Source: Desulfatiglandales bacterium
GTDB taxonomy: Bacteria > Desulfobacterota > DSM-4660 > Desulfatiglandales > Desulfatiglandaceae
Assembly: GCA_963666345.1 (NCBI GenBank)
Contig: OY762721.1
Coordinates: 3,488,001 to 3,552,000, forward strand
Direction of reading: 5' to 3'
Length of the DNA: 64,000 nucleotides
Of this stretch, positions 1-64,000 are shown in pieces. The translations under genes and the position numbers were made by a program. How positions within the stretch are numbered: the stretch's first letter is position 1; every line of letters begins with the position of its first letter. The notes beneath the pieces were generated by a model that did not search any database, was not told where the DNA came from, and saw only the letters and a list, made by a program, of their open reading frames with translations.

Positions 1-1
1 G

Positions 2-367
2 GGAATAGACAAGGCAAAGACAAAGCTCACCGCCTTTGCCCTGGGCGCAACATGGGCCGGGATGGCCGGGGTGCTTTTCGCGGCCAAGACCACCTTTGTA
101 AACCCTGCCAGCTTCACCATCTGGGAATCGGTTATAATCCTCTGCGTGGTTGTGCTGGGCGGCATGGGTTCAGTGGTTGGAGTGATAATGGGGGCGCTGG
201 TTCTGATCCTCCTGCCGGAGTATCTGAGGGCGTTTTCAGAATACCGCATGCTGATCTTCGGGGCGGTCCTTGTTACCATGATGGTCTTTCGTCCGGGGGG
301 ACTCATCACCAATGTACGTCGCAGATACAAGTTTGAAGGTGGTGAAGGCGGAGGCCGAAAAGAATAG
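2..367 (+). CDS. livM: Branched-chain amino acid ABC transporter permease, 5'-truncated by window edge
   Basis: KLTAFALGA...NPASF...VVLGGMGS...LPEYLR...RPGGL motifs; directly upstream of livG/livF. Confidence 0.9.
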   Translation, partial: GIDKAKTKLTAFALGATWAGMAGVLFAAKTTFVNPASFTIWESVIILCVVVLGGMGSVVGVIMGALVLILLPEYLRAFSEYRMLIFGAVLVTMMVFRPGGLITNVRRRYKFEGGEGGGRKE

Positions 368-372
368 AAGAC

Positions 373-1161
373 ATGGAAACTATACTCAACGTACAGAAAC
401 TGACTATGAATTTCGGGGGCTTAAGGGCCCTGGACAAGGTGGACATAGATGTAAAAAAAGGTGAGATCGTAGCCCTTATAGGGCCTAACGGGGCCGGCAA
501 GACGACCTTTTTTAATTGCATTACCGGCATGTATGATCCCACGGCCGGGGACATATTTATCGAGCCGCCAGGCAAGAAGAAAGACAGGATAAACGGGCTT
601 AAGCCCAACAAGGTGACCAAGAAGGGGCTTGCGAGGACCTTCCAGAATATACGGCTTTTTCCGAACATGACGGTGCTCGAAAACGTGATGATCGGCCGGC
701 ACTGCCGCACTCATTCGGGAATCGCCGGGGCCATCTTCAGGGGGATTTCCACCAGAAAAGAGGAAAAAAGGATCATTGAAGACAGTTACGTCATACTTGA
801 GAAGATAGGGCTTTCCCAGTATGTGAACGAACTGGCAATGAATCTTCCCTACGGAGCGCAGAGGCGCCTTGAAATCGCAAGGGCCATGGGTACCGAGCCG
901 TTTCTGCTCCTGCTGGATGAGCCGGCGGCCGGGATGAATCCCCTTGAGACGAGAGAGCTTGATCAACTCATTACAAAGCTCAGGGATACGGAGGACATCT
1001 CCATACTTCTTATCGAACATGACATGAAGCTGGTGATGAGTCTGTCGGACAGGATTTTTGTGGTTGACTACGGGAAAAAGATAGCCCAGGGCACGCCTGA
1101 AGAGATCAAAAACAACCCCGTGGTCATAAAGGCCTATCTTGGAGAAGAACTCGATGCTTAA
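373..1161 (+). CDS. livG: Branched-chain amino acid ABC transporter ATP-binding protein
   Basis: Walker A GPNGAGKT, ARTFQNIRLF, LLLLDEPAAG, LIEHDM, C-terminal AYLG. Confidence 0.93.
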   Translation: METILNVQKLTMNFGGLRALDKVDIDVKKGEIVALIGPNGAGKTTFFNCITGMYDPTAGDIFIEPPGKKKDRINGLKPNKVTKKGLARTFQNIRLFPNMTVLENVMIGRHCRTHSGIAGAIFRGISTRKEEKRIIEDSYVILEKIGLSQYVNELAMNLPYGAQRRLEIARAMGTEPFLLLLDEPAAGMNPLETRELDQLITKLRDTEDISILLIEHDMKLVMSLSDRIFVVDYGKKIAQGTPEEIKNNPVVIKAYLGEELDA

Positions 1162-1861
1162 GCTCAAAAATATCCAAACATTCTATGGAAATATCCAGGC
1201 CCTGAAGGATGTCAGCATCGAGCTTTCCGAAGGAGAGATCGTCACACTCATCGGTGCCAACGGCGCCGGGAAGACAACCACCCTTATGTCAATCTCCGGC
1301 ATAGTTCCTGCCAGATCGGGTGAAATCTTCTTCATGGATGAACCTATCCATGATATGAGTCCCGACCTGATAGTGGCGCTTGGTGTCAGCCAGGTGCCTG
1401 AAGGACGCAGGATATTCCCATACCTCACGGTTTCGGAAAATCTTGATATGGGGGCCTTTTTAAGAAACGACACCGATGAGATACAAAAGGACAAGGAGTA
1501 TGTGTTCGGGCTTTTTCCGATCCTGGCGGAGCGAAGGAATCAGGCCGGAGGGACCCTGAGCGGCGGCGAGCAGCAGATGCTGGCGATTTCAAGGGCGCTT
1601 ATGGCCAGGCCCAGACTGCTCCTGCTGGACGAGCCTTCACTCGGGCTTGCACCTCTTTTTGTAAGACAGATCTTCGATATAATTGAAAAAATCAACAGGG
1701 AAAACAATACCACCATCTTTCTCGTGGAGCAGAACGCAAACCTCGCCCTGAAGGTCGCTCACAGGGGATATGTCATGGAAAACGGATGTATCACAATGAT
1801 GGACAAGGCGGGCAATCTGCTTTCAAACGAAGAGGTGAGAAAGGCATACCTGGGTATATAA
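1154..1861 (+). CDS. livF: Branched-chain amino acid ABC transporter ATP-binding protein
   Basis: GANGAGKT, VPEGRRIF, LSGGEQQML, LDEPSLGLAP, VEQNA; ATG 1154 overlaps the livG end. Confidence 0.93.
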   Translation: MLKLKNIQTFYGNIQALKDVSIELSEGEIVTLIGANGAGKTTTLMSISGIVPARSGEIFFMDEPIHDMSPDLIVALGVSQVPEGRRIFPYLTVSENLDMGAFLRNDTDEIQKDKEYVFGLFPILAERRNQAGGTLSGGEQQMLAISRALMARPRLLLLDEPSLGLAPLFVRQIFDIIEKINRENNTTIFLVEQNANLALKVAHRGYVMENGCITMMDKAGNLLSNEEVRKAYLGI

Positions 1862-1924
1862 GGGTTCAGGTTTTGATGCGGCCTTTGAAATGCCCTCAGA
1901 GAGATGAGGCCCCGGGTGCCCGGA

Positions 1925-2254
1925 CTATAATCCTGCCAGAGACCGCCATAATGCCACTGCCAGCATACCTGTAAGCACGGAACCGAAGAGGCTTCGCGTT
2001 TTCCAGGCCACAATCAGGGTCGGGATGGCGGCCCAGACAAAGACATTGTCCAATCCAAGTTTCAACCCCTCATCCCTTATCAGAAGTGAAGGCAGAAGCA
2101 TGGCGGAAAGTACCGAGACAGGGACATTCCCGAGCCACGCGATTACGCGTGGAGGAAGCGGTCTCGATGAAAGAAGCATGGAAGGAAGAAAACGGGGAAT
2201 ATAGGTCACAACCGCCATTCCCATTATTGTCAGGAAGATGCCTTCGGATCCCAT
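1925..2254 (-). CDS. azlD: AzlD-family branched-chain amino acid export protein
   Basis: GMAVVTYIPRFLP motif, small hydrophobic protein overlapping the 3' end of azlC. Confidence 0.85.
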   Translation of the reverse strand: MGSEGIFLTIMGMAVVTYIPRFLPSMLLSSRPLPPRVIAWLGNVPVSVLSAMLLPSLLIRDEGLKLGLDNVFVWAAIPTLIVAWKTRSLFGSVLTGMLAVALWRSLAGL

Positions 2255-2952
2255 TGTTCAAATAATACCCCCAGGGTGGCGCCTATGAGTGTCGCGATTA
2301 TTATATTCCACCGATCCATGCCGGCCAGCAGAAGCAAAACCGACAGGGAACCGGTGATAATTGCCAGTAAGACCTGATTTATTTTTTTTATCTGAAGCAC
2401 TATGAGTGCTATGAACAGGGCGGGAAGGGCATAGTCGAGTGCGTATGCCTCTACATCGGCAACCAGACGTCCGGCCCGGGCGCCGATCCATGTCCCTGCG
2501 ACCCATGCCGACTGCGCGGTCACGTTTGTCGCGAAGACCTCCCTTTTGACCAGGCTGGTGGATCCGAAACTGGTCGAATGCACCGCAAATGTTTCATCCG
2601 TGACCTGAAAGGAGAAGGCTGCAAGCTCCGATGCCTTCCACCCCTTGAGAAAGGGAGCCAGGGCCGAAGTCATTATGAGGTGCCTGAGATTTACTATGAG
2701 GGTGGTCAGGACGATCGAAACACCCGGTACGGAGGCCTCAATGAGGCCGACCGCGATAAACTGGGCCGCGCCCGCATATACCAGCAGGGACATGGCAACG
2801 GTATTCAAAAAGGAAATGCCCGCCTTTTGAGCCAGGACCCCGAAGGCGAAACCCACCGGCACATAGCCCATTACGATGGGAAGTGCCCGGAGTATGCCGC
2901 GGATGACCCCCTCTTCCTTTTCAGTTCGTTTAAAGATGTCCTTTATATTCAA
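2230..2952 (-). CDS. azlC: AzlC-family permease (start uncertain; ORF is open to 3114)
   Basis: GYVPVGFAFG, MSLLVYAGAAQF, VNLRH, TDETFA motifs. Confidence 0.88.
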   Translation of the reverse strand: MNIKDIFKRTEKEEGVIRGILRALPIVMGYVPVGFAFGVLAQKAGISFLNTVAMSLLVYAGAAQFIAVGLIEASVPGVSIVLTTLIVNLRHLIMTSALAPFLKGWKASELAAFSFQVTDETFAVHSTSFGSTSLVKREVFATNVTAQSAWVAGTWIGARAGRLVADVEAYALDYALPALFIALIVLQIKKINQVLLAIITGSLSVLLLLAGMDRWNIIIATLIGATLGVLFEQWDPKASS

Positions 2953-3202
2953 TGCCTGTGTCCCGGGACTGCCTGGGGGTTGTCGATTCCTTCCATTGAC
3001 CGGATTGTCGTCAAACGGGATGGGCCTGTTCAAAGATGAAAAACCCGGTTCTATGAACCAGGTCGGAAATAACGGTTTTGACTTAAGGGATCGGGATAAG
3101 TGGCCAAAGATCACTGAAATTGAAAGTGCCCGGAATTGCGCGGACTCGGCGTCCGGAAATTTTACCGGTGACTTCGATTAACCGCGGGATGGCCGTGCCG
3201 CG

Positions 3203-3820
3203 TTATTTTGATAAACGCAATCTCTGGCCCGGTTTAATCCCGGCCTTGGCATTCAGCCCGTTTATGCTGCAGAGCTCTTTCAGGGGGATTCCCCGGTTGC
3301 GGGAAATACCGTAAAGTGTGTCTCCCTTTTTGACGACATAGTAGAGTGTCTTTGAAGAAGCGGTACCTTTGCCGGGGGACGAACCTGCCGAGGCCTTTTT
3401 AGCTGGAAGAGGCGCCACTTTCTTGTCAAGGGAATCGATCCTCTTTTTTAACCCGGCCAGGGTCTTTGAATCGGATTCAAGATCGGCCGCGGCCCGACTA
3501 ATTTCCTTTTCAAGCAGGGTGATCCTTTTTTCCACCGCGTCAATTCGGGCTATCTTCGTGTCCATCCTTTCCAGCTTCGAGTTAAGGGCCTTAAGCTCAT
3601 CCTGGGAAATGCCTTGTCCGCCCCTGAACAGGAGGACCAGGATGACAACAACTATACCCAGTGCGATACCGAGGAATAGAGGGAGCCTGGCTGCGGAGCC
3701 TGAACCGTAACGAGCCCTGTTGCGGCCGGCGTCGGATTCATCGTAGGCGTAGTCAGGGTCTTGTTCAAAATCTTCCATGATCTCTATTTCATCCAGGTCT
3801 TTATCAGGGTGTTTTCTCAT
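3203..3820 (-). CDS. Membrane-anchored coiled-coil protein with C-terminal LysM domain
   Basis: One TM helix, heptad-rich segment, YVVKKGDTLYGIS...INGL...IKPGQRL; AAGGAG RBS before ATG 3820. Confidence 0.85.
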   Translation of the reverse strand: MRKHPDKDLDEIEIMEDFEQDPDYAYDESDAGRNRARYGSGSAARLPLFLGIALGIVVVILVLLFRGGQGISQDELKALNSKLERMDTKIARIDAVEKRITLLEKEISRAAADLESDSKTLAGLKKRIDSLDKKVAPLPAKKASAGSSPGKGTASSKTLYYVVKKGDTLYGISRNRGIPLKELCSINGLNAKAGIKPGQRLRLSK

Positions 3821-4225
3821 CGGTATCTCCTTGTTCGTCATAAGTAAAAGGGATTTCAGAATTCAACTATAGGCCATAATAAGGTATCAAATCAACCCTT
3901 GATTATAATATTTCAGGAGCTGGTAAATTAATTTTCCGGCGTTTTTTTGCGGCACAGTCCCATGAGGGCCATATTTATGAGCCGGTCTGTTTTTCCGCAG
4001 GAAAGGGTTGCGTTAATTTCCTTGAGGGTCCCAACCCCGGGGTATATAAAACGAGAGAAGAGATAATTTACCTTGCCTGCACCTGTCTGGACGGCTGCGG
4101 CACCGGCACTCCTTTTTCCGGCCTTCTCTATTCCTTGCGGAAAAGTGACCTCATATATGGGGATTATAGGCAAATTGCTGTCTATTGATGCTGTGTGAGT
4201 ATGTTCACCTGTCGTATAAAATATT

Positions 4226-4263
4226 AAAGGATTCAATCGGCCAAGGGGCCGAGGGTCCAAGTG
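4226..4263 (+). repeat. Degenerate tandem octamer repeats (GGATTCAA/GGGGCCGA/GGGTCCAA type)
   Basis: aaaggattcaatcggccaaggggccgagggtccaagtg matches the octamers flanking the four-helix-bundle cassettes at 14001 and 48102. Confidence 0.55.
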
Positions 4264-4315
4264 GGGGAGCCGTTTCCCGCTTTTCCCGTCTTTATCGCCG
4301 ATTTATAAGGCCGGA

Positions 4316-4377
4316 GAAATCGGGAACCCGCCCCGAGTTTTCCGAGGGGTGGGGCTGAGCGGAGCGGAGCAAAGAAA
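4316..4377 (+). repeat. ~60-bp hairpin repeat, copy 1 of 4
   Basis: GAAATCGGGAACCCGC-[CCCGAGTTTTCCGAGGG]-GTGGGGCTGAGCGGAGCGGAGCAAAGAAA; homologous to 13931-13992 (reverse), 14337-14406 and 48503-48572. Confidence 0.85.
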
Positions 4378-4471
4378 AGAGCCCCGGTGCCTGCGCTCGT
4401 GCGTAAGGCGAAAAGAGGCGCGGGAAAGTGTAAATAGTGTGTTTTTGAAAACGAATATGGATTTGGAATTA

Positions 4472-5671
4472 ATGATGAGAAAACATTTTATAAAGGCAGG
4501 ATGGCTTATAGACGGAACAGGGGCCGGGGCAAAGAGGGATGTTACCGTCTGTTTGAATGGAGCTTTGATTTCCTCGATTGAAGAAGGCGCCTTTCAAACG
4601 GAAGAGGGGGCCGGTGTGGTGGATCTTTCGGACTGCACAATACTTCCGGGCTTAGTAGATTCACATGTCCATCTGTTCATGTCCGGGACGGCCGATGAAG
4701 GGATCAGAAAGAGACAGCTCAACTTATGCTTTGAGGATGCAAGAGAAGTCATTTCCAGGCATCTTGATGAGCATCTGTCCTGCGGGGTTGTGGCTGTAAG
4801 GGACGGAGGCGACTACGGGGGGCATTCGCTCAGGTATAAGAGGGAGTGTATGAAACAGAGTGGGCCTGTTCAGGTGAAATCTCCCGGAAAGGCGTGGAGA
4901 GCCGCAGGACGCTATGGAAGACTTATAGGAAGGCCTGTCTCACCGGGTGGCCGGCTCGGTAAGGCGATATCAGAGGAAACTGCCCCGATCGACCATATAA
5001 AGATAGTAAATTCCGGGCTTAACAGCCTCAGGGAGTTTTCAAGGCAGGGGCCTCCTCAATTCAGCCTTGAGGAACTTAGATCGGCCGTGTCCGAGGCCTT
5101 GAGACTAGGTATCGGTGTAATGGTTCACGCAAACGGCGGTATCCCCGTGTCTCTTGCCGTGGAGTCGGGCTGCACCTCGATCGAGCATGGCTTTTTTATG
5201 GGTGATGAGAACATCAGGATGCTTGCCGATAGCGGTACCGCGTGGGTTCCCACCGCATTCACAATGAAGGCCTATTCGGAAGGGTTAGACTCAGGCACGA
5301 TCGAATCGAGGGTGGCATGGCAGAACCTTGAGCATCAGCTCGAACAGATCCAAAAGGCAAATGAACTGGGTGTGGTCATGGCGATCGGTACGGACTCCGG
5401 GAGCCTTGGGGTTCACCACGGCTCTTCGGTGATAGAGGAGATGCGGCTTTTCAGACAGGCAGGCCTATCCGTTGAACAGGTCGTAAAGAGCGCCACTTCA
5501 AACGGTGCCTTGATTATGGGGCTTGAAAAAGATCTGGGCCGTATCGCAGCCGGGATTCCCGCCACTTTTGTCGCCGTGCCGGGTGGGCCGGAGGGCCTTC
5601 CCGAGGCCCTGATGAGACCGGAGGGGGTATGGATAAATGGAGAAAAACGGGTAAGTCAGGCAATCCTTTGA
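4472..5671 (+). CDS. Metal-dependent amidohydrolase (imidazolonepropionase-like)
   Basis: ILPGLVDSHVH, VRDGG, VHANG, SIEHG, IGTDSG; start could be 4457. Confidence 0.85.
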   Translation: MMRKHFIKAGWLIDGTGAGAKRDVTVCLNGALISSIEEGAFQTEEGAGVVDLSDCTILPGLVDSHVHLFMSGTADEGIRKRQLNLCFEDAREVISRHLDEHLSCGVVAVRDGGDYGGHSLRYKRECMKQSGPVQVKSPGKAWRAAGRYGRLIGRPVSPGGRLGKAISEETAPIDHIKIVNSGLNSLREFSRQGPPQFSLEELRSAVSEALRLGIGVMVHANGGIPVSLAVESGCTSIEHGFFMGDENIRMLADSGTAWVPTAFTMKAYSEGLDSGTIESRVAWQNLEHQLEQIQKANELGVVMAIGTDSGSLGVHHGSSVIEEMRLFRQAGLSVEQVVKSATSNGALIMGLEKDLGRIAAGIPATFVAVPGGPEGLPEALMRPEGVWINGEKRVSQAIL

Positions 5672-6324
5672 AGAAAGGCCCTGAGCCTGTCTCTTATCGA
5701 TCTTATGACCAGTTCGGCCCTGCTCCTGCTGTGGTATTTTGCCTTTTGCTCAGGGGTCACCGACTCCGGGTCATGGCGGAGCTTTAGTTTGATTATGGCG
5801 ATGAAGTCGTCCTCCAGAAATCTGCGGTATATAAAATCAAGAGGAAAAAATCGGAACTCCCTTTTGCTGATGGATGCGGCCCAGTCAACAACATAGGGGG
5901 TCCCGTCCTCACCCAGAATTATATTGGGCGCCCTTTTAAGATCACAATGGGCGATTCCTCTTTCATGGAATCTTTTTACAAGATCAGTCAGGGCCTCAAA
6001 AAAATCGGGCGGAATCATGTCGTAGGATTCGAGTTGTTCCATGTTTTTCCCGGGGATCTGCTGCGTAACGATTGCCAGTCCGGACGCCCCGTAGAATTGA
6101 GGGACACCCTTGACGCCCCTGAGGGCCTTGTAGGCCCTTTTTTCTCGCCATATAAGGAATCTTCCGACAATATTGCGGAAAATGGCGCTGTTGGAGCTGA
6201 AATCCTTTACCACCGCTTTTGAATCCTTGTTTTCGACAAGCCATATCATAGGCCTTGTGCTGGAAGGGCCTCTGAGTACGGTGCATTTCCGTTTGGTAAG
6301 ATCTGAGGGTTTTGGTTCAAACAT
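5656..6324 (-). CDS. RIO/Kdo-WaaP-like protein-kinase-fold protein
   Basis: VVKDF, REKRAY, HERGIAHCDLK..NII, YVVDWA. Confidence 0.7.
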   Translation of the reverse strand: MFEPKPSDLTKRKCTVLRGPSSTRPMIWLVENKDSKAVVKDFSSNSAIFRNIVGRFLIWREKRAYKALRGVKGVPQFYGASGLAIVTQQIPGKNMEQLESYDMIPPDFFEALTDLVKRFHERGIAHCDLKRAPNIILGEDGTPYVVDWAASISKREFRFFPLDFIYRRFLEDDFIAIIKLKLRHDPESVTPEQKAKYHSRSRAELVIRSIRDRLRAFLQRIA

Positions 6325-6345
6325 GGTTTGCCTGACCGGAGCTTT

Positions 6346-7008
6346 CTATATTTTTTCCCGAAGCCATCGGCACCATTCCATTATGCCCTGGCCGGTTTTG
6401 CATGAAATCTCAAAGATTACAAGTCCGGGATTCACCTTGAGCGATTCCTCCCGGATCCTGTCCAGACTTGTATCAACATAGGGAAGCAGATCAATCTTAT
6501 TGATGAGGAGCGCTTCCGATTCCCGGAACATGAGAGGGTATTTCGATGGTTTGTCGTCTCCTTCGGTCACACTCAGTATCATCGCCTTGAAGTGTTCCCC
6601 GACCTTGAACTCGGCAGGGCAGACCAGATTGCCCACGTTTTCGATTATCAGGAGGTTTATCAGGGAAAGATCCAGCTTTTCAAAGGCATTCCTGACCATG
6701 TTGCCGTCAAGATGGCATGCTCCCCCGGTGTTTATCTGTACTACCTGTATGCCCTTTTTCGCTACTCTCTCGGCGTCATGGCTCGACTGAATATCCCCTT
6801 CTATAACTCCCAGATTCAATTCGCTCTTCAGATTATCGATGGTTCTTTCGAGAAGGCTGGTTTTGCCCGCACCCGGAGAACTCATCAGGTTAACGGCCAA
6901 TAGGGCGTTTGAATCGAAAATCGCCCTGTTTTCAAGGGCGATTCGATCATTGGCCTCAAGAATATTTCTTACCACTTCAATCTTCATGACAGTCTGCTTT
7001 TCCCTCAA
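6346..7008 (-). CDS. hypB: Hydrogenase nickel incorporation GTPase HypB
   Basis: MSSPGAGKTSLL, EGD, TGGACHLD, ENVGNLVCPA, DKPSKYP, NKIDL. Confidence 0.93.
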   Translation of the reverse strand: MREKQTVMKIEVVRNILEANDRIALENRAIFDSNALLAVNLMSSPGAGKTSLLERTIDNLKSELNLGVIEGDIQSSHDAERVAKKGIQVVQINTGGACHLDGNMVRNAFEKLDLSLINLLIIENVGNLVCPAEFKVGEHFKAMILSVTEGDDKPSKYPLMFRESEALLINKIDLLPYVDTSLDRIREESLKVNPGLVIFEISCKTGQGIMEWCRWLREKI

Positions 7009-7346
7009 CCGACTTCCATCTCAATGATGGAGAGTTCCTGCCCGGAAAGCTCCGAGATATCCGTTCCTTCGCACCCGGGGCATACAAATTCAAATTCCCT
7101 GATCTCGAATTCCCTGCCGCAGTCGGCGCAGATTCCCCTTAAGGGGATGGACTCTATTATCAGATCCGCTCCATCAAGCTCGGTCCCGGATATTATCAAC
7201 CCAAAGGAGAAAGAGAGGGCCTCCGGAACAACAGCCGTTAATGCGCCCACATGGAGAAGGACCGATCTAAGCCGGTCTGCCCCGTTGATTTTCATTTCTT
7301 CCCTGATAATTTTTATCAGGTTTTCCGCAATGGCCATCTCATGCAT
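7005..7346 (-). CDS. hypA: Hydrogenase maturation nickel metallochaperone HypA
   Basis: N-terminal MHE, CADC...CPGC, GQEL; overlaps hypB. Confidence 0.92.
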   Translation of the reverse strand: MHEMAIAENLIKIIREEMKINGADRLRSVLLHVGALTAVVPEALSFSFGLIISGTELDGADLIIESIPLRGICADCGREFEIREFEFVCPGCEGTDISELSGQELSIIEMEVG

Positions 7347-7398
7347 GGGCGTCTCTTTTCCGGCCGTTTCATGGGGAAAACGACGGCCTCAAAATTGC

Positions 7399-8352
7399 TC
7401 AGCCCTGTGTGAGTGACACGATAAGGGAATTCACCTTCTGCCTTGCATCGTTAAACACCCCTGAAAGGTTGAGAGAGTGGTTGGCGAATATGCTGTCGGG
7501 GTCGCCGTTACAGACAAGAAGCGGTTCAAAATGACAGCGGCGCAGGTTTTCAAGGATTTTGTCCACAAGCGTAACGGAGTTTTTGTCCTTGAGCACATCC
7601 AGAAAGTCAATCTTTATCGCCTTGAAAGACTCATAAAGTCCGTAGGCGACACCCTGGGCATAGTAGAAATTATCATCCACCCTGTACCAGGGGATATCTA
7701 TATCCACTGTTCTGGGGGTGCCGGTTCCCTTTTTAGTGTCTTCTTCGACAACAAGAGAGCGGTCGATGTCTCCGGGGGCGTTTATGAGCCTGGTATTGGC
7801 CCCGCCCATCAGGGATGCATACTGGCTGAGTAGTTCAATCAGGTTGTCGGCCCTGGAGTAAAAGTCTGAAGCCCCTGAGGAGAGCTTCGCGTCGAATTTC
7901 TCGAGCGCCTTGTGCGCCTGTTTCCATTTGCCTTCGGCAGACGGAAACCACCACTTGAAGGGATCATTTGAAAGTGAGGTAAATGCCTCCTCGGCAAGGG
8001 GGTCAAGTTTGTCGGTCGTCCTCATCCTTGTGAGATTGTCCCGCAGGACCCGGATGTTGTATCGCACGACCTCCAGCTCTCCGATCTGAAAGTTGGGCAT
8101 GTTGTCGAGCAGAACCGTGGGCCAGAATAGATCGTTCGGCATCCAGTTGACGTACATCTGTTCAATTAGCGCGAGGTTGGTTTTTATGAAAGCGGACCCG
8201 TCTACCTTCTTGTTGATGCCGCTTACGGCGAGCCTCTCAGGCTTTTTTGAGTTAACAAACATGACGCCAAAGACAAAAATCAGAAAGAGTATGATCAAAA
8301 AAAACACCATCTTTTTTGATTTTTTTTCGGGCTTTTTATTTTTGCCTGCCAT
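7399..8352 (-). CDS. DUF2333-family membrane-anchored protein
   Basis: N-terminal TM; WMPND, LDNMPNFQIG, WWFPSAE, RADNL, DDNFYYAQG, IFANHS. Confidence 0.75.
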   Translation of the reverse strand: MAGKNKKPEKKSKKMVFFLIILFLIFVFGVMFVNSKKPERLAVSGINKKVDGSAFIKTNLALIEQMYVNWMPNDLFWPTVLLDNMPNFQIGELEVVRYNIRVLRDNLTRMRTTDKLDPLAEEAFTSLSNDPFKWWFPSAEGKWKQAHKALEKFDAKLSSGASDFYSRADNLIELLSQYASLMGGANTRLINAPGDIDRSLVVEEDTKKGTGTPRTVDIDIPWYRVDDNFYYAQGVAYGLYESFKAIKIDFLDVLKDKNSVTLVDKILENLRRCHFEPLLVCNGDPDSIFANHSLNLSGVFNDARQKVNSLIVSLTQG

Positions 8353-8915
8353 TTTTGATAAGCTCCTTGAAAGATAAAGTTTGTCTTGCCTTTAAAAGAA
8401 ACGGATCGATCATCGCGTTTCAGGGTATTTTAGAAAGGAGTTGCAGGTCTTGTCAACAGACTCTTGCCGCGGGTCTAGTGATAGGCGAAAAATACTGGCA
8501 TGGTTATTCGTTATCGGTTATACGGGAAAACAGGAAACATACCCATGAAAACTCCTTAACACCTCTGTTTGCCGATTCATAAGCGCGGGCGCCTCAGCAA
8601 TCCGGCGAAAAGGACGGGAAACGAGAAAACTCTGCAACCGGTAGTTGAACAATACCGCTTTTGTAGTATATAACTGCCTTTTCCATGATCCGGCATCAAG
8701 AGGTAATGCGAGGCGTATATGTCAACCGGCTCGTTGCCCCTTGCCTGCATCTGACACCCTGCCGGTGTCCGGGGGCAATCAAAATTTTTAAAGGCATGGT
8801 TGATTGCGCCCGGCTTGGGTGGTGGATTCGGGTTTGATAGCACCCGGATCGGCATGGCTTAACGCCGTGGCTTCAGGTTCGCAGGAGTTTAAACGCAAGG
8901 AACGGGGACAGCCTA

Positions 8916-9692
8916 ATGAAAAATGAATTCATCGATTTTATGTCGCAGATCGCAGGGGATGCGGGAAAAGAACTCCTTGATTATTTCAGAAAAGACCAGG
9001 GGCTTATCAGCATGCGGAGCACGGCCAAAGAGGCCGCTACCGGGTATGACCTCATAATCGACAAATTCCTGATCGGGGAAATCAGGCGAAGATACCCTGG
9101 TCACAGCCTTTTGACCGAAGAAAGCGGCCGTTTCAAGGGAGACCCAGAAATGCTTTGGGTAATAGACTCTCTTGACGGAACCGGAAATTTCGCGAATCAG
9201 AACCCGCTTTTTTCCGTATGCATCGCCTTGTTGAGAAAAGGAATCCCTGATGCAGGAGTTGTGTATGCCCCTGCCATCGGAGAGCTTTACTCGGCCTCAA
9301 GGGGGGAAGGGGCCCGGCTGAACGGGAAAAGGATCTCCGTTTCAGATGTCGAGGATCTAAGGGAAAGCTATTCCCTGTATTGTGAAGGTGGCGATACCGA
9401 CAGGGAAAGGACCGGAGGCATCCTCACAGGCGTCTACCGTGAGGTAAAGGATATACGTAAACTGGGGACCGCCGGGCTTGAAACTGCGTGGGTGGCCTCA
9501 GGAAGGAGCGAGACCTATTTTACGACCAGGATAGATCCGTGGGATGTGGCCCCCGGTGTAATCCTCGTCAAGGAGGCGGGAGGCAGGGTCTCGGACTTTT
9601 ACGGGAAGGAATGGGAATGCAAAAGAAGTGACCTCCTGTTTTCAAATTCCACGGTACATTCCAGGATGCTGGAGGTCTTGAAGCAAAACTGA
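8916..9692 (+). CDS. Inositol monophosphatase family protein
   Basis: LTEE, WVIDSLDGTGNF, WVASGR, PWDVAPG. Confidence 0.88.
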   Translation: MKNEFIDFMSQIAGDAGKELLDYFRKDQGLISMRSTAKEAATGYDLIIDKFLIGEIRRRYPGHSLLTEESGRFKGDPEMLWVIDSLDGTGNFANQNPLFSVCIALLRKGIPDAGVVYAPAIGELYSASRGEGARLNGKRISVSDVEDLRESYSLYCEGGDTDRERTGGILTGVYREVKDIRKLGTAGLETAWVASGRSETYFTTRIDPWDVAPGVILVKEAGGRVSDFYGKEWECKRSDLLFSNSTVHSRMLEVLKQN

Positions 9693-9697
9693 ACCGG

Positions 9698-11245
9698 CTA
9701 CCTTACGGAGGGGAACAGGGATCTGTCCGTGTGGGGTATGAATTTTGCGGCGCTGAAAAGATTCATGAATTCCTGGTTCACGTTGAGTTCGATATATGTG
9801 AGCTGTTCCCTTATCCGAACAAGCTCCTGCCGCGCATCAAGTGAAACAAGCGCCTTGATCGCGCCCTTAAGAGAGCTGTTTCCCAGCACGACATAGGAGT
9901 CCACCGGCAGATCGGGTATCATGCCGAGTGTGATGGCCGAGCGGGGATCGATATAGGAGCCGAACGTCCCTGCCACATAAAATCTGTCTATGTCACCAAG
10001 GGGTATGCCTATAATATTGCTCACCGTGGTAAGTATGGTATACATGGCCGCCTTCGAACGCATCAGGGAATCAATGTCGGGCTGGCTGAGCGTGAGAGGC
10101 CTTCCTGTTCCGGAGATATCGGCGGGGACAAGCATGAACCTGTCCATACCTCCGGAGTTCATGAGTCGTTTTCCGCAATTTTTGACTACAAATTTGCCCC
10201 TCAGATCTATCATCCCGTATACAAACATCTGAGCCACAAGATCCAGGAGCCCCGACCCGCAGATGCCTATCGGTTTGCCGCCATTGATCGTGCTTATGTC
10301 GAAGCGGCCTGAATCCCGGTCATAAGAGACCCTGTCGATAACACCCGGTCCGGCCATCATGCCCATTGACGCGACACCTCCTTCAAGCGCTGGCCCCGCA
10401 GCCCCTGCGCAGCCCATGAGCCATTCGTTGTTGCCCACGATCACCTCCGCGTTGGTGCCGACGTCCACGAGAAACGATACCCTGTCCTGTTCCCTCATGC
10501 CGGAGGCGATGATGCCTGCCATCAGGTCCCCGCCCAGATAACTGCCCACATTAGGGGATATGAGAACCGGGGCGCATCTGTTGACGTTGAGTCCGATCTC
10601 TTCCGCCCTCAGGATTTCAGGTGTGTTTACGGCAGGTATATAAGGTTCTCTGCAGATCCAGTAGGGATCAAGACCCAGAAAAAAATGGGTCATGGTTGTA
10701 TTTCCGGCGGCCGAAATTCCGACAATCGAGGAGACCTCTATGCCATGTCTTCCTGCAACCCTTGATATCTCCTCGTTTAATCCCTCAACCAGAAGCCGTT
10801 GGAGTCTTTTGAGTCCGCCGCTTTCGGCCGCGTAGTGTATCCTGGTCAATATGTCCGGGCCGATATGGATTTGCGGATTTGTGAAGGTGGATTCCTCAAT
10901 CACCTTTGAGGTGACAAGATCAATCAGCCCCAATACGACCGTGGAGGTCCCCAGATCAACCGCGATTCCATAGATCCTGTGTTTTCCGGGCGGGTAGATA
11001 TCAATCAGGTTCCAGCCGTTTTCCCCGAAGTAGAGCGCCGCAAGGACATCGTAGTCGTTTTCCCTCAGGAGGCGGGGGAGTCCGGCAAGGAGGGTATAGG
11101 GGATGTGAACTCTTTTGTCCTTAATGACTTTTTTGACGGCCCTTGAAAGGCGATCGGCATCGGCCGAGTTGTCGTCAAGACTCGGTCTTTTGATATCAGG
11201 GGCAACAAGCCTTATCCATGGTGAACTGCCTCTGTCGTCGGACAT
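9698..11245 (-). CDS. ASKHA-domain (DUF4445/RACo-like) protein, without N-terminal 2Fe-2S domain
   Basis: GIAVDLGTST, NPQ..GPDILTRI, AGNTTMTH, VDVGTNAE, AAGPALEG, GICGSG, AGTFG, GNSSLKGA. Confidence 0.85.
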   Translation of the reverse strand: MSDDRGSSPWIRLVAPDIKRPSLDDNSADADRLSRAVKKVIKDKRVHIPYTLLAGLPRLLRENDYDVLAALYFGENGWNLIDIYPPGKHRIYGIAVDLGTSTVVLGLIDLVTSKVIEESTFTNPQIHIGPDILTRIHYAAESGGLKRLQRLLVEGLNEEISRVAGRHGIEVSSIVGISAAGNTTMTHFFLGLDPYWICREPYIPAVNTPEILRAEEIGLNVNRCAPVLISPNVGSYLGGDLMAGIIASGMREQDRVSFLVDVGTNAEVIVGNNEWLMGCAGAAGPALEGGVASMGMMAGPGVIDRVSYDRDSGRFDISTINGGKPIGICGSGLLDLVAQMFVYGMIDLRGKFVVKNCGKRLMNSGGMDRFMLVPADISGTGRPLTLSQPDIDSLMRSKAAMYTILTTVSNIIGIPLGDIDRFYVAGTFGSYIDPRSAITLGMIPDLPVDSYVVLGNSSLKGAIKALVSLDARQELVRIREQLTYIELNVNQEFMNLFSAAKFIPHTDRSLFPSVR

Positions 11246-11311
11246 GTCTCACATTCTTTTTCTGCTGTTTACATGGGAGTTGCAGGCCATGAAATCAAAG
11301 GTCTTTTCAAT

Positions 11312-11650
11312 TTAACCTATTTTTTCAAAACGTTCATAATAGCCTATGAGCGCACCTTGCCTGTCTCGAACGGCAATGACGGTCAGGTTTTCATTCTCCG
11401 AGCTCACCTTGAGGAATACCTCGTCTTCACCCTTCTTCATCCTGTCGTGGATTTCCCTGACCCTTTCATTTGACTCCGGTTTGTGACAGTCAAAAAGGGA
11501 TTTTCCAACCAGGTCCGGGTAACCCCGTTTATCGTAGTATCTTTTCTCCGCCGGTTTATTGAGATATCTGATGATGTGGTCATTATCAACAAAAACGATC
11601 GGATGATTTATAGTATCAAGTATAGCCAGCAGCGTTTCGGTATCTTTCAT
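11312..11650 (-). CDS. Stand-alone PAS-domain protein
   Basis: ILDTINHPIVFVDNDHIIRYLN...LVGKSLFDCH. Confidence 0.75.
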   Translation of the reverse strand: MKDTETLLAILDTINHPIVFVDNDHIIRYLNKPAEKRYYDKRGYPDLVGKSLFDCHKPESNERVREIHDRMKKGEDEVFLKVSSENENLTVIAVRDRQGALIGYYERFEKIG

Positions 11651-11656
11651 CTATTT

Positions 11657-12073
11657 TCATTCTCCTATTATCTTGATTAGTACCCGTTTTCTTCTGCGTC
11701 CGTCAAATTCGCCGTAGAATATCTGCTCCCATGTCCCGAAGTCAAGCCTACCGTCGGTTATGGCGACCACGACCTCCCTGCCCATGACCTGCCTTTTCAT
11801 ATGGGCGTCGGCATTGTCCTCACCTATATTATGCCTGTATTGAGACACCGGCGCGTGGGGTGCGAGTCTCTCAAGCCAGACATCATAGTCATGATGAAGG
11901 CCCGATTCATCGTCGTTTATAAATACGGATGCCGTTATGTGCATGGCATTTACGAGCAGGAGCCCCTCTTTTATGCCGCTTTGCTCAAGGCATTCTTCGA
12001 CCCTGGGTGTTATATTTATAAAGGCTCTTCTTGAAGGAACCTCGAACCACAGCTCTTTTCTGTAACTTTTCAT
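11657..12073 (-). CDS. YjbQ/UPF0047 family protein
   Basis: [38 protein letters not shown]. Confidence 0.9.
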
Positions 12074-12249
12074 CCGCCTGTCCTCAAATCGGGTAGGGTA
12101 TTACCCGCCTTGTCCGTGGGATAGATCTATTGCAACCATATGACCCCCAAAAAAGGCCGTCTTACAGACCTCAAGTCCCGGTGGAATATGGCTCGGGAAT
12201 ATGAGGCGTCCGGCGGCCCTGATTTTGATCTCAGGCTAAAGGAAAAGGG

Positions 12250-12681
12250 TCATTCGGCTCCACCCATGCGGAGGGAAAACTTGCCTATGTATCTGTCGGC
12301 AATCACTCCCGCCACCCGCTCCATGACCTTTAGCGCATCCAGGGGATATTTTTCAAGGATATTCTTGAGGCTTTCCCCATCTATCTTGTACACACTGCAC
12401 CTGCTCTGGCATTCGGCCCTTGTCCTGTTTCTGCGGGGTTCCACCATGGCCGACCATCCGAATACCTGGCCTTCCCTGTCAACAGGGAAATGGAAACGGT
12501 CAAGACCCCGGATGGTGATGTCTATCTCCCCCTCAATAAGGATATAAAGGAAATCCGCGAAATCCCCCTTCCGGAATACGATATGACCAAAGGGAAGGGT
12601 GTCTTCACTGCAGATTTCTTCTATCTCAGTCAGAAGTTGCGGTCCGATTCCTTTGAACAGGGGCACATCCTTTAAAAGCAT
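12250..12681 (-). CDS. Cyclic-nucleotide-binding domain protein (no HTH)
   Basis: LKDVPLF, VFRKGDFADFLYILIEGEI, GQVFGWSA; GGAGG RBS. Confidence 0.8.
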   Translation of the reverse strand: MLLKDVPLFKGIGPQLLTEIEEICSEDTLPFGHIVFRKGDFADFLYILIEGEIDITIRGLDRFHFPVDREGQVFGWSAMVEPRRNRTRAECQSRCSVYKIDGESLKNILEKYPLDALKVMERVAGVIADRYIGKFSLRMGGAE

Positions 12682-13099
12682 GATTTTCCTCCCATGTTTG
12701 AGTGGATTGCGATTGAGGGTTAGAAAGCCTTATGAACGCAGCCGATCCCCGCTTTGTTCAATTTGAGAAAACCTGTTTCCGTGGGACGGATCGGAAATAG
12801 AACGGCTCTGCCGTCAATGTGGGGTGCCTGAGTCTGTGGAGTCGTTTCAATTAGCGCCAGGCCCTTTGGGCCGGGATGTTCTTCTTGAGCAGCAGGTATT
12901 TGAAGCGGTTTTATCACTATAGGCTTATGTCGATCTGATTGATGAGAAGATAAAAAAACGTTCAAGTCAAGAAAAAAACCAAGATTTCCTTTCGGGTGTG
13001 CAAAAGGAGGTGCCTGCCGTGTTTGAGTATTTCCCTTGATTTTTTTTTGTGCTAAGGTGAAATATAGATATATTAAAATTTCCGTAATGGAGGTGTGTA

Positions 13100-13666
13100 A
13101 TGGGTTGGATAGGAGTAAAGGATTTGATGGTGCCACTTTCAGAATACGCAACCGTATCAGAGGATGCGACCCTTCGTGAGGCGGTTATGGCCCTTGAAAA
13201 GGCACAGGAAGAATTTGCCAGGACAGGGCATCTGTATCTGCACAGGGCAGTGCTCGTCTACAATAAGGCCGGGAAGATCGTGGGGAAGGTCAGCCAGCTC
13301 GATGTGTTGAGCGCGCTTGAGCCTAAATACAAGGAAATCAGTAACGGCAAGGGGATGTCCTACTACGGGTTCACGCAGAAATTCATAAGGTCGATGATGG
13401 ATCAGTACTCCCTGCTTGATAAGCCTCTTAACAATCTTTTGAGAAAGGCGTCGGAGCAACGGGTGAAAAATTTTGTCAGCAGGCCTACAGAGGGTGAATA
13501 TATAGAAGAAGACGCGTCTCTGGACAAGGCCATTCATCAGTTTGTAATCGGTCAGCATCAGTCACTTCTGGTGACAGGGCAAGATGAGATAGTCGGGATA
13601 CTCAGGCTTACGGATGTTTTTAATGCCATCTTTCAGGAGATAAAGGCGGACGAGGCAGGGGAATAG
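13100..13666 (+). CDS. CBS-domain protein
   Basis: VKDLMVPL..YATV..DATL..A, IVGILRLTDVF; GGAGG RBS. Confidence 0.82.
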   Translation: MGWIGVKDLMVPLSEYATVSEDATLREAVMALEKAQEEFARTGHLYLHRAVLVYNKAGKIVGKVSQLDVLSALEPKYKEISNGKGMSYYGFTQKFIRSMMDQYSLLDKPLNNLLRKASEQRVKNFVSRPTEGEYIEEDASLDKAIHQFVIGQHQSLLVTGQDEIVGILRLTDVFNAIFQEIKADEAGE

Positions 13667-13930
13667 GAGTCTCCCACTGTCCAACAGGTGATTAACAACC
13701 TCTGCAACATGAACCGCACTGCAAACGGTTTCCTGTAAAGCAATCAGTGCCACAGGCTAATTCTCATCAGAAAACGCCCTTCCCCGGTTTTGTGCCGTCG
13801 GCAAAAGAGAAGAAGAACAGGAGTCGTTGTTCTGAAAGCCGAATGGGCCGGGCCGGACAACACCTGCCGATCCGATATCTCGACCCTGAAAAATAAATGG
13901 ATTATCTCCACAAGAGTTGATCCAAATGAA

Positions 13931-13992
13931 GGTTTCTTTGCTCTGCTTACGCTCCGCTCAGTCCCACTGCTTCGCAGCGGGTTCCCGGTTTC
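13931..13992 (-). repeat. ~60-bp hairpin repeat, copy 2 (inverted), bounded by direct GGTTTC
   Basis: Reverse strand reads GAAACCGGGAACCCGC-[TGCGAAGCA]-GTGGGACTGAGCGGAGCGTAAGCAGAGCAAAGAAACC; absent from the equivalent site of copy B. Confidence 0.85.
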
Positions 13993-14029
13993 TCATGGAA
14001 GGGGTCAAGGGTTCTAGGGTTCGAGCGAA

Positions 14030-14340
14030 ATGCTTAAAAATTATAAAGAGTTAAACGTTCGGCAAAAATCGTTTACGCTTTGACCTTCCGAATCAGAAGA
14101 TCCGCTGTTTCCATAGCGTCGAATATCGCCTGAGGGTATGGGAGGGAAACGACTATAGCGTATGTGAGATTTCTCTATATTGCATATGGTTCAGTCTGTG
14201 AATTGGAAACCCGGGCCATGATATCAGGTGACCTGGGTTATGTGGAAAAAGACAGGCTTCAGCAATTAAGAGGGGAAATCGGGGATGTCGGGACAATGCT
14301 CAAAGCGATGATCAAATCCCTTGAAAGAAAACCCTTGAAA
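14030..14340 (+). pseudogene. Four-helix-bundle protein (23S rRNA IVP/TIGR02436-like) pseudogene
   Basis: MLKNYKELNV.QKS, then a deletion and frameshift, IRRSAVSIASNIA*GYGR (in-frame TGA at 14131), RFLYIAYGSVCELET. Confidence 0.85.
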
Positions 14341-14406
14341 CCGGGAACCCGCCCTGAGCTGGCCGAAGGGTGGGACTGCGCGAAGCGTAAGCGAAGCAAA
14401 GAATCC
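14337..14406 (+). repeat. ~60-bp hairpin repeat, copy 3
   Basis: GAAACCGGGAACCCGC-[CCTGAGCTGGCCGAAGG]-GTGGGACTGCGCGAAGCGTAAGCGAAGCAAAGAATCC; identical to 48503-48572. Confidence 0.9.
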
Positions 14407-14581
14407 TTGAATCCTGGAACCCTTGGACCCTTTCTCCCAACTAATTGGGAGCAGAACCAGATAAATTAATCTGGACATGAAGCGCTTTTGGAGATAGACA
14501 CGGCAACATGCTTGTCATAGGATATAACGTGTTATTATTGTGTTCTTTTTGATGGAGCTATATTTTTTTAAGGAGGAATAA

Positions 14582-16714
14582 ATGAGTGATATTGAGTCAA
14601 TCATAAATCCCAAATCGATAGCTATCGTAGGGGCCACAAACCGCCCCGGAAGCGTCGGTTTGGCAGTTTTCAAGAACCTGCTTCAGGCCGGATACAAGGG
14701 TGTGCTCTATCCAGTCAACCCGAAGGCAATGTCAATCCAGGGCGTCAAGAGTTATCCGAGGCTCGTAAGCATTCCCGACCCTGTTGATATGGCTGTTATT
14801 ATCGTCCCCTCCGAAAGGGTCGCCTCCGTTGTCGAGGAAGCGGCCTATAAGAAGATCAGGGGTTGTATCGTTATAACCGCGGGCTTCAAGGAGGTGGGAG
14901 GCCGGGGAATCGAACTGGAAAAAGAACTCAGGGAACTGGCCGCTAAACATGGCATTCGCCTGGTTGGTCCCAACTGTCTCGGTATAATAAATACCAATAA
15001 TCAGGTATGCATGAACGCAAGCTTTGCCCGCGTAATGCCTTCTCAGGGGAATATCGCCTTTATATCACAATCAGGGGCACTATGTACCTCGGTACTTGAT
15101 ATCGCCGCCGGTAAAAACATCGGATTTTCAAAATTTGTGAGCTTCGGCAACAAGACGGACGTAAACGAGGTCGATTTTTTGAGGTACCTTAAAGATGATC
15201 CGGATACGGATGTCATACTCCTCTACCTCGAGGACATAACCGAAGGCCGTGCCTTTATGGAGGTGTCAAGGCAGATTACCCTGGAAACGGGTAAACCGAT
15301 ACTGGCCCTGAAATCGGGAAGATCCGCCGAAGGTGCCAAGGCCGCAGCCTCTCACACCGGCTCTCTTGCAGGTTCGGACACAAGCTATGACGCCATTTTT
15401 GAGCAAAGCGGGATTCAGAGGGTGGAAGGAGTGACCGAGCTTTTCTACTATGCCCAGGCATTTTCCATGCAGCCGCTTCCCAAGGGAAGAAGGGTCGCTA
15501 TCGTTACAAATGCAGGGGGGCCTGGTATTATGGCCACGGACGCGGCCATAAGACACGGCCTGAAACTGGCCGAACTGTCCCGGAAGACAAAGGACAAACT
15601 GAAGGATCAGCTGCCTGATACCGCAAGCATTGCAAATCCGGTGGATGTCATAGGTGATGCCACTCATGATCGCTATGAGGCGGCTTTGAGGACCACCCTG
15701 ATGGATGACGGGGTGGATTGCGCCATTGTTATCCTTACTCCCCAGGCCATGACCGATATCCTTGAGACCGCCGAGATAGTCCCCCGGGTGGCAAAGGCCG
15801 TCAAAAAGCCTATCCTCTGCTCATTTATGGGGCTTGTTGATGTCTCGGAAGGGGTCAGATATCTTGCTCAAAACGGCATACCCAATTATGAGCTGCCGGA
15901 GGGCGCGGTCAGAAGCATGGCTGCCATGGTAAGATTCGCCGAAGATCTGGAGCCGCGCAGGTGGGAAAAAAGGGATTTCAAGGAAATCTCCGTTGACAAG
16001 GACCGGGCCACCCGGATCATAAAAGAAAAACTCACGGAAAAAACCGAATGCTATCTTCCTGAAAAGGACGCATCGGAGATCCTGAGCTGTTACGGGTTCC
16101 CCATGCTCAAGAGTTCCGTGGTGCCGGATATCTCGGGGCTTGAATCCGCGCTCAAAGAAATAGGCCTTCCGGTGGCGATGAAGATAGATTCGCCTGATAT
16201 AATTCACAAGTCGGACGCAGGAGGCGTCAGGCTCAAGATAAAGACCGTGGAGGAGGCGCGCAAGGCCTTTGAAGAGATAATCGAGAATGCGAAGGCATAC
16301 AGATCGGATGTGCGTATCACGGGAGTGCTTGTGGAGGAAATGGCTGAAAGCGGTATGGAGGCGATCCTGGGTGCTACGAGGGATCCCAATTTCGGGCCGA
16401 TGTGCATGTTCGGTCTTGGAGGCATATTCGTAGAGGCGATGAAGGATGTTACCTTCCGGCTGGCCCCTATGTGGGAATCGAGCGCAGAGGACATGATTCA
16501 ATCCATAAAGGCCTACAAGGTGCTGAAAGGCGTAAGGGGAAATCCGCCGTCCGATATCGAGGCCCTCAAGGATTGCATTCTGAGGCTGTCCCAGCTGGTT
16601 TCAGAGCACAATGAAATAAAGGAACTGGATATAAATCCTCTTATCATCTATTCGGAAGGAAAGGGGTGCAGGGTCGCGGATGCCCGCATATTGTTATCCA
16701 GGCCCGATTATTGA
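14582..16714 (+). CDS. ADP-forming acetate/acyl-CoA ligase (fused alpha-beta)
   Basis: PKSIAIVGA, YPVNP, GPNCLG, SQSGA, SHTGSLAG, TNAGGPG, NPVD, HKSDAGGV, ELDINPL. Confidence 0.9.
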   Translation: MSDIESIINPKSIAIVGATNRPGSVGLAVFKNLLQAGYKGVLYPVNPKAMSIQGVKSYPRLVSIPDPVDMAVIIVPSERVASVVEEAAYKKIRGCIVITAGFKEVGGRGIELEKELRELAAKHGIRLVGPNCLGIINTNNQVCMNASFARVMPSQGNIAFISQSGALCTSVLDIAAGKNIGFSKFVSFGNKTDVNEVDFLRYLKDDPDTDVILLYLEDITEGRAFMEVSRQITLETGKPILALKSGRSAEGAKAAASHTGSLAGSDTSYDAIFEQSGIQRVEGVTELFYYAQAFSMQPLPKGRRVAIVTNAGGPGIMATDAAIRHGLKLAELSRKTKDKLKDQLPDTASIANPVDVIGDATHDRYEAALRTTLMDDGVDCAIVILTPQAMTDILETAEIVPRVAKAVKKPILCSFMGLVDVSEGVRYLAQNGIPNYELPEGAVRSMAAMVRFAEDLEPRRWEKRDFKEISVDKDRATRIIKEKLTEKTECYLPEKDASEILSCYGFPMLKSSVVPDISGLESALKEIGLPVAMKIDSPDIIHKSDAGGVRLKIKTVEEARKAFEEIIENAKAYRSDVRITGVLVEEMAESGMEAILGATRDPNFGPMCMFGLGGIFVEAMKDVTFRLAPMWESSAEDMIQSIKAYKVLKGVRGNPPSDIEALKDCILRLSQLVSEHNEIKELDINPLIIYSEGKGCRVADARILLSRPDY

Positions 16715-16916
16715 GGCGGTCTTAATCCGGGGACGCCCCTTTTGTCCTGTATCCGCATCAACCCGCGCAATCCGGTTTTTTCAGCTCGGAGTTGTCCGGC
16801 TGAAGATAAACGGGCCGGGTTGCTTGTGTTGAGCGGTTCTGCCGGTCTCCGGTGCGGGAACCCTTCGCGTCATCATATCGGGCCGTTTGTGCCGGCATGA
16901 CCTTGAGGTGAGTTTG

Positions 16917-17849
16917 ATGGATTCGGCAAGGATCGCCTTTATCGTAAATCCCAATTCAGCCGGGGGACTCACCGCCGGAAAGTGGCCGGAGATCCGCGCC
17001 GGGGCGAGGAGCAGGTTCGGGCGCATCGATTCCTTTATTACGGGAGGCCCCGGGGATGCGACCTCATTGACCAGGGAGGCGATTGCGTCGGGCGCGGACA
17101 TTATAGTCTGCATGGGCGGCGACGGCACTCTGAATGAAACCATAAACGGATTCATGGGTGGAAAAGGCCCTCTCAGGCAGGGCACGCTTCTCGGGTTCAT
17201 CCCCAGCGGGACAGGGTGCGATTTTGCCAGGTCCGTTCCCGTTCAAAGAGATGCCGTCCGATCCTTTGAAGACATAAGGACGCGCAGGCACAGGATTATA
17301 GATCTGGGAAGACTTAGCTACAGTAAAAACGGGGGCGGCACCGGGTCCAGGTATTTTCATAACGTGGTAAGTTTCGGCCTCGGAGGAGAGGTCGATTTGC
17401 GTGTAAAGGGGAGCGGAAAGGCCTTGGGAGGTTCCGTCTCGTTCATATGGGCCACGCTGGCATCCCTTTTATCATACAAAAAAAAGGTGATACGCATTGC
17501 GGTGGATGATATATTTGATGAACGGATCAGGTGCTGGAACGTGGCTGTCGCTAACGGCCAGTATCATGGGGGAGGGATGTGGATCGCCCCCGGATCAGAG
17601 GTCGCGGACGGATCTTTTCAGCTTACCATAATAGGGGATCTGTCCATGCGTCAGATTCTTCTGAACCTGCACAGGCTTTACAACGGGAGCATATATAAAC
17701 AGAAAATGGTTCAAATGGTAAGGGGAAGGCGCATAACGGCGGTTTCAGACAGCAGTGTCCTCATCGACATGGACGGCGAGCAGTGCGGACGGCTTCCCGC
17801 GGTCGTCGAGGTGGTTCCTTCCGTGCTGCCGATCATCTGCAGTGACTGA
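16917..17849 (+). CDS. Diacylglycerol kinase family lipid kinase
   Basis: IVNPNSAG, GGDGTLNE, PSGTGCDFAR, NGQYHGGG, DMDGE. Confidence 0.88.
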   Translation: MDSARIAFIVNPNSAGGLTAGKWPEIRAGARSRFGRIDSFITGGPGDATSLTREAIASGADIIVCMGGDGTLNETINGFMGGKGPLRQGTLLGFIPSGTGCDFARSVPVQRDAVRSFEDIRTRRHRIIDLGRLSYSKNGGGTGSRYFHNVVSFGLGGEVDLRVKGSGKALGGSVSFIWATLASLLSYKKKVIRIAVDDIFDERIRCWNVAVANGQYHGGGMWIAPGSEVADGSFQLTIIGDLSMRQILLNLHRLYNGSIYKQKMVQMVRGRRITAVSDSSVLIDMDGEQCGRLPAVVEVVPSVLPIICSD

Positions 17850-17899
17850 AAGGCCTTTGAGAAGCCGGGCGGCCCTTTGGGTGCTTTTTGATTCACGAG

Positions 17900-18238
17900 A
17901 TGAAATCGAGGTCTGTTTTGATGCAAACAGGTGGTTTCAAAAAGATAAACCACATGGCTATTTTAGGTTTTCTTCTACCCTTCGTTGCGATCGGAGCCGC
18001 CGGAGCGGTCCTTCTGATTGCGGGTAGCGATATGAATTATTCAGGGTATTCAATATGTTATATTTCGATAGTCCCTTTTCTGCTGCTTGCCGGGCTTGTT
18101 TCATCCATCAGGTCCATTCCCAGGATAGCTGACAGGGGTGATAAGGACTATGCCTTTTCAGGGCTCGTATTGAACATTTTCTTTATCTGCCTATATATCC
18201 TTTCCATGATTATTTTTCTTTTTAACTCCTCCAATTAA
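17900..18238 (+). CDS. Small membrane protein (3 TM), function unknown
   Basis: Three hydrophobic segments; start uncertain. Confidence 0.55.
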   Translation: MKSRSVLMQTGGFKKINHMAILGFLLPFVAIGAAGAVLLIAGSDMNYSGYSICYISIVPFLLLAGLVSSIRSIPRIADRGDKDYAFSGLVLNIFFICLYILSMIIFLFNSSN

Positions 18239-18272
18239 CAAGATATTTTCTCCTGTTGCAGGCCTTTTTTTC

Positions 18273-18347
18273 TTGACAAAGGAAATTGTTTGTGGCTATA
18301 AGTGTCACAAAGTGGTATAGAGTTCCATAAAGTGTCAGAAAGGGTCT
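18273..18347 (+). promoter_or_regulatory. dcw promoter with 10-bp-periodic MraZ-type boxes
   Basis: TTGACA (18273) and TATAAG (18297); units ataagtgtca, caaagtggta, tagagttcca, taaagtgtca, gaaagggtct just before mraZ. Confidence 0.75.
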
Positions 18348-18350
18348 GAA

Positions 18351-18788
18351 ATGTTCAGAGGTCGCTCAAGACATGCCCTCGACAGCAAGGGGCGGTTGGC
18401 AATTCCTGCAAGGTTCAAGGAAGTCCTTGAATCAAGGGATGAAAATTGTCTTGTGGTGACCAATCATGACAGTTGTCTGTGGGCCTTTTCAAGGGAAAAC
18501 TGGAGGGTAATCGAGGAAAAGGCGGCGAGCCTGCCTCAACTCGATATGGCCGTCAACACCTATCTCAGATATTTTATCTCCGGTGCGGTCGAATGTCCTA
18601 TAAAGCAGGGGAGGATAACCCTCCCGCTCGATTTGAGGGAGATCGCGGGTCTTAAGAAGGAAGTGGTCCTGGTGGGAGAGTTGAAGCGGTTCGAGATCTG
18701 GGAAAAGGACAGGTGGGAGGAAGAATTCAGGCGTGCCAGGGAAGCCTTCCCGGATGTCAGCCAGTCCCTGTCCGGGCTGGGCATATAA
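18351..18788 (+). CDS. mraZ: Division/cell wall cluster repressor MraZ
   Basis: MFRG...LDSKGRLAIPARF, QGRITLP, FEIW. Confidence 0.95.
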   Translation: MFRGRSRHALDSKGRLAIPARFKEVLESRDENCLVVTNHDSCLWAFSRENWRVIEEKAASLPQLDMAVNTYLRYFISGAVECPIKQGRITLPLDLREIAGLKKEVVLVGELKRFEIWEKDRWEEEFRRAREAFPDVSQSLSGLGI

Positions 18789-18799
18789 GGTTTGAAGAC

Positions 18800-19735
18800 T
18801 TGGATTATCCTCACGAACCGGTCCTTGTCAGAGAAGTTCTGGAATATCTGGAGCCCCACCGGCAAGGCGTATATGTGGACGGAACCGTTGGAAGCGCGGG
18901 CCACAGCCTTGAGATCGGGAAGAGCCTGGCAGGGCAAAGCCGCTTGATATGCCTTGACAGGGATCGCGCGGCCATAGGCTTTTCCGAAAAAAGGCTGGCC
19001 TTTATGGGCGACAGGGCCTCTATCGTAAAGGCCAGTTACGCGGACCTGGACAGGGTCCTGGAGACCATGGCGATAGACGGAGTCGACGGAGTCCTGCTGG
19101 ACCTGGGGATGTCATCATTCCAGCTTGATCATTCCGGAAGGGGTTTCAGCTTCGGAGGCGACGAACCCCTTGACATGCGAATGGATCAGGACCAGGAGTT
19201 GAGCGCCGACCGGATAGTAAACACATTTTCCCAAAAAGATCTTGCGGAAATTTTGTGGAAATACGGGGAGGAGAAGAGATCAAGGGCGATTGCAGGCTCA
19301 ATTGTCAGGGCGCGTATGAAAGGGGACATCAGGACATCCTCTCAACTGGCGGAACTGATTAAGTCGGTTTACCCCCCTTCCTATCGTTACAAGGCAAAGC
19401 ATCCTGCGGTGAGATCATTTCAGGCCTTGAGAATCGCAGTAAACAGTGAGCTTCAAAATATCGAACTCTTTCTCAGGAAAATCCCCTCTCTCATCAAAAA
19501 CGGCGGCAGGCTGGTTGTAATCTCCTACCATTCACTTGAGGACAGGATGATCAAGAGGGCCATGAACGGCTGGGAAAAACCATGTACCTGCCCTCCCGAC
19601 CTTCCCCGGTGCGCATGCGGTAAGGTCCCTCTGTTCAGGGCACTGAGCAGGGGCGGAGTAAAACCGGGGGAAAAAGAGATCGATGAAAACCCCAGGGCAC
19701 GCAGCGCCATCCTGAGAGCTGCGGAAAGGATCTGA
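18800..19735 (+). CDS. rsmH: 16S rRNA m4C1402 methyltransferase RsmH
   Basis: HEPVL, VDGTVGSAGHS, DLGMSS.QLD, PLDMRMD, FQALRIAVN, SYHSLED, NPRARSA; TTG start inferred. Confidence 0.95.
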   Translation: MDYPHEPVLVREVLEYLEPHRQGVYVDGTVGSAGHSLEIGKSLAGQSRLICLDRDRAAIGFSEKRLAFMGDRASIVKASYADLDRVLETMAIDGVDGVLLDLGMSSFQLDHSGRGFSFGGDEPLDMRMDQDQELSADRIVNTFSQKDLAEILWKYGEEKRSRAIAGSIVRARMKGDIRTSSQLAELIKSVYPPSYRYKAKHPAVRSFQALRIAVNSELQNIELFLRKIPSLIKNGGRLVVISYHSLEDRMIKRAMNGWEKPCTCPPDLPRCACGKVPLFRALSRGGVKPGEKEIDENPRARSAILRAAERI

Positions 19736-19737
19736 AG

Positions 19738-20106
19738 ATGACCGGAGCGGAGAGGGTGAAAAGCATGATGGTTTCAAGGAACGCAGTCACGGGCGTAAGC
19801 CCCAGGAATTCCCGCGTAAAGAAGCGCTCCTTTAATATGACCGGAAGGCAGATCCTGCTCATAGTATTTATGATGCTCCTGTTTATGGGAAGCAGTATCG
19901 GGTATGTGTGGTCCAATTTCGAGAGAACACAGATAGGTTATGACCTGAGCCAGCTGAAAAAGAAGGAGATGCAGCTTACGGAGATAAACAGGAAATTAAG
20001 ACTTGAACTGGCCATAGTAAAATCCCCGAGGCGAATAGAGAAGGTGGCCAAGGAAAGACTGGGGCTGAGGCAGCCTTCTCCTGATCAGATTGTTGTTTTG
20101 CCATGA
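19738..20106 (+). CDS. ftsL: Cell division protein FtsL
   Basis: TM plus coiled coil, RIEKVAKERLGL; lies between rsmH and ftsI. Confidence 0.85.
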   Translation: MTGAERVKSMMVSRNAVTGVSPRNSRVKKRSFNMTGRQILLIVFMMLLFMGSSIGYVWSNFERTQIGYDLSQLKKKEMQLTEINRKLRLELAIVKSPRRIEKVAKERLGLRQPSPDQIVVLP

Positions 20107-22064
20107 AGGTAAGGGAAAAAAAATGGATAAGACTGCGAATCTATCTGATTGCCTCGTTCTTTGTCCTGGGGCTGGGGACACTCCTTTTCAGGGCGTTTCA
20201 ATTGCAGGTCCTCAAGAAGGACCGTCTCGAAGCGATAGCCAGGTCAGGTTACAAGGGGACCATTAAGCTCCCACCCAAGCGTGGCACCATACGCGACAGG
20301 GAAGGTAACGAACTGGCTGTAAGTGTGGAGGTCGGTTCTGTATACGCCCATCCAAGAAGAATAAAGGCGAAGAAAAAGACAGCGGTAAAACTGGCACAGG
20401 CCCTGGAAATAAGGGAAGACAAGATCCTTAATCTTCTCAAGACCAAGAGGTCCTTTGTGTGGATAGAAAGAAGGATAGATCCCAAAAGGACGAGGAAGGT
20501 CGAGGATCTGGGTCTGGACGGGGTAGGGGTCGCCAGTGAGACGAGGAGATTCCTGCCCGGCAGGGAAATCGGGGCGCACCTCATCGGATTTGTTGGTACC
20601 GACAATCAGGGGCTTGAAGGTCTGGAAAAGAGATATGACAAGGATCTGAGAGGCCCCCATAACAGCCTTATTCAGATGCGTGATGCCTTGGGCAGGCCTT
20701 TTGCGGTAAGCAGGCCGGTCCCCTCGGAGCATGGTATGAGGGACCTTGTCCTGACAATAGACAAGGACATCCAATACAAGGCACAGGCGGCGCTCAAAAG
20801 AGCTGTCGACAAGACAAAGGCCAGAGGGGGGCACTGCCTGGTGGTTGATCCCAAGACCGGAGAAATACTTGCCATGGCCGTTGTCCCCGAATTCAACCCC
20901 AACATATTCTCCAAATACGAGGCCGAGTGCTGGAGAAACAGGAGCATCACCGACTGCTTTGAGCCGGGATCCACGATAAAGGCCTTCCTGCTGGCAGCCG
21001 CCCTGGAAGAAAGCTCAGTCACTCCCACCACCACCTTTGACTGCGAGAACGGTAAATTCGCGATAGGCGGACACGTAATCCACGATACCCATGAACATGG
21101 AGTGATAAGCGTCCATGACATAGTGGTCAAATCGAGCAATATCGGCGCGATCAAGATCGGACAGAGGCTCGGGTATGAGAAATTTACCGGTTATCTCAAG
21201 GAATTCGGCTTCGGCGTCAGGAGCGGCATCGCTCTGATTGGTGAAAGAAGCGGGTTCATAAGATCTCCGAGAAAGGCCAGACCCGTGGACAGGGCAAATC
21301 TTTTCTTCGGTCAGGGGATGACCGCAACCTCTCTTCAGCTGGCAATGGCCATGGCCGCCATAGCCAACGAAGGCAGGCTCATGAAGCCGTTCGTGGTCAA
21401 GAGGATAGTGAGTGAATCTGGCAAGGTCATAAAGGAAAATTATCCGGAGATGGTCAGGAGGGTACTTTCAGCTGAGACCGCGAGGAAGGTCACCGCAATA
21501 CTCGAGGATGTCACGGCCGACGGCGGGACCGCCCCCAAGGCGGCAATCGAGGGCTACAGGGTCGCGGGCAAGACCGGAACCTCGCAGAAGGTCGACCCAA
21601 AGACCAGGAGATATTCCAGAAGCAAGTATGTGGCCACATTTGTGGGGCTCGTTCCCGTGGATAGGCCAAGGCTTGTGATACTTGTCGCAGTTGATGAACC
21701 GAAGGGAAACGCATATGGAGGCATTGTATCGGCCCCGGTGTTCAGAGAGGTGGGAAAGTGGGCGCTCAATCATCTCAGGATCAATCCTCAGGTGAGGCTG
21801 GTTCAGGAGAAGGGTGAGGTCGAAAAAGCTCCCCCAAGGCCGGAATTGAGCGAGGATGTAAAGAGGATAGCGCTTGAGGTGAGAAGCGGCATTGTTCCGG
21901 ATTTTTCAGGGTTGGGCATGAGGGCGGTCCTTAAAAAGGCAGGTTCGCTCGGGCTGGAGATAGTGGCAGAGGGAAGCGGGCTTGCGGTGGAACAGATGCC
22001 TGAACCGGGCACGCCTCTGGAAGGCGTAAAAAGGGTAGAGGTGACCTTCAGGTCTCCTGTGTGA
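20103..22064 (+). CDS. ftsI: Penicillin-binding protein 3 with C-terminal PASTA domain
   Basis: RGTIRDR, EPGSTIK, SSN, KTGT; VPDFSGLGMR...Q.PEPG PASTA. Confidence 0.93.
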   Translation: MKVREKKWIRLRIYLIASFFVLGLGTLLFRAFQLQVLKKDRLEAIARSGYKGTIKLPPKRGTIRDREGNELAVSVEVGSVYAHPRRIKAKKKTAVKLAQALEIREDKILNLLKTKRSFVWIERRIDPKRTRKVEDLGLDGVGVASETRRFLPGREIGAHLIGFVGTDNQGLEGLEKRYDKDLRGPHNSLIQMRDALGRPFAVSRPVPSEHGMRDLVLTIDKDIQYKAQAALKRAVDKTKARGGHCLVVDPKTGEILAMAVVPEFNPNIFSKYEAECWRNRSITDCFEPGSTIKAFLLAAALEESSVTPTTTFDCENGKFAIGGHVIHDTHEHGVISVHDIVVKSSNIGAIKIGQRLGYEKFTGYLKEFGFGVRSGIALIGERSGFIRSPRKARPVDRANLFFGQGMTATSLQLAMAMAAIANEGRLMKPFVVKRIVSESGKVIKENYPEMVRRVLSAETARKVTAILEDVTADGGTAPKAAIEGYRVAGKTGTSQKVDPKTRRYSRSKYVATFVGLVPVDRPRLVILVAVDEPKGNAYGGIVSAPVFREVGKWALNHLRINPQVRLVQEKGEVEKAPPRPELSEDVKRIALEVRSGIVPDFSGLGMRAVLKKAGSLGLEIVAEGSGLAVEQMPEPGTPLEGVKRVEVTFRSPV

Positions 22065-22067
22065 GAG

Positions 22068-23630
22068 ATGTATCGGATGAGACTGACAGATCTGCTTAAA
22101 GGTGTTTCAACAGAAGAGGTAAAGTGCGATCTTGATTCGGATATCACCGGTCTGAGTTATGACTCGCGGAGGGTCGAAAAGGGGCACCTGTTCGTGGCGA
22201 TGAGGGGAAGCGAGCTTGACGGCCATGCCTTTATTGAAAAAGCGCTGGAAAACGGGGCCCAGGCGGTGATCTTTGATTCGGGCCGGTTGGAGAGCGGGAT
22301 CCCCGCGGTCAGGGTGGAAGACTCAAGGGAAGCGCTCGGGATATTGTCTGAAAATTTCTACGAAAGGCCTTTTGAAGGCATGAATCTGATAGGAATTACC
22401 GGCACGAACGGAAAGACCACAACCAGTTACCTGCTCGAGTCGATTATGTTTGAAGCGGGAAAGACACCTGCGGTCATGGGGACCGTAAATTACCGGCTTC
22501 CTGGAAAGACGTTTGACGCTCCCATGACAACGCCTGAATCGCTTGAGATTATGAAGATGTTGAGACGGATGAAAGACTCAGGGGTTTCAGATGTGGTCAT
22601 GGAGGTGTCTTCTCATGCCCTGGCCCAGGGCAGGGTAAAGCGGTGCCCCTTCAGAGCGGCTCTTTTCACCAATCTGTCCCGTGACCACCTCGATTATCAC
22701 GGTACCATGGAAAATTACTTTGAGGCGAAGGGGCGTCTTTTCAGGGAATTACAAAAAGAGGTCTCCGGGCAGGCGACATGGGCGGTGATAAACGGAGATG
22801 ACCCCAGGGCCGGTGCCCTGGCCGGGATTACCGATGCATCGGTTTTTACCTACGGCTTCGGATCTGAATGCGATCTTCGGGCCGAAGACATCAGGCTGAG
22901 CAAAAAGGGAATAATTGTGAATATGTTGACGGCGGATGAGAAAAGGGAGATCCGGTCACCTCTTATCGGTCGTTTCAATGTCTCAAACATCCTTGCAGCG
23001 GCAGCGGTTTCTCTCTGTCTCGGGATATCCATGGATGCGATCGAAAAGGGGGTCGCAGGACTCAAGGGCGTTCCGGGAAGGCTTGAACCGGTCGAAAATG
23101 ACAGGTCCCTGACCATACTGGTGGATTACGCCCATACCCCAGATGCGTTGAAAAAGGCCCTTGACGCGGTCGCGCCTTTGAACGAAGGCAGGCTTATCAG
23201 CGTCGTGGGTTGCGGGGGAGACAGGGACAGCGGAAAGAGAATGCCTATGGGGATGGCGGCGGGAGAGAAGAGCCACCTGGTCTTTATCACATCAGATAAT
23301 CCCAGGACGGAAGACCCGATGACAATAGCCTCTCAGGTCGAGGAGGGGGTCAGGGCGTCGGGTAAAAAAAGGCTTTCCCCGCCGATTGAGAATGCCGGGA
23401 AAGAGACCGGGTATATGCTTGAACTTGACAGAAAAAGGGCCATAGAACTGGCCGTAAGGTCGGCTTCTCAAAAGGATCTGATACTGATTGCCGGAAAAGG
23501 GCATGAAGATTACCAGATAATCGGCAGGCGGAAAAGACATTTTGACGACAGAGAGGTAGCCAAGGCTGCCGCTTCCGTCAGATCCGACCTGGAATGCGAA
23601 TCCGCAACCGATCGTCCGGGAGTTGCGTGA
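22068..23630 (+). CDS. murE: UDP-MurNAc-tripeptide synthetase MurE
   Basis: GITGTNGKTT, MEVSSH, DHLDYH, VDYAHTPD, DNPR (DAP-type), AGKGHE. Confidence 0.95.
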   Translation: MYRMRLTDLLKGVSTEEVKCDLDSDITGLSYDSRRVEKGHLFVAMRGSELDGHAFIEKALENGAQAVIFDSGRLESGIPAVRVEDSREALGILSENFYERPFEGMNLIGITGTNGKTTTSYLLESIMFEAGKTPAVMGTVNYRLPGKTFDAPMTTPESLEIMKMLRRMKDSGVSDVVMEVSSHALAQGRVKRCPFRAALFTNLSRDHLDYHGTMENYFEAKGRLFRELQKEVSGQATWAVINGDDPRAGALAGITDASVFTYGFGSECDLRAEDIRLSKKGIIVNMLTADEKREIRSPLIGRFNVSNILAAAAVSLCLGISMDAIEKGVAGLKGVPGRLEPVENDRSLTILVDYAHTPDALKKALDAVAPLNEGRLISVVGCGGDRDSGKRMPMGMAAGEKSHLVFITSDNPRTEDPMTIASQVEEGVRASGKKRLSPPIENAGKETGYMLELDRKRAIELAVRSASQKDLILIAGKGHEDYQIIGRRKRHFDDREVAKAAASVRSDLECESATDRPGVA

Positions 23631-23637
23631 GGTGAAA

Positions 23638-25074
23638 ATGACCGCTGACTGGGGCAAAATAAGGGTGGAGGAACTGCTGGCTCACACGGGCGGCCGTCTG
23701 GTCGTAGGCAGGGAAAAGGCCCTGCTTGCGGGTCTGAGCACCGATTCAAGGCGGATTTCTCCCGGTGAGATCTTCTGGGCGCTAAAGGGGCTCAATTTCG
23801 ACGGTAACTCCTTTGCGTTAAAGGCCCTCGAAAAAGGGGCCGCCGCAGTAGTAGTGGAGGGGGAGCCTCCTTTTCTCAAAGGGTTTGCCGGCGCTTGCAG
23901 TTCCGCCTCGGTAATCTCGGTAAGGGATACATTAAAGGCCCTGGGAGATTTTTCCGCATGGTGGAGACGTAGGCATGACGCAAGGCTGGTGGCTGTTACA
24001 GGCAGCGCCGGCAAGACCACCACAAAAGAGATGACCGCCGACATCCTTGAGATGGGTGGAAGGACCCTCAGAAACAGAGGTAATTTCAACAACCTGATCG
24101 GAGTTCCCCTCACCCTTTTAAATATTGACGGGGGGCATAAAAACTGCGTGATCGAGATGGGGATGAACAGCCCCGGAGAAATCGCCAGACTGACCGAGAT
24201 AGCAAACCCTGACGTGGGGGTTATCCTGAACGTGGGAAGGGCCCATATCGAGGGACTGGGAAGTATCGAAGGCGTTGCAGCGGCCAAGACGGAACTTGTT
24301 GAAGGAATTTCACCCGCCTCCGGCGTAATCGTAAACGGGGATGACGATATACTCATGCAGAGGGCTTCAGGCATGAGAAAGGATCTTGTCACCTTCGGTA
24401 TGGGGGAGCGAAACGATGTAAGGGCATCCGATGTCAGGGACAGGGGAAGGGAGGGGGTTGCGTTCAACCTCAACTTCCGCGGCAGCTCCTGGCCGGTCGG
24501 GATGATAAACGCGGGCCGTCACAATATCCTGAACGCGCTTGCGGCGGCAGCGGCTGCGCTCATTCTCGATGAGCCTCCTTCAAACATCATTGAGGCCCTG
24601 GGCCGATTCAAAGGCGTGGACGGCCGCTTCAAGCTGGTGCCGATCAAGGGGGATATCCTTCTGGTGGATGACACATATAACGCAAACCCCTCTTCTCTCA
24701 GGGCATCGCTTGATTCGGTGCGGTCCCTGGCAACGGAAGGGGGCAGGATCCTCGTCGCATTGGGTGAGATGATGGAGCTTGGCGAGGATTCGGTATCGGC
24801 CCACCTTGAAGCGGGAAGATGGGTGGGTGAGCTGGGAGCGGACCGGTTCTTTGTGATCGGAGAACACGCGGCCCGGATGGCGGACGGGGCCGTGAAATCG
24901 GGCATGGCGCCGGGCGGAATTTTTGAGCTGGGAAGCCGTGAAGAAATGGCGGAGGCCATAAAGGCGAGCCTGAGGCCGGGGGATGTCATTTTTCTGAAGG
25001 GTTCCAGAAAGGCGGGCCTTGATAAGGTCGCAAAGGCCGTTAAGGTCGCGGGTCAAGAAAAGGAGGCATCATGA
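23638..25074 (+). CDS. murF: UDP-MurNAc-pentapeptide synthetase MurF
   Basis: TDSR, VTGSAGKTTTK, NFNN.IGVP, EMGMN, DDTYNANP, LKGSR; GAGGTG RBS. Confidence 0.95.
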   Translation: MTADWGKIRVEELLAHTGGRLVVGREKALLAGLSTDSRRISPGEIFWALKGLNFDGNSFALKALEKGAAAVVVEGEPPFLKGFAGACSSASVISVRDTLKALGDFSAWWRRRHDARLVAVTGSAGKTTTKEMTADILEMGGRTLRNRGNFNNLIGVPLTLLNIDGGHKNCVIEMGMNSPGEIARLTEIANPDVGVILNVGRAHIEGLGSIEGVAAAKTELVEGISPASGVIVNGDDDILMQRASGMRKDLVTFGMGERNDVRASDVRDRGREGVAFNLNFRGSSWPVGMINAGRHNILNALAAAAAALILDEPPSNIIEALGRFKGVDGRFKLVPIKGDILLVDDTYNANPSSLRASLDSVRSLATEGGRILVALGEMMELGEDSVSAHLEAGRWVGELGADRFFVIGEHAARMADGAVKSGMAPGGIFELGSREEMAEAIKASLRPGDVIFLKGSRKAGLDKVAKAVKVAGQEKEAS

Positions 25075-25481
25075 TGGGGGCTTCAAAAAAGATATTGGTG
25101 GTGGATGATGAAAGAGGCATCAGATATCTCCTTCTGGATGTCCTTTCCAGCTGCGGGTTCGATGTCGTAATGGCAAAGGATGGGAACGAATCCCTTGAGC
25201 AGATGAAGGACGAAGACTTCGGCCTCATCATAACGGACATCAATATGCCGGGGCTGGACGGGCTCGGGGTGCTCAAATGGATGAAAAAAACGGGCCGCAA
25301 GGAAAAGGTCATAGTCATGAGCGGGGATTCCGGGGACGGCGCATTTATCAGTGACGATTTTCCACCAGTACTCAAGCGGTTTTCAAAACCGTTTAAGATA
25401 GGTCATTTCATCGATGTAGTAACAGCGGCAATGGCAAACGGGGATACGCCGGAATCGGGTCGAGGAAGACATGTATCATAA
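25071..25481 (+). CDS. Single-domain (CheY-like) response regulator
   Basis: ILVVDDE, IITDINMPGLDG, VMSG, KPF; ATG overlaps the murF stop. Confidence 0.88.
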   Translation: MMGASKKILVVDDERGIRYLLLDVLSSCGFDVVMAKDGNESLEQMKDEDFGLIITDINMPGLDGLGVLKWMKKTGRKEKVIVMSGDSGDGAFISDDFPPVLKRFSKPFKIGHFIDVVTAAMANGDTPESGRGRHVS

Positions 25482-25499
25482 AAGGTTAGAAGGGCCAAG

Positions 25500-26579
25500 A
25501 TGATTTACAAACTTTTATATCTCTTTCATTCTGATCTGTCTTTTCTGAATGTATTCAGATACATCACGTTCAGGACGGTTCTGTCCACTCTGACCGGCCT
25601 GGCCATATGTTTCATATTCGGCGAGTGGATGATAAGAAGGCTTCGCCGGCTGCAGATAGGACAGTACATAAGGGATGACGGGCCACCCAACCATAAATCC
25701 AAAAAGGGGACCCCCACCATGGGCGGAGCCCTTATACTGCCCGCCATTATAATCTCAACCGTGATATGGGCCGAACCGGTAAACATATATGTATGGATAG
25801 TCGTCTTTGTGGCCCTGTCCTTCGGCGGGATAGGCTTTCTGGATGATTACCTCAAGATAATGGGAAAGAGCAGCAAGGGGTTGAGTGCCCGTGCCAAGTT
25901 CTCTCTCCAGATCCTTGCAGCCCTCATGGTCGCCCTGGTCTTTTACGTGTATCCGGGCTTTGATACGCGCCTGAACATACCTTTTTTCAAGAACATCCTG
26001 CCGGATCTGGGCATATGGTATATCCCCTTTGCGGTCTTTATAATCGTGGGCACATCCAATGCGGTGAACCTGACCGACGGCCTCGACGGTCTGGCTATCG
26101 GGCCTCTTATCATAGCATTCAGCAGTTATGTCGTATTTTCGTATCTTTCCGGGCACGTAAAGATAGCCGGTTACCTGCAGATACCTTATGTGCCGGGATC
26201 AGGCGAGATAGTGGTGCTGTGCGGGGCGGTCGTGGGGGCCGGCCTCGGTTTTCTCTGGTACAACAGTTACCCCGCCGAGATATTCATGGGAGACGTGGGC
26301 TCCCTGCCGCTGGGGGCGTTGCTGGGCACGGTAGCCATAATAACAAAGCAGGAGATAATCCTGGCGCTCGTGGGGGGGCTGTTCGTATTTGAGGCCCTCT
26401 CGGTTATCTTCCAGGTCCTGTTTTTCAAGTTGACCGGCGGGCACCGCATATTCAGGATGGCCCCGATCCACCATCACTTCGAGCTCAAGGGATGGCCCGA
26501 GCCGAAGGTGATCGTCAGGTTCTGGATTATTGCCATAATACTGGCCCTTTTCTCTATAGGTACTATCAAGCTGAGGTAG
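25500..26579 (+). CDS. mraY: Phospho-N-acetylmuramoyl-pentapeptide transferase
   Basis: [42 protein letters not shown]. Confidence 0.96.
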
Positions 26580-26584
26580 TGTCG

Positions 26585-27964
26585 ATGGTCGATTCATCCC
26601 ATATCGTTCCGGGAGCCGAAACAGTGGTGGTGGGGATCGGTATATCCGGACTCTGGACCCTCAGGTGGCTCGCGGCACAGGGAGCCGACGTGGTGGTAAG
26701 CGATTCGGAAAAGCTCTCCAGGCTTTCTCCGGAGACCCTGAACGAGATCCGCAGCCTCGGCGCTAGGCTCGAGACGGGGGGGCACAGGACCGAGACGTTC
26801 CTGAGGGCCGGGAAGATAATCGTGAGTCCCGGTGTGCCGCTTGATATCGAGCCCTTAAGGGCCGCTTCCGAAAAAGGCATCCCTGTCATGGGAGAGCTGG
26901 AGTTCGCAAGCCGCCTTGTGGACATCCCGATAATCGCGGTTACCGGTACGAACGGAAAGTCCACTGTAACCGCCCTTATAGGGGAGATGATAGAAAGGGC
27001 CGGTCTGAGGGTCTTTGTGGGGGGGAATATCGGGCTGCCTCTTATCGCCTATGCGGCAGGGAAATGGTCCGCCGACTATGCGGTGGTGGAGGTAAGCAGC
27101 TTTCAGCTCGACACCACGGAGAATTTCTGCCCTTTTATCTCTCTGCTTCTAAATATCTCGCCCGATCACCTGGAAAGGTATGCCGATTATGGTGCGTATG
27201 TGAATTCAAAGCTCAGGATATTCAGGAACCAGGGCAAAGGCGACTACATGATCCTCAACGACGATGACGCCCTGCTGAGGGCTCTTGTCCCTGAGACCGA
27301 AGCGGATGTCCTGCGATACGGGTTTGAAAAAAGGATGGGAAGGCATTCATACTTTGAGCAAGGTGATGTAAGGGCCGGTGTCAGGCAAGACGGGATGGAG
27401 AGATTTACGGCCGGTTCCTTCAAACTTCCCGGTCATCACAACCGGGAAAATCTTCTTGCAGGTGTGCTGGCCGGGATGGTCATCGGCATTGACAAAGCCG
27501 CAATCCAGGAGACGATCGATGATTTCAGGGGACTTTCCCATCGCCTTGAATTCGTCGGAGAACTGGACGGGGTTCGCTTTTATGACGATTCAAAGGCCAC
27601 TAACGTGGATGCGGCCGTAAGGGCTCTGGAAAGCCTTGATACCCCGATTATCCTGATCGCGGGCGGCAGGCACAAGGGTGCTGATTACGGGGCGCTGGTC
27701 GAGGCGGCCGGGGAAAACGTGAAAAGGGCGGTCCTGATGGGAGAGTCGAGGGATATGCTCGCTGAATCCTTTGAAGGGGTTATCCCTTATGAAATGGCCG
27801 GCGATATGGACGAGGCGGTTTCACTGGCCTTTTCTCATGCCGAAACGGGAGATTCCGTGCTTCTGGCCCCGGCATGCTCAAGCTTTGATATGTACTCGGA
27901 CTACGGCGAGAGGGGACGGTTTTTCATGTTTGCCGTAAAGAGGCTTTTAAATGGCCGAAAATAA
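26585..27964 (+). CDS. murD: UDP-MurNAc-L-Ala:D-Glu ligase
   Basis: VSPGV, TGTNGKST, EVSSFQL, DHLERY, DDSKATN, LLAPACSSFD. Confidence 0.95.
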   Translation: MVDSSHIVPGAETVVVGIGISGLWTLRWLAAQGADVVVSDSEKLSRLSPETLNEIRSLGARLETGGHRTETFLRAGKIIVSPGVPLDIEPLRAASEKGIPVMGELEFASRLVDIPIIAVTGTNGKSTVTALIGEMIERAGLRVFVGGNIGLPLIAYAAGKWSADYAVVEVSSFQLDTTENFCPFISLLLNISPDHLERYADYGAYVNSKLRIFRNQGKGDYMILNDDDALLRALVPETEADVLRYGFEKRMGRHSYFEQGDVRAGVRQDGMERFTAGSFKLPGHHNRENLLAGVLAGMVIGIDKAAIQETIDDFRGLSHRLEFVGELDGVRFYDDSKATNVDAAVRALESLDTPIILIAGGRHKGADYGALVEAAGENVKRAVLMGESRDMLAESFEGVIPYEMAGDMDEAVSLAFSHAETGDSVLLAPACSSFDMYSDYGERGRFFMFAVKRLLNGRK

Positions 27965-29111
27965 GACGAACACCTTCGGATACGACTACCTGATACTGGT
28001 GCCGGTGGTATGCCTGCTGGGTCTGGGGCTTGTGTTCGTATACAGCGCAAGTTCTCACACGGCCGCGCACAGGCTGGGGGACAGTTATTTCTATCTCAAA
28101 AGACAGGGCCTGTTCTGCCTGCTCGGGCTGAGTCTCATGATTATGACAAAGAACATCCCCTGCACGCTTTATTCAAGGCTCGTTTATCCCCTTATGGCAT
28201 TTAGTTTCACCCTGCTCGCGCTGCTGTTTGTCCCCGGGATAGGCGCGAAAGTGGGAGGCGCCTACAGGTGGCTTAAATTCTCGGGCCTCAGGTTTCAGCC
28301 CTCGGAACTGGCGAAATTTTCCCTGGCGGTTTACCTGGCCTATTCCATGGCCAAAAAGGGCTCGGCAATGTCGACCTTTTCAAAAGGCCTTGTGCCGCAT
28401 CTGGCGGTCGCAGGGGCCTTCATGCTCCTCATCCTGCTCCAGCCCGACCTGGGCACGACCGCCATTATCGGCTGCTGGGTACTTGTGCTTCTATTTGTGG
28501 GGGGTGCCAATTCACTTCAGCTCTTTTCCCTTCTGATGCTTGCTGCGGCGGCACTCTACTTCCTTATCCTCAGGGCCGACTACAGGCTGGACAGATGGAA
28601 GGCGTTCCTGAATCCGTGGGAGGACCCCCAGGGGATAGGTTTTCAGATAATACACTCCTTTCTGGCCTTCGGCTCGGGGGGGGTCTTCGGGGCGGGGCTC
28701 GGCAACAGCAAACAGAAGATGTTCTATCTGCCGGAGTCTCACACCGATTTCGTGCTTTCCATAGCGGCCGAGGAACTCGGTTTTGTCGGGATAACCATAA
28801 TCATAATACTGTTCTCGATTCTCATCCTGAGGGGGATAAGGATCTCACTTGAGGCGCGGGATCTCTACAGGAGTTACCTGGCATTCGGTCTTACATGCCT
28901 CATCGGGTTGCAGGTCATTGTGAATATGGGTGTCGTAATGGGCCTGCTGCCCACAAAGGGCCTCACCCTTCCGCTTATCTCCTACGGGGGCTCGTCCCTT
29001 GTCCTGAACCTGATAATAATCGGCGTTCTTCTTAATATATCCTCCTATTCCGGGGAGCAGAAGAGGGGCCCGGCCGCGCGGACAAAGGCGCGTAAAAAGG
29101 CAAAGAGGTGA
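27951..29111 (+). CDS. ftsW: SEDS family protein FtsW
   Basis: VYSAS, RW, FQPSELAK, QPDLGT, LPESHTDF, KGLTLPLISYGGSS. Confidence 0.95.
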   Translation: MAENKTNTFGYDYLILVPVVCLLGLGLVFVYSASSHTAAHRLGDSYFYLKRQGLFCLLGLSLMIMTKNIPCTLYSRLVYPLMAFSFTLLALLFVPGIGAKVGGAYRWLKFSGLRFQPSELAKFSLAVYLAYSMAKKGSAMSTFSKGLVPHLAVAGAFMLLILLQPDLGTTAIIGCWVLVLLFVGGANSLQLFSLLMLAAAALYFLILRADYRLDRWKAFLNPWEDPQGIGFQIIHSFLAFGSGGVFGAGLGNSKQKMFYLPESHTDFVLSIAAEELGFVGITIIIILFSILILRGIRISLEARDLYRSYLAFGLTCLIGLQVIVNMGVVMGLLPTKGLTLPLISYGGSSLVLNLIIIGVLLNISSYSGEQKRGPAARTKARKKAKR

Positions 29112-30214
29112 TCCGCGTGACGGCTTTTAAGGCGATAATAGCGGGAGGCGGGACAGGGGGGCATCTTTTCCCCGGCATTGCCGTTGCCGGTGAGCTGGAA
29201 AAAAGATTCGATCAGGCGGAGGTGTTGTTCGTGGTGGGGCACAGGAAGATGGAAGGTGAGATCCTTTCCCGCTACGGCTATAAACAGAGGTCCATAGACA
29301 TTGAGGGCATAAAGGGCCGGGGCTGGAAAAAGGGGCTTTACGCGATGTTCAAGATCCCCAAAAGCCTTTTTCAGTCCATTAGACTGCTGAGGGAGTTTTC
29401 CCCCCATGTGGTGCTCGGGATGGGAGGCTATTCGGCAGGTCCGGTCTGCCTTGCGGCCCGGTTGATGGGAATACCGACCGCCATACATGAGCAGAACTCC
29501 TATCCGGGATTGACCAACCGGCTGCTGTCCAGGCTGGTGAACAGGGTCTTTATATCCTTTGAGCAAAGCGGGGCGCACCTGCCTGCCGGGTGCGTGTTGA
29601 CCGGTAACCCGGTGAGGGAGGAGATCCTGGCCGGTCGGGTGGAAAGACCGTCATCATTCACCCTGCTTGTGGTAGGGGGGAGCCTGGGCGCCAGGGCGGT
29701 CAACGACGCTTTTGTGGAGGCCCTTGACCTGCTTAAAAAAGAGGGAAGAACCGTGCACGTGATTCATCAGACAGGTGAGGCGGACCATGAAAGGATAATT
29801 GAGCGGTACGCAGCCCTCGGGCTTGAAGGGGAGATCAGTGCGTTCATAAACGATATGGCCGGCGCGTACGCCCGGGCAAGCCTGGTAATTGGGAGGGCGG
29901 GTGCCACAACCATATTCGAGCTTGCAGCTCTTTCCATGCCGTCGATACTCATACCTTATCCATACGCCGCCAACAGGCACCAGGACACAAACGCGCTGAG
30001 CCTTTCAGAGGCGGGGGGCGCGGAGACGGTAAAACAGGAGTCGCTTGACCCTCGGATGCTGGCGCGGCTCATCGGGAAATACATGGATGATCCGGATTCC
30101 TTGAGGCGCATGGGAGAAAACGCCGGCAGGATGATAAAGGGGAAGGCCCAGGCCGTAATAGCCGATCAGATAATTGAATTGATCGAGGAAAAGGGCAAAG
30201 GACGGATAATGTAA
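29108..30214 (+). CDS. murG: Lipid II GlcNAc transferase MurG
   Basis: [31 protein letters not shown]. Confidence 0.95.
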
Positions 30215-31596
30215 TGGGACAATTCGGTAAGGCAAAACATATCCATTTCGTCGGTATCGGAGGCATCGGCATGAGCGGCATAGCCGAGCTCCTTATGAAC
30301 CTGGGCTATGAGGTAAGCGGCTCCGATCTGAAAGACAGCGAGGTGACAAGGCGTCTTGCTGCGGCCGGCGGAAAGATATTCAAAGGTCACGGCAGGGAGC
30401 AGATCAGGGGGGCCGACGTGGTGGTATATTCCTCGGCCGTGACCCGTGAAAATCCGGAGATAAGGGAGGCCAGAGACTGCTATATCCCGGTGATCCCGAG
30501 GGCCGAGATGCTTGCCGAGCTGATGAGACTCAAACATGGAATCGCGGTGGCGGGGGCGCACGGAAAGACAACCACTACCTCCATGGTGGCATCCATCCTG
30601 AACAGGGGAAACCTCGATCCGACGGTGGTGATCGGAGGGAGACTCGATATATGGGGCGGGTCCAACGCGAAACTGGGTCAGGGTGAAATCCTGGTTGCCG
30701 AGGCCGATGAGAGTGACGGCTCCTTTCTCGCACTTTCCCCCACCATAGCCGTGGTTACCAATCTGGACCATGAACATATGGATCACTACGGCGACATGGA
30801 TCGCATAAGGGATACATTCGTCGATTTCATAAACAAGATCCCCTTTTACGGCACCGCGGTCATCTGCCTGGATAACGAGGAGATCCAGGGGATACTGCCC
30901 AGGCTGAAAAAACGTTATCTGACCTACGGGACGGCATCCCAGGCCGATCTGAGGGGCTATAACATCGCTCAGGACGTAAGCGGCGTTCGGTTCGACGTGA
31001 GTCTCCATGACAGGCCCCTGGGCGGTGTGCTGGTAGCGATGCCGGGACAGCACAATGTCCACAACGCGCTTGCGGCCATAGGGGTCGGCCTTGAACTGGA
31101 TCTGGATATGGAAGTTATCAGGGAGGGGCTGGAGAATCTGGGCGGTCTGGCGAGAAGATTCCAGGTCAAAGGGGAAAACCGGGGGATACTGGTGCTTGAC
31201 GATTACGGGCATCATCCCACCGAGATAGACGCGGTGCTTACAACCGTAAGGGAATCCTGGCCCGAGAGACGATTGATAGTGGCCTTCCAGCCTCACAGAT
31301 ATTCGAGGACGAAATCCCTTTTCGACCGGTTTGTCATGAGTTTCAACGAGACCGACATGCTGGTGGTTACCGAGATATACCCGGCGGGAGAAGATCCCAT
31401 AGAGGGGATCTCGGGCGAGGCGCTCGTAAGGGGAATAAGGGAGCATGGACATAAGGAAGTCCATTTTATCAAAAACAAGGGGGACCTTCCCTCCTTTCTC
31501 CTTCCCAGGATGAAGGAAGGAGACCTCCTGCTCACCCTGGGCGCGGGAAACATATACAGGGAAGGCGAGAGGATAGTGGAAGAGCTTGGCAAATAA
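30214..31596 (+). CDS. murC: UDP-MurNAc:L-Ala ligase
   Basis: [44 protein letters not shown]. Confidence 0.96.
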
Positions 31597-31629
31597 CGAG
31601 AATGGAAAAACCCGGGGCGTCTTATATCA

Positions 31630-32541
31630 ATGAACGCGGATCAGAAAAGGGAATTGTCCGGCATGGCGGGAAGCCGCGCAAGTTTCAAGGTCCCGATGTC
31701 GTTTTATACCACACTGGGCGTGGGAGGACCTGCCGAGGCCCTTTACCAGCCGGGTGACATACAGCAACTGGCGGAGGTAATAGCCTATCTCGGCTCGGAA
31801 ATGATCCCCTATGTTGTGGTGGGAAGGGGAAGCAACCTGCTCGTAACCGATAAGGGGATAAGCGGCGTCGTGATAATACTTGACGGGACACTGGAGGAAC
31901 TGACAAAGGGCCCTGAAGGACCGGAAAGCCTGGTCGCGGGTGGCGGGCTGGGTCTTGTCGACCTGCTTCTTTACTGCCGGAAAAACGGGCTCGGCGGGCT
32001 GGAATTTCTCTCCTGGGTGCCGGGGACCGTGGGCGGGGCCGTGAGGATGAACACGGGGGCCTTTGGAAAGGAGATGTCCGAATATGTCAGGGAGATTCAG
32101 ATCATAGACCCGGCCGGACGTGGGAAGACAATGAACAGGGAGGATTTGTCTTTTTCATATCGGAACCTGGACATTGAGCAGGGCGCGATAATCACCCGTG
32201 TCGTCCTCAGGCTCATGAGCGAGGACAGATCCGTTATCGAGTCAAGGGTAAAGGAGTTCATGAAAAGGCGCAAGCAGTCTCAGCCGTTCAATTATCCAAG
32301 CGCCGGGTCGGTTTTCAAGAATCCTCCGGGTGAATACGCGGGAAGGCTTATTGAACGGGCGGGTCTTAAGGGAAGGCGGGTCGGGGAGGCCATGATTTCG
32401 GGCAAGCACGCCAATTTCATAGTCAACATCGGCCGGGCAAAGGCGCGGGACATTATCGAACTGATGTCGATCGCCCGTGAAGAGGTGAAAAAGGGGACAG
32501 GGATCGAGCTCGAACCTGAAATAAGGATACTGGGTGACTGA
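31630..32541 (+). CDS. murB: UDP-N-acetylenolpyruvoylglucosamine reductase
   Basis: GRGSNLL, PGTVGGA, FSYR, SAGSVFKNP, HANFIVN, LEPE. Confidence 0.95.
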   Translation: MNADQKRELSGMAGSRASFKVPMSFYTTLGVGGPAEALYQPGDIQQLAEVIAYLGSEMIPYVVVGRGSNLLVTDKGISGVVIILDGTLEELTKGPEGPESLVAGGGLGLVDLLLYCRKNGLGGLEFLSWVPGTVGGAVRMNTGAFGKEMSEYVREIQIIDPAGRGKTMNREDLSFSYRNLDIEQGAIITRVVLRLMSEDRSVIESRVKEFMKRRKQSQPFNYPSAGSVFKNPPGEYAGRLIERAGLKGRRVGEAMISGKHANFIVNIGRAKARDIIELMSIAREEVKKGTGIELEPEIRILGD

Positions 32542-32583
32542 GACGTAAGGCGTCAGGGCAGGAAAAACTTACAAAGGGATTCC

Positions 32584-33408
32584 ATGCAAATGAGAAGGTC
32601 AGGGGCGGGGAAAAGGAAATCAAGGCGAAAATGGAGGTTTGATCCGGAAGGCATCAAAAGGCTTTTCAGGGATCTCGGCTCCTGCCTTTTAAAGGCATTC
32701 GTTGTCGCCTCCGCAGTGGTAATCATAAGCCTTTCCTTTGTATTCCTTTACCACTACATGCTTGAGTCTCCATATATGAAGCTCAGGGTCGTCGAGGTAA
32801 CCGGGGTCGATGATGAGATTCGCAGGGAACTCATATGTCTTGCCGGATTGAGTCCTGATCTGAGCCTCCTGGAGATGAACCTCAAGAGGTTGAAGGCGAA
32901 AATGGAGAGACACCCCTGGGTGAGATCCGTGACCATCGAGAGAAGGTTCCCCCGCAGCCTGGTGGTAAAGGCGGAAAAGGAGGTCCCCTGCGCCATGGTG
33001 GTAATGGACGGTATATATTATGTCAACGTGATGGGGGAGGTGTTCAAGACCGTAGAGGAGGGAGATAATGTCGATTTTCCGGTTATTACGGGACTTTCCA
33101 ATAACAGCTCCGAGGCCAGGGAACAGCTGGCCGAGGCGGGGCATCTGGTAAGGATGCTGGAGGGGCGGAAGGATCCGGCCTGCCTTAAGGATCTCTCGGA
33201 GATCCATCTGAACAGGGACGGGGGCCTGTCCATCTATTTCAGCGATCTTTCAGCGGAGATAAAGCTTGTGCCCACCGATCTTGAAGAGAAGCTGGAAGGG
33301 CTCAAAAAGGTTACCGACCGGCTCGTGGGAACCGGAAAGATCGATCAGGTAAACGGGATCGATCTTGATTACCGGGACGGGGCCGTTATCTCCTTTAAGA
33401 ACGGGTAA
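32584..33408 (+). CDS. ftsQ: Cell division protein FtsQ/DivIB
   Basis: TM, POTRA-type HPWV..V.IERRFP, C-terminal IDLDY; precedes ftsA. Confidence 0.88.
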   Translation: MQMRRSGAGKRKSRRKWRFDPEGIKRLFRDLGSCLLKAFVVASAVVIISLSFVFLYHYMLESPYMKLRVVEVTGVDDEIRRELICLAGLSPDLSLLEMNLKRLKAKMERHPWVRSVTIERRFPRSLVVKAEKEVPCAMVVMDGIYYVNVMGEVFKTVEEGDNVDFPVITGLSNNSSEAREQLAEAGHLVRMLEGRKDPACLKDLSEIHLNRDGGLSIYFSDLSAEIKLVPTDLEEKLEGLKKVTDRLVGTGKIDQVNGIDLDYRDGAVISFKNG

Positions 33409-33491
33409 AGGAAGAGACAACGGGAGTCATATGAAAAAGAGCGGCGTTGAATCGATATCGACTGGTATCTGAAAGGGGAGGTTTCGAAGGT

Positions 33492-34718
33492 ATGGCTGAA
33501 AAAATCATTGTTGGCCTTGATATTGGAACTACGAAAATCTGCGCGGTTGTCGGAGAGGCTCATCCTGATGGAATGGTTGAGATAATCGGAATGGGAACCC
33601 ACCCCTCCGAGGGGCTCAGAAAAGGGGTGGTCATAAATATCGAAAAGACCGTCAACTCCATAAAAGAGGCGGTTGAAGAGGCCGAGACAATGGCAGGTTG
33701 CGAGATCAGTTCCGCCTATACCGGCATAGCCGGCGGTCATATAAAGGGTTTCAACTTCCCCGGAGTGATAGCCCTAAAGGAAAAAGAGGTAACAAAAAAG
33801 GATATCGAGCGGGTTATCGAGGCGGCAAGTGCGGTGGCCATCCCGATGGACAGGGAGGTTATCCACACCCTTGTCCAGGAATTCATAGTGGACGAGCAGG
33901 ACGGGATAATGGATCCCCTCGGCATGTCGGGCGTAAGGCTGGAGGCAAAGGTCCATATCGTGACCGGTGCCGTAACCTCGGCCCAGAACATAATCAAGTG
34001 CGCCAACAGGGCCGGGCTGGACGTGTGCGATATCGTGCTTCAGTCGCTTGCCTCAAGCGAGGCGGTGCTCTCGGATGAGGAACGCAACCTGGGCGCCGCG
34101 CTCATAGATTTCGGCGGGGGCACGACCGATATGGCGGTTTTTTCAAGGGGGTCCATAAAGCACACCTCGGTCCTGGCGCTCGGGGGTGACAACCTTACCT
34201 ATGATATCGCGGTCGGGCTCAGGACCCCGAAACTTGACGCTGAAAAGATAAAGATAAAGTACGGCTGCGCCCTTTCATCCCTGATCGGAAAAGAGGAGAC
34301 CATAGAGGTCCCGGGCGTGGGAGGGAGAAAAGCGAGGATGCTTTCAAGACAGATACTCGGGGAGATCCTGGAGCCGAGGGTCGAGGAGATCTTCTCGATC
34401 ATATATGGGGAGCTTGCCCAGTCGGGATATGAAAACAGCATAACCTCCGGAATCGTTGCAACGGGCGGCTCCTCCGAACTGCCCGGTATAACCGAAATGG
34501 CCGAGCAGATCTTCAACGCCCCTTCCAGGGTCGGATACCCCAGGGGCATTACCGGCCTTGTCGAGGTCGTAAACAAGCCGATGTACGCGACCGCGGTGGG
34601 CCTTGTGCTCTACGGGGCAAAGAACAGGAAAAAGGGCAGGAAATTCAGGATCAGGGACGCGAATATTTTTAACCGGGTAATAGATAGAATGAAGAAATGG
34701 TTTAAGGATGTAATATGA
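33492..34718 (+). CDS. ftsA: Cell division protein FtsA
   Basis: GLDIGTTK, GLRKG, DFGGGTT, TGGSS, YATAVGL, C-terminal amphipathic MKKWFKD. Confidence 0.96.
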   Translation: MAEKIIVGLDIGTTKICAVVGEAHPDGMVEIIGMGTHPSEGLRKGVVINIEKTVNSIKEAVEEAETMAGCEISSAYTGIAGGHIKGFNFPGVIALKEKEVTKKDIERVIEAASAVAIPMDREVIHTLVQEFIVDEQDGIMDPLGMSGVRLEAKVHIVTGAVTSAQNIIKCANRAGLDVCDIVLQSLASSEAVLSDEERNLGAALIDFGGGTTDMAVFSRGSIKHTSVLALGGDNLTYDIAVGLRTPKLDAEKIKIKYGCALSSLIGKEETIEVPGVGGRKARMLSRQILGEILEPRVEEIFSIIYGELAQSGYENSITSGIVATGGSSELPGITEMAEQIFNAPSRVGYPRGITGLVEVVNKPMYATAVGLVLYGAKNRKKGRKFRIRDANIFNRVIDRMKKWFKDVI

Positions 34719-34812
34719 GTGTCTTCAAAAAAAAGACGACTCGTATAAAGATAAACGTCAATTGCGAGCTGAAGACCTTCAGAGCGCGTAAACAAAAAAA
34801 AGGAGGGACGCC

Positions 34813-36078
34813 ATGAAATTTGAATTTGTCGAGGAGACGGAAAATCAGAGGTACAACGCAAAGATCAAGGTCATAGGTGTGGGCGGAGGAGGGGGAAACG
34901 CCATCAACAACATGATCAATTCAAAGCTTCAGGGTGTTGATTTCACCGTGGCAAACACCGACCGCCAGGACCTTGACAGGTCGTTGTGCACCGACAGGGT
35001 GCAATTGGGCCCATCCATAACAATGGGCCTTGGCGCCGGAGCCGATCCCGAGATAGGCAGAAATTCGGCGGAAGAAAGCATGGACGAGATCAAGGAGAGC
35101 GTCAACGGCGCCGACATGATCTTTATAACGGCCGGGATGGGAGGCGGAACAGGTACCGGGGCCTCACCGGTGGTCGCAAGGGAATGCAAGGAAAGCGGCG
35201 CCCTGACCGTGGCGGTGGTCACAAAGCCCTTTAAATTCGAGGGTGAAAAGAGGATGAGAAGGGCCCTTGAGGGGATAGAAAATCTCAAGGCCGACGTGGA
35301 CAGTCTCATTGTCATCCCCAATGAGAGGCTGAAGGTGCTCGGGAGCAAGAGTACCTCTTTCAAGGATCTCATAGCAAGGGCGGACGAGGTGCTGCTTCAG
35401 GCGGTAAAAGGCATATCAGGGCTTATAATGAGCAACGGATTTATAAATCTTGATTTTGCCGATGTAAAAAGGGTAATGCTTGAGGCTGGAACCGCCATAA
35501 TGGGAGTGGGAAGGGCGAGCGGTGAAAACAGGGCTACCGAGGCGGCCCAGATGGCCATAAACAGTCCGCTGCTTGAAGACATCTCCATAAGCGGGGCAAA
35601 GGGCCTTCTCATGAACCTGACAGGTCCGAGCGACATGACTATGGACGAGATAGACGAGGCATCCACCTACATCAAGGGAGAGGTAAACGAGGATGCCGAG
35701 ATCTTCTGGGGCGTGGTCTTTGATGATTCCTGCGGAGACGAGGTCCAGGTCACGGTTATCGCCACCGGCACCGATAAAGGCGGTGATGTGGCGGGAAGGC
35801 GTTATTCCACCCCCCGCGCGGTCGTCAATTACGACAACGTGGTAAACCTGAGGGAGGCAACCCCCGAGGATGTCGCGGACAGCTGGACGGTCAGGCTCAA
35901 CGGAGAAAACCTGGATACCCCAACATTTCAGCGGAAATATGAAGGCATGACGAACCGGGAGGAAGACCTTGAGGCCCAGATGGGAAGGGCGCAGAGGAAA
36001 AAGAAGGGTTTTTTCAGCAAGTCCTTTTTTAAGGACAGCCTTGATTACCCCACGTTTCTCAGGGTAAAGGCCGATTAG
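34813..36078 (+). CDS. ftsZ: Cell division protein FtsZ
   Basis: GVGGGGGN, GAGADP, GGGTGTG, NLDFAD, VIATG; GGAGG RBS. Confidence 0.97.
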   Translation: MKFEFVEETENQRYNAKIKVIGVGGGGGNAINNMINSKLQGVDFTVANTDRQDLDRSLCTDRVQLGPSITMGLGAGADPEIGRNSAEESMDEIKESVNGADMIFITAGMGGGTGTGASPVVARECKESGALTVAVVTKPFKFEGEKRMRRALEGIENLKADVDSLIVIPNERLKVLGSKSTSFKDLIARADEVLLQAVKGISGLIMSNGFINLDFADVKRVMLEAGTAIMGVGRASGENRATEAAQMAINSPLLEDISISGAKGLLMNLTGPSDMTMDEIDEASTYIKGEVNEDAEIFWGVVFDDSCGDEVQVTVIATGTDKGGDVAGRRYSTPRAVVNYDNVVNLREATPEDVADSWTVRLNGENLDTPTFQRKYEGMTNREEDLEAQMGRAQRKKKGFFSKSFFKDSLDYPTFLRVKAD

Positions 36079-36100
36079 CAGCGGAAAGGTTGAAAAGGAA

Positions 36101-37858
36101 GTGCCCACGGATATAGTGTCCCTCTATCTTGCCAGAGTGGCCGGAGAAACAGGGACGGTCAGAAAGGACAGGGGAGGCAGGCTCTCGATAGCGCTTGTCT
36201 ATCCCAACAGTTACCGCCTGGGCATGTCAAACCTGGGATTCCAGGTCGTGTATCATCTCTTCAACAAAAGGCCCGAGGTCGTCGCGGAGAGGTTCTTCCT
36301 GCCTGAAGGAAAAGAAATGTCCCTCTACCTTCAGTCGGGAAAACCCCTGATGTCGCTGGAATCGCAGACGCCCCTATATCTGTTCGACCTCGTGGCCTTT
36401 TCCCTTTCCTTTGAAAATGATTATCCCAACATACTGAAAATCCTTGAACTGGGGAGTATCCCGCTTCTTTCAAAAGACAGGAGGGGCGGAGGCTTTCCCC
36501 CTGTCATGGCGGGGGGAATCACAACCTTTCTGAACCCGGAGCCGATCGCGGATTTCATGGATTTTTTCCTCATGGGAGAGGCCGAATCCTTTTTAGACCA
36601 TTTCCTGGACACCTTTATCGATCTTCATGACGGCCGGGCCGAAGGCGCTGAACTGCTCAAGGCGCTTGCGACATCGGTCCCCAACCTTTATGCCCCCGCG
36701 CTCTACGCGCAGGAATATGAAAAAGGGGGAGCAATCAGGGCCTTTTACCCAAAGGCGGGTGTGCCGGAGACGATCAGGACGGCCAGGCATGTCACAGACG
36801 CAGATGCCGTGCCTTTTTCAACGATCCGGACACAGGAGACGGAATTTTCAGGAAAGGTCCTGGCCGAAATCGGGCGGGGCTGCGGCAGGTCCTGCAGGTT
36901 CTGCGCGGCAGGCTACGTGTACCGTCCCCCGAGGATTCACGGCGTAAAGGCCATAAAATCGACCATGGACAAGGTGCTTATGAGCTGCGACAAGGTAGGG
37001 TTGATTGCCGCTGCCGTCTCGGACGTGCCCGGAATCGAGGAGGTAACCTCCCATATCCTTGAGAAGGGGGCGCATTTTTCAGTCTCCTCCCTTAGGGCCG
37101 ATTCGATCACCGTAAGACTCATCGAGGACCTGAGGGATTCGGGACAGAAGAGCCTCGCCATAGCGCCTGAGGCGGGCTCTGAAAGAATGAGGCGGGTAAT
37201 CAACAAGCATCTCAGCCGGCAGGAGATAATAGAGGCGGTAAGGCTCATATCGGGGACAGGTGATTTCTCTCTGAGGCTGTACGCCCTCATAGGGCTTCCC
37301 ACCGAGACCAATGATGACGTGGCCTCCCTGGTCGATCTTGTAAAGGTCATACGGCACCATATGATAAAGGCATCGGCTCAAAGGGGCAGCATGGGGCAGA
37401 TAAGGCTGAGCCTCAATTGCTTTATCCCCAAGCCCTTTACCCCGTTTCAGTGGTTTCCCATGGAGGAGCTCGGCAGCCTCAAGCAGAAGCAGAAACGGCT
37501 CAAAAAGGCTCTTATAAAAGAGGGGGGCATCAGTGTCGGTTTTGATGTGCCCAAATGGGCCTATCTGCAGACCCTTCTTTCCCAGGGAGACAGGAGGGTC
37601 GGATCGATCCTGCTTAAGGCCCATGAACTTAAAGACGACTGGAAAAAGGCGTTCCGCAGCTCGGAACTTAATCCCGATTTTTTCGTGTACCGGCAAAAGG
37701 ACCTTGATGAGATACTGCCGTGGGATTTTATCGATAACGGCGTAAGAAAGGCCCATCTCAAAAGGGAATACGATCTGGCATTAAAGGCTGAGGAATCAGA
37801 CGAGTGCCGGATGGGTGACTGCAGATTGTGCGGGGCGTGCTCCCTGTTTGACAAATAA
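36101..37858 (+). CDS. Radical SAM protein (TIGR03960/B12-binding-like)
   Basis: YPNSY..GMSNLG, RGCGRSCRFC, APEAGSER, FIPKPFTPFQW, LPWD, C-terminal Cys cluster. Confidence 0.85.
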   Translation: MPTDIVSLYLARVAGETGTVRKDRGGRLSIALVYPNSYRLGMSNLGFQVVYHLFNKRPEVVAERFFLPEGKEMSLYLQSGKPLMSLESQTPLYLFDLVAFSLSFENDYPNILKILELGSIPLLSKDRRGGGFPPVMAGGITTFLNPEPIADFMDFFLMGEAESFLDHFLDTFIDLHDGRAEGAELLKALATSVPNLYAPALYAQEYEKGGAIRAFYPKAGVPETIRTARHVTDADAVPFSTIRTQETEFSGKVLAEIGRGCGRSCRFCAAGYVYRPPRIHGVKAIKSTMDKVLMSCDKVGLIAAAVSDVPGIEEVTSHILEKGAHFSVSSLRADSITVRLIEDLRDSGQKSLAIAPEAGSERMRRVINKHLSRQEIIEAVRLISGTGDFSLRLYALIGLPTETNDDVASLVDLVKVIRHHMIKASAQRGSMGQIRLSLNCFIPKPFTPFQWFPMEELGSLKQKQKRLKKALIKEGGISVGFDVPKWAYLQTLLSQGDRRVGSILLKAHELKDDWKKAFRSSELNPDFFVYRQKDLDEILPWDFIDNGVRKAHLKREYDLALKAEESDECRMGDCRLCGACSLFDK

Positions 37859-38040
37859 AATTGCAGGCCTTGAACTCGCCTCCCGACCCGCTTATTCTCC
37901 GCAGCTTGCCACAGACAGCCTCAATCCATCCCGTGGCACGGTTTCACACTCCATGAATCAGCAATGTCGTTTTTATCAACAGACACCCCACTTTTAATTT
38001 GAAAAATCTTTCTTAGATTAAAAGAAAGGAGGTGTGAATT

Positions 38041-38964
38041 ATGAACAGGAGAGAATTTATTGTGAAAACGGCAGGGTGTGCCGCTCTTGCCGCCCTTGAT
38101 ATTGCACTTCCCGGGCTGACCGGCATAAAGGCCGATGCGGGAGATCTTCCTGATATTGTACTGGCAAAGGGCGGTCCTGAAAAGGCCACGAGGGCGGCAG
38201 TAAACGCCCTGGGAGGTATGAGGCGCTTCGTAAGTCAGGGTCAGAGGGTAGTGATAAAGCCCAACATGAGTTTCCCGAATCCCCCTGAGATGGCGACGAC
38301 CACCCACCCTGAGGTCATAAGAGAACTCGTCAGACAGTGCGTCGAGGCGGGGGCGTCATCGGTCCTGGTCCTGGATAACCCCTTAAGAGACATAGAGATA
38401 TGCCTTGAAAGATCGCGATTAAAGGATGTCTGCAGGGGGTTCAAGGGCTCCAGACTGGGAGGTCTCAAAGACAAGGGGTCTTTCAAAAAGGTCCAGGTCC
38501 CGGGCGGAAAGGACCTCAAGTCCACCATGGTCATGAAACAGGTGCTGAAGGCTGACGTGCTCATCGCTGCCCCTGTCGCCAAATCGCACAGTGCCACCGG
38601 TGTGAGTCTTTCAATGAAGGGGATGATGGGTCTTATCTACAACAGAAGCGTTTTCCATTATGCCATGGACCTAAACAGTGCGATAGTGGATCTCTGTACG
38701 ATCCTCAAGCCCTCTCTCACTGTAATAGATGCCACGAGAATCCTTAGCGAGGGAGGCCCCGGAGGCCCTGGAAAGGTAATTACAATGAACAGGGTGATAG
38801 CCTCAAACGATATGGTTGCGGCGGACTCAACAGCGGTTGAACTGGGTACCTGGTACGGAAAAAAGATAAAGGCGTCAGGCATAGAACATATAAGGCTGGC
38901 CCATAACAGGGGACTGGGCAGTATGAATATCTCGAATATGTCGGTAAAAGAGGTTACGGGCTGA
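38041..38964 (+). CDS. Tat-exported DUF362 protein
   Basis: MNRREFI twin-arginine signal, VVIKPN, TTHPEV, KSH...SLSMKGMMG, VAAD. Confidence 0.85.
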   Translation: MNRREFIVKTAGCAALAALDIALPGLTGIKADAGDLPDIVLAKGGPEKATRAAVNALGGMRRFVSQGQRVVIKPNMSFPNPPEMATTTHPEVIRELVRQCVEAGASSVLVLDNPLRDIEICLERSRLKDVCRGFKGSRLGGLKDKGSFKKVQVPGGKDLKSTMVMKQVLKADVLIAAPVAKSHSATGVSLSMKGMMGLIYNRSVFHYAMDLNSAIVDLCTILKPSLTVIDATRILSEGGPGGPGKVITMNRVIASNDMVAADSTAVELGTWYGKKIKASGIEHIRLAHNRGLGSMNISNMSVKEVTG

Positions 38965-40562
38965 TGAGATTTCAGCGAGTTATTCAGACCCTTACCCTTT
39001 TACTGTTCCTTTTGCTGCTGTGGCGTGTGGCCTATCCGCTTCCGGCGTGGGAGGGCCTGAACGTATTTTTGAAACTGGACCCGCTGATCGCCTTGGGCAC
39101 GGCCGCCTCATCTCGCGCCGTTATAGAGGGGATGGGCCTTGCAGTCCTGGTCCTGCTGATTACTCTGGTACTCGGAAGATTTTTCTGCGGGCATATCTGC
39201 CCCATGGGGACTACACTGGATGTTTGTCAAAGGTTCATAAAAGGCAAAAATAAGAGCGATTCCGCAAGGGGTGCCGCAACAGGGCGGCAATACAGGAAGT
39301 TCAAATATCTCATCCTTTTCTTTGTGGCGGGCACCTCGCTTCTTGGGATTTCGTCGGTATTTTTGTTCTCTCCCCTTTCGATAATCACCCGTTTTTACTC
39401 TCTTGTAATCTATCCCCTTTTTATGCTCATCCTTGGGCTTCTGCTTGAAACCTTCCGCCCTCTGTCTGAATATCTGGGCATGGATGCGCTGAGCCTTGTG
39501 AGCATAAAAACCCCCTATTTCAACACAAACGTTTTTGTCATGTTCCTTATGGCAACCATCATTTGCCTAGGGCTTCTGGCACCCAGATTCTGGTGCAGGA
39601 ACCTGTGCCCTGCAGGAGCAATATTCGCGATATTGTCCTTCAGACCCTTTTTTAGAAGAAGGGTATCAGAAGATTGCACCCTGTGCGGCAGATGTGCCAG
39701 GGCCTGCCCGGCAGCCGCCATTGATGATGATTTCTTTAATACCTCATATAGCGAATGTATAGTCTGTCTCAAATGTCAGGAGTTATGCCCGGAGGATGCG
39801 ATCTCTTTTTTCCCGGGCTGGAAAAGGCACGTGCCGGCCCAGGTGGATATGGGAAAGAGGAGGCTTCTAGGGGCCTTTGCAGCAGGTATGGGCACTGCGG
39901 CGGTTTCAATGACTAACCTGAGATATCTGCATGAACTGGAGCATCCTAAGGCGCTCAGATCGGCAAGACTCATAAGGCCCCCGGGCGCTCTTCCTGAAAG
40001 TGGTTTTCAGGCCAGATGCGTGCGTTGCGGGCTGTGCATGAAAGGATGCCTGACCAACACCCTTCAGCCTGTCTGGTGGGAGGCGGGGATGACGGGGGTT
40101 TGGACTCCCATGCTCTTTGCGAGATTTGCAGGATGCGAGCAAAACTGCAACATATGCGGGTGGATCTGCCCCACCGGGGCCATAAGGCCTCTTGATCTTG
40201 AGGAAAAGAAATTTGCGAAGGTAGGCACAGCACGCATAATAAAGTCTCGATGCATAGCATGGGAGCAGGACAAAAAATGCCTCATCTGTGACGAGATATG
40301 CCCCTATAACGCCATCTCCCACCAGCCGGCTGAAGGCAAAAAGGCTACGGTTCCGGTTGTTGAGGAATCCAGATGCAATGGTTGCGGCTACTGTGAGATG
40401 AAGTGCCCTGTCAAGGGGGAATCCGCCATCGTCATAGAGCCGACAGGAGAGCTCCGCCTCTCGTCTGGTTCCTATAAAAAAAGGGCTCTTGAGCTGGGCC
40501 TCAAGCTGAACAGGGCTCCCGGTACGCCTTATATGAAAAACCAAAGTCCATTGTCTGATTGA
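38964..40562 (+). CDS. Membrane polyferredoxin (NapH/MauN-like fused to MauM-like 4Fe-4S domains)
   Basis: GRFFCGHICPMG, RFWCRNLCPAG, several CxxCxxCxxxCP, LIRPPGA. Confidence 0.85.
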   Translation: MRFQRVIQTLTLLLFLLLLWRVAYPLPAWEGLNVFLKLDPLIALGTAASSRAVIEGMGLAVLVLLITLVLGRFFCGHICPMGTTLDVCQRFIKGKNKSDSARGAATGRQYRKFKYLILFFVAGTSLLGISSVFLFSPLSIITRFYSLVIYPLFMLILGLLLETFRPLSEYLGMDALSLVSIKTPYFNTNVFVMFLMATIICLGLLAPRFWCRNLCPAGAIFAILSFRPFFRRRVSEDCTLCGRCARACPAAAIDDDFFNTSYSECIVCLKCQELCPEDAISFFPGWKRHVPAQVDMGKRRLLGAFAAGMGTAAVSMTNLRYLHELEHPKALRSARLIRPPGALPESGFQARCVRCGLCMKGCLTNTLQPVWWEAGMTGVWTPMLFARFAGCEQNCNICGWICPTGAIRPLDLEEKKFAKVGTARIIKSRCIAWEQDKKCLICDEICPYNAISHQPAEGKKATVPVVEESRCNGCGYCEMKCPVKGESAIVIEPTGELRLSSGSYKKRALELGLKLNRAPGTPYMKNQSPLSD

Positions 40563-40768
40563 GATGCGGCAAAACCCCGGGATCTTTGGATAGCACAAGG
40601 CATAAAAGTCGCTATTGCAAAAAATCGCCAAAAGACAATGAGCAGGGCTTCCAATGCTTGCGGTATTGCCGCTTGATGATGGATGGTTTAGATAGAGATT
40701 GATTGACCTTTTCCGCTCGCTGTTTTAAAAAAAACACTATAACAAACGGTTTCTCTCAGGGAGTGTAT

Positions 40769-41020
40769 ATGAATGCATACAAAAAGGCGGGTATGCTGGA
40801 ACATGAATTTGAGGCACAGCTGGTTGATTCGGTGCTCAATGAGCGGGGCATACCTCACCTCATAAGATCGTACCATGACACCGCCTTTGACGGACTCTAC
40901 CAGACCCAGAAAGGGTGGGGTTATGTGAGCGGCCCTGAGCAGTATGTCGATGAGATAAAGGAGATCCTCTCAAGTATCAGAAAATATCCCGCGCCGGCCG
41001 ATGAAGAGGGCCCCCTGTAA
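40769..41020 (+). CDS. Small hypothetical protein (DUF2007-like)
   Basis: EFEAQL..SVL.ERGIP..IRSYHDTAFDG..Q.QKGWG; GGAG RBS. Confidence 0.6.
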   Translation: MNAYKKAGMLEHEFEAQLVDSVLNERGIPHLIRSYHDTAFDGLYQTQKGWGYVSGPEQYVDEIKEILSSIRKYPAPADEEGPL

Positions 41021-42072
41021 TGAATACGCTCAGGGCCTGCGTGGTTATTGCCGCCTTTTTCTTCTTCCTTTCTTCCCCCGCATTCGGAATGGAGACCTCA
41101 ACCCAGGAGAAGAGCTGGACCTTCAGCTTTTATTTTGAAAACGATCTGTTCACCGGATCGGATCAGAATTACACAAACGGCGTGAAACTGTCCTGGATGT
41201 CCCCTGATCTCAGGACATACGAGGAAAGCGGGAGCCTGCCCGAATTCACCCTTCCCGCGGTCAGATTTCTTCCGTTTGTAAATGAACCTGAATCGATACA
41301 GAGGAATATCTCCCTTGCCATAGGCCAGAGCATGTATACACCTGAGGAGATCTCAGGGAGCGACCTGATCATCGATGACCGCCCCTATGCGGGATGGACA
41401 TATCTTGCGATCGGGTTTCACAGCAGGAGCGTGTCGAAACAGGACTCCCTCGAATTTCAGATGGGTCTTGTGGGCCCCGAATCGTTCGCCGAGCAGGCCC
41501 AGACCATCGTGCATGAAATAGGCGGGTATCAGAAACCGAACGGCTGGGACAACCAGCTCAAGAACGAGCCGGGTCTTGAGGTGATATATGAAAGAAAGGT
41601 ACGGCTATGGCGACATGAATACTCAGGCGGATTCGGCTCAGACCTGATAGCTCACCTGGGCGGGGCCTTGGGAAATGTCTACACATACGGTAACGTCGGC
41701 ATGGTGGGGCGCATCGGGTGGAATATCCCCCTTGATTTCGGCACGGCCCTTATAAGGCCCGCGGGAGATACCAACGCCCCGCTCGGCGGCAGCGATCCCA
41801 GATTTTCTTCAATAAGGAAGCTGAGCCTTCACCTCTTTGCAGGAGTCGATGTCAAAGGAGTTTTAAGGGATATCTTTCTTGACGGAAATACCTTTACGGA
41901 CAGCCACAGCGTTGACAAGAAGAACCTGGTGGCCGATTTTGTGACCGGAATAAGCTTTATACTCTGGAAGATGAAGTTCTCCTTGTCCCATGTCTTGAGG
42001 ACAAAGGAGTTTTGCGGCCAGAAGCAGAATCACCAGCGATTCGGGTCGGTCAACCTGTCTTTTTCATATTAG
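41020..42072 (+). CDS. Outer-membrane lipid A deacylase LpxR/DUF2219 family
   Basis: Signal peptide, FENDLF..D.NYTNG, GQ.MYTP, DRPYAGW, GWDNQL.NE, terminal aromatic residue. Confidence 0.85.
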   Translation: MNTLRACVVIAAFFFFLSSPAFGMETSTQEKSWTFSFYFENDLFTGSDQNYTNGVKLSWMSPDLRTYEESGSLPEFTLPAVRFLPFVNEPESIQRNISLAIGQSMYTPEEISGSDLIIDDRPYAGWTYLAIGFHSRSVSKQDSLEFQMGLVGPESFAEQAQTIVHEIGGYQKPNGWDNQLKNEPGLEVIYERKVRLWRHEYSGGFGSDLIAHLGGALGNVYTYGNVGMVGRIGWNIPLDFGTALIRPAGDTNAPLGGSDPRFSSIRKLSLHLFAGVDVKGVLRDIFLDGNTFTDSHSVDKKNLVADFVTGISFILWKMKFSLSHVLRTKEFCGQKQNHQRFGSVNLSFSY

Positions 42073-42106
42073 ATATCTGCCGGATAAACATCTTGAGGAG
42101 GAAAAA

Positions 42107-42487
42107 ATGGATATCGCCCTATATATCGTATCCTTGGTATGGATAGCCATGGGGGCCTTTCTCGTCATATACACCGGGCAGGCAAGGTCATTTATAAAGG
42201 GGGTGTTTCCGCCTTCAAGGGCAAAGGTCTTTGCCGTAATTCCCTTTGCCTTCGGGGTGGTCCTTGTCATTGGGGCCTTTTACAGGACCCAGATGTTCTG
42301 GCTTGCCTTTGTCCTGGGGCTTCTCGGTATCCTGAAAGGGATCTTCCTTTTTCTGGGGCCGTCGGACAGGATAGCCGCCCTCATGCAGTGGTGGTACGGC
42401 AAGGCGAGTGACAGGGTGGTCAGGACGGGCGGGCTTATCGCCTTTTTCCTTGGAAGTGTGATATTTTCCTATATCAGACAGGGGTAA
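42107..42487 (+). CDS. Small membrane protein (4 TM)
   Basis: Hydrophobic ORF with strong GAGGAGG RBS. Confidence 0.65.
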   Translation: MDIALYIVSLVWIAMGAFLVIYTGQARSFIKGVFPPSRAKVFAVIPFAFGVVLVIGAFYRTQMFWLAFVLGLLGILKGIFLFLGPSDRIAALMQWWYGKASDRVVRTGGLIAFFLGSVIFSYIRQG

Positions 42488-42572
42488 AGAAAGGATAAAC
42501 GCACGCCTTCAAAGACAAAGCCTTGCGCCATACCGGGGCTGTCCTGTGGAAATTTTCCCACCGCGGAGAATC

Positions 42573-43232
42573 TTATTTCCTGAAATCCCGGATGAATCTG
42601 TCCGATGATTCTATGGAATCGTTCATACGCCTTATAAGGCCGTCTATTTTGTCCTGTAGGACTGAAAACTCCGATTTTAGAGAACCGATGGCCTGGGCAT
42701 TCAGGTTGTGTTTTAAAAAAAGGACATTATCGCGAAAGGCGGCAAGTACGGGTGCCATGCTTTTTTCCGCCCTCTTCATTTTTACAAGCATCTTTCTGTA
42801 CTGCAATCTGGTGGCATCAAGCTTTTCCCCGCTTGATTTCTTCATCTCCCGGTTCTCATAAAGGTCAAGTTCCTTCCGCCACTCTTCAAACAGGGCATCG
42901 GCAACCGATTCCACCTTGTCTATCTTTGCCGAGACCCTCTGGGCAGCATTCCTGCAGTCTTCATGCTCGGCATTAAGGGTTTCATAGGCTTTTTTCAGGT
43001 CAGTATCCCTTATCTGCACGATAGACTCAAAGCGTTCAAGTGCAGATTTGAATTGCTCCTGGGCCTGTTTCTGTGAGTCTCTTGCGCCTTCAACCCGATC
43101 GACCAGGATATCCCGTTTGTGCACGCCCGCCTTTTCCATCGCGTCGTAGTAGACCTTTGTGCAGCCGTTCAAAGAGATAAGAGAAAGAGCGTATATAGCG
43201 ATAAGTGCGAACAGCTTTCTGCTGATCTTCAT
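42573..43232 (-). CDS. DUF2959-family lipoprotein
   Basis: Lipobox LNGC, YYDAMEK.GVHKRDILVDRV, LKHNLNAQAI. Confidence 0.85.
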   Translation of the reverse strand: MKISRKLFALIAIYALSLISLNGCTKVYYDAMEKAGVHKRDILVDRVEGARDSQKQAQEQFKSALERFESIVQIRDTDLKKAYETLNAEHEDCRNAAQRVSAKIDKVESVADALFEEWRKELDLYENREMKKSSGEKLDATRLQYRKMLVKMKRAEKSMAPVLAAFRDNVLFLKHNLNAQAIGSLKSEFSVLQDKIDGLIRRMNDSIESSDRFIRDFRK

Positions 43233-43494
43233 AATCAAAAAATCTCCTCTGGAATCTTTTGTTACCCGGCTATTTGTTTTTGGCTATTACCCATACCGCA
43301 TGAATTATCCCCGGCAGATACCCAAGAATGGTAAGTATTATGTTTAACCAGAAATGTTTCCCAATACCCACCTGAAGAAAGACTCCAAGGGGAGGAATCA
43401 GAACCGCGATTATGATCTTTATTATTTCCATACAACCTCCTGTGATTTAAAAACCGATTTTTTCTGAAATTTTTTGATAAAAGGTCCGCGGGTC

Positions 43495-45639
43495 TCAGAG
43501 GTTACCGTACGCATCCACTATGGACGCAAGAAACCTGTTCTCCTGTTTTGACAGGTCGGGATCAAGCGCCAGGATCTCCCGGGCCTCGCTTTTTGCCGCC
43601 TCAAGGAGTACGTGTTCCCTGAGCATCTCCGAGAAATCAAGTTCTCCGGCCCCCGCCTGCCTTGTGCCCATGAACTGCCCCTGCCCCCTTGCCTCAAGAT
43701 CCTTTGAGGCTATCTCAAAGCCGTCGTTGCTTGCCACAATCACCTTGAGCCGGGCAAGCGCCTCCTCAGAAACCCTGTCCGATCCGATAAGAAGACATAC
43801 CCCCTGTCGCGAGCCGCGTCCCACCCTGCCTCTCAGCTGATGAAGCTGGGCAAGCCCGAACCGCTCCGGGTGCTCCACCACCAGCAGTGTGGCATTCGGG
43901 GCATGAACCCCCACCTCCACCACGGTGGTTCCTACCAGAAGATCGAGCTCCGCCTTTCTGAACGCCTCCATGATCCGGTCTTTTTCCCGGCCCGGGATCC
44001 TGCCGTGGATCAGCTCCACCCTGAAGCGGGCTGAAAAAAGCCTTTTCAGGCTCTCATACATCTCAGTTGCGTTTTTGAGATCCTCTTCCTCACTTTCCTC
44101 GATCACGGGGCATACCACAAGGACCTGCTCGTTTTTCTCCATCCTGTCTCTTACCGTGTTAAAGATCTTTCTTTTTTTACCCTCATCGACAAGATGTGTG
44201 ATAACAGTCCTTCTGCCTTCAGGCATCTGTCTTATTGTGGTGATGTCCAGGTCCCCGTATATGGTCATGGCAAGGGTGCGGGGGATAGGGGTGGCGGTCA
44301 TTACAAGGAGATGCGGGTTATGCCCCTTTTTGTTCAGAAGATTTCTCTGCCTTACCCCGAAGCGGTGCTGCTCGTCTATTATGACAAGGCCGAGCCTTGA
44401 AAAGGTGACCGCCTCCTGAATGAGGGCCTGGGTGCCGATCACCAGGTTGTAGGACCCCTTTTCAATGTCCCGGTAAAGCTCAAGCCGGCTCTTTTTGTCA
44501 AGTGCGCCTGTAAGGAGCACCGGCCTGAATCCCAGTTTGGGGGAAAGCTCCGAAAAATAGGCGAAGTGCTGTCCTGCCAGGACCTGCGTGGGTGACATAA
44601 GGGCTGTCTGAAGCCCGTTTTTTGCGGCAGCGCACGCGGCCGCAGCCGCCACAACGGTCTTTCCGCAGCCCACATCCCCCTGAAGGAGCCTGCTCATGGG
44701 CGAGCCGTTTTGAAGGTCATCCATGATCTCCCTGATCGCATTTACCTGGTCCCGGGTGAATTTGAAAGGAAACGCCTTTTGAAATTCCTTCAGCAGGTCT
44801 TCGGGTATCAAAAGGGTTATGCCCTTTTTCGCCCTGCGCCTTTTTGCCATGGCGCATATCCTCAGCATGACCCCCAGGAACCTTCCGAATACGATCCTTT
44901 TGTGATAGGGGGTATCTTCGCTGATGAGCCTCTCATACGGGATGTCATCCGGCGGAAAGTGGAGTTTTTCAAGTGTTTCAAGAAACCCGGGAAGGTTGTG
45001 TCTTTCAAGGATATCCGCGGGGATCGGATCTCTTACCGCCCCCTTGAAACGATTAAGCGCCTCCCGCACGACCGAGCGCACGACATGGGCGGATATTCCT
45101 TCGATTGCCGGGTAGACCGGATAATAACCGAGAAGGGAGCCGTCATCCTGCTGCTCCTTGATATCTGAGATGTCGGGATGGGCCATCTGCCGCCTTTTAC
45201 CTGTGATCCTTACCGTGCCGTACGCCCTTATCTCAAGACCCTGCTCCGCGTAGGCGGAAAGGTGGGATTTTCTGTAGTTAAACCAGATAAGCTCGATCCT
45301 TCCGGTATCATCCTCTATGATAATCTTGAAAAGCCCCTTACCTCTCCTGAGCGGTCTTTCCTCCCTTGAGTAGACCACTTTTCCCTTGACCAGTGCCTTT
45401 TGGGTATCAGAGGTGTCTTCCATGGGGGTGATACGGCTCCTGTCTTCATATCTTGAAGGCAGGAACTCAAGGAGATCCCCTATGGAGCTTATCCCGCGCC
45501 TGTAAAAGGCCGACTCCCTTGTAGGGCCTATGCCTTTGAGGGTGTTGAGCGGTCTTGAAAGATCAGGCATATCCGGAAAGCTTACGGTGCTGTTCATGGT
45601 TTTTACTCGACTTGAAAATTTTTCCTTTGAATCCCGCAT
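43495..45639 (-). CDS. recG: ATP-dependent DNA helicase RecG
   Basis: LQGDVGCGKT, DEQHRFG, MTATPIPRT, QLHQLRGRVGRG, DGFEIA..DL..RG; start may be 45597. Confidence 0.95.
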   Translation of the reverse strand: MRDSKEKFSSRVKTMNSTVSFPDMPDLSRPLNTLKGIGPTRESAFYRRGISSIGDLLEFLPSRYEDRSRITPMEDTSDTQKALVKGKVVYSREERPLRRGKGLFKIIIEDDTGRIELIWFNYRKSHLSAYAEQGLEIRAYGTVRITGKRRQMAHPDISDIKEQQDDGSLLGYYPVYPAIEGISAHVVRSVVREALNRFKGAVRDPIPADILERHNLPGFLETLEKLHFPPDDIPYERLISEDTPYHKRIVFGRFLGVMLRICAMAKRRRAKKGITLLIPEDLLKEFQKAFPFKFTRDQVNAIREIMDDLQNGSPMSRLLQGDVGCGKTVVAAAAACAAAKNGLQTALMSPTQVLAGQHFAYFSELSPKLGFRPVLLTGALDKKSRLELYRDIEKGSYNLVIGTQALIQEAVTFSRLGLVIIDEQHRFGVRQRNLLNKKGHNPHLLVMTATPIPRTLAMTIYGDLDITTIRQMPEGRRTVITHLVDEGKKRKIFNTVRDRMEKNEQVLVVCPVIEESEEEDLKNATEMYESLKRLFSARFRVELIHGRIPGREKDRIMEAFRKAELDLLVGTTVVEVGVHAPNATLLVVEHPERFGLAQLHQLRGRVGRGSRQGVCLLIGSDRVSEEALARLKVIVASNDGFEIASKDLEARGQGQFMGTRQAGAGELDFSEMLREHVLLEAAKSEAREILALDPDLSKQENRFLASIVDAYGNL

Positions 45640-45769
45640 AAATCCCTTGCCTGCGGGGGTACGTTTTTAACCGGTCTTGCCGGCCGCACGAATCGGAAAA
45701 CGGCGGTTTATGCATTTGCACTAAGTAGAATATAGGAAAGGATTCAAGTATTCAAGAGGGCTTGCGCTT

Positions 45770-45892
45770 ATGCGTGCCTGTCTCATCGAGGGAAAGGTGG
45801 AAGAGGACTTTGGCGTAGTTAACATGACGGTCAACTGGATAGGGCCTCTTGACAGGATCGTGAGGCACCGACCTGTCAGCCGTGCCGTATAA
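45770..45892 (+). pseudogene. Short fragment resembling the C-terminal OB-fold end of a DNA polymerase III alpha (DnaE2-like) subunit
   Basis: LIEGKVEEDFGVVNMTVNWIGPLD; recognised by eye only; no upstream gene body. Confidence 0.45.
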
Positions 45893-46065
45893 GGGTCCCA
45901 AGACACCTTGCGATAAGACTGATACTTTTTGCCGCCCTTTGCTTTCACTTTTACTTATGTCATGAAATTCGATTCTTTAGCCCTTTTATATCAATTACTT
46001 CAAAAATATTTTTCAAAAATGTTTTATATTTATTTTTATGGTCTAAATACGTTTTATCAAAAGAT

Positions 46066-46630
46066 ACGCTGAAGACCACGGGCGTAAGCCCGTGGATGAA
46101 AGCGTTTTTTGAAAGTAGCTCAGAAATATAAATGATATTGGAATTATGATAAGCTAATGTAATGGAGATAAGATTAAGTGGTCACGGAGCATACCATCAC
46201 CAATATCATGTTGTATGGATCCCCAAGTATCGTAAAAAGGTACTGAAAGGTGAATTAAAAGAGTTTGTTGAAAAACATCTTTTTGATATCCAAGGCTATC
46301 ATCCTGATGTTGAGATAAAGAATTATAGTATTCAAAAAGATCATATTCACTTGGTAATAATCATTCCCCCCAGATATTCAGTTTCTGGTGTGGTTGGTAA
46401 GATAAAGGCCAATACAAGCAGACAGATTCGTAAAGAATTTGACTGGGTAAAAGATATATACTGGCGTAATGAGTTTTGGTCCCCTGGATTTTTCTCATTT
46501 ACAGTTGGAATCAATGAAGAGGTGATAAGAAAGTATATAGAATATCAAGAAAAGGCCAATAAGGGCCAAGTTCAACTAAGTTTAGATCTAAAGCCATAAA
46601 GTGCCACGGGCGTAAGCCCGTGGGTATCTA
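46066..46630 (+). mobile_element. IS200/IS605-family element (tnpA only)
   Basis: Identical hairpins CCACGGGCGTAAGCCCGTGG at 46076-95 and 46604-23 flank tnpA; exact ends uncertain. Confidence 0.9.
46162..46599 (+). CDS. tnpA: IS200-type HUH Y1 transposase
   Basis: YHVVWIPKYR, DHIH, IPPRYSVS, FWSPG, KYIEYQ. Confidence 0.93.
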   Translation: MEIRLSGHGAYHHQYHVVWIPKYRKKVLKGELKEFVEKHLFDIQGYHPDVEIKNYSIQKDHIHLVIIIPPRYSVSGVVGKIKANTSRQIRKEFDWVKDIYWRNEFWSPGFFSFTVGINEEVIRKYIEYQEKANKGQVQLSLDLKP

Positions 46631-46635
46631 CTTCT

Positions 46636-46855
46636 ATGCTTAAAATTATTCCAAGACATGTTTTTTCAACCCTTGAAAGACAGCACGGCACAGGCGGAAA
46701 ACCCCGCTCCTTTAGCCGATGGAATCAATTCGCCCATCTGATGTTTATGCAGCTGACCTCCAGAGTGCGCCTCAGAGACGGTATCCAAAGCTTGGTGGGC
46801 AAAATCTAAAAGTGCAGGCCTATGGAAAACCGAAAACCCTATACCGCCATGGAAG
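46636..46855 (+). pseudogene. IS4-family transposase N-terminal (DUF4372-like) remnant
   Basis: LKIIPRHVF..L...H....KPRSFSRWNQF..L.F.QLT.R..LRD, stop at 46807. Confidence 0.7.
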
Positions 46856-46880
46856 TGGCGCAAGAACGGGGAATAAGCAC

Positions 46881-46946
46881 ATGCAACATAAGGTTTGCAC
46901 GGGATCGCGGCAGACCCACCGCTCCCCGTGAAACCTGCCGATAGGG
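46881..46946 (+). other. Degenerate integron attC-like site
   Basis: ATGCAAC, then stem AGGTTT(G)CACGGG/CCCGTGAAACCT with an unpaired G, inner GCGG/CCGC, then GATAGGG (GTT core altered). Confidence 0.55.
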
Positions 46947-47064
46947 CCGACGCTGCGCGCGACCCTATCGGGGCGGGGCTATGAATAGTCCGCGCGTCCT
47001 ATCCAGCGGTCGGAGACGACAATCCCGTGGACAAGCAAGCTTGCCCGTTGGCCTTAAGATGATC

Positions 47065-47103
47065 TTGACAAAATGACCTCTTATATGTACATTATGGTGT
47101 ACA
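47065..47103 (+). promoter_or_regulatory. Toxin-antitoxin promoter with paired TGTACA operator
   Basis: TTGACA (47065), 17 bp, TACATT (47088); TGTACA at 47086 and 47098. Confidence 0.8.
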
Positions 47104-47128
47104 TTACGAATGATTCGGAGGTGTTCCT

Positions 47129-47362
47129 ATGAAAACAGTTACTTTTACAGATTTTCGTAAAAAGGCATCAGGCTTTATAGCTGAGGTAGAACATGGGGAA
47201 ACAATTATCCTTTTGCGCCGTGGAAAGCCCGTTGCGGAAGTAATCCCGTTTTCTGACAGGCTGCAAGAAATACCAGCCTGGAAAAAGCCTGGTATTCGCT
47301 TAAAGTTGCAGGGAAGCGATCTGTCGTCCGCCATTTTGGAAGAACGAGAAGCGGCGGCATGA
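47129..47362 (+). CDS. Phd/YefM-family antitoxin
   Basis: MKTVTFTDFRK..S..I.EVE.GE.I...RRGKPVA; GGAGG RBS. Confidence 0.88.
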   Translation: MKTVTFTDFRKKASGFIAEVEHGETIILLRRGKPVAEVIPFSDRLQEIPAWKKPGIRLKLQGSDLSSAILEEREAAA

Positions 47363-47787
47363 AATTATTAGTTGATTCATCGGCATTTGCGAAAAGGTAT
47401 GTACAAGAACACGGCAGTGAAGATATGGAATCTCTTCTGCAACGTGCTTCAGAGTTAGCGGTTTGTATAATTTTGGTGCCCGAAATTATCTCCGGACTTA
47501 ACCGAAGACTGAGAGAGCAAATTTTATCGACTAATGACTACCGGAAGTTAAAAAATCAACTTTTAGAAGATGTCCATGATGCGACTGTGATTCAGATAAC
47601 GCCATCAGTAATTTCTCATTCAGTGAAGCTTTTAGAAAATAATGTCTTACGAGCGATGGATTCCTTCCATGTGGCTTGCGCATTAGAATGGCAGGCAGAT
47701 CTTTTTATAACATCAGACAAAAGACAATTAACAGCTGCAAAAAATGCCGGGCTTCTGACTGAATTCATAGGTCAACAAGACGCTTGA
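47359..47787 (+). CDS. VapC-family PIN-domain toxin
   Basis: VDSSAFAKRY..E.GS, E, LRAMDSFHVA.A, FITSD..Q; ATGA overlap with the antitoxin. Confidence 0.88.
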   Translation: MKLLVDSSAFAKRYVQEHGSEDMESLLQRASELAVCIILVPEIISGLNRRLREQILSTNDYRKLKNQLLEDVHDATVIQITPSVISHSVKLLENNVLRAMDSFHVACALEWQADLFITSDKRQLTAAKNAGLLTEFIGQQDA

Positions 47788-47798
47788 GCGGACTGGCT
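47770..47798 (+). other. Left half of an attC-like site overlapping the toxin stop
   Basis: GGTCAAC-AAGAC-GCTTGAGC-GGAC fits the R''-5-L'' layout; no matching right half. Confidence 0.45.
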
Positions 47799-48140
47799 AT
47801 TGAGATGACGTGCCGAATCAGTGAATTTGGGGTCGGTCTGAGATAACTCCATGAAATGACTTATAAAGAAGTCTGAAAAGGGCCAAAAATAAGGTCTATA
47901 TCGCCATTTTTTGATGCCGAAAAAGGCATTATAGGTTTGTCGCGGGGAACCACCGCTGTTTGCCACAAAAAAAGGGTTTAAGTCTGCTCTCGACCGTTGA
48001 AATTAAAATGAGGTACCGCAAAATCCATTACAGTGCGGTAAGCGGTATCATTGAAAGGGTGAAACAAACTTAGATCATTTCCAAAAGAGTTGGTCTAAAT
48101 GAAGGTTTCGAGTGGTCAAGGGGCCGCGGGTTCGAGTGAA

Positions 48141-48506
48141 AAGCTTAAAGATCATAGGCAGCTAAACGTTAGACAAAAATCGCATACACCTTGTTTGCAT
48201 ATGTATGAAGGAGTTAAACGTTTTTTTAAAGATGAGCAATACTATTTTACCTCCCTAATCAGAAGATCCGCTGTTTTCATATCAAGGGACACCGCCCAAG
48301 GGTATGGGAGAAAAACGGCTATAGAGTATGCGCGATTTCTCTATATTGCATATGGTTCAGTCTGTGAATTGGAAACCCGGGACATAACATCAGCTGAGCT
48401 GGGTTATTTAAAAGAAAAAAGGCTTTGAAAATTAAGAAGAAAAACAGGGTATGTCGGGGCAATGTTCAAAGAAATGATCAAATCCCTGGAAAGAAAACCC
48501 TTGAAA
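48141..48506 (+). pseudogene. Four-helix-bundle protein pseudogene
   Basis: Start codon lost, LNV.QKS, IRRSAV, GYGRKT, RFLYIAYGSVCELET, internal TGA at 48426. Confidence 0.82.
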
Positions 48507-48572
48507 CCGGGAACCCGCCCTGAGCTGGCCGAAGGGTGGGACTGCGCGAAGCGTAAGCGAAGCAAAGAATCC
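48503..48572 (+). repeat. ~60-bp hairpin repeat, copy 4
   Basis: Identical to 14337-14406. Confidence 0.9.
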
Positions 48573-48735
48573 TTGAATCCTTGGGTCCTTGGCCACTCTT
48601 CGACAACTAAGTTGGAGAAAAACCAAAAATAATAATATGGGGCAAATAATTTGATATGTAAAAGGAAGAATTCGCCAAAAATATTGACAAAAATCAAAGG
48701 CAGACTTGACTTCCAAAAAGAATAGAGAGGAAAAA

Positions 48736-49023
48736 ATGAATGCTGGTGTAATCGGAGGAATTATTGGCGGCATTATTGGTGTTATCGGAGGGGTTATCGG
48801 AACCTATTTCAGTATCAAAAATACAAATGGGCCCAAAGAACGGGCCTTCATGATAAAAGCTTCGGGGATATTCTGGGTTCTCGGTATAATTTTCATAACT
48901 CTTCTTTTTCTTCTCCCATCTCCATATAAATGGTTTATATGGCTTCCGTATGGTATTTTATTTCCAATAAGTATTCGTTTTGTAAACAGGAAACTGGAGC
49001 AAATAAAGCGAGATGAGTCATGA
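48736..49023 (+). CDS. Small membrane protein, hypothetical
   Basis: GAGG RBS; GGIIGGIIG..GTYFSIKNT.GP.ER; three hydrophobic segments; AT-rich. Confidence 0.7.
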   Translation: MNAGVIGGIIGGIIGVIGGVIGTYFSIKNTNGPKERAFMIKASGIFWVLGIIFITLLFLLPSPYKWFIWLPYGILFPISIRFVNRKLEQIKRDES

Positions 49024-49432
49024 TGCAGCAGGTATTTCTGTGAAGGGAAAAATGATTGACCGGCAGGCATTTATTGAATTCTGGCAGAAACGATATAATC
49101 CCAGAATGACTTTTTTATTTTTGGTTGTATATGTTGCTGGGATCATATGCTGTTTTTTACCTGCAACGAAAAAGATGAATGAGCATCCTGTTTTCACGGT
49201 TGCATGGTTTGTCCTCTTCTTCGCGTACTTACTTGGGATGCCGTTCCTCTGGAACAGGATTTGGTACGGGAGGCCGAATCCACAATTTTTAAAGTGTCCG
49301 GTTTGCAAAAGACCCCTTGGGCGCATCAGGCAGCTTGTTATCGCCACCGGTAAGTGTGGTCATTGCGGAAATCAAATATTAACAGGCTGCGAAGACGCTT
49401 CACCGGACGACGATTCCGGCCTGCTCCATTGA
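49013..49432 (+). CDS. Two-TM protein with C-terminal zinc ribbon, hypothetical
   Basis: CPVC...CGHC; start uncertain; 3' end runs into an attC-like site. Confidence 0.6.
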   Translation: MSHDAAGISVKGKMIDRQAFIEFWQKRYNPRMTFLFLVVYVAGIICCFLPATKKMNEHPVFTVAWFVLFFAYLLGMPFLWNRIWYGRPNPQFLKCPVCKRPLGRIRQLVIATGKCGHCGNQILTGCEDASPDDDSGLLH

Positions 49433-49456
49433 CGACGTTGAGCTTAAGCTTTATGG
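49384..49456 (+). other. Degenerate integron attC-like site
   Basis: GCTTCACCGGACGACGATTCC...CTCCATTGACGACGTTGAGC...TTTATG: imperfect palindrome in attC layout with both cores eroded. Confidence 0.55.
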
Positions 49457-49485
49457 CTCGAATATTGTTCCTTGGCAACTCAATG

Positions 49486-49517
49486 AAAAAGGGGCCACCC
49501 ATTGATGGGTGCCCCCC
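49486..49517 (-). terminator. GC-rich hairpin with A-tract (possible minus-strand terminator or REP-like)
   Basis: AAAAA-GGGG(C)CACCCAT-TG-ATGGGTG-CCCC. Confidence 0.4.
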
Positions 49518-49670
49518 CAAGATCCTCCCAAATAAAGATTCGAGGTTGTTTCCAAACCCATAAGCAGTAAGCTTTGCAGCCTATTATGCCGAAAAAATCG
49601 GTGCTCAACTCCGCATTGAAAATCAATGTCTTGGTCATCCGAGAACTTGAAACAGAGGAGGGCAACTGAA

Positions 49671-50321
49671 TTGTATATCCTGATTCTAATTCTGTTGGTT
49701 AGCCCGTTTTATCTGAACGATTTTGCGAGTATCTTTATCAAAGACTGGCACCTGTGGTTGATTATCGACTATGTCGGGGTGAAGCTTTTTCCTTTTGTGG
49801 TCACGCTGTGGTTGGTCCGAACCAAGAAAATGCGACCGCCCGAGTTCGGGCTCACCACCCAAAGCATGCCGTCATTTTTTGTCGTTTTCCTGCTTGTGGC
49901 ACTTGTCGGCACGGTAATAGACCAAAATGGGTATCAGTTAATAAAAAAACTTCCGGGCTACTCGCCGCTTGGCGGCATGCCGGCGATTACGAGCCCTGCC
50001 TGGAACTGGATAGACCTTACGTTCGGACTATTGGTGGTGGGAATATTCGAAGAACTCATTTTTCGCGGCTTTATGCACACATTCATCAGCAGGTACACCG
50101 AGAATTCGTTTGCCATAGTCGCGATTTCTTCGGTTGCTTTCGGTCTTATCCACTGGAGCCTAGGCCTGCACGCCATACTGATCACATCGATTATCGGAGC
50201 AGTTTTCATGACTGTATACCTGGAAACTCGGTCTCTACCGGCCATTATGTTCGCGCATTTTGCAATCAACTTTATCAATTTTGCCGGTATTGTTCCCAAA
50301 TCGATATTTAAATTGGTTTGA
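49671..50321 (+). CDS. CPBP/Abi (CAAX) intramembrane metalloprotease
   Basis: EELIFRG, FGLIH, HFAIN; TTG start after GAGGAGG. Confidence 0.88.
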   Translation: MYILILILLVSPFYLNDFASIFIKDWHLWLIIDYVGVKLFPFVVTLWLVRTKKMRPPEFGLTTQSMPSFFVVFLLVALVGTVIDQNGYQLIKKLPGYSPLGGMPAITSPAWNWIDLTFGLLVVGIFEELIFRGFMHTFISRYTENSFAIVAISSVAFGLIHWSLGLHAILITSIIGAVFMTVYLETRSLPAIMFAHFAINFINFAGIVPKSIFKLV

Positions 50322-50344
50322 GACAGGCAAAAAAGATTGTGAAG

Positions 50345-50600
50345 GGCATCGGGGGGGGCTTGAAACTTGAATTATCTCGATAGAAGGGGGCAGGACTGCT
50401 GTTGATTCTTACCTGAAGGGGCTCAGCGTGATCTTTGTTTGAAGTTAATATAATTGACCGCAGCCTTAGACCCATTCCAGTGCGGTAAGCGGTATCATCG
50501 AAAGGGTAAAACAAAAAATAATAACGGACAAATATTTTGATATATAAGAAAGAATTAGCCAAAATATCGGCAAGAAGTCTAGGGCAGACCTGCCCCCAAA
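50345..50600. repeat. GGGGTCAGGTCT-type repeat plus uninterrupted (empty-site) element with inverted ends
   Basis: GGGGGCAGGACTG (50386-98) and CAGACCTGCCCCC (50585-97); upstream CTTGAAACTTGA..CTCGATAGAAGGGG also occurs at 55715. Confidence 0.7.
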
Positions 50601-50630
50601 CAGTCACCTTTTTTATCAGCCCGCCCTTTT

Positions 50631-52031
50631 TCATTCATCAACCAAAGCAACGCCGGCCCTTTTGTGCTCGTCTGAACCCCGCAGTTTCCATCGGGCAAAC
50701 AGGCACAAAGTGATAAATGACAAAAGGAAATACCACGGAAAAAATGAAATTGATTTTATAAAGAGAAGATTTTCCAGGCTCTGTCCGTCAAGATTGAGCT
50801 GGTTTCCTGAAGCATGCGACCTCAAAGTCGCCAGCAGCAAAGAATATAACAACCCTATAAGCCCGTAAGCCAGGTTGAGTGAGAGCCCGTTGAAGCTCAA
50901 CACGGTGGCCCGCTGACTCGAATGCGTAACCCTGTTCAAATAGTAGCTTGAAAAAAAACGCAAGAGATACATGCCGCTAAAAAGCAGCAATATTGGAAAA
51001 AGTCCGATAACGGGCAGAAAAAAAGTCATCACAATAAGCCCGAGGAGAGTAAGGACGAACATGACGCCCAAATTGGATGCAGGAGAATGACGTTCTGCCA
51101 GTTTCCGGGCAATATGCGGGATGAAAATCCCAAAAACCGCCATCCCGGACCCTATTAACCCGAAGGTGGCCTCCGGCAGGTGGATGAGACGGTAATACTG
51201 ACTGTTCAGGGTTATAACCATCCTGATGCTGTTATCAAAGACGAGGGTTGAAAGAATGATAACCAGGACAAATGGTGTGGTCAATATCCATCGGCCTGCC
51301 TTAAATGTCAGTTTGAAGGATTGGATAATCGCATTCCCTCGCCCTTGTTCCATCTCAATTTCAGCATCATCTGCATCGCAAACATCCTTCATCCTGAGCG
51401 TGGTTATGAGCGTCATTACGGCCATCAGCAGGGTGAGGAAAAGTGGGAAGCGCAGCGTAAGGTCTTGTGTAAACCGGATATTCAATCCCAGCCAATGCCC
51501 GACCCGCCCCATCAAGGCCGGGTCGTATACGGCAGCCCCCAGGCTCAAGGCCCCGATATAGGCAATCGATTGCAGGCGCATTTGTTTTTCCAAGACCGCG
51601 CCCCAGTCACTGACATGCCCCTCTTTCTTGAGGGAATCATAGGCGATAGCTTCGTCGGCACCGCTTGCGGCAGCTTCCGCAGCCCCGCTCAGAACTCTGT
51701 TTACCAGAAATATCGCAAACAGCAGCTTGGGTTTACCCATGGGGGCGAAACAGAGAAGCGCAATTTCCACAACCATGAGCGCGGCCGCACACACCAGAAG
51801 ATTGCGCCGGCCGATCGTGTCTGCAAGAGCCCCTGAAGGAACCTCCAGCACTACTATGGCCGCGGCCCACGCCACATTCAACAAGGCAAATTGCTGCAGG
51901 GTCAACCCGAAGTCCAGAAACAGGATAGTGAATACGGGATAATAGAATCGGGCGTTAAAAAACACCCGAAAGGCAATGAAATAACGTACGTTGCATATTT
52001 TAAACGGAGATTTGGTATTCAGGTCGTTCAT
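50631..52031 (-). CDS. MFS transporter
   Basis: LEVPSGALADTIGRR, SGADEA..YDSL, RATVLS; about 12 TM. Confidence 0.88.
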   Translation of the reverse strand: MNDLNTKSPFKICNVRYFIAFRVFFNARFYYPVFTILFLDFGLTLQQFALLNVAWAAAIVVLEVPSGALADTIGRRNLLVCAAALMVVEIALLCFAPMGKPKLLFAIFLVNRVLSGAAEAAASGADEAIAYDSLKKEGHVSDWGAVLEKQMRLQSIAYIGALSLGAAVYDPALMGRVGHWLGLNIRFTQDLTLRFPLFLTLLMAVMTLITTLRMKDVCDADDAEIEMEQGRGNAIIQSFKLTFKAGRWILTTPFVLVIILSTLVFDNSIRMVITLNSQYYRLIHLPEATFGLIGSGMAVFGIFIPHIARKLAERHSPASNLGVMFVLTLLGLIVMTFFLPVIGLFPILLLFSGMYLLRFFSSYYLNRVTHSSQRATVLSFNGLSLNLAYGLIGLLYSLLLATLRSHASGNQLNLDGQSLENLLFIKSISFFPWYFLLSFITLCLFARWKLRGSDEHKRAGVALVDE

Positions 52032-52061
52032 GGCAGCTTTTCGAGGATGGCCTGCGTCATA

Positions 52062-52786
52062 TTAAAGCAAATAGTCCATGCCCATCTCTTCAAATATCTT
52101 TGCCGACCCCTTCAGGTAGCCCGATGCCTTGTCCGGCCGGCCCGGATTCCAATAGGATCCTCCCATAAAGTAATCCATTCGAAGATCATCGCCGATGGTG
52201 CCCACCAAAACGGAGCCTGAGTTAAGCCCTATGCGCATTTGAAAATCGACGCCGTTTTGGAGCATGATTTTTTCGGCATATGTCCCCATGGCCCGCTGGA
52301 TGGCCAGCGAGGCATAACAGGCTCTCTGAGCATGGTCTTCGAGAGAGAGAAGGGCGCCCAAAAGGGCCGTCCATCGCCTGTAAACTGATTGATGGTGCCT
52401 TCATATTTGTGGATCTCATCCATCAGGATTTTGAAACACCCGTCCATGATCTGAATCACCTGTTCAGGGCCAAGTTTTTCAGAGATACCTGTAAAGTCGG
52501 CCACATCAGCAAAGAGGACCGTCACAAGTTTGTGCTCCCCTTCTATGGAGGCGCGGGTGGTCAGGATTTTGTCGGCCATGAATTTAAGTGTGTAGGATCT
52601 GGGTTGGTCGTAATCGAGAAAAGGGGGGGCAGCGGTTTGATCAATCTTGCGGCCGCATTCACCTAATTTATTTCCTAAGGGGATCTTTGCTCCGCAACCG
52701 GGGCATTCGATCTCCATTCTTGTCCCGCATTCTTCACAAAACTTGACGCCGTCACGATTTTCAGTCTGGCATTTCGGGCATTTCAT
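52062..52786 (-). pseudogene. Zinc-ribbon adenylate/guanylate cyclase pseudogene
   Basis: MKCPKC..FCEECG, VTVLFADV..FT, QFTGDG, frameshift, MRIGLNSG.V.VG.IGDDLRMDY joined directly to a ...FEEMGMDY tail. Confidence 0.82.
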
Positions 52787-53071
52787 TTTTCAAACCATCA
52801 ATATCCCGACTCATGGTTTTTCCGCTGAAACTGCGGCCCTGACAGGGGGCAAACCCTTGAAACGTCCTTTAAAAACTCTTGTTTTATACCATAAGGGAAT
52901 CTTTTTTAGAAGGGGGCCGGGTTGGTGGGAAGGGCTGGGGAGGTACGATGAAACCAAAGGGGGACATTGGATCCAAAACGATTTTAAAAAACTGCTTTGC
53001 ACTATTTATAGTCTCGGTATATTTTAACGGCAGTGATAATCTTATTAAGACCCCTCTCTTGTTTTTAAAAT

Positions 53072-53100
53072 GGCATCGGGGTTAAGTCCTGAAACTTGGA
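53072..53100 (+). repeat. GGGGTCAGGTCT-type repeat copy
   Basis: GGCATCGGGGTTAAGTCCTGAAACTTGGA, similar to 50345-70. Confidence 0.55.
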
Positions 53101-53256
53101 TCAACCCATGGGTTCAGATAAATATCCCTTTTTACATGCATTCCGGCCGACGGGTAAAGAGCAAAATCGATTGGAACGGTACCCTGAACAAAAGGATTCG
53201 GCAGTGATGCCTGTGGTCGGGGGGCATATAGCGTGAGGAAAGATGAATAAGATTTT

Positions 53257-54605
53257 GGTTCATCCGGCAAATGCCGGGGTAATAATATTGGTTGGTGAAT
53301 TTACTGTAAAAAGCCATAGAAAAATCGTCGCCAATGGGTTATCTCGTTTCTGAGCTACGACACTACAGACACGAGAGGAGACCGACAATGGCGACGACAA
53401 GCTTTTTGTATCACACAATGGGCCTTAAAGGCTACCGACACATTCGTACCGAGTATCGTTATGGTGTTGTCTTTTACCATGTAAAACTGAGGAACACCAA
53501 ACGCAGGTGCAGAAGATGCGGTGCCAGGTGGCGTTATCTCAGAAAAGCAGGAAAATTTACCAGGGTTTTTCATGCCTTGCCCATTGGCAGAAAGCCACAG
53601 AAGATAGTGCTTCATGGGCATGAACAATACTGCCGGCATTGTGGACGTATATTGAGGGAACCCATTAAATTTGCCAGAGGGAAAAAGCGTTCTTTGAGAT
53701 GTTTTGATCGATTTATCGTTGATCTGTGCACTATTGCTACCATCAAGGCAGTGGCTGCGTTCCTTGGGGTTGGATGGGATCTGGTTAAAGGCATCTTCAA
53801 GGAAGATCTTAAAAAGCGCTTGAGCAGACGAAAGCTGAGAAGAGTCCGCTACATTGCGGTTGATGAGTTTGCTCTTCGAAAGGGGCATCATTACATGACT
53901 GTGGTCATGGATCTTGAAACCGGACAGATCCTTTATGCTGAGAAGGGCAAGGATGCACAGGCCTTGATCCCTTTTCTCAAAACGCTGCGCAGGAGAAGAA
54001 TAAAACTCATGGCAGTGGCAATGGACATGTCCCCGGCCTACATGAATGCTGTTAAGGAAGTATTCCCCAATGTTGATATCGTACACGATCCTTACCATGT
54101 GGTGGTTAATGTCAACAAGGCTATTGATGAAACCAGGAAAAATATTTACCGCACCATGACAGGCAAGCAGCGTGGCATCATTAAAGGATCGAGGTTTTTG
54201 CTGCTCAGACCGCTAGAGGCTTTAAGTGAGGCCTCACTTTCAAAGCTTTCTGCTATTATGGAAATCAATGAGCCGCTGTATAAAGCATATATACTGAAAG
54301 AAGAACTTCGCTGGTTCTGGAATCTACCGAATGCATGGTTAGGTGAGCAATTCTTGGATAACTGGATCAAGGAAGCATACGAAACAGGTATCAAAAGCTT
54401 CATAAAGCTGGCTGATTCACTGCTGCGACACAAACCAGGTTTGTTATCATATTTTGCTCACCGTATCTCCACTGGTCCACTTGAGGGCCTTAACAACAAA
54501 ATCAAAGTGCTCAAACGACAAGCATATGGTTTCAGAGACAACGAGTATTTTAAACTACGTCTCTACTTCTTACATAATGACACCCCGGCATTTGCCGGAT
54601 GAACC
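53257..54605 (+). mobile_element. Intact ISL3-family insertion sequence
   Basis: Perfect 24-bp inverted repeats GGTTCATCCGGCAAATGCCGGGGT; perfect 8-bp target duplication AAGATTTT (53249-56, 54606-13). Confidence 0.95.
53388..54602 (+). CDS. ISL3-family DDE transposase
   Basis: Zinc finger CRRC..CRHC, IAVDEFALRKGHHY, AMDM, DPYHV, STGPLEGLNNKIK..KR.AYGFR; GAGGAG RBS before ATG 53388. Confidence 0.93.
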   Translation: MATTSFLYHTMGLKGYRHIRTEYRYGVVFYHVKLRNTKRRCRRCGARWRYLRKAGKFTRVFHALPIGRKPQKIVLHGHEQYCRHCGRILREPIKFARGKKRSLRCFDRFIVDLCTIATIKAVAAFLGVGWDLVKGIFKEDLKKRLSRRKLRRVRYIAVDEFALRKGHHYMTVVMDLETGQILYAEKGKDAQALIPFLKTLRRRRIKLMAVAMDMSPAYMNAVKEVFPNVDIVHDPYHVVVNVNKAIDETRKNIYRTMTGKQRGIIKGSRFLLLRPLEALSEASLSKLSAIMEINEPLYKAYILKEELRWFWNLPNAWLGEQFLDNWIKEAYETGIKSFIKLADSLLRHKPGLLSYFAHRISTGPLEGLNNKIKVLKRQAYGFRDNEYFKLRLYFLHNDTPAFAG

Positions 54606-55299
54606 AAGATTTTTATCCTTCTTATGGTTACTGTTATTCTTGGTCTGTCCGATGTCTCTTATGCTGAGAGTTATTTGCCGGATGAGCCCGGGGTTGAGCG
54701 CCATGAATCCATAGGTAAGCAAATGATCGATTCCTATGCTCAAGCTTTGGGAACCTGGAAGACAGCGGAAGATATTAATAAATGGGTCGGCGGTAGTTTT
54801 ACATACGATAGGAAAAGGGCGATTAAGTTTTCTTCTGCCCGGAAAAACAAGAAAAAGGGGGTCCCGGTTTACGAGCCGTCCGAATTTTTTGTTACAAAGG
54901 CCGGGGTTTGTGTCGATCTTGCTTGTTTTGGCGTTGAAACACTCAAAAAAATTGATCCTCATAGTGATCCGAATTATCTCATGATCAAATTCGTTCCGAT
55001 ACAAATAAATGGACATACGTTTCGATTGCACTGGTTGGTGAGTTTTAAAAAGGATGGCAAGAAATACTTTTTTTGTGACTCAAAACGTCCCGGTTTCCTT
55101 GCAGGTCCCTACGATAGCACTCAGGTCTTCATCAATGAATATGAACAATACAGGGGCCGAAACATTGTCGCGTACCGCGAGTTGAAATCCTACGAAAAGA
55201 AGAGGAAACCAAAATCAGTGAAAGGAAAAAGGCCGGAAGACCGCGCACCTGATTAGATCCGCCGGCTACAAAAAGATTATCCATGATGCAGGAGGTCCT

Positions 55300-55665
55300 A
55301 TGTTCAAAATAATGCAAAACGGCGTGAATCGATTAGATATTGAGCTGAGTGGGAAGTTGGACTCTGAGGAAATGAAAGTTGCACTGGATGAACTTGTCGG
55401 TAAGTCGAAGAATATCGAAAATGGCAGGATGCTGTATAAGATTATTGATTTTCATCTTCCGTCATTAGGTGCAATTGGAATTGAATTTTCCCGCCTTCCT
55501 TCGATGTTCGGACTTATGAGAAAATTCGATCGCGCTGCGGTATTGACTGACAAGACCTGGCTGAAAAAAGCAAGTGAACTTGAGGGGGCTTTATACCCGG
55601 GGCTGGAAATCAAGGCTTTTGGTATGGACCAAAAAGCGGAAGCAGAGGCCTGGTTGTCGAGTTAG
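55300..55665 (+). CDS. SpoIIAA-like STAS/SEC14 domain protein
   Basis: LSGKL, FDRAAVLTDK.W, EIKAF...AEAWL; GGAGG RBS. Confidence 0.82.
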   Translation: MFKIMQNGVNRLDIELSGKLDSEEMKVALDELVGKSKNIENGRMLYKIIDFHLPSLGAIGIEFSRLPSMFGLMRKFDRAAVLTDKTWLKKASELEGALYPGLEIKAFGMDQKAEAEAWLSS

Positions 55666-55704
55666 GGCGATATGGGTCTCTGAAAACAGCTAGCTGAGGG
55701 AAAC

Positions 55705-55745
55705 GGGGTGAGGTCTTGAAACTTGATTCGGCTCGATAGAAGGGG
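55705..55745 (+). repeat. GGGGTCAGGTCT-type repeat copy
   Basis: GGGGTGAGGTCTTGAAACTTGATTCGGCTCGATAGAAGGGG. Confidence 0.7.
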
Positions 55746-55781
55746 CCTGCCGCTTCATGGTCTTGCAGTCCCGTATTTTTT

Positions 55782-56195
55782 ATGGCTGCCAGGGAAATAC
55801 ATGAGATTGAAATCAAATTTTCACCGGATCAAAAGGTCATGTTGGATTTCGACCCGGCAGAACTATGTGGAGTGGAAACAAAACGGCTAAATGAACAGGC
55901 GCGGCGGAATATCCATGAGTTTTCTGATGATTCCGTATTCCAATTGGCAAAGGAGGAATTTGAAAAAACTTGAAACCGCGGATCGGGGCATCAAGTTCAG
56001 GATGAGGTGGCCGACGGAAGCCTCCGCCGGTTTTTACCGAACATGGCGCCCTGCAGGCTGCGAACCTGTCGAATTCGGAACAGGCCGATAAAATGAGAGT
56101 GTTTATCGTAAGGGCTTTTGTTAGGATGTGTGAAACGGCCTTCAAAAATGAGGTGTTGTCGCACAAGGTAGACCGGTTGGAAAAGCGATTGATTT
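55782..56195 (+). pseudogene. ORF6N-domain protein pseudogene
   Basis: QKVMLD.D.AEL.GVETKRLNEQ.RRN...F..D..FQL..EEF, frameshifts, FTEHG-like segment, VFIVRAFVRM. Confidence 0.8.
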
Positions 56196-56221
56196 ATATG
56201 GGGTTCCCCGGGGAGGAATGG

Positions 56222-56785
56222 ATGAAACGGATATCAGTGCTTCTTGTCTTCTTGCTTGCTGCCTGTTCAATGATCGGCTGCGCAGGGATGTCTGGAAATC
56301 AGTGTCTTGAGGCGGACTGGTATGAAATCGGGCGCCAGGACGGAAACCAGGGCAAAGCCCGTGAAGTGTTTCAGAAGCATTATAAGAGATGTCTTGAATA
56401 TGGTGTTCAGGCCCAGAGAGACGCCTATTTCTGCGGCCGGGCCGAGGGCCTGAAACATTATTGCACCTATGACAATGGGCTGAGTCAGGGCAGGAGGGGA
56501 CGGGCCTACCGGTTTGTCTGTCCCGCTTCCCTTGAACCTGATTTTCTGGCTGGTTATGAGAATGGTAAGTTGATCCGCAAATATGAAACTCGAATCCATT
56601 CATTGCAAAGAGATGTCAAGGCCATTGAAAAAAAGATCAAGGCAAAAGAAAAGGAACTGTATGCGTCCCGCACCGCCGGCGCCCGCAGGGCCGTGCTTCG
56701 GTCCGAACTCAAGACCCTGGACATGGAATACAGGGATGCCGTTCGCCGGATCCACCAGCTTGAGGAGGCACTCGCTGATATTTGA
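56222..56785 (+). CDS. DUF2799-family lipoprotein
   Basis: Lipoprotein signal (IGC), C..ADW..IG..DG..G, YC...NG...G..G..Y...CP. Confidence 0.82.
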   Translation: MKRISVLLVFLLAACSMIGCAGMSGNQCLEADWYEIGRQDGNQGKAREVFQKHYKRCLEYGVQAQRDAYFCGRAEGLKHYCTYDNGLSQGRRGRAYRFVCPASLEPDFLAGYENGKLIRKYETRIHSLQRDVKAIEKKIKAKEKELYASRTAGARRAVLRSELKTLDMEYRDAVRRIHQLEEALADI

Positions 56786-56797
56786 TGCGGCCGGCTG

Positions 56798-56861
56798 CGT
56801 AAGGTCCTGGAACGTGAACCGGCTTGATGAAGGGGGCGGGGTCAGGTCTGCACATTTGACA
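56798..56861 (+). repeat. GGGGTCAGGTCT-type repeat, tandem copy
   Basis: GTAAGGTCCTGGAACGTGAACCGGCTTGATGAAGGGG, then GGGGTCAGGTCTGCACATTTGACA. Confidence 0.7.
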
Positions 56862-56985
56862 GAAGAACATTGATTCGGTTTTAAGATGTCTGAGGAAAAA
56901 CCGGCACGAAGGCTGTTTCAGCGGAATGAAACCAAGGGAAATTGAAAAATGATCTTTTATAATTATAGAATGAAGAGGAAATGAT

Positions 56986-57291
56986 ATGGTTTATGTGATT
57001 GCATCGATACGCGTGAAAAAGGGAAGGCTTCAAGATTTCATTGAGATATTTAAATCCAATGTACCTGACGTTAGAAAAGAGAAAGGATGTATCCGGTATC
57101 TCCCGACGGTAGATATCAACTGCGACTTGCCTCCACAGCTTTTGGACGAAAATGTTGTGACGGTTATTGAGCATTGGGACAGCCCGGACGCTCTGCGCGA
57201 TCATCTTGCTGCTCCTCATATGCTGGGCTACAAGGAAAAGGTCAAGGACATTGTAGCGGATGTCTCTATAAAGGTACTGCAGGAAGCATGA
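56986..57291 (+). CDS. Putative quinol monooxygenase (ABM domain)
   Basis: V..EKGCI.Y.P, IEHWDS.DAL..HL.APHM. Confidence 0.85.
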   Translation: MVYVIASIRVKKGRLQDFIEIFKSNVPDVRKEKGCIRYLPTVDINCDLPPQLLDENVVTVIEHWDSPDALRDHLAAPHMLGYKEKVKDIVADVSIKVLQEA

Positions 57292-57314
57292 AACATCTGG
57301 CTGAAGCACATAGG

Positions 57315-57344
57315 GGGGCCGGGTCTTTAACCTTGAACCGGCTC
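57315..57344 (+). repeat. GGGGTCAGGTCT-type repeat copy
   Basis: GGGGCCGGGTCTTTAACCTTGAACCGGCTC. Confidence 0.55.
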
Positions 57345-57423
57345 ATGATAGCGTGGTATTAGACTTTCTGTAAGCGCCGCCATATCCATTCAGGTATCGA
57401 ATGAACAGACAAAGGAGAAGATC

Positions 57424-57768
57424 GTGATTATTAAAAAACTGAGTGATGTGCCCTTTGCAAAACTTGAGGGGTATGAGAAGGTGAAAAAGCAGATCGTAAT
57501 AGGGCCGGAAGACGGATCCGAGGAAATAGTAATGCGTTATTTCAGCCTCGAGCCGGGGGGGTCGAGCCCGCATCATACCCATGATTTCCCTCATCTGGTA
57601 AAAGTCGAGGCGGGAAACGGGGTTGTTTCCGATGAGGCGGGAAATGAACATGAGCTTAAAGCTGGCGATTTCGTCTATGTAAACGGCAGTGAGCTTCACC
57701 AGTTCAGAAACGCCGGGTCGGCTTCGTTTGAATTTGTCTGCATTGTTCCGAAAAGAGGGGAGGGTTGA
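57424..57768 (+). CDS. Cupin-domain protein
   Basis: PGGSSPHHTHDFPH, GDFVYV...LHQFRN; AGGAG RBS. Confidence 0.85.
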   Translation: MIIKKLSDVPFAKLEGYEKVKKQIVIGPEDGSEEIVMRYFSLEPGGSSPHHTHDFPHLVKVEAGNGVVSDEAGNEHELKAGDFVYVNGSELHQFRNAGSASFEFVCIVPKRGEG

Positions 57769-57909
57769 TATCATCGCCTGAACCTTGTCGGACACTGAAA
57801 CATTAAGGTGGAATGTTCATTCAGAGCATGCCGGGCCCAGTCATTTAAGGATTATCTCAGATGAATCTTTGAGACATTACACCCATATCTTTTGATCGGG
57901 CGTGAACCA

Positions 57910-58947
57910 ATGGGCAATAGGGCCTCAATCAATAACAACAAAGGCTTGTTAGGCGGGGGTCCTTTTTATCTCCGGTCCATCCTGAACGGCATCGCCATGG
58001 TTTTTTCATGCATCCTGCTCAGTGTCGGTTGCGGCACACAAACGGCAAAAGACACGATCCTTATGCAAAGTCAGTCAAAAGAGCTCACAGAGACGTTTTT
58101 TCATGAAGGTATAAGGCGGAGCTATCATATTCATCTGCCGCCCGGTTTCAGAAGCGACAGGCCGTCTCCTCTGGTGCTTGCCCTGCACGGAGGGGGCGGT
58201 CAGGGGAGAAGGTTCGACAGGTCCATCACAAGGGGCACCCTCGTGGCAGCAGCGGACAGCCGGGGTGTCGTCCTTGTATTTCCCGAGGCTGTAAAGAGCC
58301 ATTGGTTCGACGGCCGGGCCGAGATTCTCGAGACGGAAAGGGGATACGATGACGCAGGTTTTATCTCCGTCGTCATAGATCGTATGGTGAAAAACTACGG
58401 CATCGATTCCGGGCGTCTATATGCCACAGGCATTTCAAACGGCGGCTTTATGTCGATACGCCTGGCCATGGATTTTTCCGAAAAGATCGCGGCGGTCGCC
58501 CCTGTTGCCGCGCAACTTTCAATGGTCCTTAAGGACAAGACACCCAGGTTTCCGATTTCGATCATGATTATAAACGGGACTATGGACCCGCTCGTTCCTT
58601 TTGACGGTGGTCACATCGGGCTGGCCGGGTTCGGCCGCAGCCGCGGAGAGATTATGTCGACTGCCGAAACGGTTGAACATTTCCGCCTTCACAACGGATG
58701 TGACCGGACGCCTGAGATGCGCAGGATTCCGAACAGGGCCCCGGACGACGGGACGGACGCCTGGGTTGAAAAGTATGCAAACGGCAGGGACGGAACCGAG
58801 GCGATTCTGGTCAGGGTCAAAGGCGGAGGCCACAGCTGGCCCGGCGGAGGGCAATATTTCAGGCCGAAGATCATTGGCGCCGTGTGCCGGGATTTCAACG
58901 CAAGTGAAATGATCCTTGAGTTTTTTCTCAGGCATAAGAGGCCTTAG
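57910..58947 (+). CDS. PHB-depolymerase/LpqC-family esterase (start uncertain)
   Basis: PLVLALHGGG, DDAGF, GISNGG, GTMDPLVP, GGGHSWPG. Confidence 0.85.
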   Translation: MGNRASINNNKGLLGGGPFYLRSILNGIAMVFSCILLSVGCGTQTAKDTILMQSQSKELTETFFHEGIRRSYHIHLPPGFRSDRPSPLVLALHGGGGQGRRFDRSITRGTLVAAADSRGVVLVFPEAVKSHWFDGRAEILETERGYDDAGFISVVIDRMVKNYGIDSGRLYATGISNGGFMSIRLAMDFSEKIAAVAPVAAQLSMVLKDKTPRFPISIMIINGTMDPLVPFDGGHIGLAGFGRSRGEIMSTAETVEHFRLHNGCDRTPEMRRIPNRAPDDGTDAWVEKYANGRDGTEAILVRVKGGGHSWPGGGQYFRPKIIGAVCRDFNASEMILEFFLRHKRP

Positions 58948-59121
58948 AAATACCTTTCCGTCTGTTTGTCTTTTCTTCCCTTTCCTTGCGTTAAGCTCCC
59001 CATGCCGCAGGCATCATCGAGGGACCGGGGGGGAGAAAAGAGATTGACAACAAAGGCCTGAGATAATAGAAATCTGGTGATAACAGGGTATTGGGATAAC
59101 CAAAAAAAGGGTGCTAAACAT

Positions 59122-60186
59122 ATGGTCAATCAGAATGAAATGGGCAAGTACGCAGAGGCCGGAGTTGACATAGACGCCGGTAATCGTTTTGTAAAGATGA
59201 TAAAGCCTATCGTGAGCAAGACCTTCAAGACCGGCGTGATTACCGAACTCGGCGGTTTTGCCGGCCTTTTTTCGCTCAACGTGCAGCATATGAAAAATCC
59301 GGTGCTTGTAAGCTCAACCGACGGGGTGGGTACAAAGCTTAAGGTCGCGTTCATGATGGACAAGCATGACACCATAGGCATCGATCTTGTTGCCATGTGC
59401 GTGAACGACATAATGGTCCAGGGATCGACCCCGCTTTTCTTTCTGGATTATCTTTCCATGGGTAAGCTCGACGTGGATAAGGCACAGGAGATCGTAACCG
59501 GGATAGCGGTAGGTTGTCTTGAGGCACAGTGTTCTCTTATAGGAGGAGAGACAGCCGAGATGGCGGGCTTCTATGCGGAAGGCGAGTATGATCTGGCCGG
59601 ATTTGTGGTAGGGATAGTAGACAATGAAGCCCTGCTGGACGGCTCCGAGATCGCGGTGGGGCATAAACTGATAGGCATAGGATCGAGCGGCCTTCACAGC
59701 AACGGTTATTCCTTGGTTCGAAAGATCTTTTTCGAAGGCCTAAAGATGTCCGTGAGCGATTATGTCGAGGATTTCGGAAGGAGCCTGGGGGAGGAAATCC
59801 TGGAGCCCACCCGCATATATACCCAGACGGTAAACAACCTGAGAAGGGATTTTCAGATATACGGGATTACGCATATAACAGGGGGGGGATTGATCGATAA
59901 CCCGCCCCGTATGCTGCCGAAAAGATGCAAGGCGGTTATAGATACCTCAAGCTGGACCCCGCACCCGGTATTCTCCTACATTCAGAAGGCGGGAAAGATA
60001 TCCGACCGGGAGATGATGAAAACCTTTAACAACGGACTGGGGCTCCTTATCGTGGTAAGCGAGGATGACGCAGGCGAGGTACTCTTAAGACTCAAGGCTA
60101 TGGGGGAGACCGCCTATCTGGTCGGAACGGTCGAGGCCAGGGAAGAAGGCGAGGATGCCGTTGAGTTCACTGAGGCACCTTGTTAG
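59122..60186 (+). CDS. purM: Phosphoribosylformylglycinamidine cyclo-ligase
   Basis: YAEAGVDI, TDGVGTK, DLVAMCVND, GGETAEM, SSGLHSNGYSL, HITGGG. Confidence 0.96.
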   Translation: MVNQNEMGKYAEAGVDIDAGNRFVKMIKPIVSKTFKTGVITELGGFAGLFSLNVQHMKNPVLVSSTDGVGTKLKVAFMMDKHDTIGIDLVAMCVNDIMVQGSTPLFFLDYLSMGKLDVDKAQEIVTGIAVGCLEAQCSLIGGETAEMAGFYAEGEYDLAGFVVGIVDNEALLDGSEIAVGHKLIGIGSSGLHSNGYSLVRKIFFEGLKMSVSDYVEDFGRSLGEEILEPTRIYTQTVNNLRRDFQIYGITHITGGGLIDNPPRMLPKRCKAVIDTSSWTPHPVFSYIQKAGKISDREMMKTFNNGLGLLIVVSEDDAGEVLLRLKAMGETAYLVGTVEAREEGEDAVEFTEAPC

Positions 60187-60743
60187 GAAACAGGCCCCTG
60201 ATAATGGTAAGCGCATGCCTGATGGGAGTAAACTGCAGGTATGACGGAAGGCATTCGGCATGCAGGGAGTTGCTTGATCTGGCCGGCAGCCTCTTTCTGG
60301 TACCTTTCTGCCCCGAGCAGCTTGGAGGGCTTCCCACACCGAGACCTGCGGCAAACATAACCGGTGGCGACGGCTCCGATATAGCAGCCGGAAGGGGCAG
60401 GATAGTTAATCTGGAAGGACTTGATGTGACAGGGGCCTTTTTGAGGGGGGCTCAAGAGTCGGTGCGTCTTGCCGAGCTTTACGGGGTCAGGGTTTGCATA
60501 ATGAAAGACAAAAGCCCTTCCTGTGGTTTCAGAACCCCCTACTGCGAAACTGTTTCAGGATTTGGAATAGGGGTCACCGCGTCGGTTTTCCGTTCCCGGC
60601 GTATCAGGATGGTCGAGGTTGGAAGAAAGGACCCCTTTCCCGGCGGGCGTATCCTGAGGGCGCTTAAAGAGTCGGGCTACGGGGTAGAGGCGCTTGCAGG
60701 ACTCATGAAAGATGCCGGGTACCATGGAGGTGCCCTTTCATAA
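60180..60743 (+). CDS. DUF523-family (2-thiouracil desulfurase-like) protein
   Basis: VSACLMG.NCRYDG, CPEQLGGLPTPR, KSPSCG. Confidence 0.85.
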   Translation: MLGNRPLIMVSACLMGVNCRYDGRHSACRELLDLAGSLFLVPFCPEQLGGLPTPRPAANITGGDGSDIAAGRGRIVNLEGLDVTGAFLRGAQESVRLAELYGVRVCIMKDKSPSCGFRTPYCETVSGFGIGVTASVFRSRRIRMVEVGRKDPFPGGRILRALKESGYGVEALAGLMKDAGYHGGALS

Positions 60744-60782
60744 TCACGCGGTATATTCTCAATCAGGTTTAAGGAGGACGCG

Positions 60783-61094
60783 ATGTTCGGTTTGGGTCAC
60801 ACGGAGCTTCTGGTAATAGGACTTATCGTATTTCTCATTTTCGGTGCAAAGAGGCTCCCCGAGATCGGAAAGGGCCTCGGCGGGGCAATAAGGGAGTTTA
60901 AGTCGATCAAAAAGGCGGCCCCTTCAAAAGAGGTGCCTGACGGCGGGTACGAGGGAAAAAAGGTTGAAGACAAGAAGGAATCCTTTGATCTGGAATCCAA
61001 GGTCGTGAACAGTGTGGTCAACCAGATGCCCGGCGTAAAAAAGGTGATGTCTGTAAAGGATAAGGCTGAAAAGATATCCCGGATAATAAAATAG
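60783..61094 (+). CDS. tatA: Twin-arginine translocase TatA/E family subunit
   Basis: [27 protein letters not shown]. Confidence 0.85.
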
Positions 61095-61198
61095 ACCGAT
61101 AAATTATTGAAACTGAAATACTCAGCTATTTCGGCCCTGGTTGTCCTCGGGATAACAGGGCCTTTTTGAATTTTGACTTTTTTACGGATACATTCAAT

Positions 61199-61648
61199 AT
61201 GGCTGTAACGCAATGCGAACTGCCCGACTGTAATCCTCCCTCCCTGGAGGTGGTCGATCTTCTTGCCGGATGCAGGAAGATCGCCGTTGTAGGGATTTCT
61301 CCGAAAGAGACCAGGGACAGTAACCGGGTCGCCAGGTATCTGATTGAAAAGGGCTACGATATTACCCCCGTTAACCCGGGACAGAAGGAGATCCTCGGAA
61401 GACCCTGCTTCAGGACCCTTTCCGATATACCCTTTAAGGTGGACATGGCAGACCTGTTTTTGAAACCTTCCAGGGTGCCGGCCGTGGTGGAGCAGGCCAT
61501 AGAGATGGGTGTGCGTTGTATCTGGATGCAGCTGGGAGTGGTAAACAACGAAGCCGCCGTCAAGGCGAGGGCCGCCGGCATCACGGTTGTGATGAATATG
61601 TGCATCATGAGAGAGCATATGAAACTGCCGCAGACGGTTTCCGGCTGA
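61199..61648 (+). CDS. CoA-binding protein (YccU-like)
   Basis: IAVVGIS....RDS, PVNP, IWMQLGV.N, CIMREH. Confidence 0.88.
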   Translation: MAVTQCELPDCNPPSLEVVDLLAGCRKIAVVGISPKETRDSNRVARYLIEKGYDITPVNPGQKEILGRPCFRTLSDIPFKVDMADLFLKPSRVPAVVEQAIEMGVRCIWMQLGVVNNEAAVKARAAGITVVMNMCIMREHMKLPQTVSG

Positions 61649-61665
61649 AATCCAGGGAGATTGAT

Positions 61666-62358
61666 TTGATAGGTACCATAGTAAATTCCGCCGCCATAGT
61701 GGCGGGAAGTATAGCGGGGTTTCTCATAAAGGGAGGTCTTCCAAAGAGATACAATGACACCGTGGCGAACGCCATAGGCCTTGTTGTCATAGTTGTAGGG
61801 CTTATGGGGGCGATAAAGACCAATGATATCCTGCTTGTCGCAATCAGCCTGGCGGTGGGAAGTTTTATAGGCGAATTCTTCAGGATCGAAGATCGGCTGA
61901 AGGGTATCGGCAATTTTCTTGAAAAGAGATTCTCAAAGGGAGGAGATGGCGGTTTTTCAAAGGGCTTTTTTACCGCAAGCCTATTATTCTGTGTGGGGGC
62001 CATGGCTGTGGTGGGTTCGCTTGAAAGCGGATTGACCGGAAATCATCATACCCTGTTCACAAAATCCGTGCTTGACGGGACCTTTTCCATCCTGCTCACC
62101 TCTGCATTCGGCATCGGGGTTATATTTTCTTCTGTCTCAGTGTTTCTTTACCAGGGCCTCATCACGCTCGGGGCATCCATGATCAAGGATTTTCTTACTC
62201 CTCAGGTGATAAACGAGATGTCGGCTGTAGGGGGCATCCTGATAATGGCAATAGGGTTTAACACCCTGGAGATAAAAAAAATAATGGTAGGCAATATGCT
62301 GCCCGCCATCTTTCTTCCTCTCATCTATTTTATTATAAGGCAATTTCTGGGCATCTGA
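61666..62358 (+). CDS. DUF554 membrane protein
   Basis: GTIVN, SLLFCVGAM, KSVLDG, VFLYQG, GNMLPA. Confidence 0.88.
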   Translation: MIGTIVNSAAIVAGSIAGFLIKGGLPKRYNDTVANAIGLVVIVVGLMGAIKTNDILLVAISLAVGSFIGEFFRIEDRLKGIGNFLEKRFSKGGDGGFSKGFFTASLLFCVGAMAVVGSLESGLTGNHHTLFTKSVLDGTFSILLTSAFGIGVIFSSVSVFLYQGLITLGASMIKDFLTPQVINEMSAVGGILIMAIGFNTLEIKKIMVGNMLPAIFLPLIYFIIRQFLGI

Positions 62359-62407
62359 TCCCCGGTCGGGATAACCGTCTCTTAAAAATTATAGGGAGGT
62401 ATCAGAC

Positions 62408-64000
62408 ATGTTTGATCCTGTTCGAGATACCATCGGCGAGATGATCCGAAAAAGGGTCGAAGAACATAGTGAAGATCATGCCGTCATCCACACCGAAAGA
62501 GGCGAGCGGTTCACCTACCGGCTTTTGTCTCTGGAAATGGACCGGGCCGCCTCGGGCTTTATCAGTTCCGGCATTGTAAAAGGCGACAGGGTGGCAATCA
62601 TAGGCAAAAATCTGTCCGAATGGGTCATATGCTTTCTGGCGCTTGCGAAGATCGGCGCGGTGGCCGTGCCGATAGATCCCGCGGTGGAAGGAGATGAGCT
62701 TCGCTACTTCCTCGGCAACTCCGGGTGCAGGGGGGTGGTCGCGCTTAAAGAGACAATCGACAGGGAGTTTTTCAGGACCCTGCTGGATCTGAAAAAGGAG
62801 CCCGGCCTTGTTGACACGTTGGTCTCTCTGGAGCAGACGGATCTACAGAGTATGATTCCCTGGGCACAGCTTGTCTCAATGGGGGAAGGTGTGAAAAAGG
62901 AGACGCTTTCAAGGTTCGCCCGTGAGGTAAGGCCTGAAGACCCTGCCGCGATAATGTACACCTCAGGCACTACAGGCAGGCCGAAGGGCGTGGTGATCGA
63001 TCACTCGGGGCTTGTCAACAAGTCCCTTTCTTCTATAAAAAGGCAGGGCCTTGGTCCTGATGACAGGCTGTGCCTGTTTTTCCCTCTGTTTCACATGTTC
63101 GGAAATACCTGCGTCGCGCTTTCCGGCCTGATCGCGGGCGCGACCATTGTCATGCCCTGCAGCCTTTTTGATAAGGGCTTGATACTTTCGGCCGTGGAAA
63201 AGGAGGCGTGCACCGCCATCTACGGCACACCCGGCATGATAATCGATCTCATGGAGCAGCCGGGATTCAGGCGGGAGCACTGGGTAAGCCTTAAAAAAGG
63301 CACCCTGGGAGGTGCTCCCTGCCCGGTGGAGCTTATGAAGAAAATAGTGGCGGATATGGGAATAAGCGATATCACGGTAGGCTACGGAATTACCGAGGCC
63401 TGTTCATGGATCACGATGACCATGCCGCATGATCCTGTGGAGATAAGGTGCTCCACCATAGGAAAGAGCCTGCCATGCTGTGAAGTAAAGATAGCGGATC
63501 CTGTGACAGGCAAGGACCTGCCGGCAGACAGCAGGGGGGAACTGTGCACAAGGGGCTTTCTCATGAAAGGTTACTTCGGGATGCCTTCCGCGACCGAGGC
63601 GGTGATGGATGCCGAAGGATGGTTCCATACGGGCGATCTGGGTGAAATGGATGAAAAGGGCTATGTAAAGATAGCCGGCAGGATAAAGGATGTAATCGAA
63701 AGGGACGGGATCAGGATATATCCGGCCCGGGTGGAGGATGTCATATACCGCCTGGAAGGGATATCCCAGGTGCAGGTGTTCGGTTTCCCCCATCCTGAAA
63801 AGGGGCAGGAGATGGCCGCCTGGATGACCGTGAAGGATGGGTCAAAACTGTGCGCGGATGAAGTAAAATCCCATGTGCGCAGGCACCTTCCGGCAGCCCT
63901 GATTCCGGGCTATTTCAAGATCGTGGAAGAACTCCCCATGACAAGGACCGGAAAGGCCCTTAAATTCAAGATGGCGGAGATGGCGGAAAAGGAATATCTG
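62408..64000 (+). CDS. AMP-binding acyl-CoA synthetase, stop codon beyond window end (absent from ORF track)
   Basis: GGAGG RBS, YTSGTTGRPKG, PLFHMFG, GYGITE, GWFHTGD, GRIKD, PMTRTGK. Confidence 0.9.
   Translation, partial: MFDPVRDTIGEMIRKRVEEHSEDHAVIHTERGERFTYRLLSLEMDRAASGFISSGIVKGDRVAIIGKNLSEWVICFLALAKIGAVAVPIDPAVEGDELRYFLGNSGCRGVVALKETIDREFFRTLLDLKKEPGLVDTLVSLEQTDLQSMIPWAQLVSMGEGVKKETLSRFAREVRPEDPAAIMYTSGTTGRPKGVVIDHSGLVNKSLSSIKRQGLGPDDRLCLFFPLFHMFGNTCVALSGLIAGATIVMPCSLFDKGLILSAVEKEACTAIYGTPGMIIDLMEQPGFRREHWVSLKKGTLGGAPCPVELMKKIVADMGISDITVGYGITEACSWITMTMPHDPVEIRCSTIGKSLPCCEVKIADPVTGKDLPADSRGELCTRGFLMKGYFGMPSATEAVMDAEGWFHTGDLGEMDEKGYVKIAGRIKDVIERDGIRIYPARVEDVIYRLEGISQVQVFGFPHPEKGQEMAAWMTVKDGSKLCADEVKSHVRRHLPAALIPGYFKIVEELPMTRTGKALKFKMAEMAEKEYL

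Follow-up and report, generated by a model that had tools for sequence, protein, structure and literature searches.

Positions 13899–14458 of the analysed window, a 64-kb stretch (3488001–3552000) of a single-contig genome of 4.16 Mb, are very probably occupied by a decayed copy of a non-autonomous ISL3-family transposon, i.e. a MITE or mobile insertion cassette (MIC). The 22-bp ends of this unit, referred to as copy A, would be the inverted repeats, left (IRL) and right (IRR), of a 1.35-kb ISL3 lineage, and a four-helix-bundle gene (PF05635/TIGR02436, 'S23p'), with inverted ~8-bp repeat arrays on both sides, would replace the transposase in the same orientation. An ISL3 transposase acting in trans would bind both ends, move the unit into AT-rich sites and duplicate 8 bp there. 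Genes of the PF05635/TIGR02436 type are small, oddly multicopy and patchy. A sequence-only reading of the window had proposed a non-autonomous ISL3 passenger cassette at this position, and the proposal is supported by the ends, the target duplications (TSDs) and the empty sites described below; its mobilisation in trans we infer.

Copy A is enclosed by the 8-mers AAATAAAT (13891–13898) and AGATAAAT (14459–14466), which are identical in seven of eight positions and represent its left and right TSD. The left terminal inverted repeat GGATTATCTCCACAAGAGTTGA (13899–13920, plus strand) is IRL-like and shares 18 of 22 positions with the IRL of the metagenomic ISL3 element L097 (see below) and 9 of 22 with the resident ISL3 of the window. 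The right terminal inverted repeat (14437–14458, minus strand), which reads GGTTCTGCTCCCAATTAGTTGG inward, is IRR-like and agrees in 20 of 22 positions with the IRR of the related element L035. Both this right end and the flanks with their 7/8 match had been read from the sequence before and were confirmed. Inward from the left end follow a nested 56-nt hairpin repeat (13937–13992, plus strand) and a tandem array of ~8-bp repeats with the order AAGGGGTC AAGGGTTC TAGGGTTC GAG (13999–14025, plus strand), which is 81% complementary to 14406–14432. In the right arm the nested hairpin repeat is present in inverted orientation (14337–14401, minus strand), followed by a second tandem array of ~8-bp repeats (14402–14432, plus strand) that is inverted with respect to the left array and pairs with it in the predicted RNA fold. 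The decayed four-helix-bundle gene of the PF05635/TIGR02436 type is located in between (14030–14340, plus strand). It reaches 72.1 bits over profile positions 28–105 and exhibits one in-frame TGA as well as a 55-bp internal deletion in comparison to the second copy of the window.

The neighbours of copy A are a CBS-domain gene on one side and an ADP-forming acyl-CoA ligase gene on the other; its location is thus not an rRNA gene. Upstream of the best ligase ortholog among 40 relatives (G016, 71% identity), the nearest 1.5 kb are free of a CBS gene, and the same applies to the ortholog of G019 (64%), synteny being lost. Contigs over window positions 13300–15000 were further compared in four public runs, namely one 'organism A' run and three metagenomes from marine sediment. 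The site was filled in 4/4 and no joint skipping the whole element was observed. In all four runs the flank contigs enter copy A from both sides, with no differences.

Copy B, the second copy of the cassette, is found at 48072–48624 (plus strand). Both copies are collinear and their alignment collapses exactly at both ends, which confirms the earlier description of two collinear units ending at the same inverted ends; these endpoints recur in 49 units. Differences between the copies are a 62-column insertion in the left arm of copy A, where copy B lacks the hairpin insert, and the 55-bp deletion in the gene of copy A mentioned above. The four-helix gene of copy B gives 70.9 bits when read through one TGA. 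Both window copies are pseudogenes. The earlier description of the units is confirmed with two corrections: the genes in both of them are broken, and the flanks of copy B match in 4/8 positions, with no duplication. A diverged paralog of the copy B flanks without a cassette is located at window positions 50472–50573 (plus strand). Here the flanks are contiguous with the junction in an A-rich stretch; since this junction is blurred by divergence and exact only to ~3 nt, the paralog was not counted as a clean empty site.

To delimit the family in the genome, copies A and B were used as blastn queries and revealed 189 and 144 matches, respectively, in 92 clusters, 31 of which are at least 350 bp long. 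Alignment of these 31 long copies with 120 bp of flanking sequence showed sharp boundaries common to all, with flanks that differ past the 8-mer. The family consensus ends are GGATCATCTCCAAAAGAGTTGG... on the left and ...CAACTAAGTTGGAGAAGAACC on the right. In total, 49 units bounded by inverted repeats were obtained in the 4.16-Mb genome, with lengths of 105–603 bp. Of these, 46 were paired by a motif scan and three were added by hand because their ends fall outside the scan pattern, and a spurious 1933-bp pair was left out. None of the units contains a transposase gene, the sole gene being the PF05635 ORF or a remnant of it. In the search for an autonomous copy in the genome, no end pair 1–3.5 kb apart was found to enclose a transposase; the 2.6-kb interval 2041357–2043949, which was considered as such a copy, encloses a membrane-protein ORF.

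The tabulation of the flanking 8-mers, suggested together with the sequence-only reading, turned out in favour of target duplication. Perfect duplications (8/8) occur in 25 of the 49 units and 7/8 matches in another 14. Poor duplications (6/8 or less) were observed in ten units, copy B and nine others. In two controls with 8-mers shifted by 8 bp, 0/49 units reached 8/8; the observed frequency is thus far above chance. With 83.5% A+T compared to 52% for the genome, the perfect duplications are rich in A and T.

For the identification of empty sites, the two flanks of every unit were queried separately against the genome and adjacent matches were sought. The cassette at 2900311–2900756 with the TSD AGATTTCT is nested inside a sibling element. 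In ten uninterrupted siblings examined the flanks are contiguous, and AGATTTCT or a variant of it differing in 1–3 nt is found once each. Similarly, the unit 3121593–3121978 interrupts a short family member, and the intact relative of the latter (2689159–2689426) has the site once. An uninterrupted paralog near 1380743 corresponds to the unit 3995344–3995895. Empty sites with a single 8-mer had been expected for a cassette of this kind, and they are provided by paralogs in the genome itself, by the ten siblings as well as for the two further units.

In principle, multiple copies could also originate from segmental duplication or repeat recombination, with the flanking 8-mers being chance matches in AT-rich DNA. 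The ten units lacking a good duplication would be in accordance with this, as would ~10 bp of left flank that copy B has in common with a truncated copy (genome 2662070–2662653) and that look like a junction duplication. However, the frequency of perfect 8-mers compared to the shifted controls, the divergence of the flanks beyond the 8-mer and the nested insertion with its ten empty paralogs containing the 8-mer singly refute such an origin for most copies, and as an explanation of the family it has a practically negligible probability. Transposition, as proposed above, is also in line with the identities among the units. Identities of 100% (346 bp), 99.2% and 97% were observed for pairs of units located at different sites, compared to 83% for the median pair. 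The 100% identical units show that something moved or copied them recently. Since the 99.2% pair carries stop codons and the 100% pair is devoid of the four-helix gene, movement does not depend on an intact copy of the gene in cis.

The units share a common anatomy. From outside to inside, a 22-bp end with a palindrome is followed by the ~8-bp tandem array, the four-helix gene, the inverted array and the other end. The array words are of the GGGTCAAG/GGATTCAA type. The nested hairpin repeat occurs in the genome in 34 copies of at least 40 nt, and as a rule its position in the 8-mer arrays is between GGATTC and AAGG. All shorter siblings (~320–460 bp, 346 bp and 105–314 bp) retain the arrays, and those of ~320–460 bp and 346 bp additionally retain the gene's first and last codons. 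Owing to these codons, the short gene-less siblings are interpreted as deletion derivatives of the cassette and not of an IS. In the predicted RNA fold, pairing of the two arrays gives a long stem that surrounds the gene, and a separate hairpin is formed by each end. The z-scores of the predicted folds are −5.17 for the only intact copy of the genome and −6.10 for copy A, with 0/100 shuffles as stable.

To search for the transposase belonging to these ends, metagenome contigs were scanned for GGTTCTTCTCCNNNTTAGTTG. At least 120 stretches were found and 80 loci were examined. In four of the latter (L035, L053, L083 and L097) a second end is located 1345–1348 bp away in inverted orientation. The element L035:476–1821 with a length of 1346 bp contains an open 400-aa ORF with the domains Zn_ribbon_ISL3, HTH_Tnp_ISL3 and DDE_Tnp_ISL3 (E 2e-69). 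With the NCBIfam ISL3 equivalog (NF033550, cut-off 180), its transposase reaches 325 bits. L053, L083 and L097 are relatives of L035 with lengths of 1345–1348 bp. The sequence-only reading had suggested looking for an ISL3 transposase with the same bounding ends as the cassette, and one was identified on a metagenome contig. The left ends of the cassettes agree with the IRL of L097 in 18–20 of 22 positions and the right ends with the IRR of L083, L053 and L035 in 18–21 of 22, and one sibling end is identical to the IRR of L035 (22/22). Extended to 29 positions, the cassette right end matches the IRR of L083 in 24, including the last codons and the stop of the transposase (AAC TAA). From these end-by-end identities it follows that the asymmetry of the cassette ends mirrors the IRL/IRR asymmetry of the L035-type lineage. 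The orientation of the four-helix gene is that of the transposase in the L035-type IS. The ISL3 elements of the relatives G005 and G015, which were also considered as partners, have ends unlike those of the cassette, and the same holds for L009, L010 and L012, close relatives of the resident ISL3.

In the genome the cognate transposase was not found, as the sole tblastn matches, at 33% identity, belong to the three copies of the resident ISL3. A search of 60 relatives likewise revealed no homolog exceeding 36% identity; as these are mostly draft assemblies, the enzyme is referred to as not found rather than absent. Members of the cognate lineage were encountered solely on metagenome contigs and, in the form of contig-edge ends, in the relative G028. 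Both flanks are available for three metagenome IS copies (L035, L083 and L097), of which 0/3 exhibit a matching 8-bp duplication, and these unmatched flanks may be due to chimeric assembly across the repeat. We infer that the L035-type transposase lineage moved the copies, and that it was once present in the lineage of this genome and has since been lost.

The resident ISL3 of the window (53257–54605, plus strand) has a length of 1349 bp, encodes a 422-aa transposase and is flanked by the TSD AAGATTTT at 53249–53256 and 54606–54613. It starts with GGTTCATCCGGCAAATGCCGG, and the start common to all three copies in the genome is GGTTCATC. Its 8-bp AT-rich duplication and its sub-terminal palindrome had been described before; the former was verified in 3/3 copies and the latter is present in both the resident ISL3 and the cassette ends. 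It is conceivable that the cassette, while being a non-autonomous ISL3 element, was moved here by this resident ISL3 through cross-mobilisation. As the one ISL3 transposase found in the genome, the enzyme would be at hand, and recent activity is probable, given that two of the three copies do not differ from each other. Besides the palindrome and the kind of duplication produced, seven of the eight outermost bases are shared with the cassette consensus ends (6/8 with copy A), and the 100% and 99.2% identical units imply recent movement in a genome where the cognate enzyme was not found. Against this, the match at positions 9–22 amounts to only 3–6 of 14, resulting in 9–13 of 22 overall compared to 18–22 of 22 for the cognate lineage, and the resident and the L035 transposase are only 33% identical. 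Moreover, L009 (66% identity to the resident transposase) and L010 (60%) retain ends of the GGTTCATCCGG type, which shows that the end sequence tracks the transposase lineage. We consider cross-mobilisation rather unlikely on these grounds, and judging from the ends the resident ISL3 would be a candidate cross-mobiliser, not the cognate element. The end identities fit the earlier expectation that the partner of the cassette is another ISL3 than the resident one, although this partner was not found in the genome. The occurrence of recent copies in such a genome means that either the cognate enzyme was lost recently or the resident ISL3 does cross-mobilise.

Outside the genome, the end motif with up to two mismatches was detected in 12 of the 60 relatives, which belong to several families of the order, and the reversed control gave 0 in 61 genomes. 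G028 contains at least 18 IS-type ends, all of them at contig edges, and the interior is missing from the assembly. In the search for this repeat interior, 13/13 matches were located at contig edges and no exact match to a 27-nt query was obtained in the metagenome contigs. The examined metagenome loci comprise 75 distinct ends, of which 38 adjoin repeat arrays, 11 are IS-type by pattern (a few more are IS-like by eye), 25 are other and one is too short. In these loci 24 units could be bounded; nine of the 23 scorable ones have perfect duplications. Intact 123-aa genes occur in the metagenome units L027 and L084.

The genome contains 36 PF05635 matches, 28 of them inside cassette units (27 units) and eight outside. 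Within the units, the sole full-length copy free of stops is located at genome 3089145–3089459 (minus strand) and encodes 120 aa; the others show stops or internal deletions. The intact copy scores 136.5 bits with PF05635 (cut-off 33.8) and 136.2 bits with TIGR02436 (cut-off 24), and its sequence matches PDB 2gsc (XCC0516) with E 4e-28. A distant four-helix-bundle likeness to the DGR accessory protein Avd is seen with scores under the curated cut-offs (Pfam bAvd: 26.1 bits, cut-off 40; NF033474: 25.5, cut-off 80). Apart from PF05635, TIGR02436 and these sub-threshold Avd matches, the profile searches detected nothing in the 120-aa protein, in particular no catalytic domain, and to our knowledge none is known for proteins of this type. 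The intact four-helix genes are under purifying selection, as judged from dN/dS values of 0.07–0.21 in four of six pairs with unsaturated dS, one of the four being unreliable (dS 3.6).

An alternative view is that the four-helix protein itself is needed for movement, with the single intact copy serving the others in trans. Such a role would suit this selection, the one full-length open copy left in the genome, the orientation of the gene, which is that of the replaced transposase, and the fact that in the examined loci elements with these ends most often contain the module of gene and arrays (38 of 75 ends). The cassette ends and the 8-bp duplication, however, are those of a DDE ISL3 transposase, the protein has no catalytic domain either known or detected, and the duplications of gene-less siblings are equally good. 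A requirement for the four-helix protein is therefore highly improbable, and in the non-autonomous ISL3 element the gene seems to ride as cargo.

Of the eight genes outside the units, seven are flanked by inverted arrays, which consist of other short words or, in one case (2066743), of the cassette's own word. The array words at the outside genes are of the GGAACGCG, TTGATTGA, CGGTAATC and CTAAAGTGA types. ISL3-type ends were not seen at any of the eight, and the module of gene and arrays accordingly also exists apart from the ISL3 vehicle. With ends, TSDs, empty sites, recent copies and a transposase family, a vehicle is documented for an S23p-type gene. The suggestion that the cassette explains the scattered multicopy occurrence of these genes thus applies to the 28 of 36 copies located in units here and fails for the remaining eight with their other arrays. 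The vehicle accounts for the copy number in this genome, not for the distribution of the four-helix family in general.

MICs and MITEs have IS-type ends around a passenger gene or none and are moved in trans, IS231/MIC231 of Bacillus cereus being an example. The cassette resembles them in its inverted repeats matching those of an IS, the lack of a transposase, TSDs typical of the family, the many copies and the internally deleted derivatives. In contrast to them, the IS family is ISL3 and the passenger is always a PF05635 gene inside inverted 8-bp-repeat arrays. Ends beginning with GG(T/A)TC(T/A)TC and an 8-bp AT-rich duplication are shared with the ISL3 family, from whose ISs the cassette differs in having no transposase. 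In the ISL3 elements, resident and cognate, the stop codon of the transposase lies within the right inverted repeat. A published description of an ISL3-type four-helix MITE or cassette was not found in a search of mainly openly accessible literature. The main text of a 2024 survey of prokaryotic MITEs contains neither ISL3 nor the terms 'four helix' or 'passenger' (PMC11602168).

The 23S rRNA intervening sequence (IVS) found in Coxiella burnetii offers a further comparison. According to the accessible part of PMC4990558, tandem heptamers are located just upstream of S23p in this IVS, which is excised by RNase III and whose ORF decays. The same part of the article regards it as unclear how IVSs arose, refers to hypotheses involving transposons (Burgin 1990, Ralph and McClelland 1993) and attributes to Ralph and McClelland 1993 the view of the four-helix protein as a 'component required for mobility' (PMC4990558). 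The cassette shares with the Coxiella IVS, as described there, the PF05635 gene family, an inverted-repeat stem around the ORF, which is a predicted one here, and the tendency of the ORF to decay. The upstream tandem repeats are octamers in the cassette compared to heptamers in the IVS. Unlike an IVS, which belongs in a 23S rRNA gene (helix 25 or 45), copy A is situated outside an rRNA gene, and the cassette possesses ISL3 ends and TSDs, which are not reported for the IVS in the accessible part of PMC4990558.

Tentatively, the gene and its arrays, instead of being a chance passenger, might even represent the original core of a cassette lineage that is widespread and dependent on ISL3, in which masters with the gene under purifying selection would persist, MITEs would be deletion products and S23p modules would have found one route of dispersal through genomes and, after insertion into an rRNA operon, into 23S IVSs; the protein or the array hairpin may aid propagation or expression. 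We regard this wider scenario as speculative and rather doubtful. Two ideas become testable with the documented vehicle, namely that such modules spread as hitchhikers of ISL3 transposases and that IVSs could begin in this way.

For annotation, the results mean that in genomes of this kind the label 'four helix bundle protein' is given dozens of times to decayed transposon cargo. Short-read assemblies are also disrupted by the cassette units: in two relatives as well as in four public runs contigs terminate within them, and the contigs of the relative G058 break within four-helix-type arms.

The transposase frame of the 1.35-kb ISL3 elements in the metagenome contigs L053, L083 and L097 is broken at the identical codon, at an A8 run common to these copies and located about 800 nt from the left inverted repeat. 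Since the frame break is kept across copies with a mutual identity of only 73–85%, the sequences suggest programmed slippage rather than a sequencing error. The ISL3 element of L035 does not contain the A8 run and its transposase frame is open. At the 3' end, the transposase gene of the resident ISL3 of the window enters the right inverted repeat and terminates there, with the TGA within ...GCCGGATGAACC (window 54580–54605). Likewise, the right repeat of the cognate elements, the metagenome ISL3 lineage with ends matching those of the cassette, contains the gene end (AAC TAA).

A hairpin-forming repeat of 56 nt was found at window 13937–13992 and 14337–14401. Its core is CCCACTGC-TTCG-GCAGCGGG, and a second loop variant exists. 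In the whole contig (referred to as genome) 34 copies of at least 40 nt occur, 20 within cassettes and 14 outside. The repeat is almost always positioned between GGATTC and AAGG of the ~8-bp tandem arrays and its terminus is GGTTTC; the copy at genome 2020855 lies between direct repeats of CCCGGTTTC. The 56-nt repeat resembles an independent, very small insertion element with the arrays as target.

The DNA flanking cassette copy B (window 47960–48070 and 48625–48720) was compared with window 50440–50620 and genome 852365–852513. It is a repeated intergenic segment in its own right, with a conserved hairpin (ACCGCA...TGCGGT) and small glycine-rich membrane-protein genes downstream; the cassette is missing from at least two of its paralogs.

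Metagenome contigs L073, L022 and L059 contain the element in minimal form. One is a 31-bp perfect-looking palindrome in which the two ends overlap (GGTTCTTCTCCAATTTAGTTGGAGAAGAACC); the others are ~55-bp units of two ends and little else. Between two family ends that lie 2.6 kb apart in inverted orientation (genome 2041357–2043949) are a partial cassette and an ORF for a membrane protein of 418 aa. Either two neighbouring elements are paired here by chance, or the interval is a composite with the potential to mobilise a host gene.

Four-helix-bundle genes without ISL3-type ends were found outside the window at genome 1627755, 1631805, 1633108, 1645777, 2066743, 2953963 and 2965270, three of them clustered in less than 6 kb (1627755–1633266). 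Each gene lies between inverted arrays whose short tandem word differs at most loci (GGAACGCG, TTGATTGA, CGGTAATC, CTAAAGTGA, GGGTTCAA).
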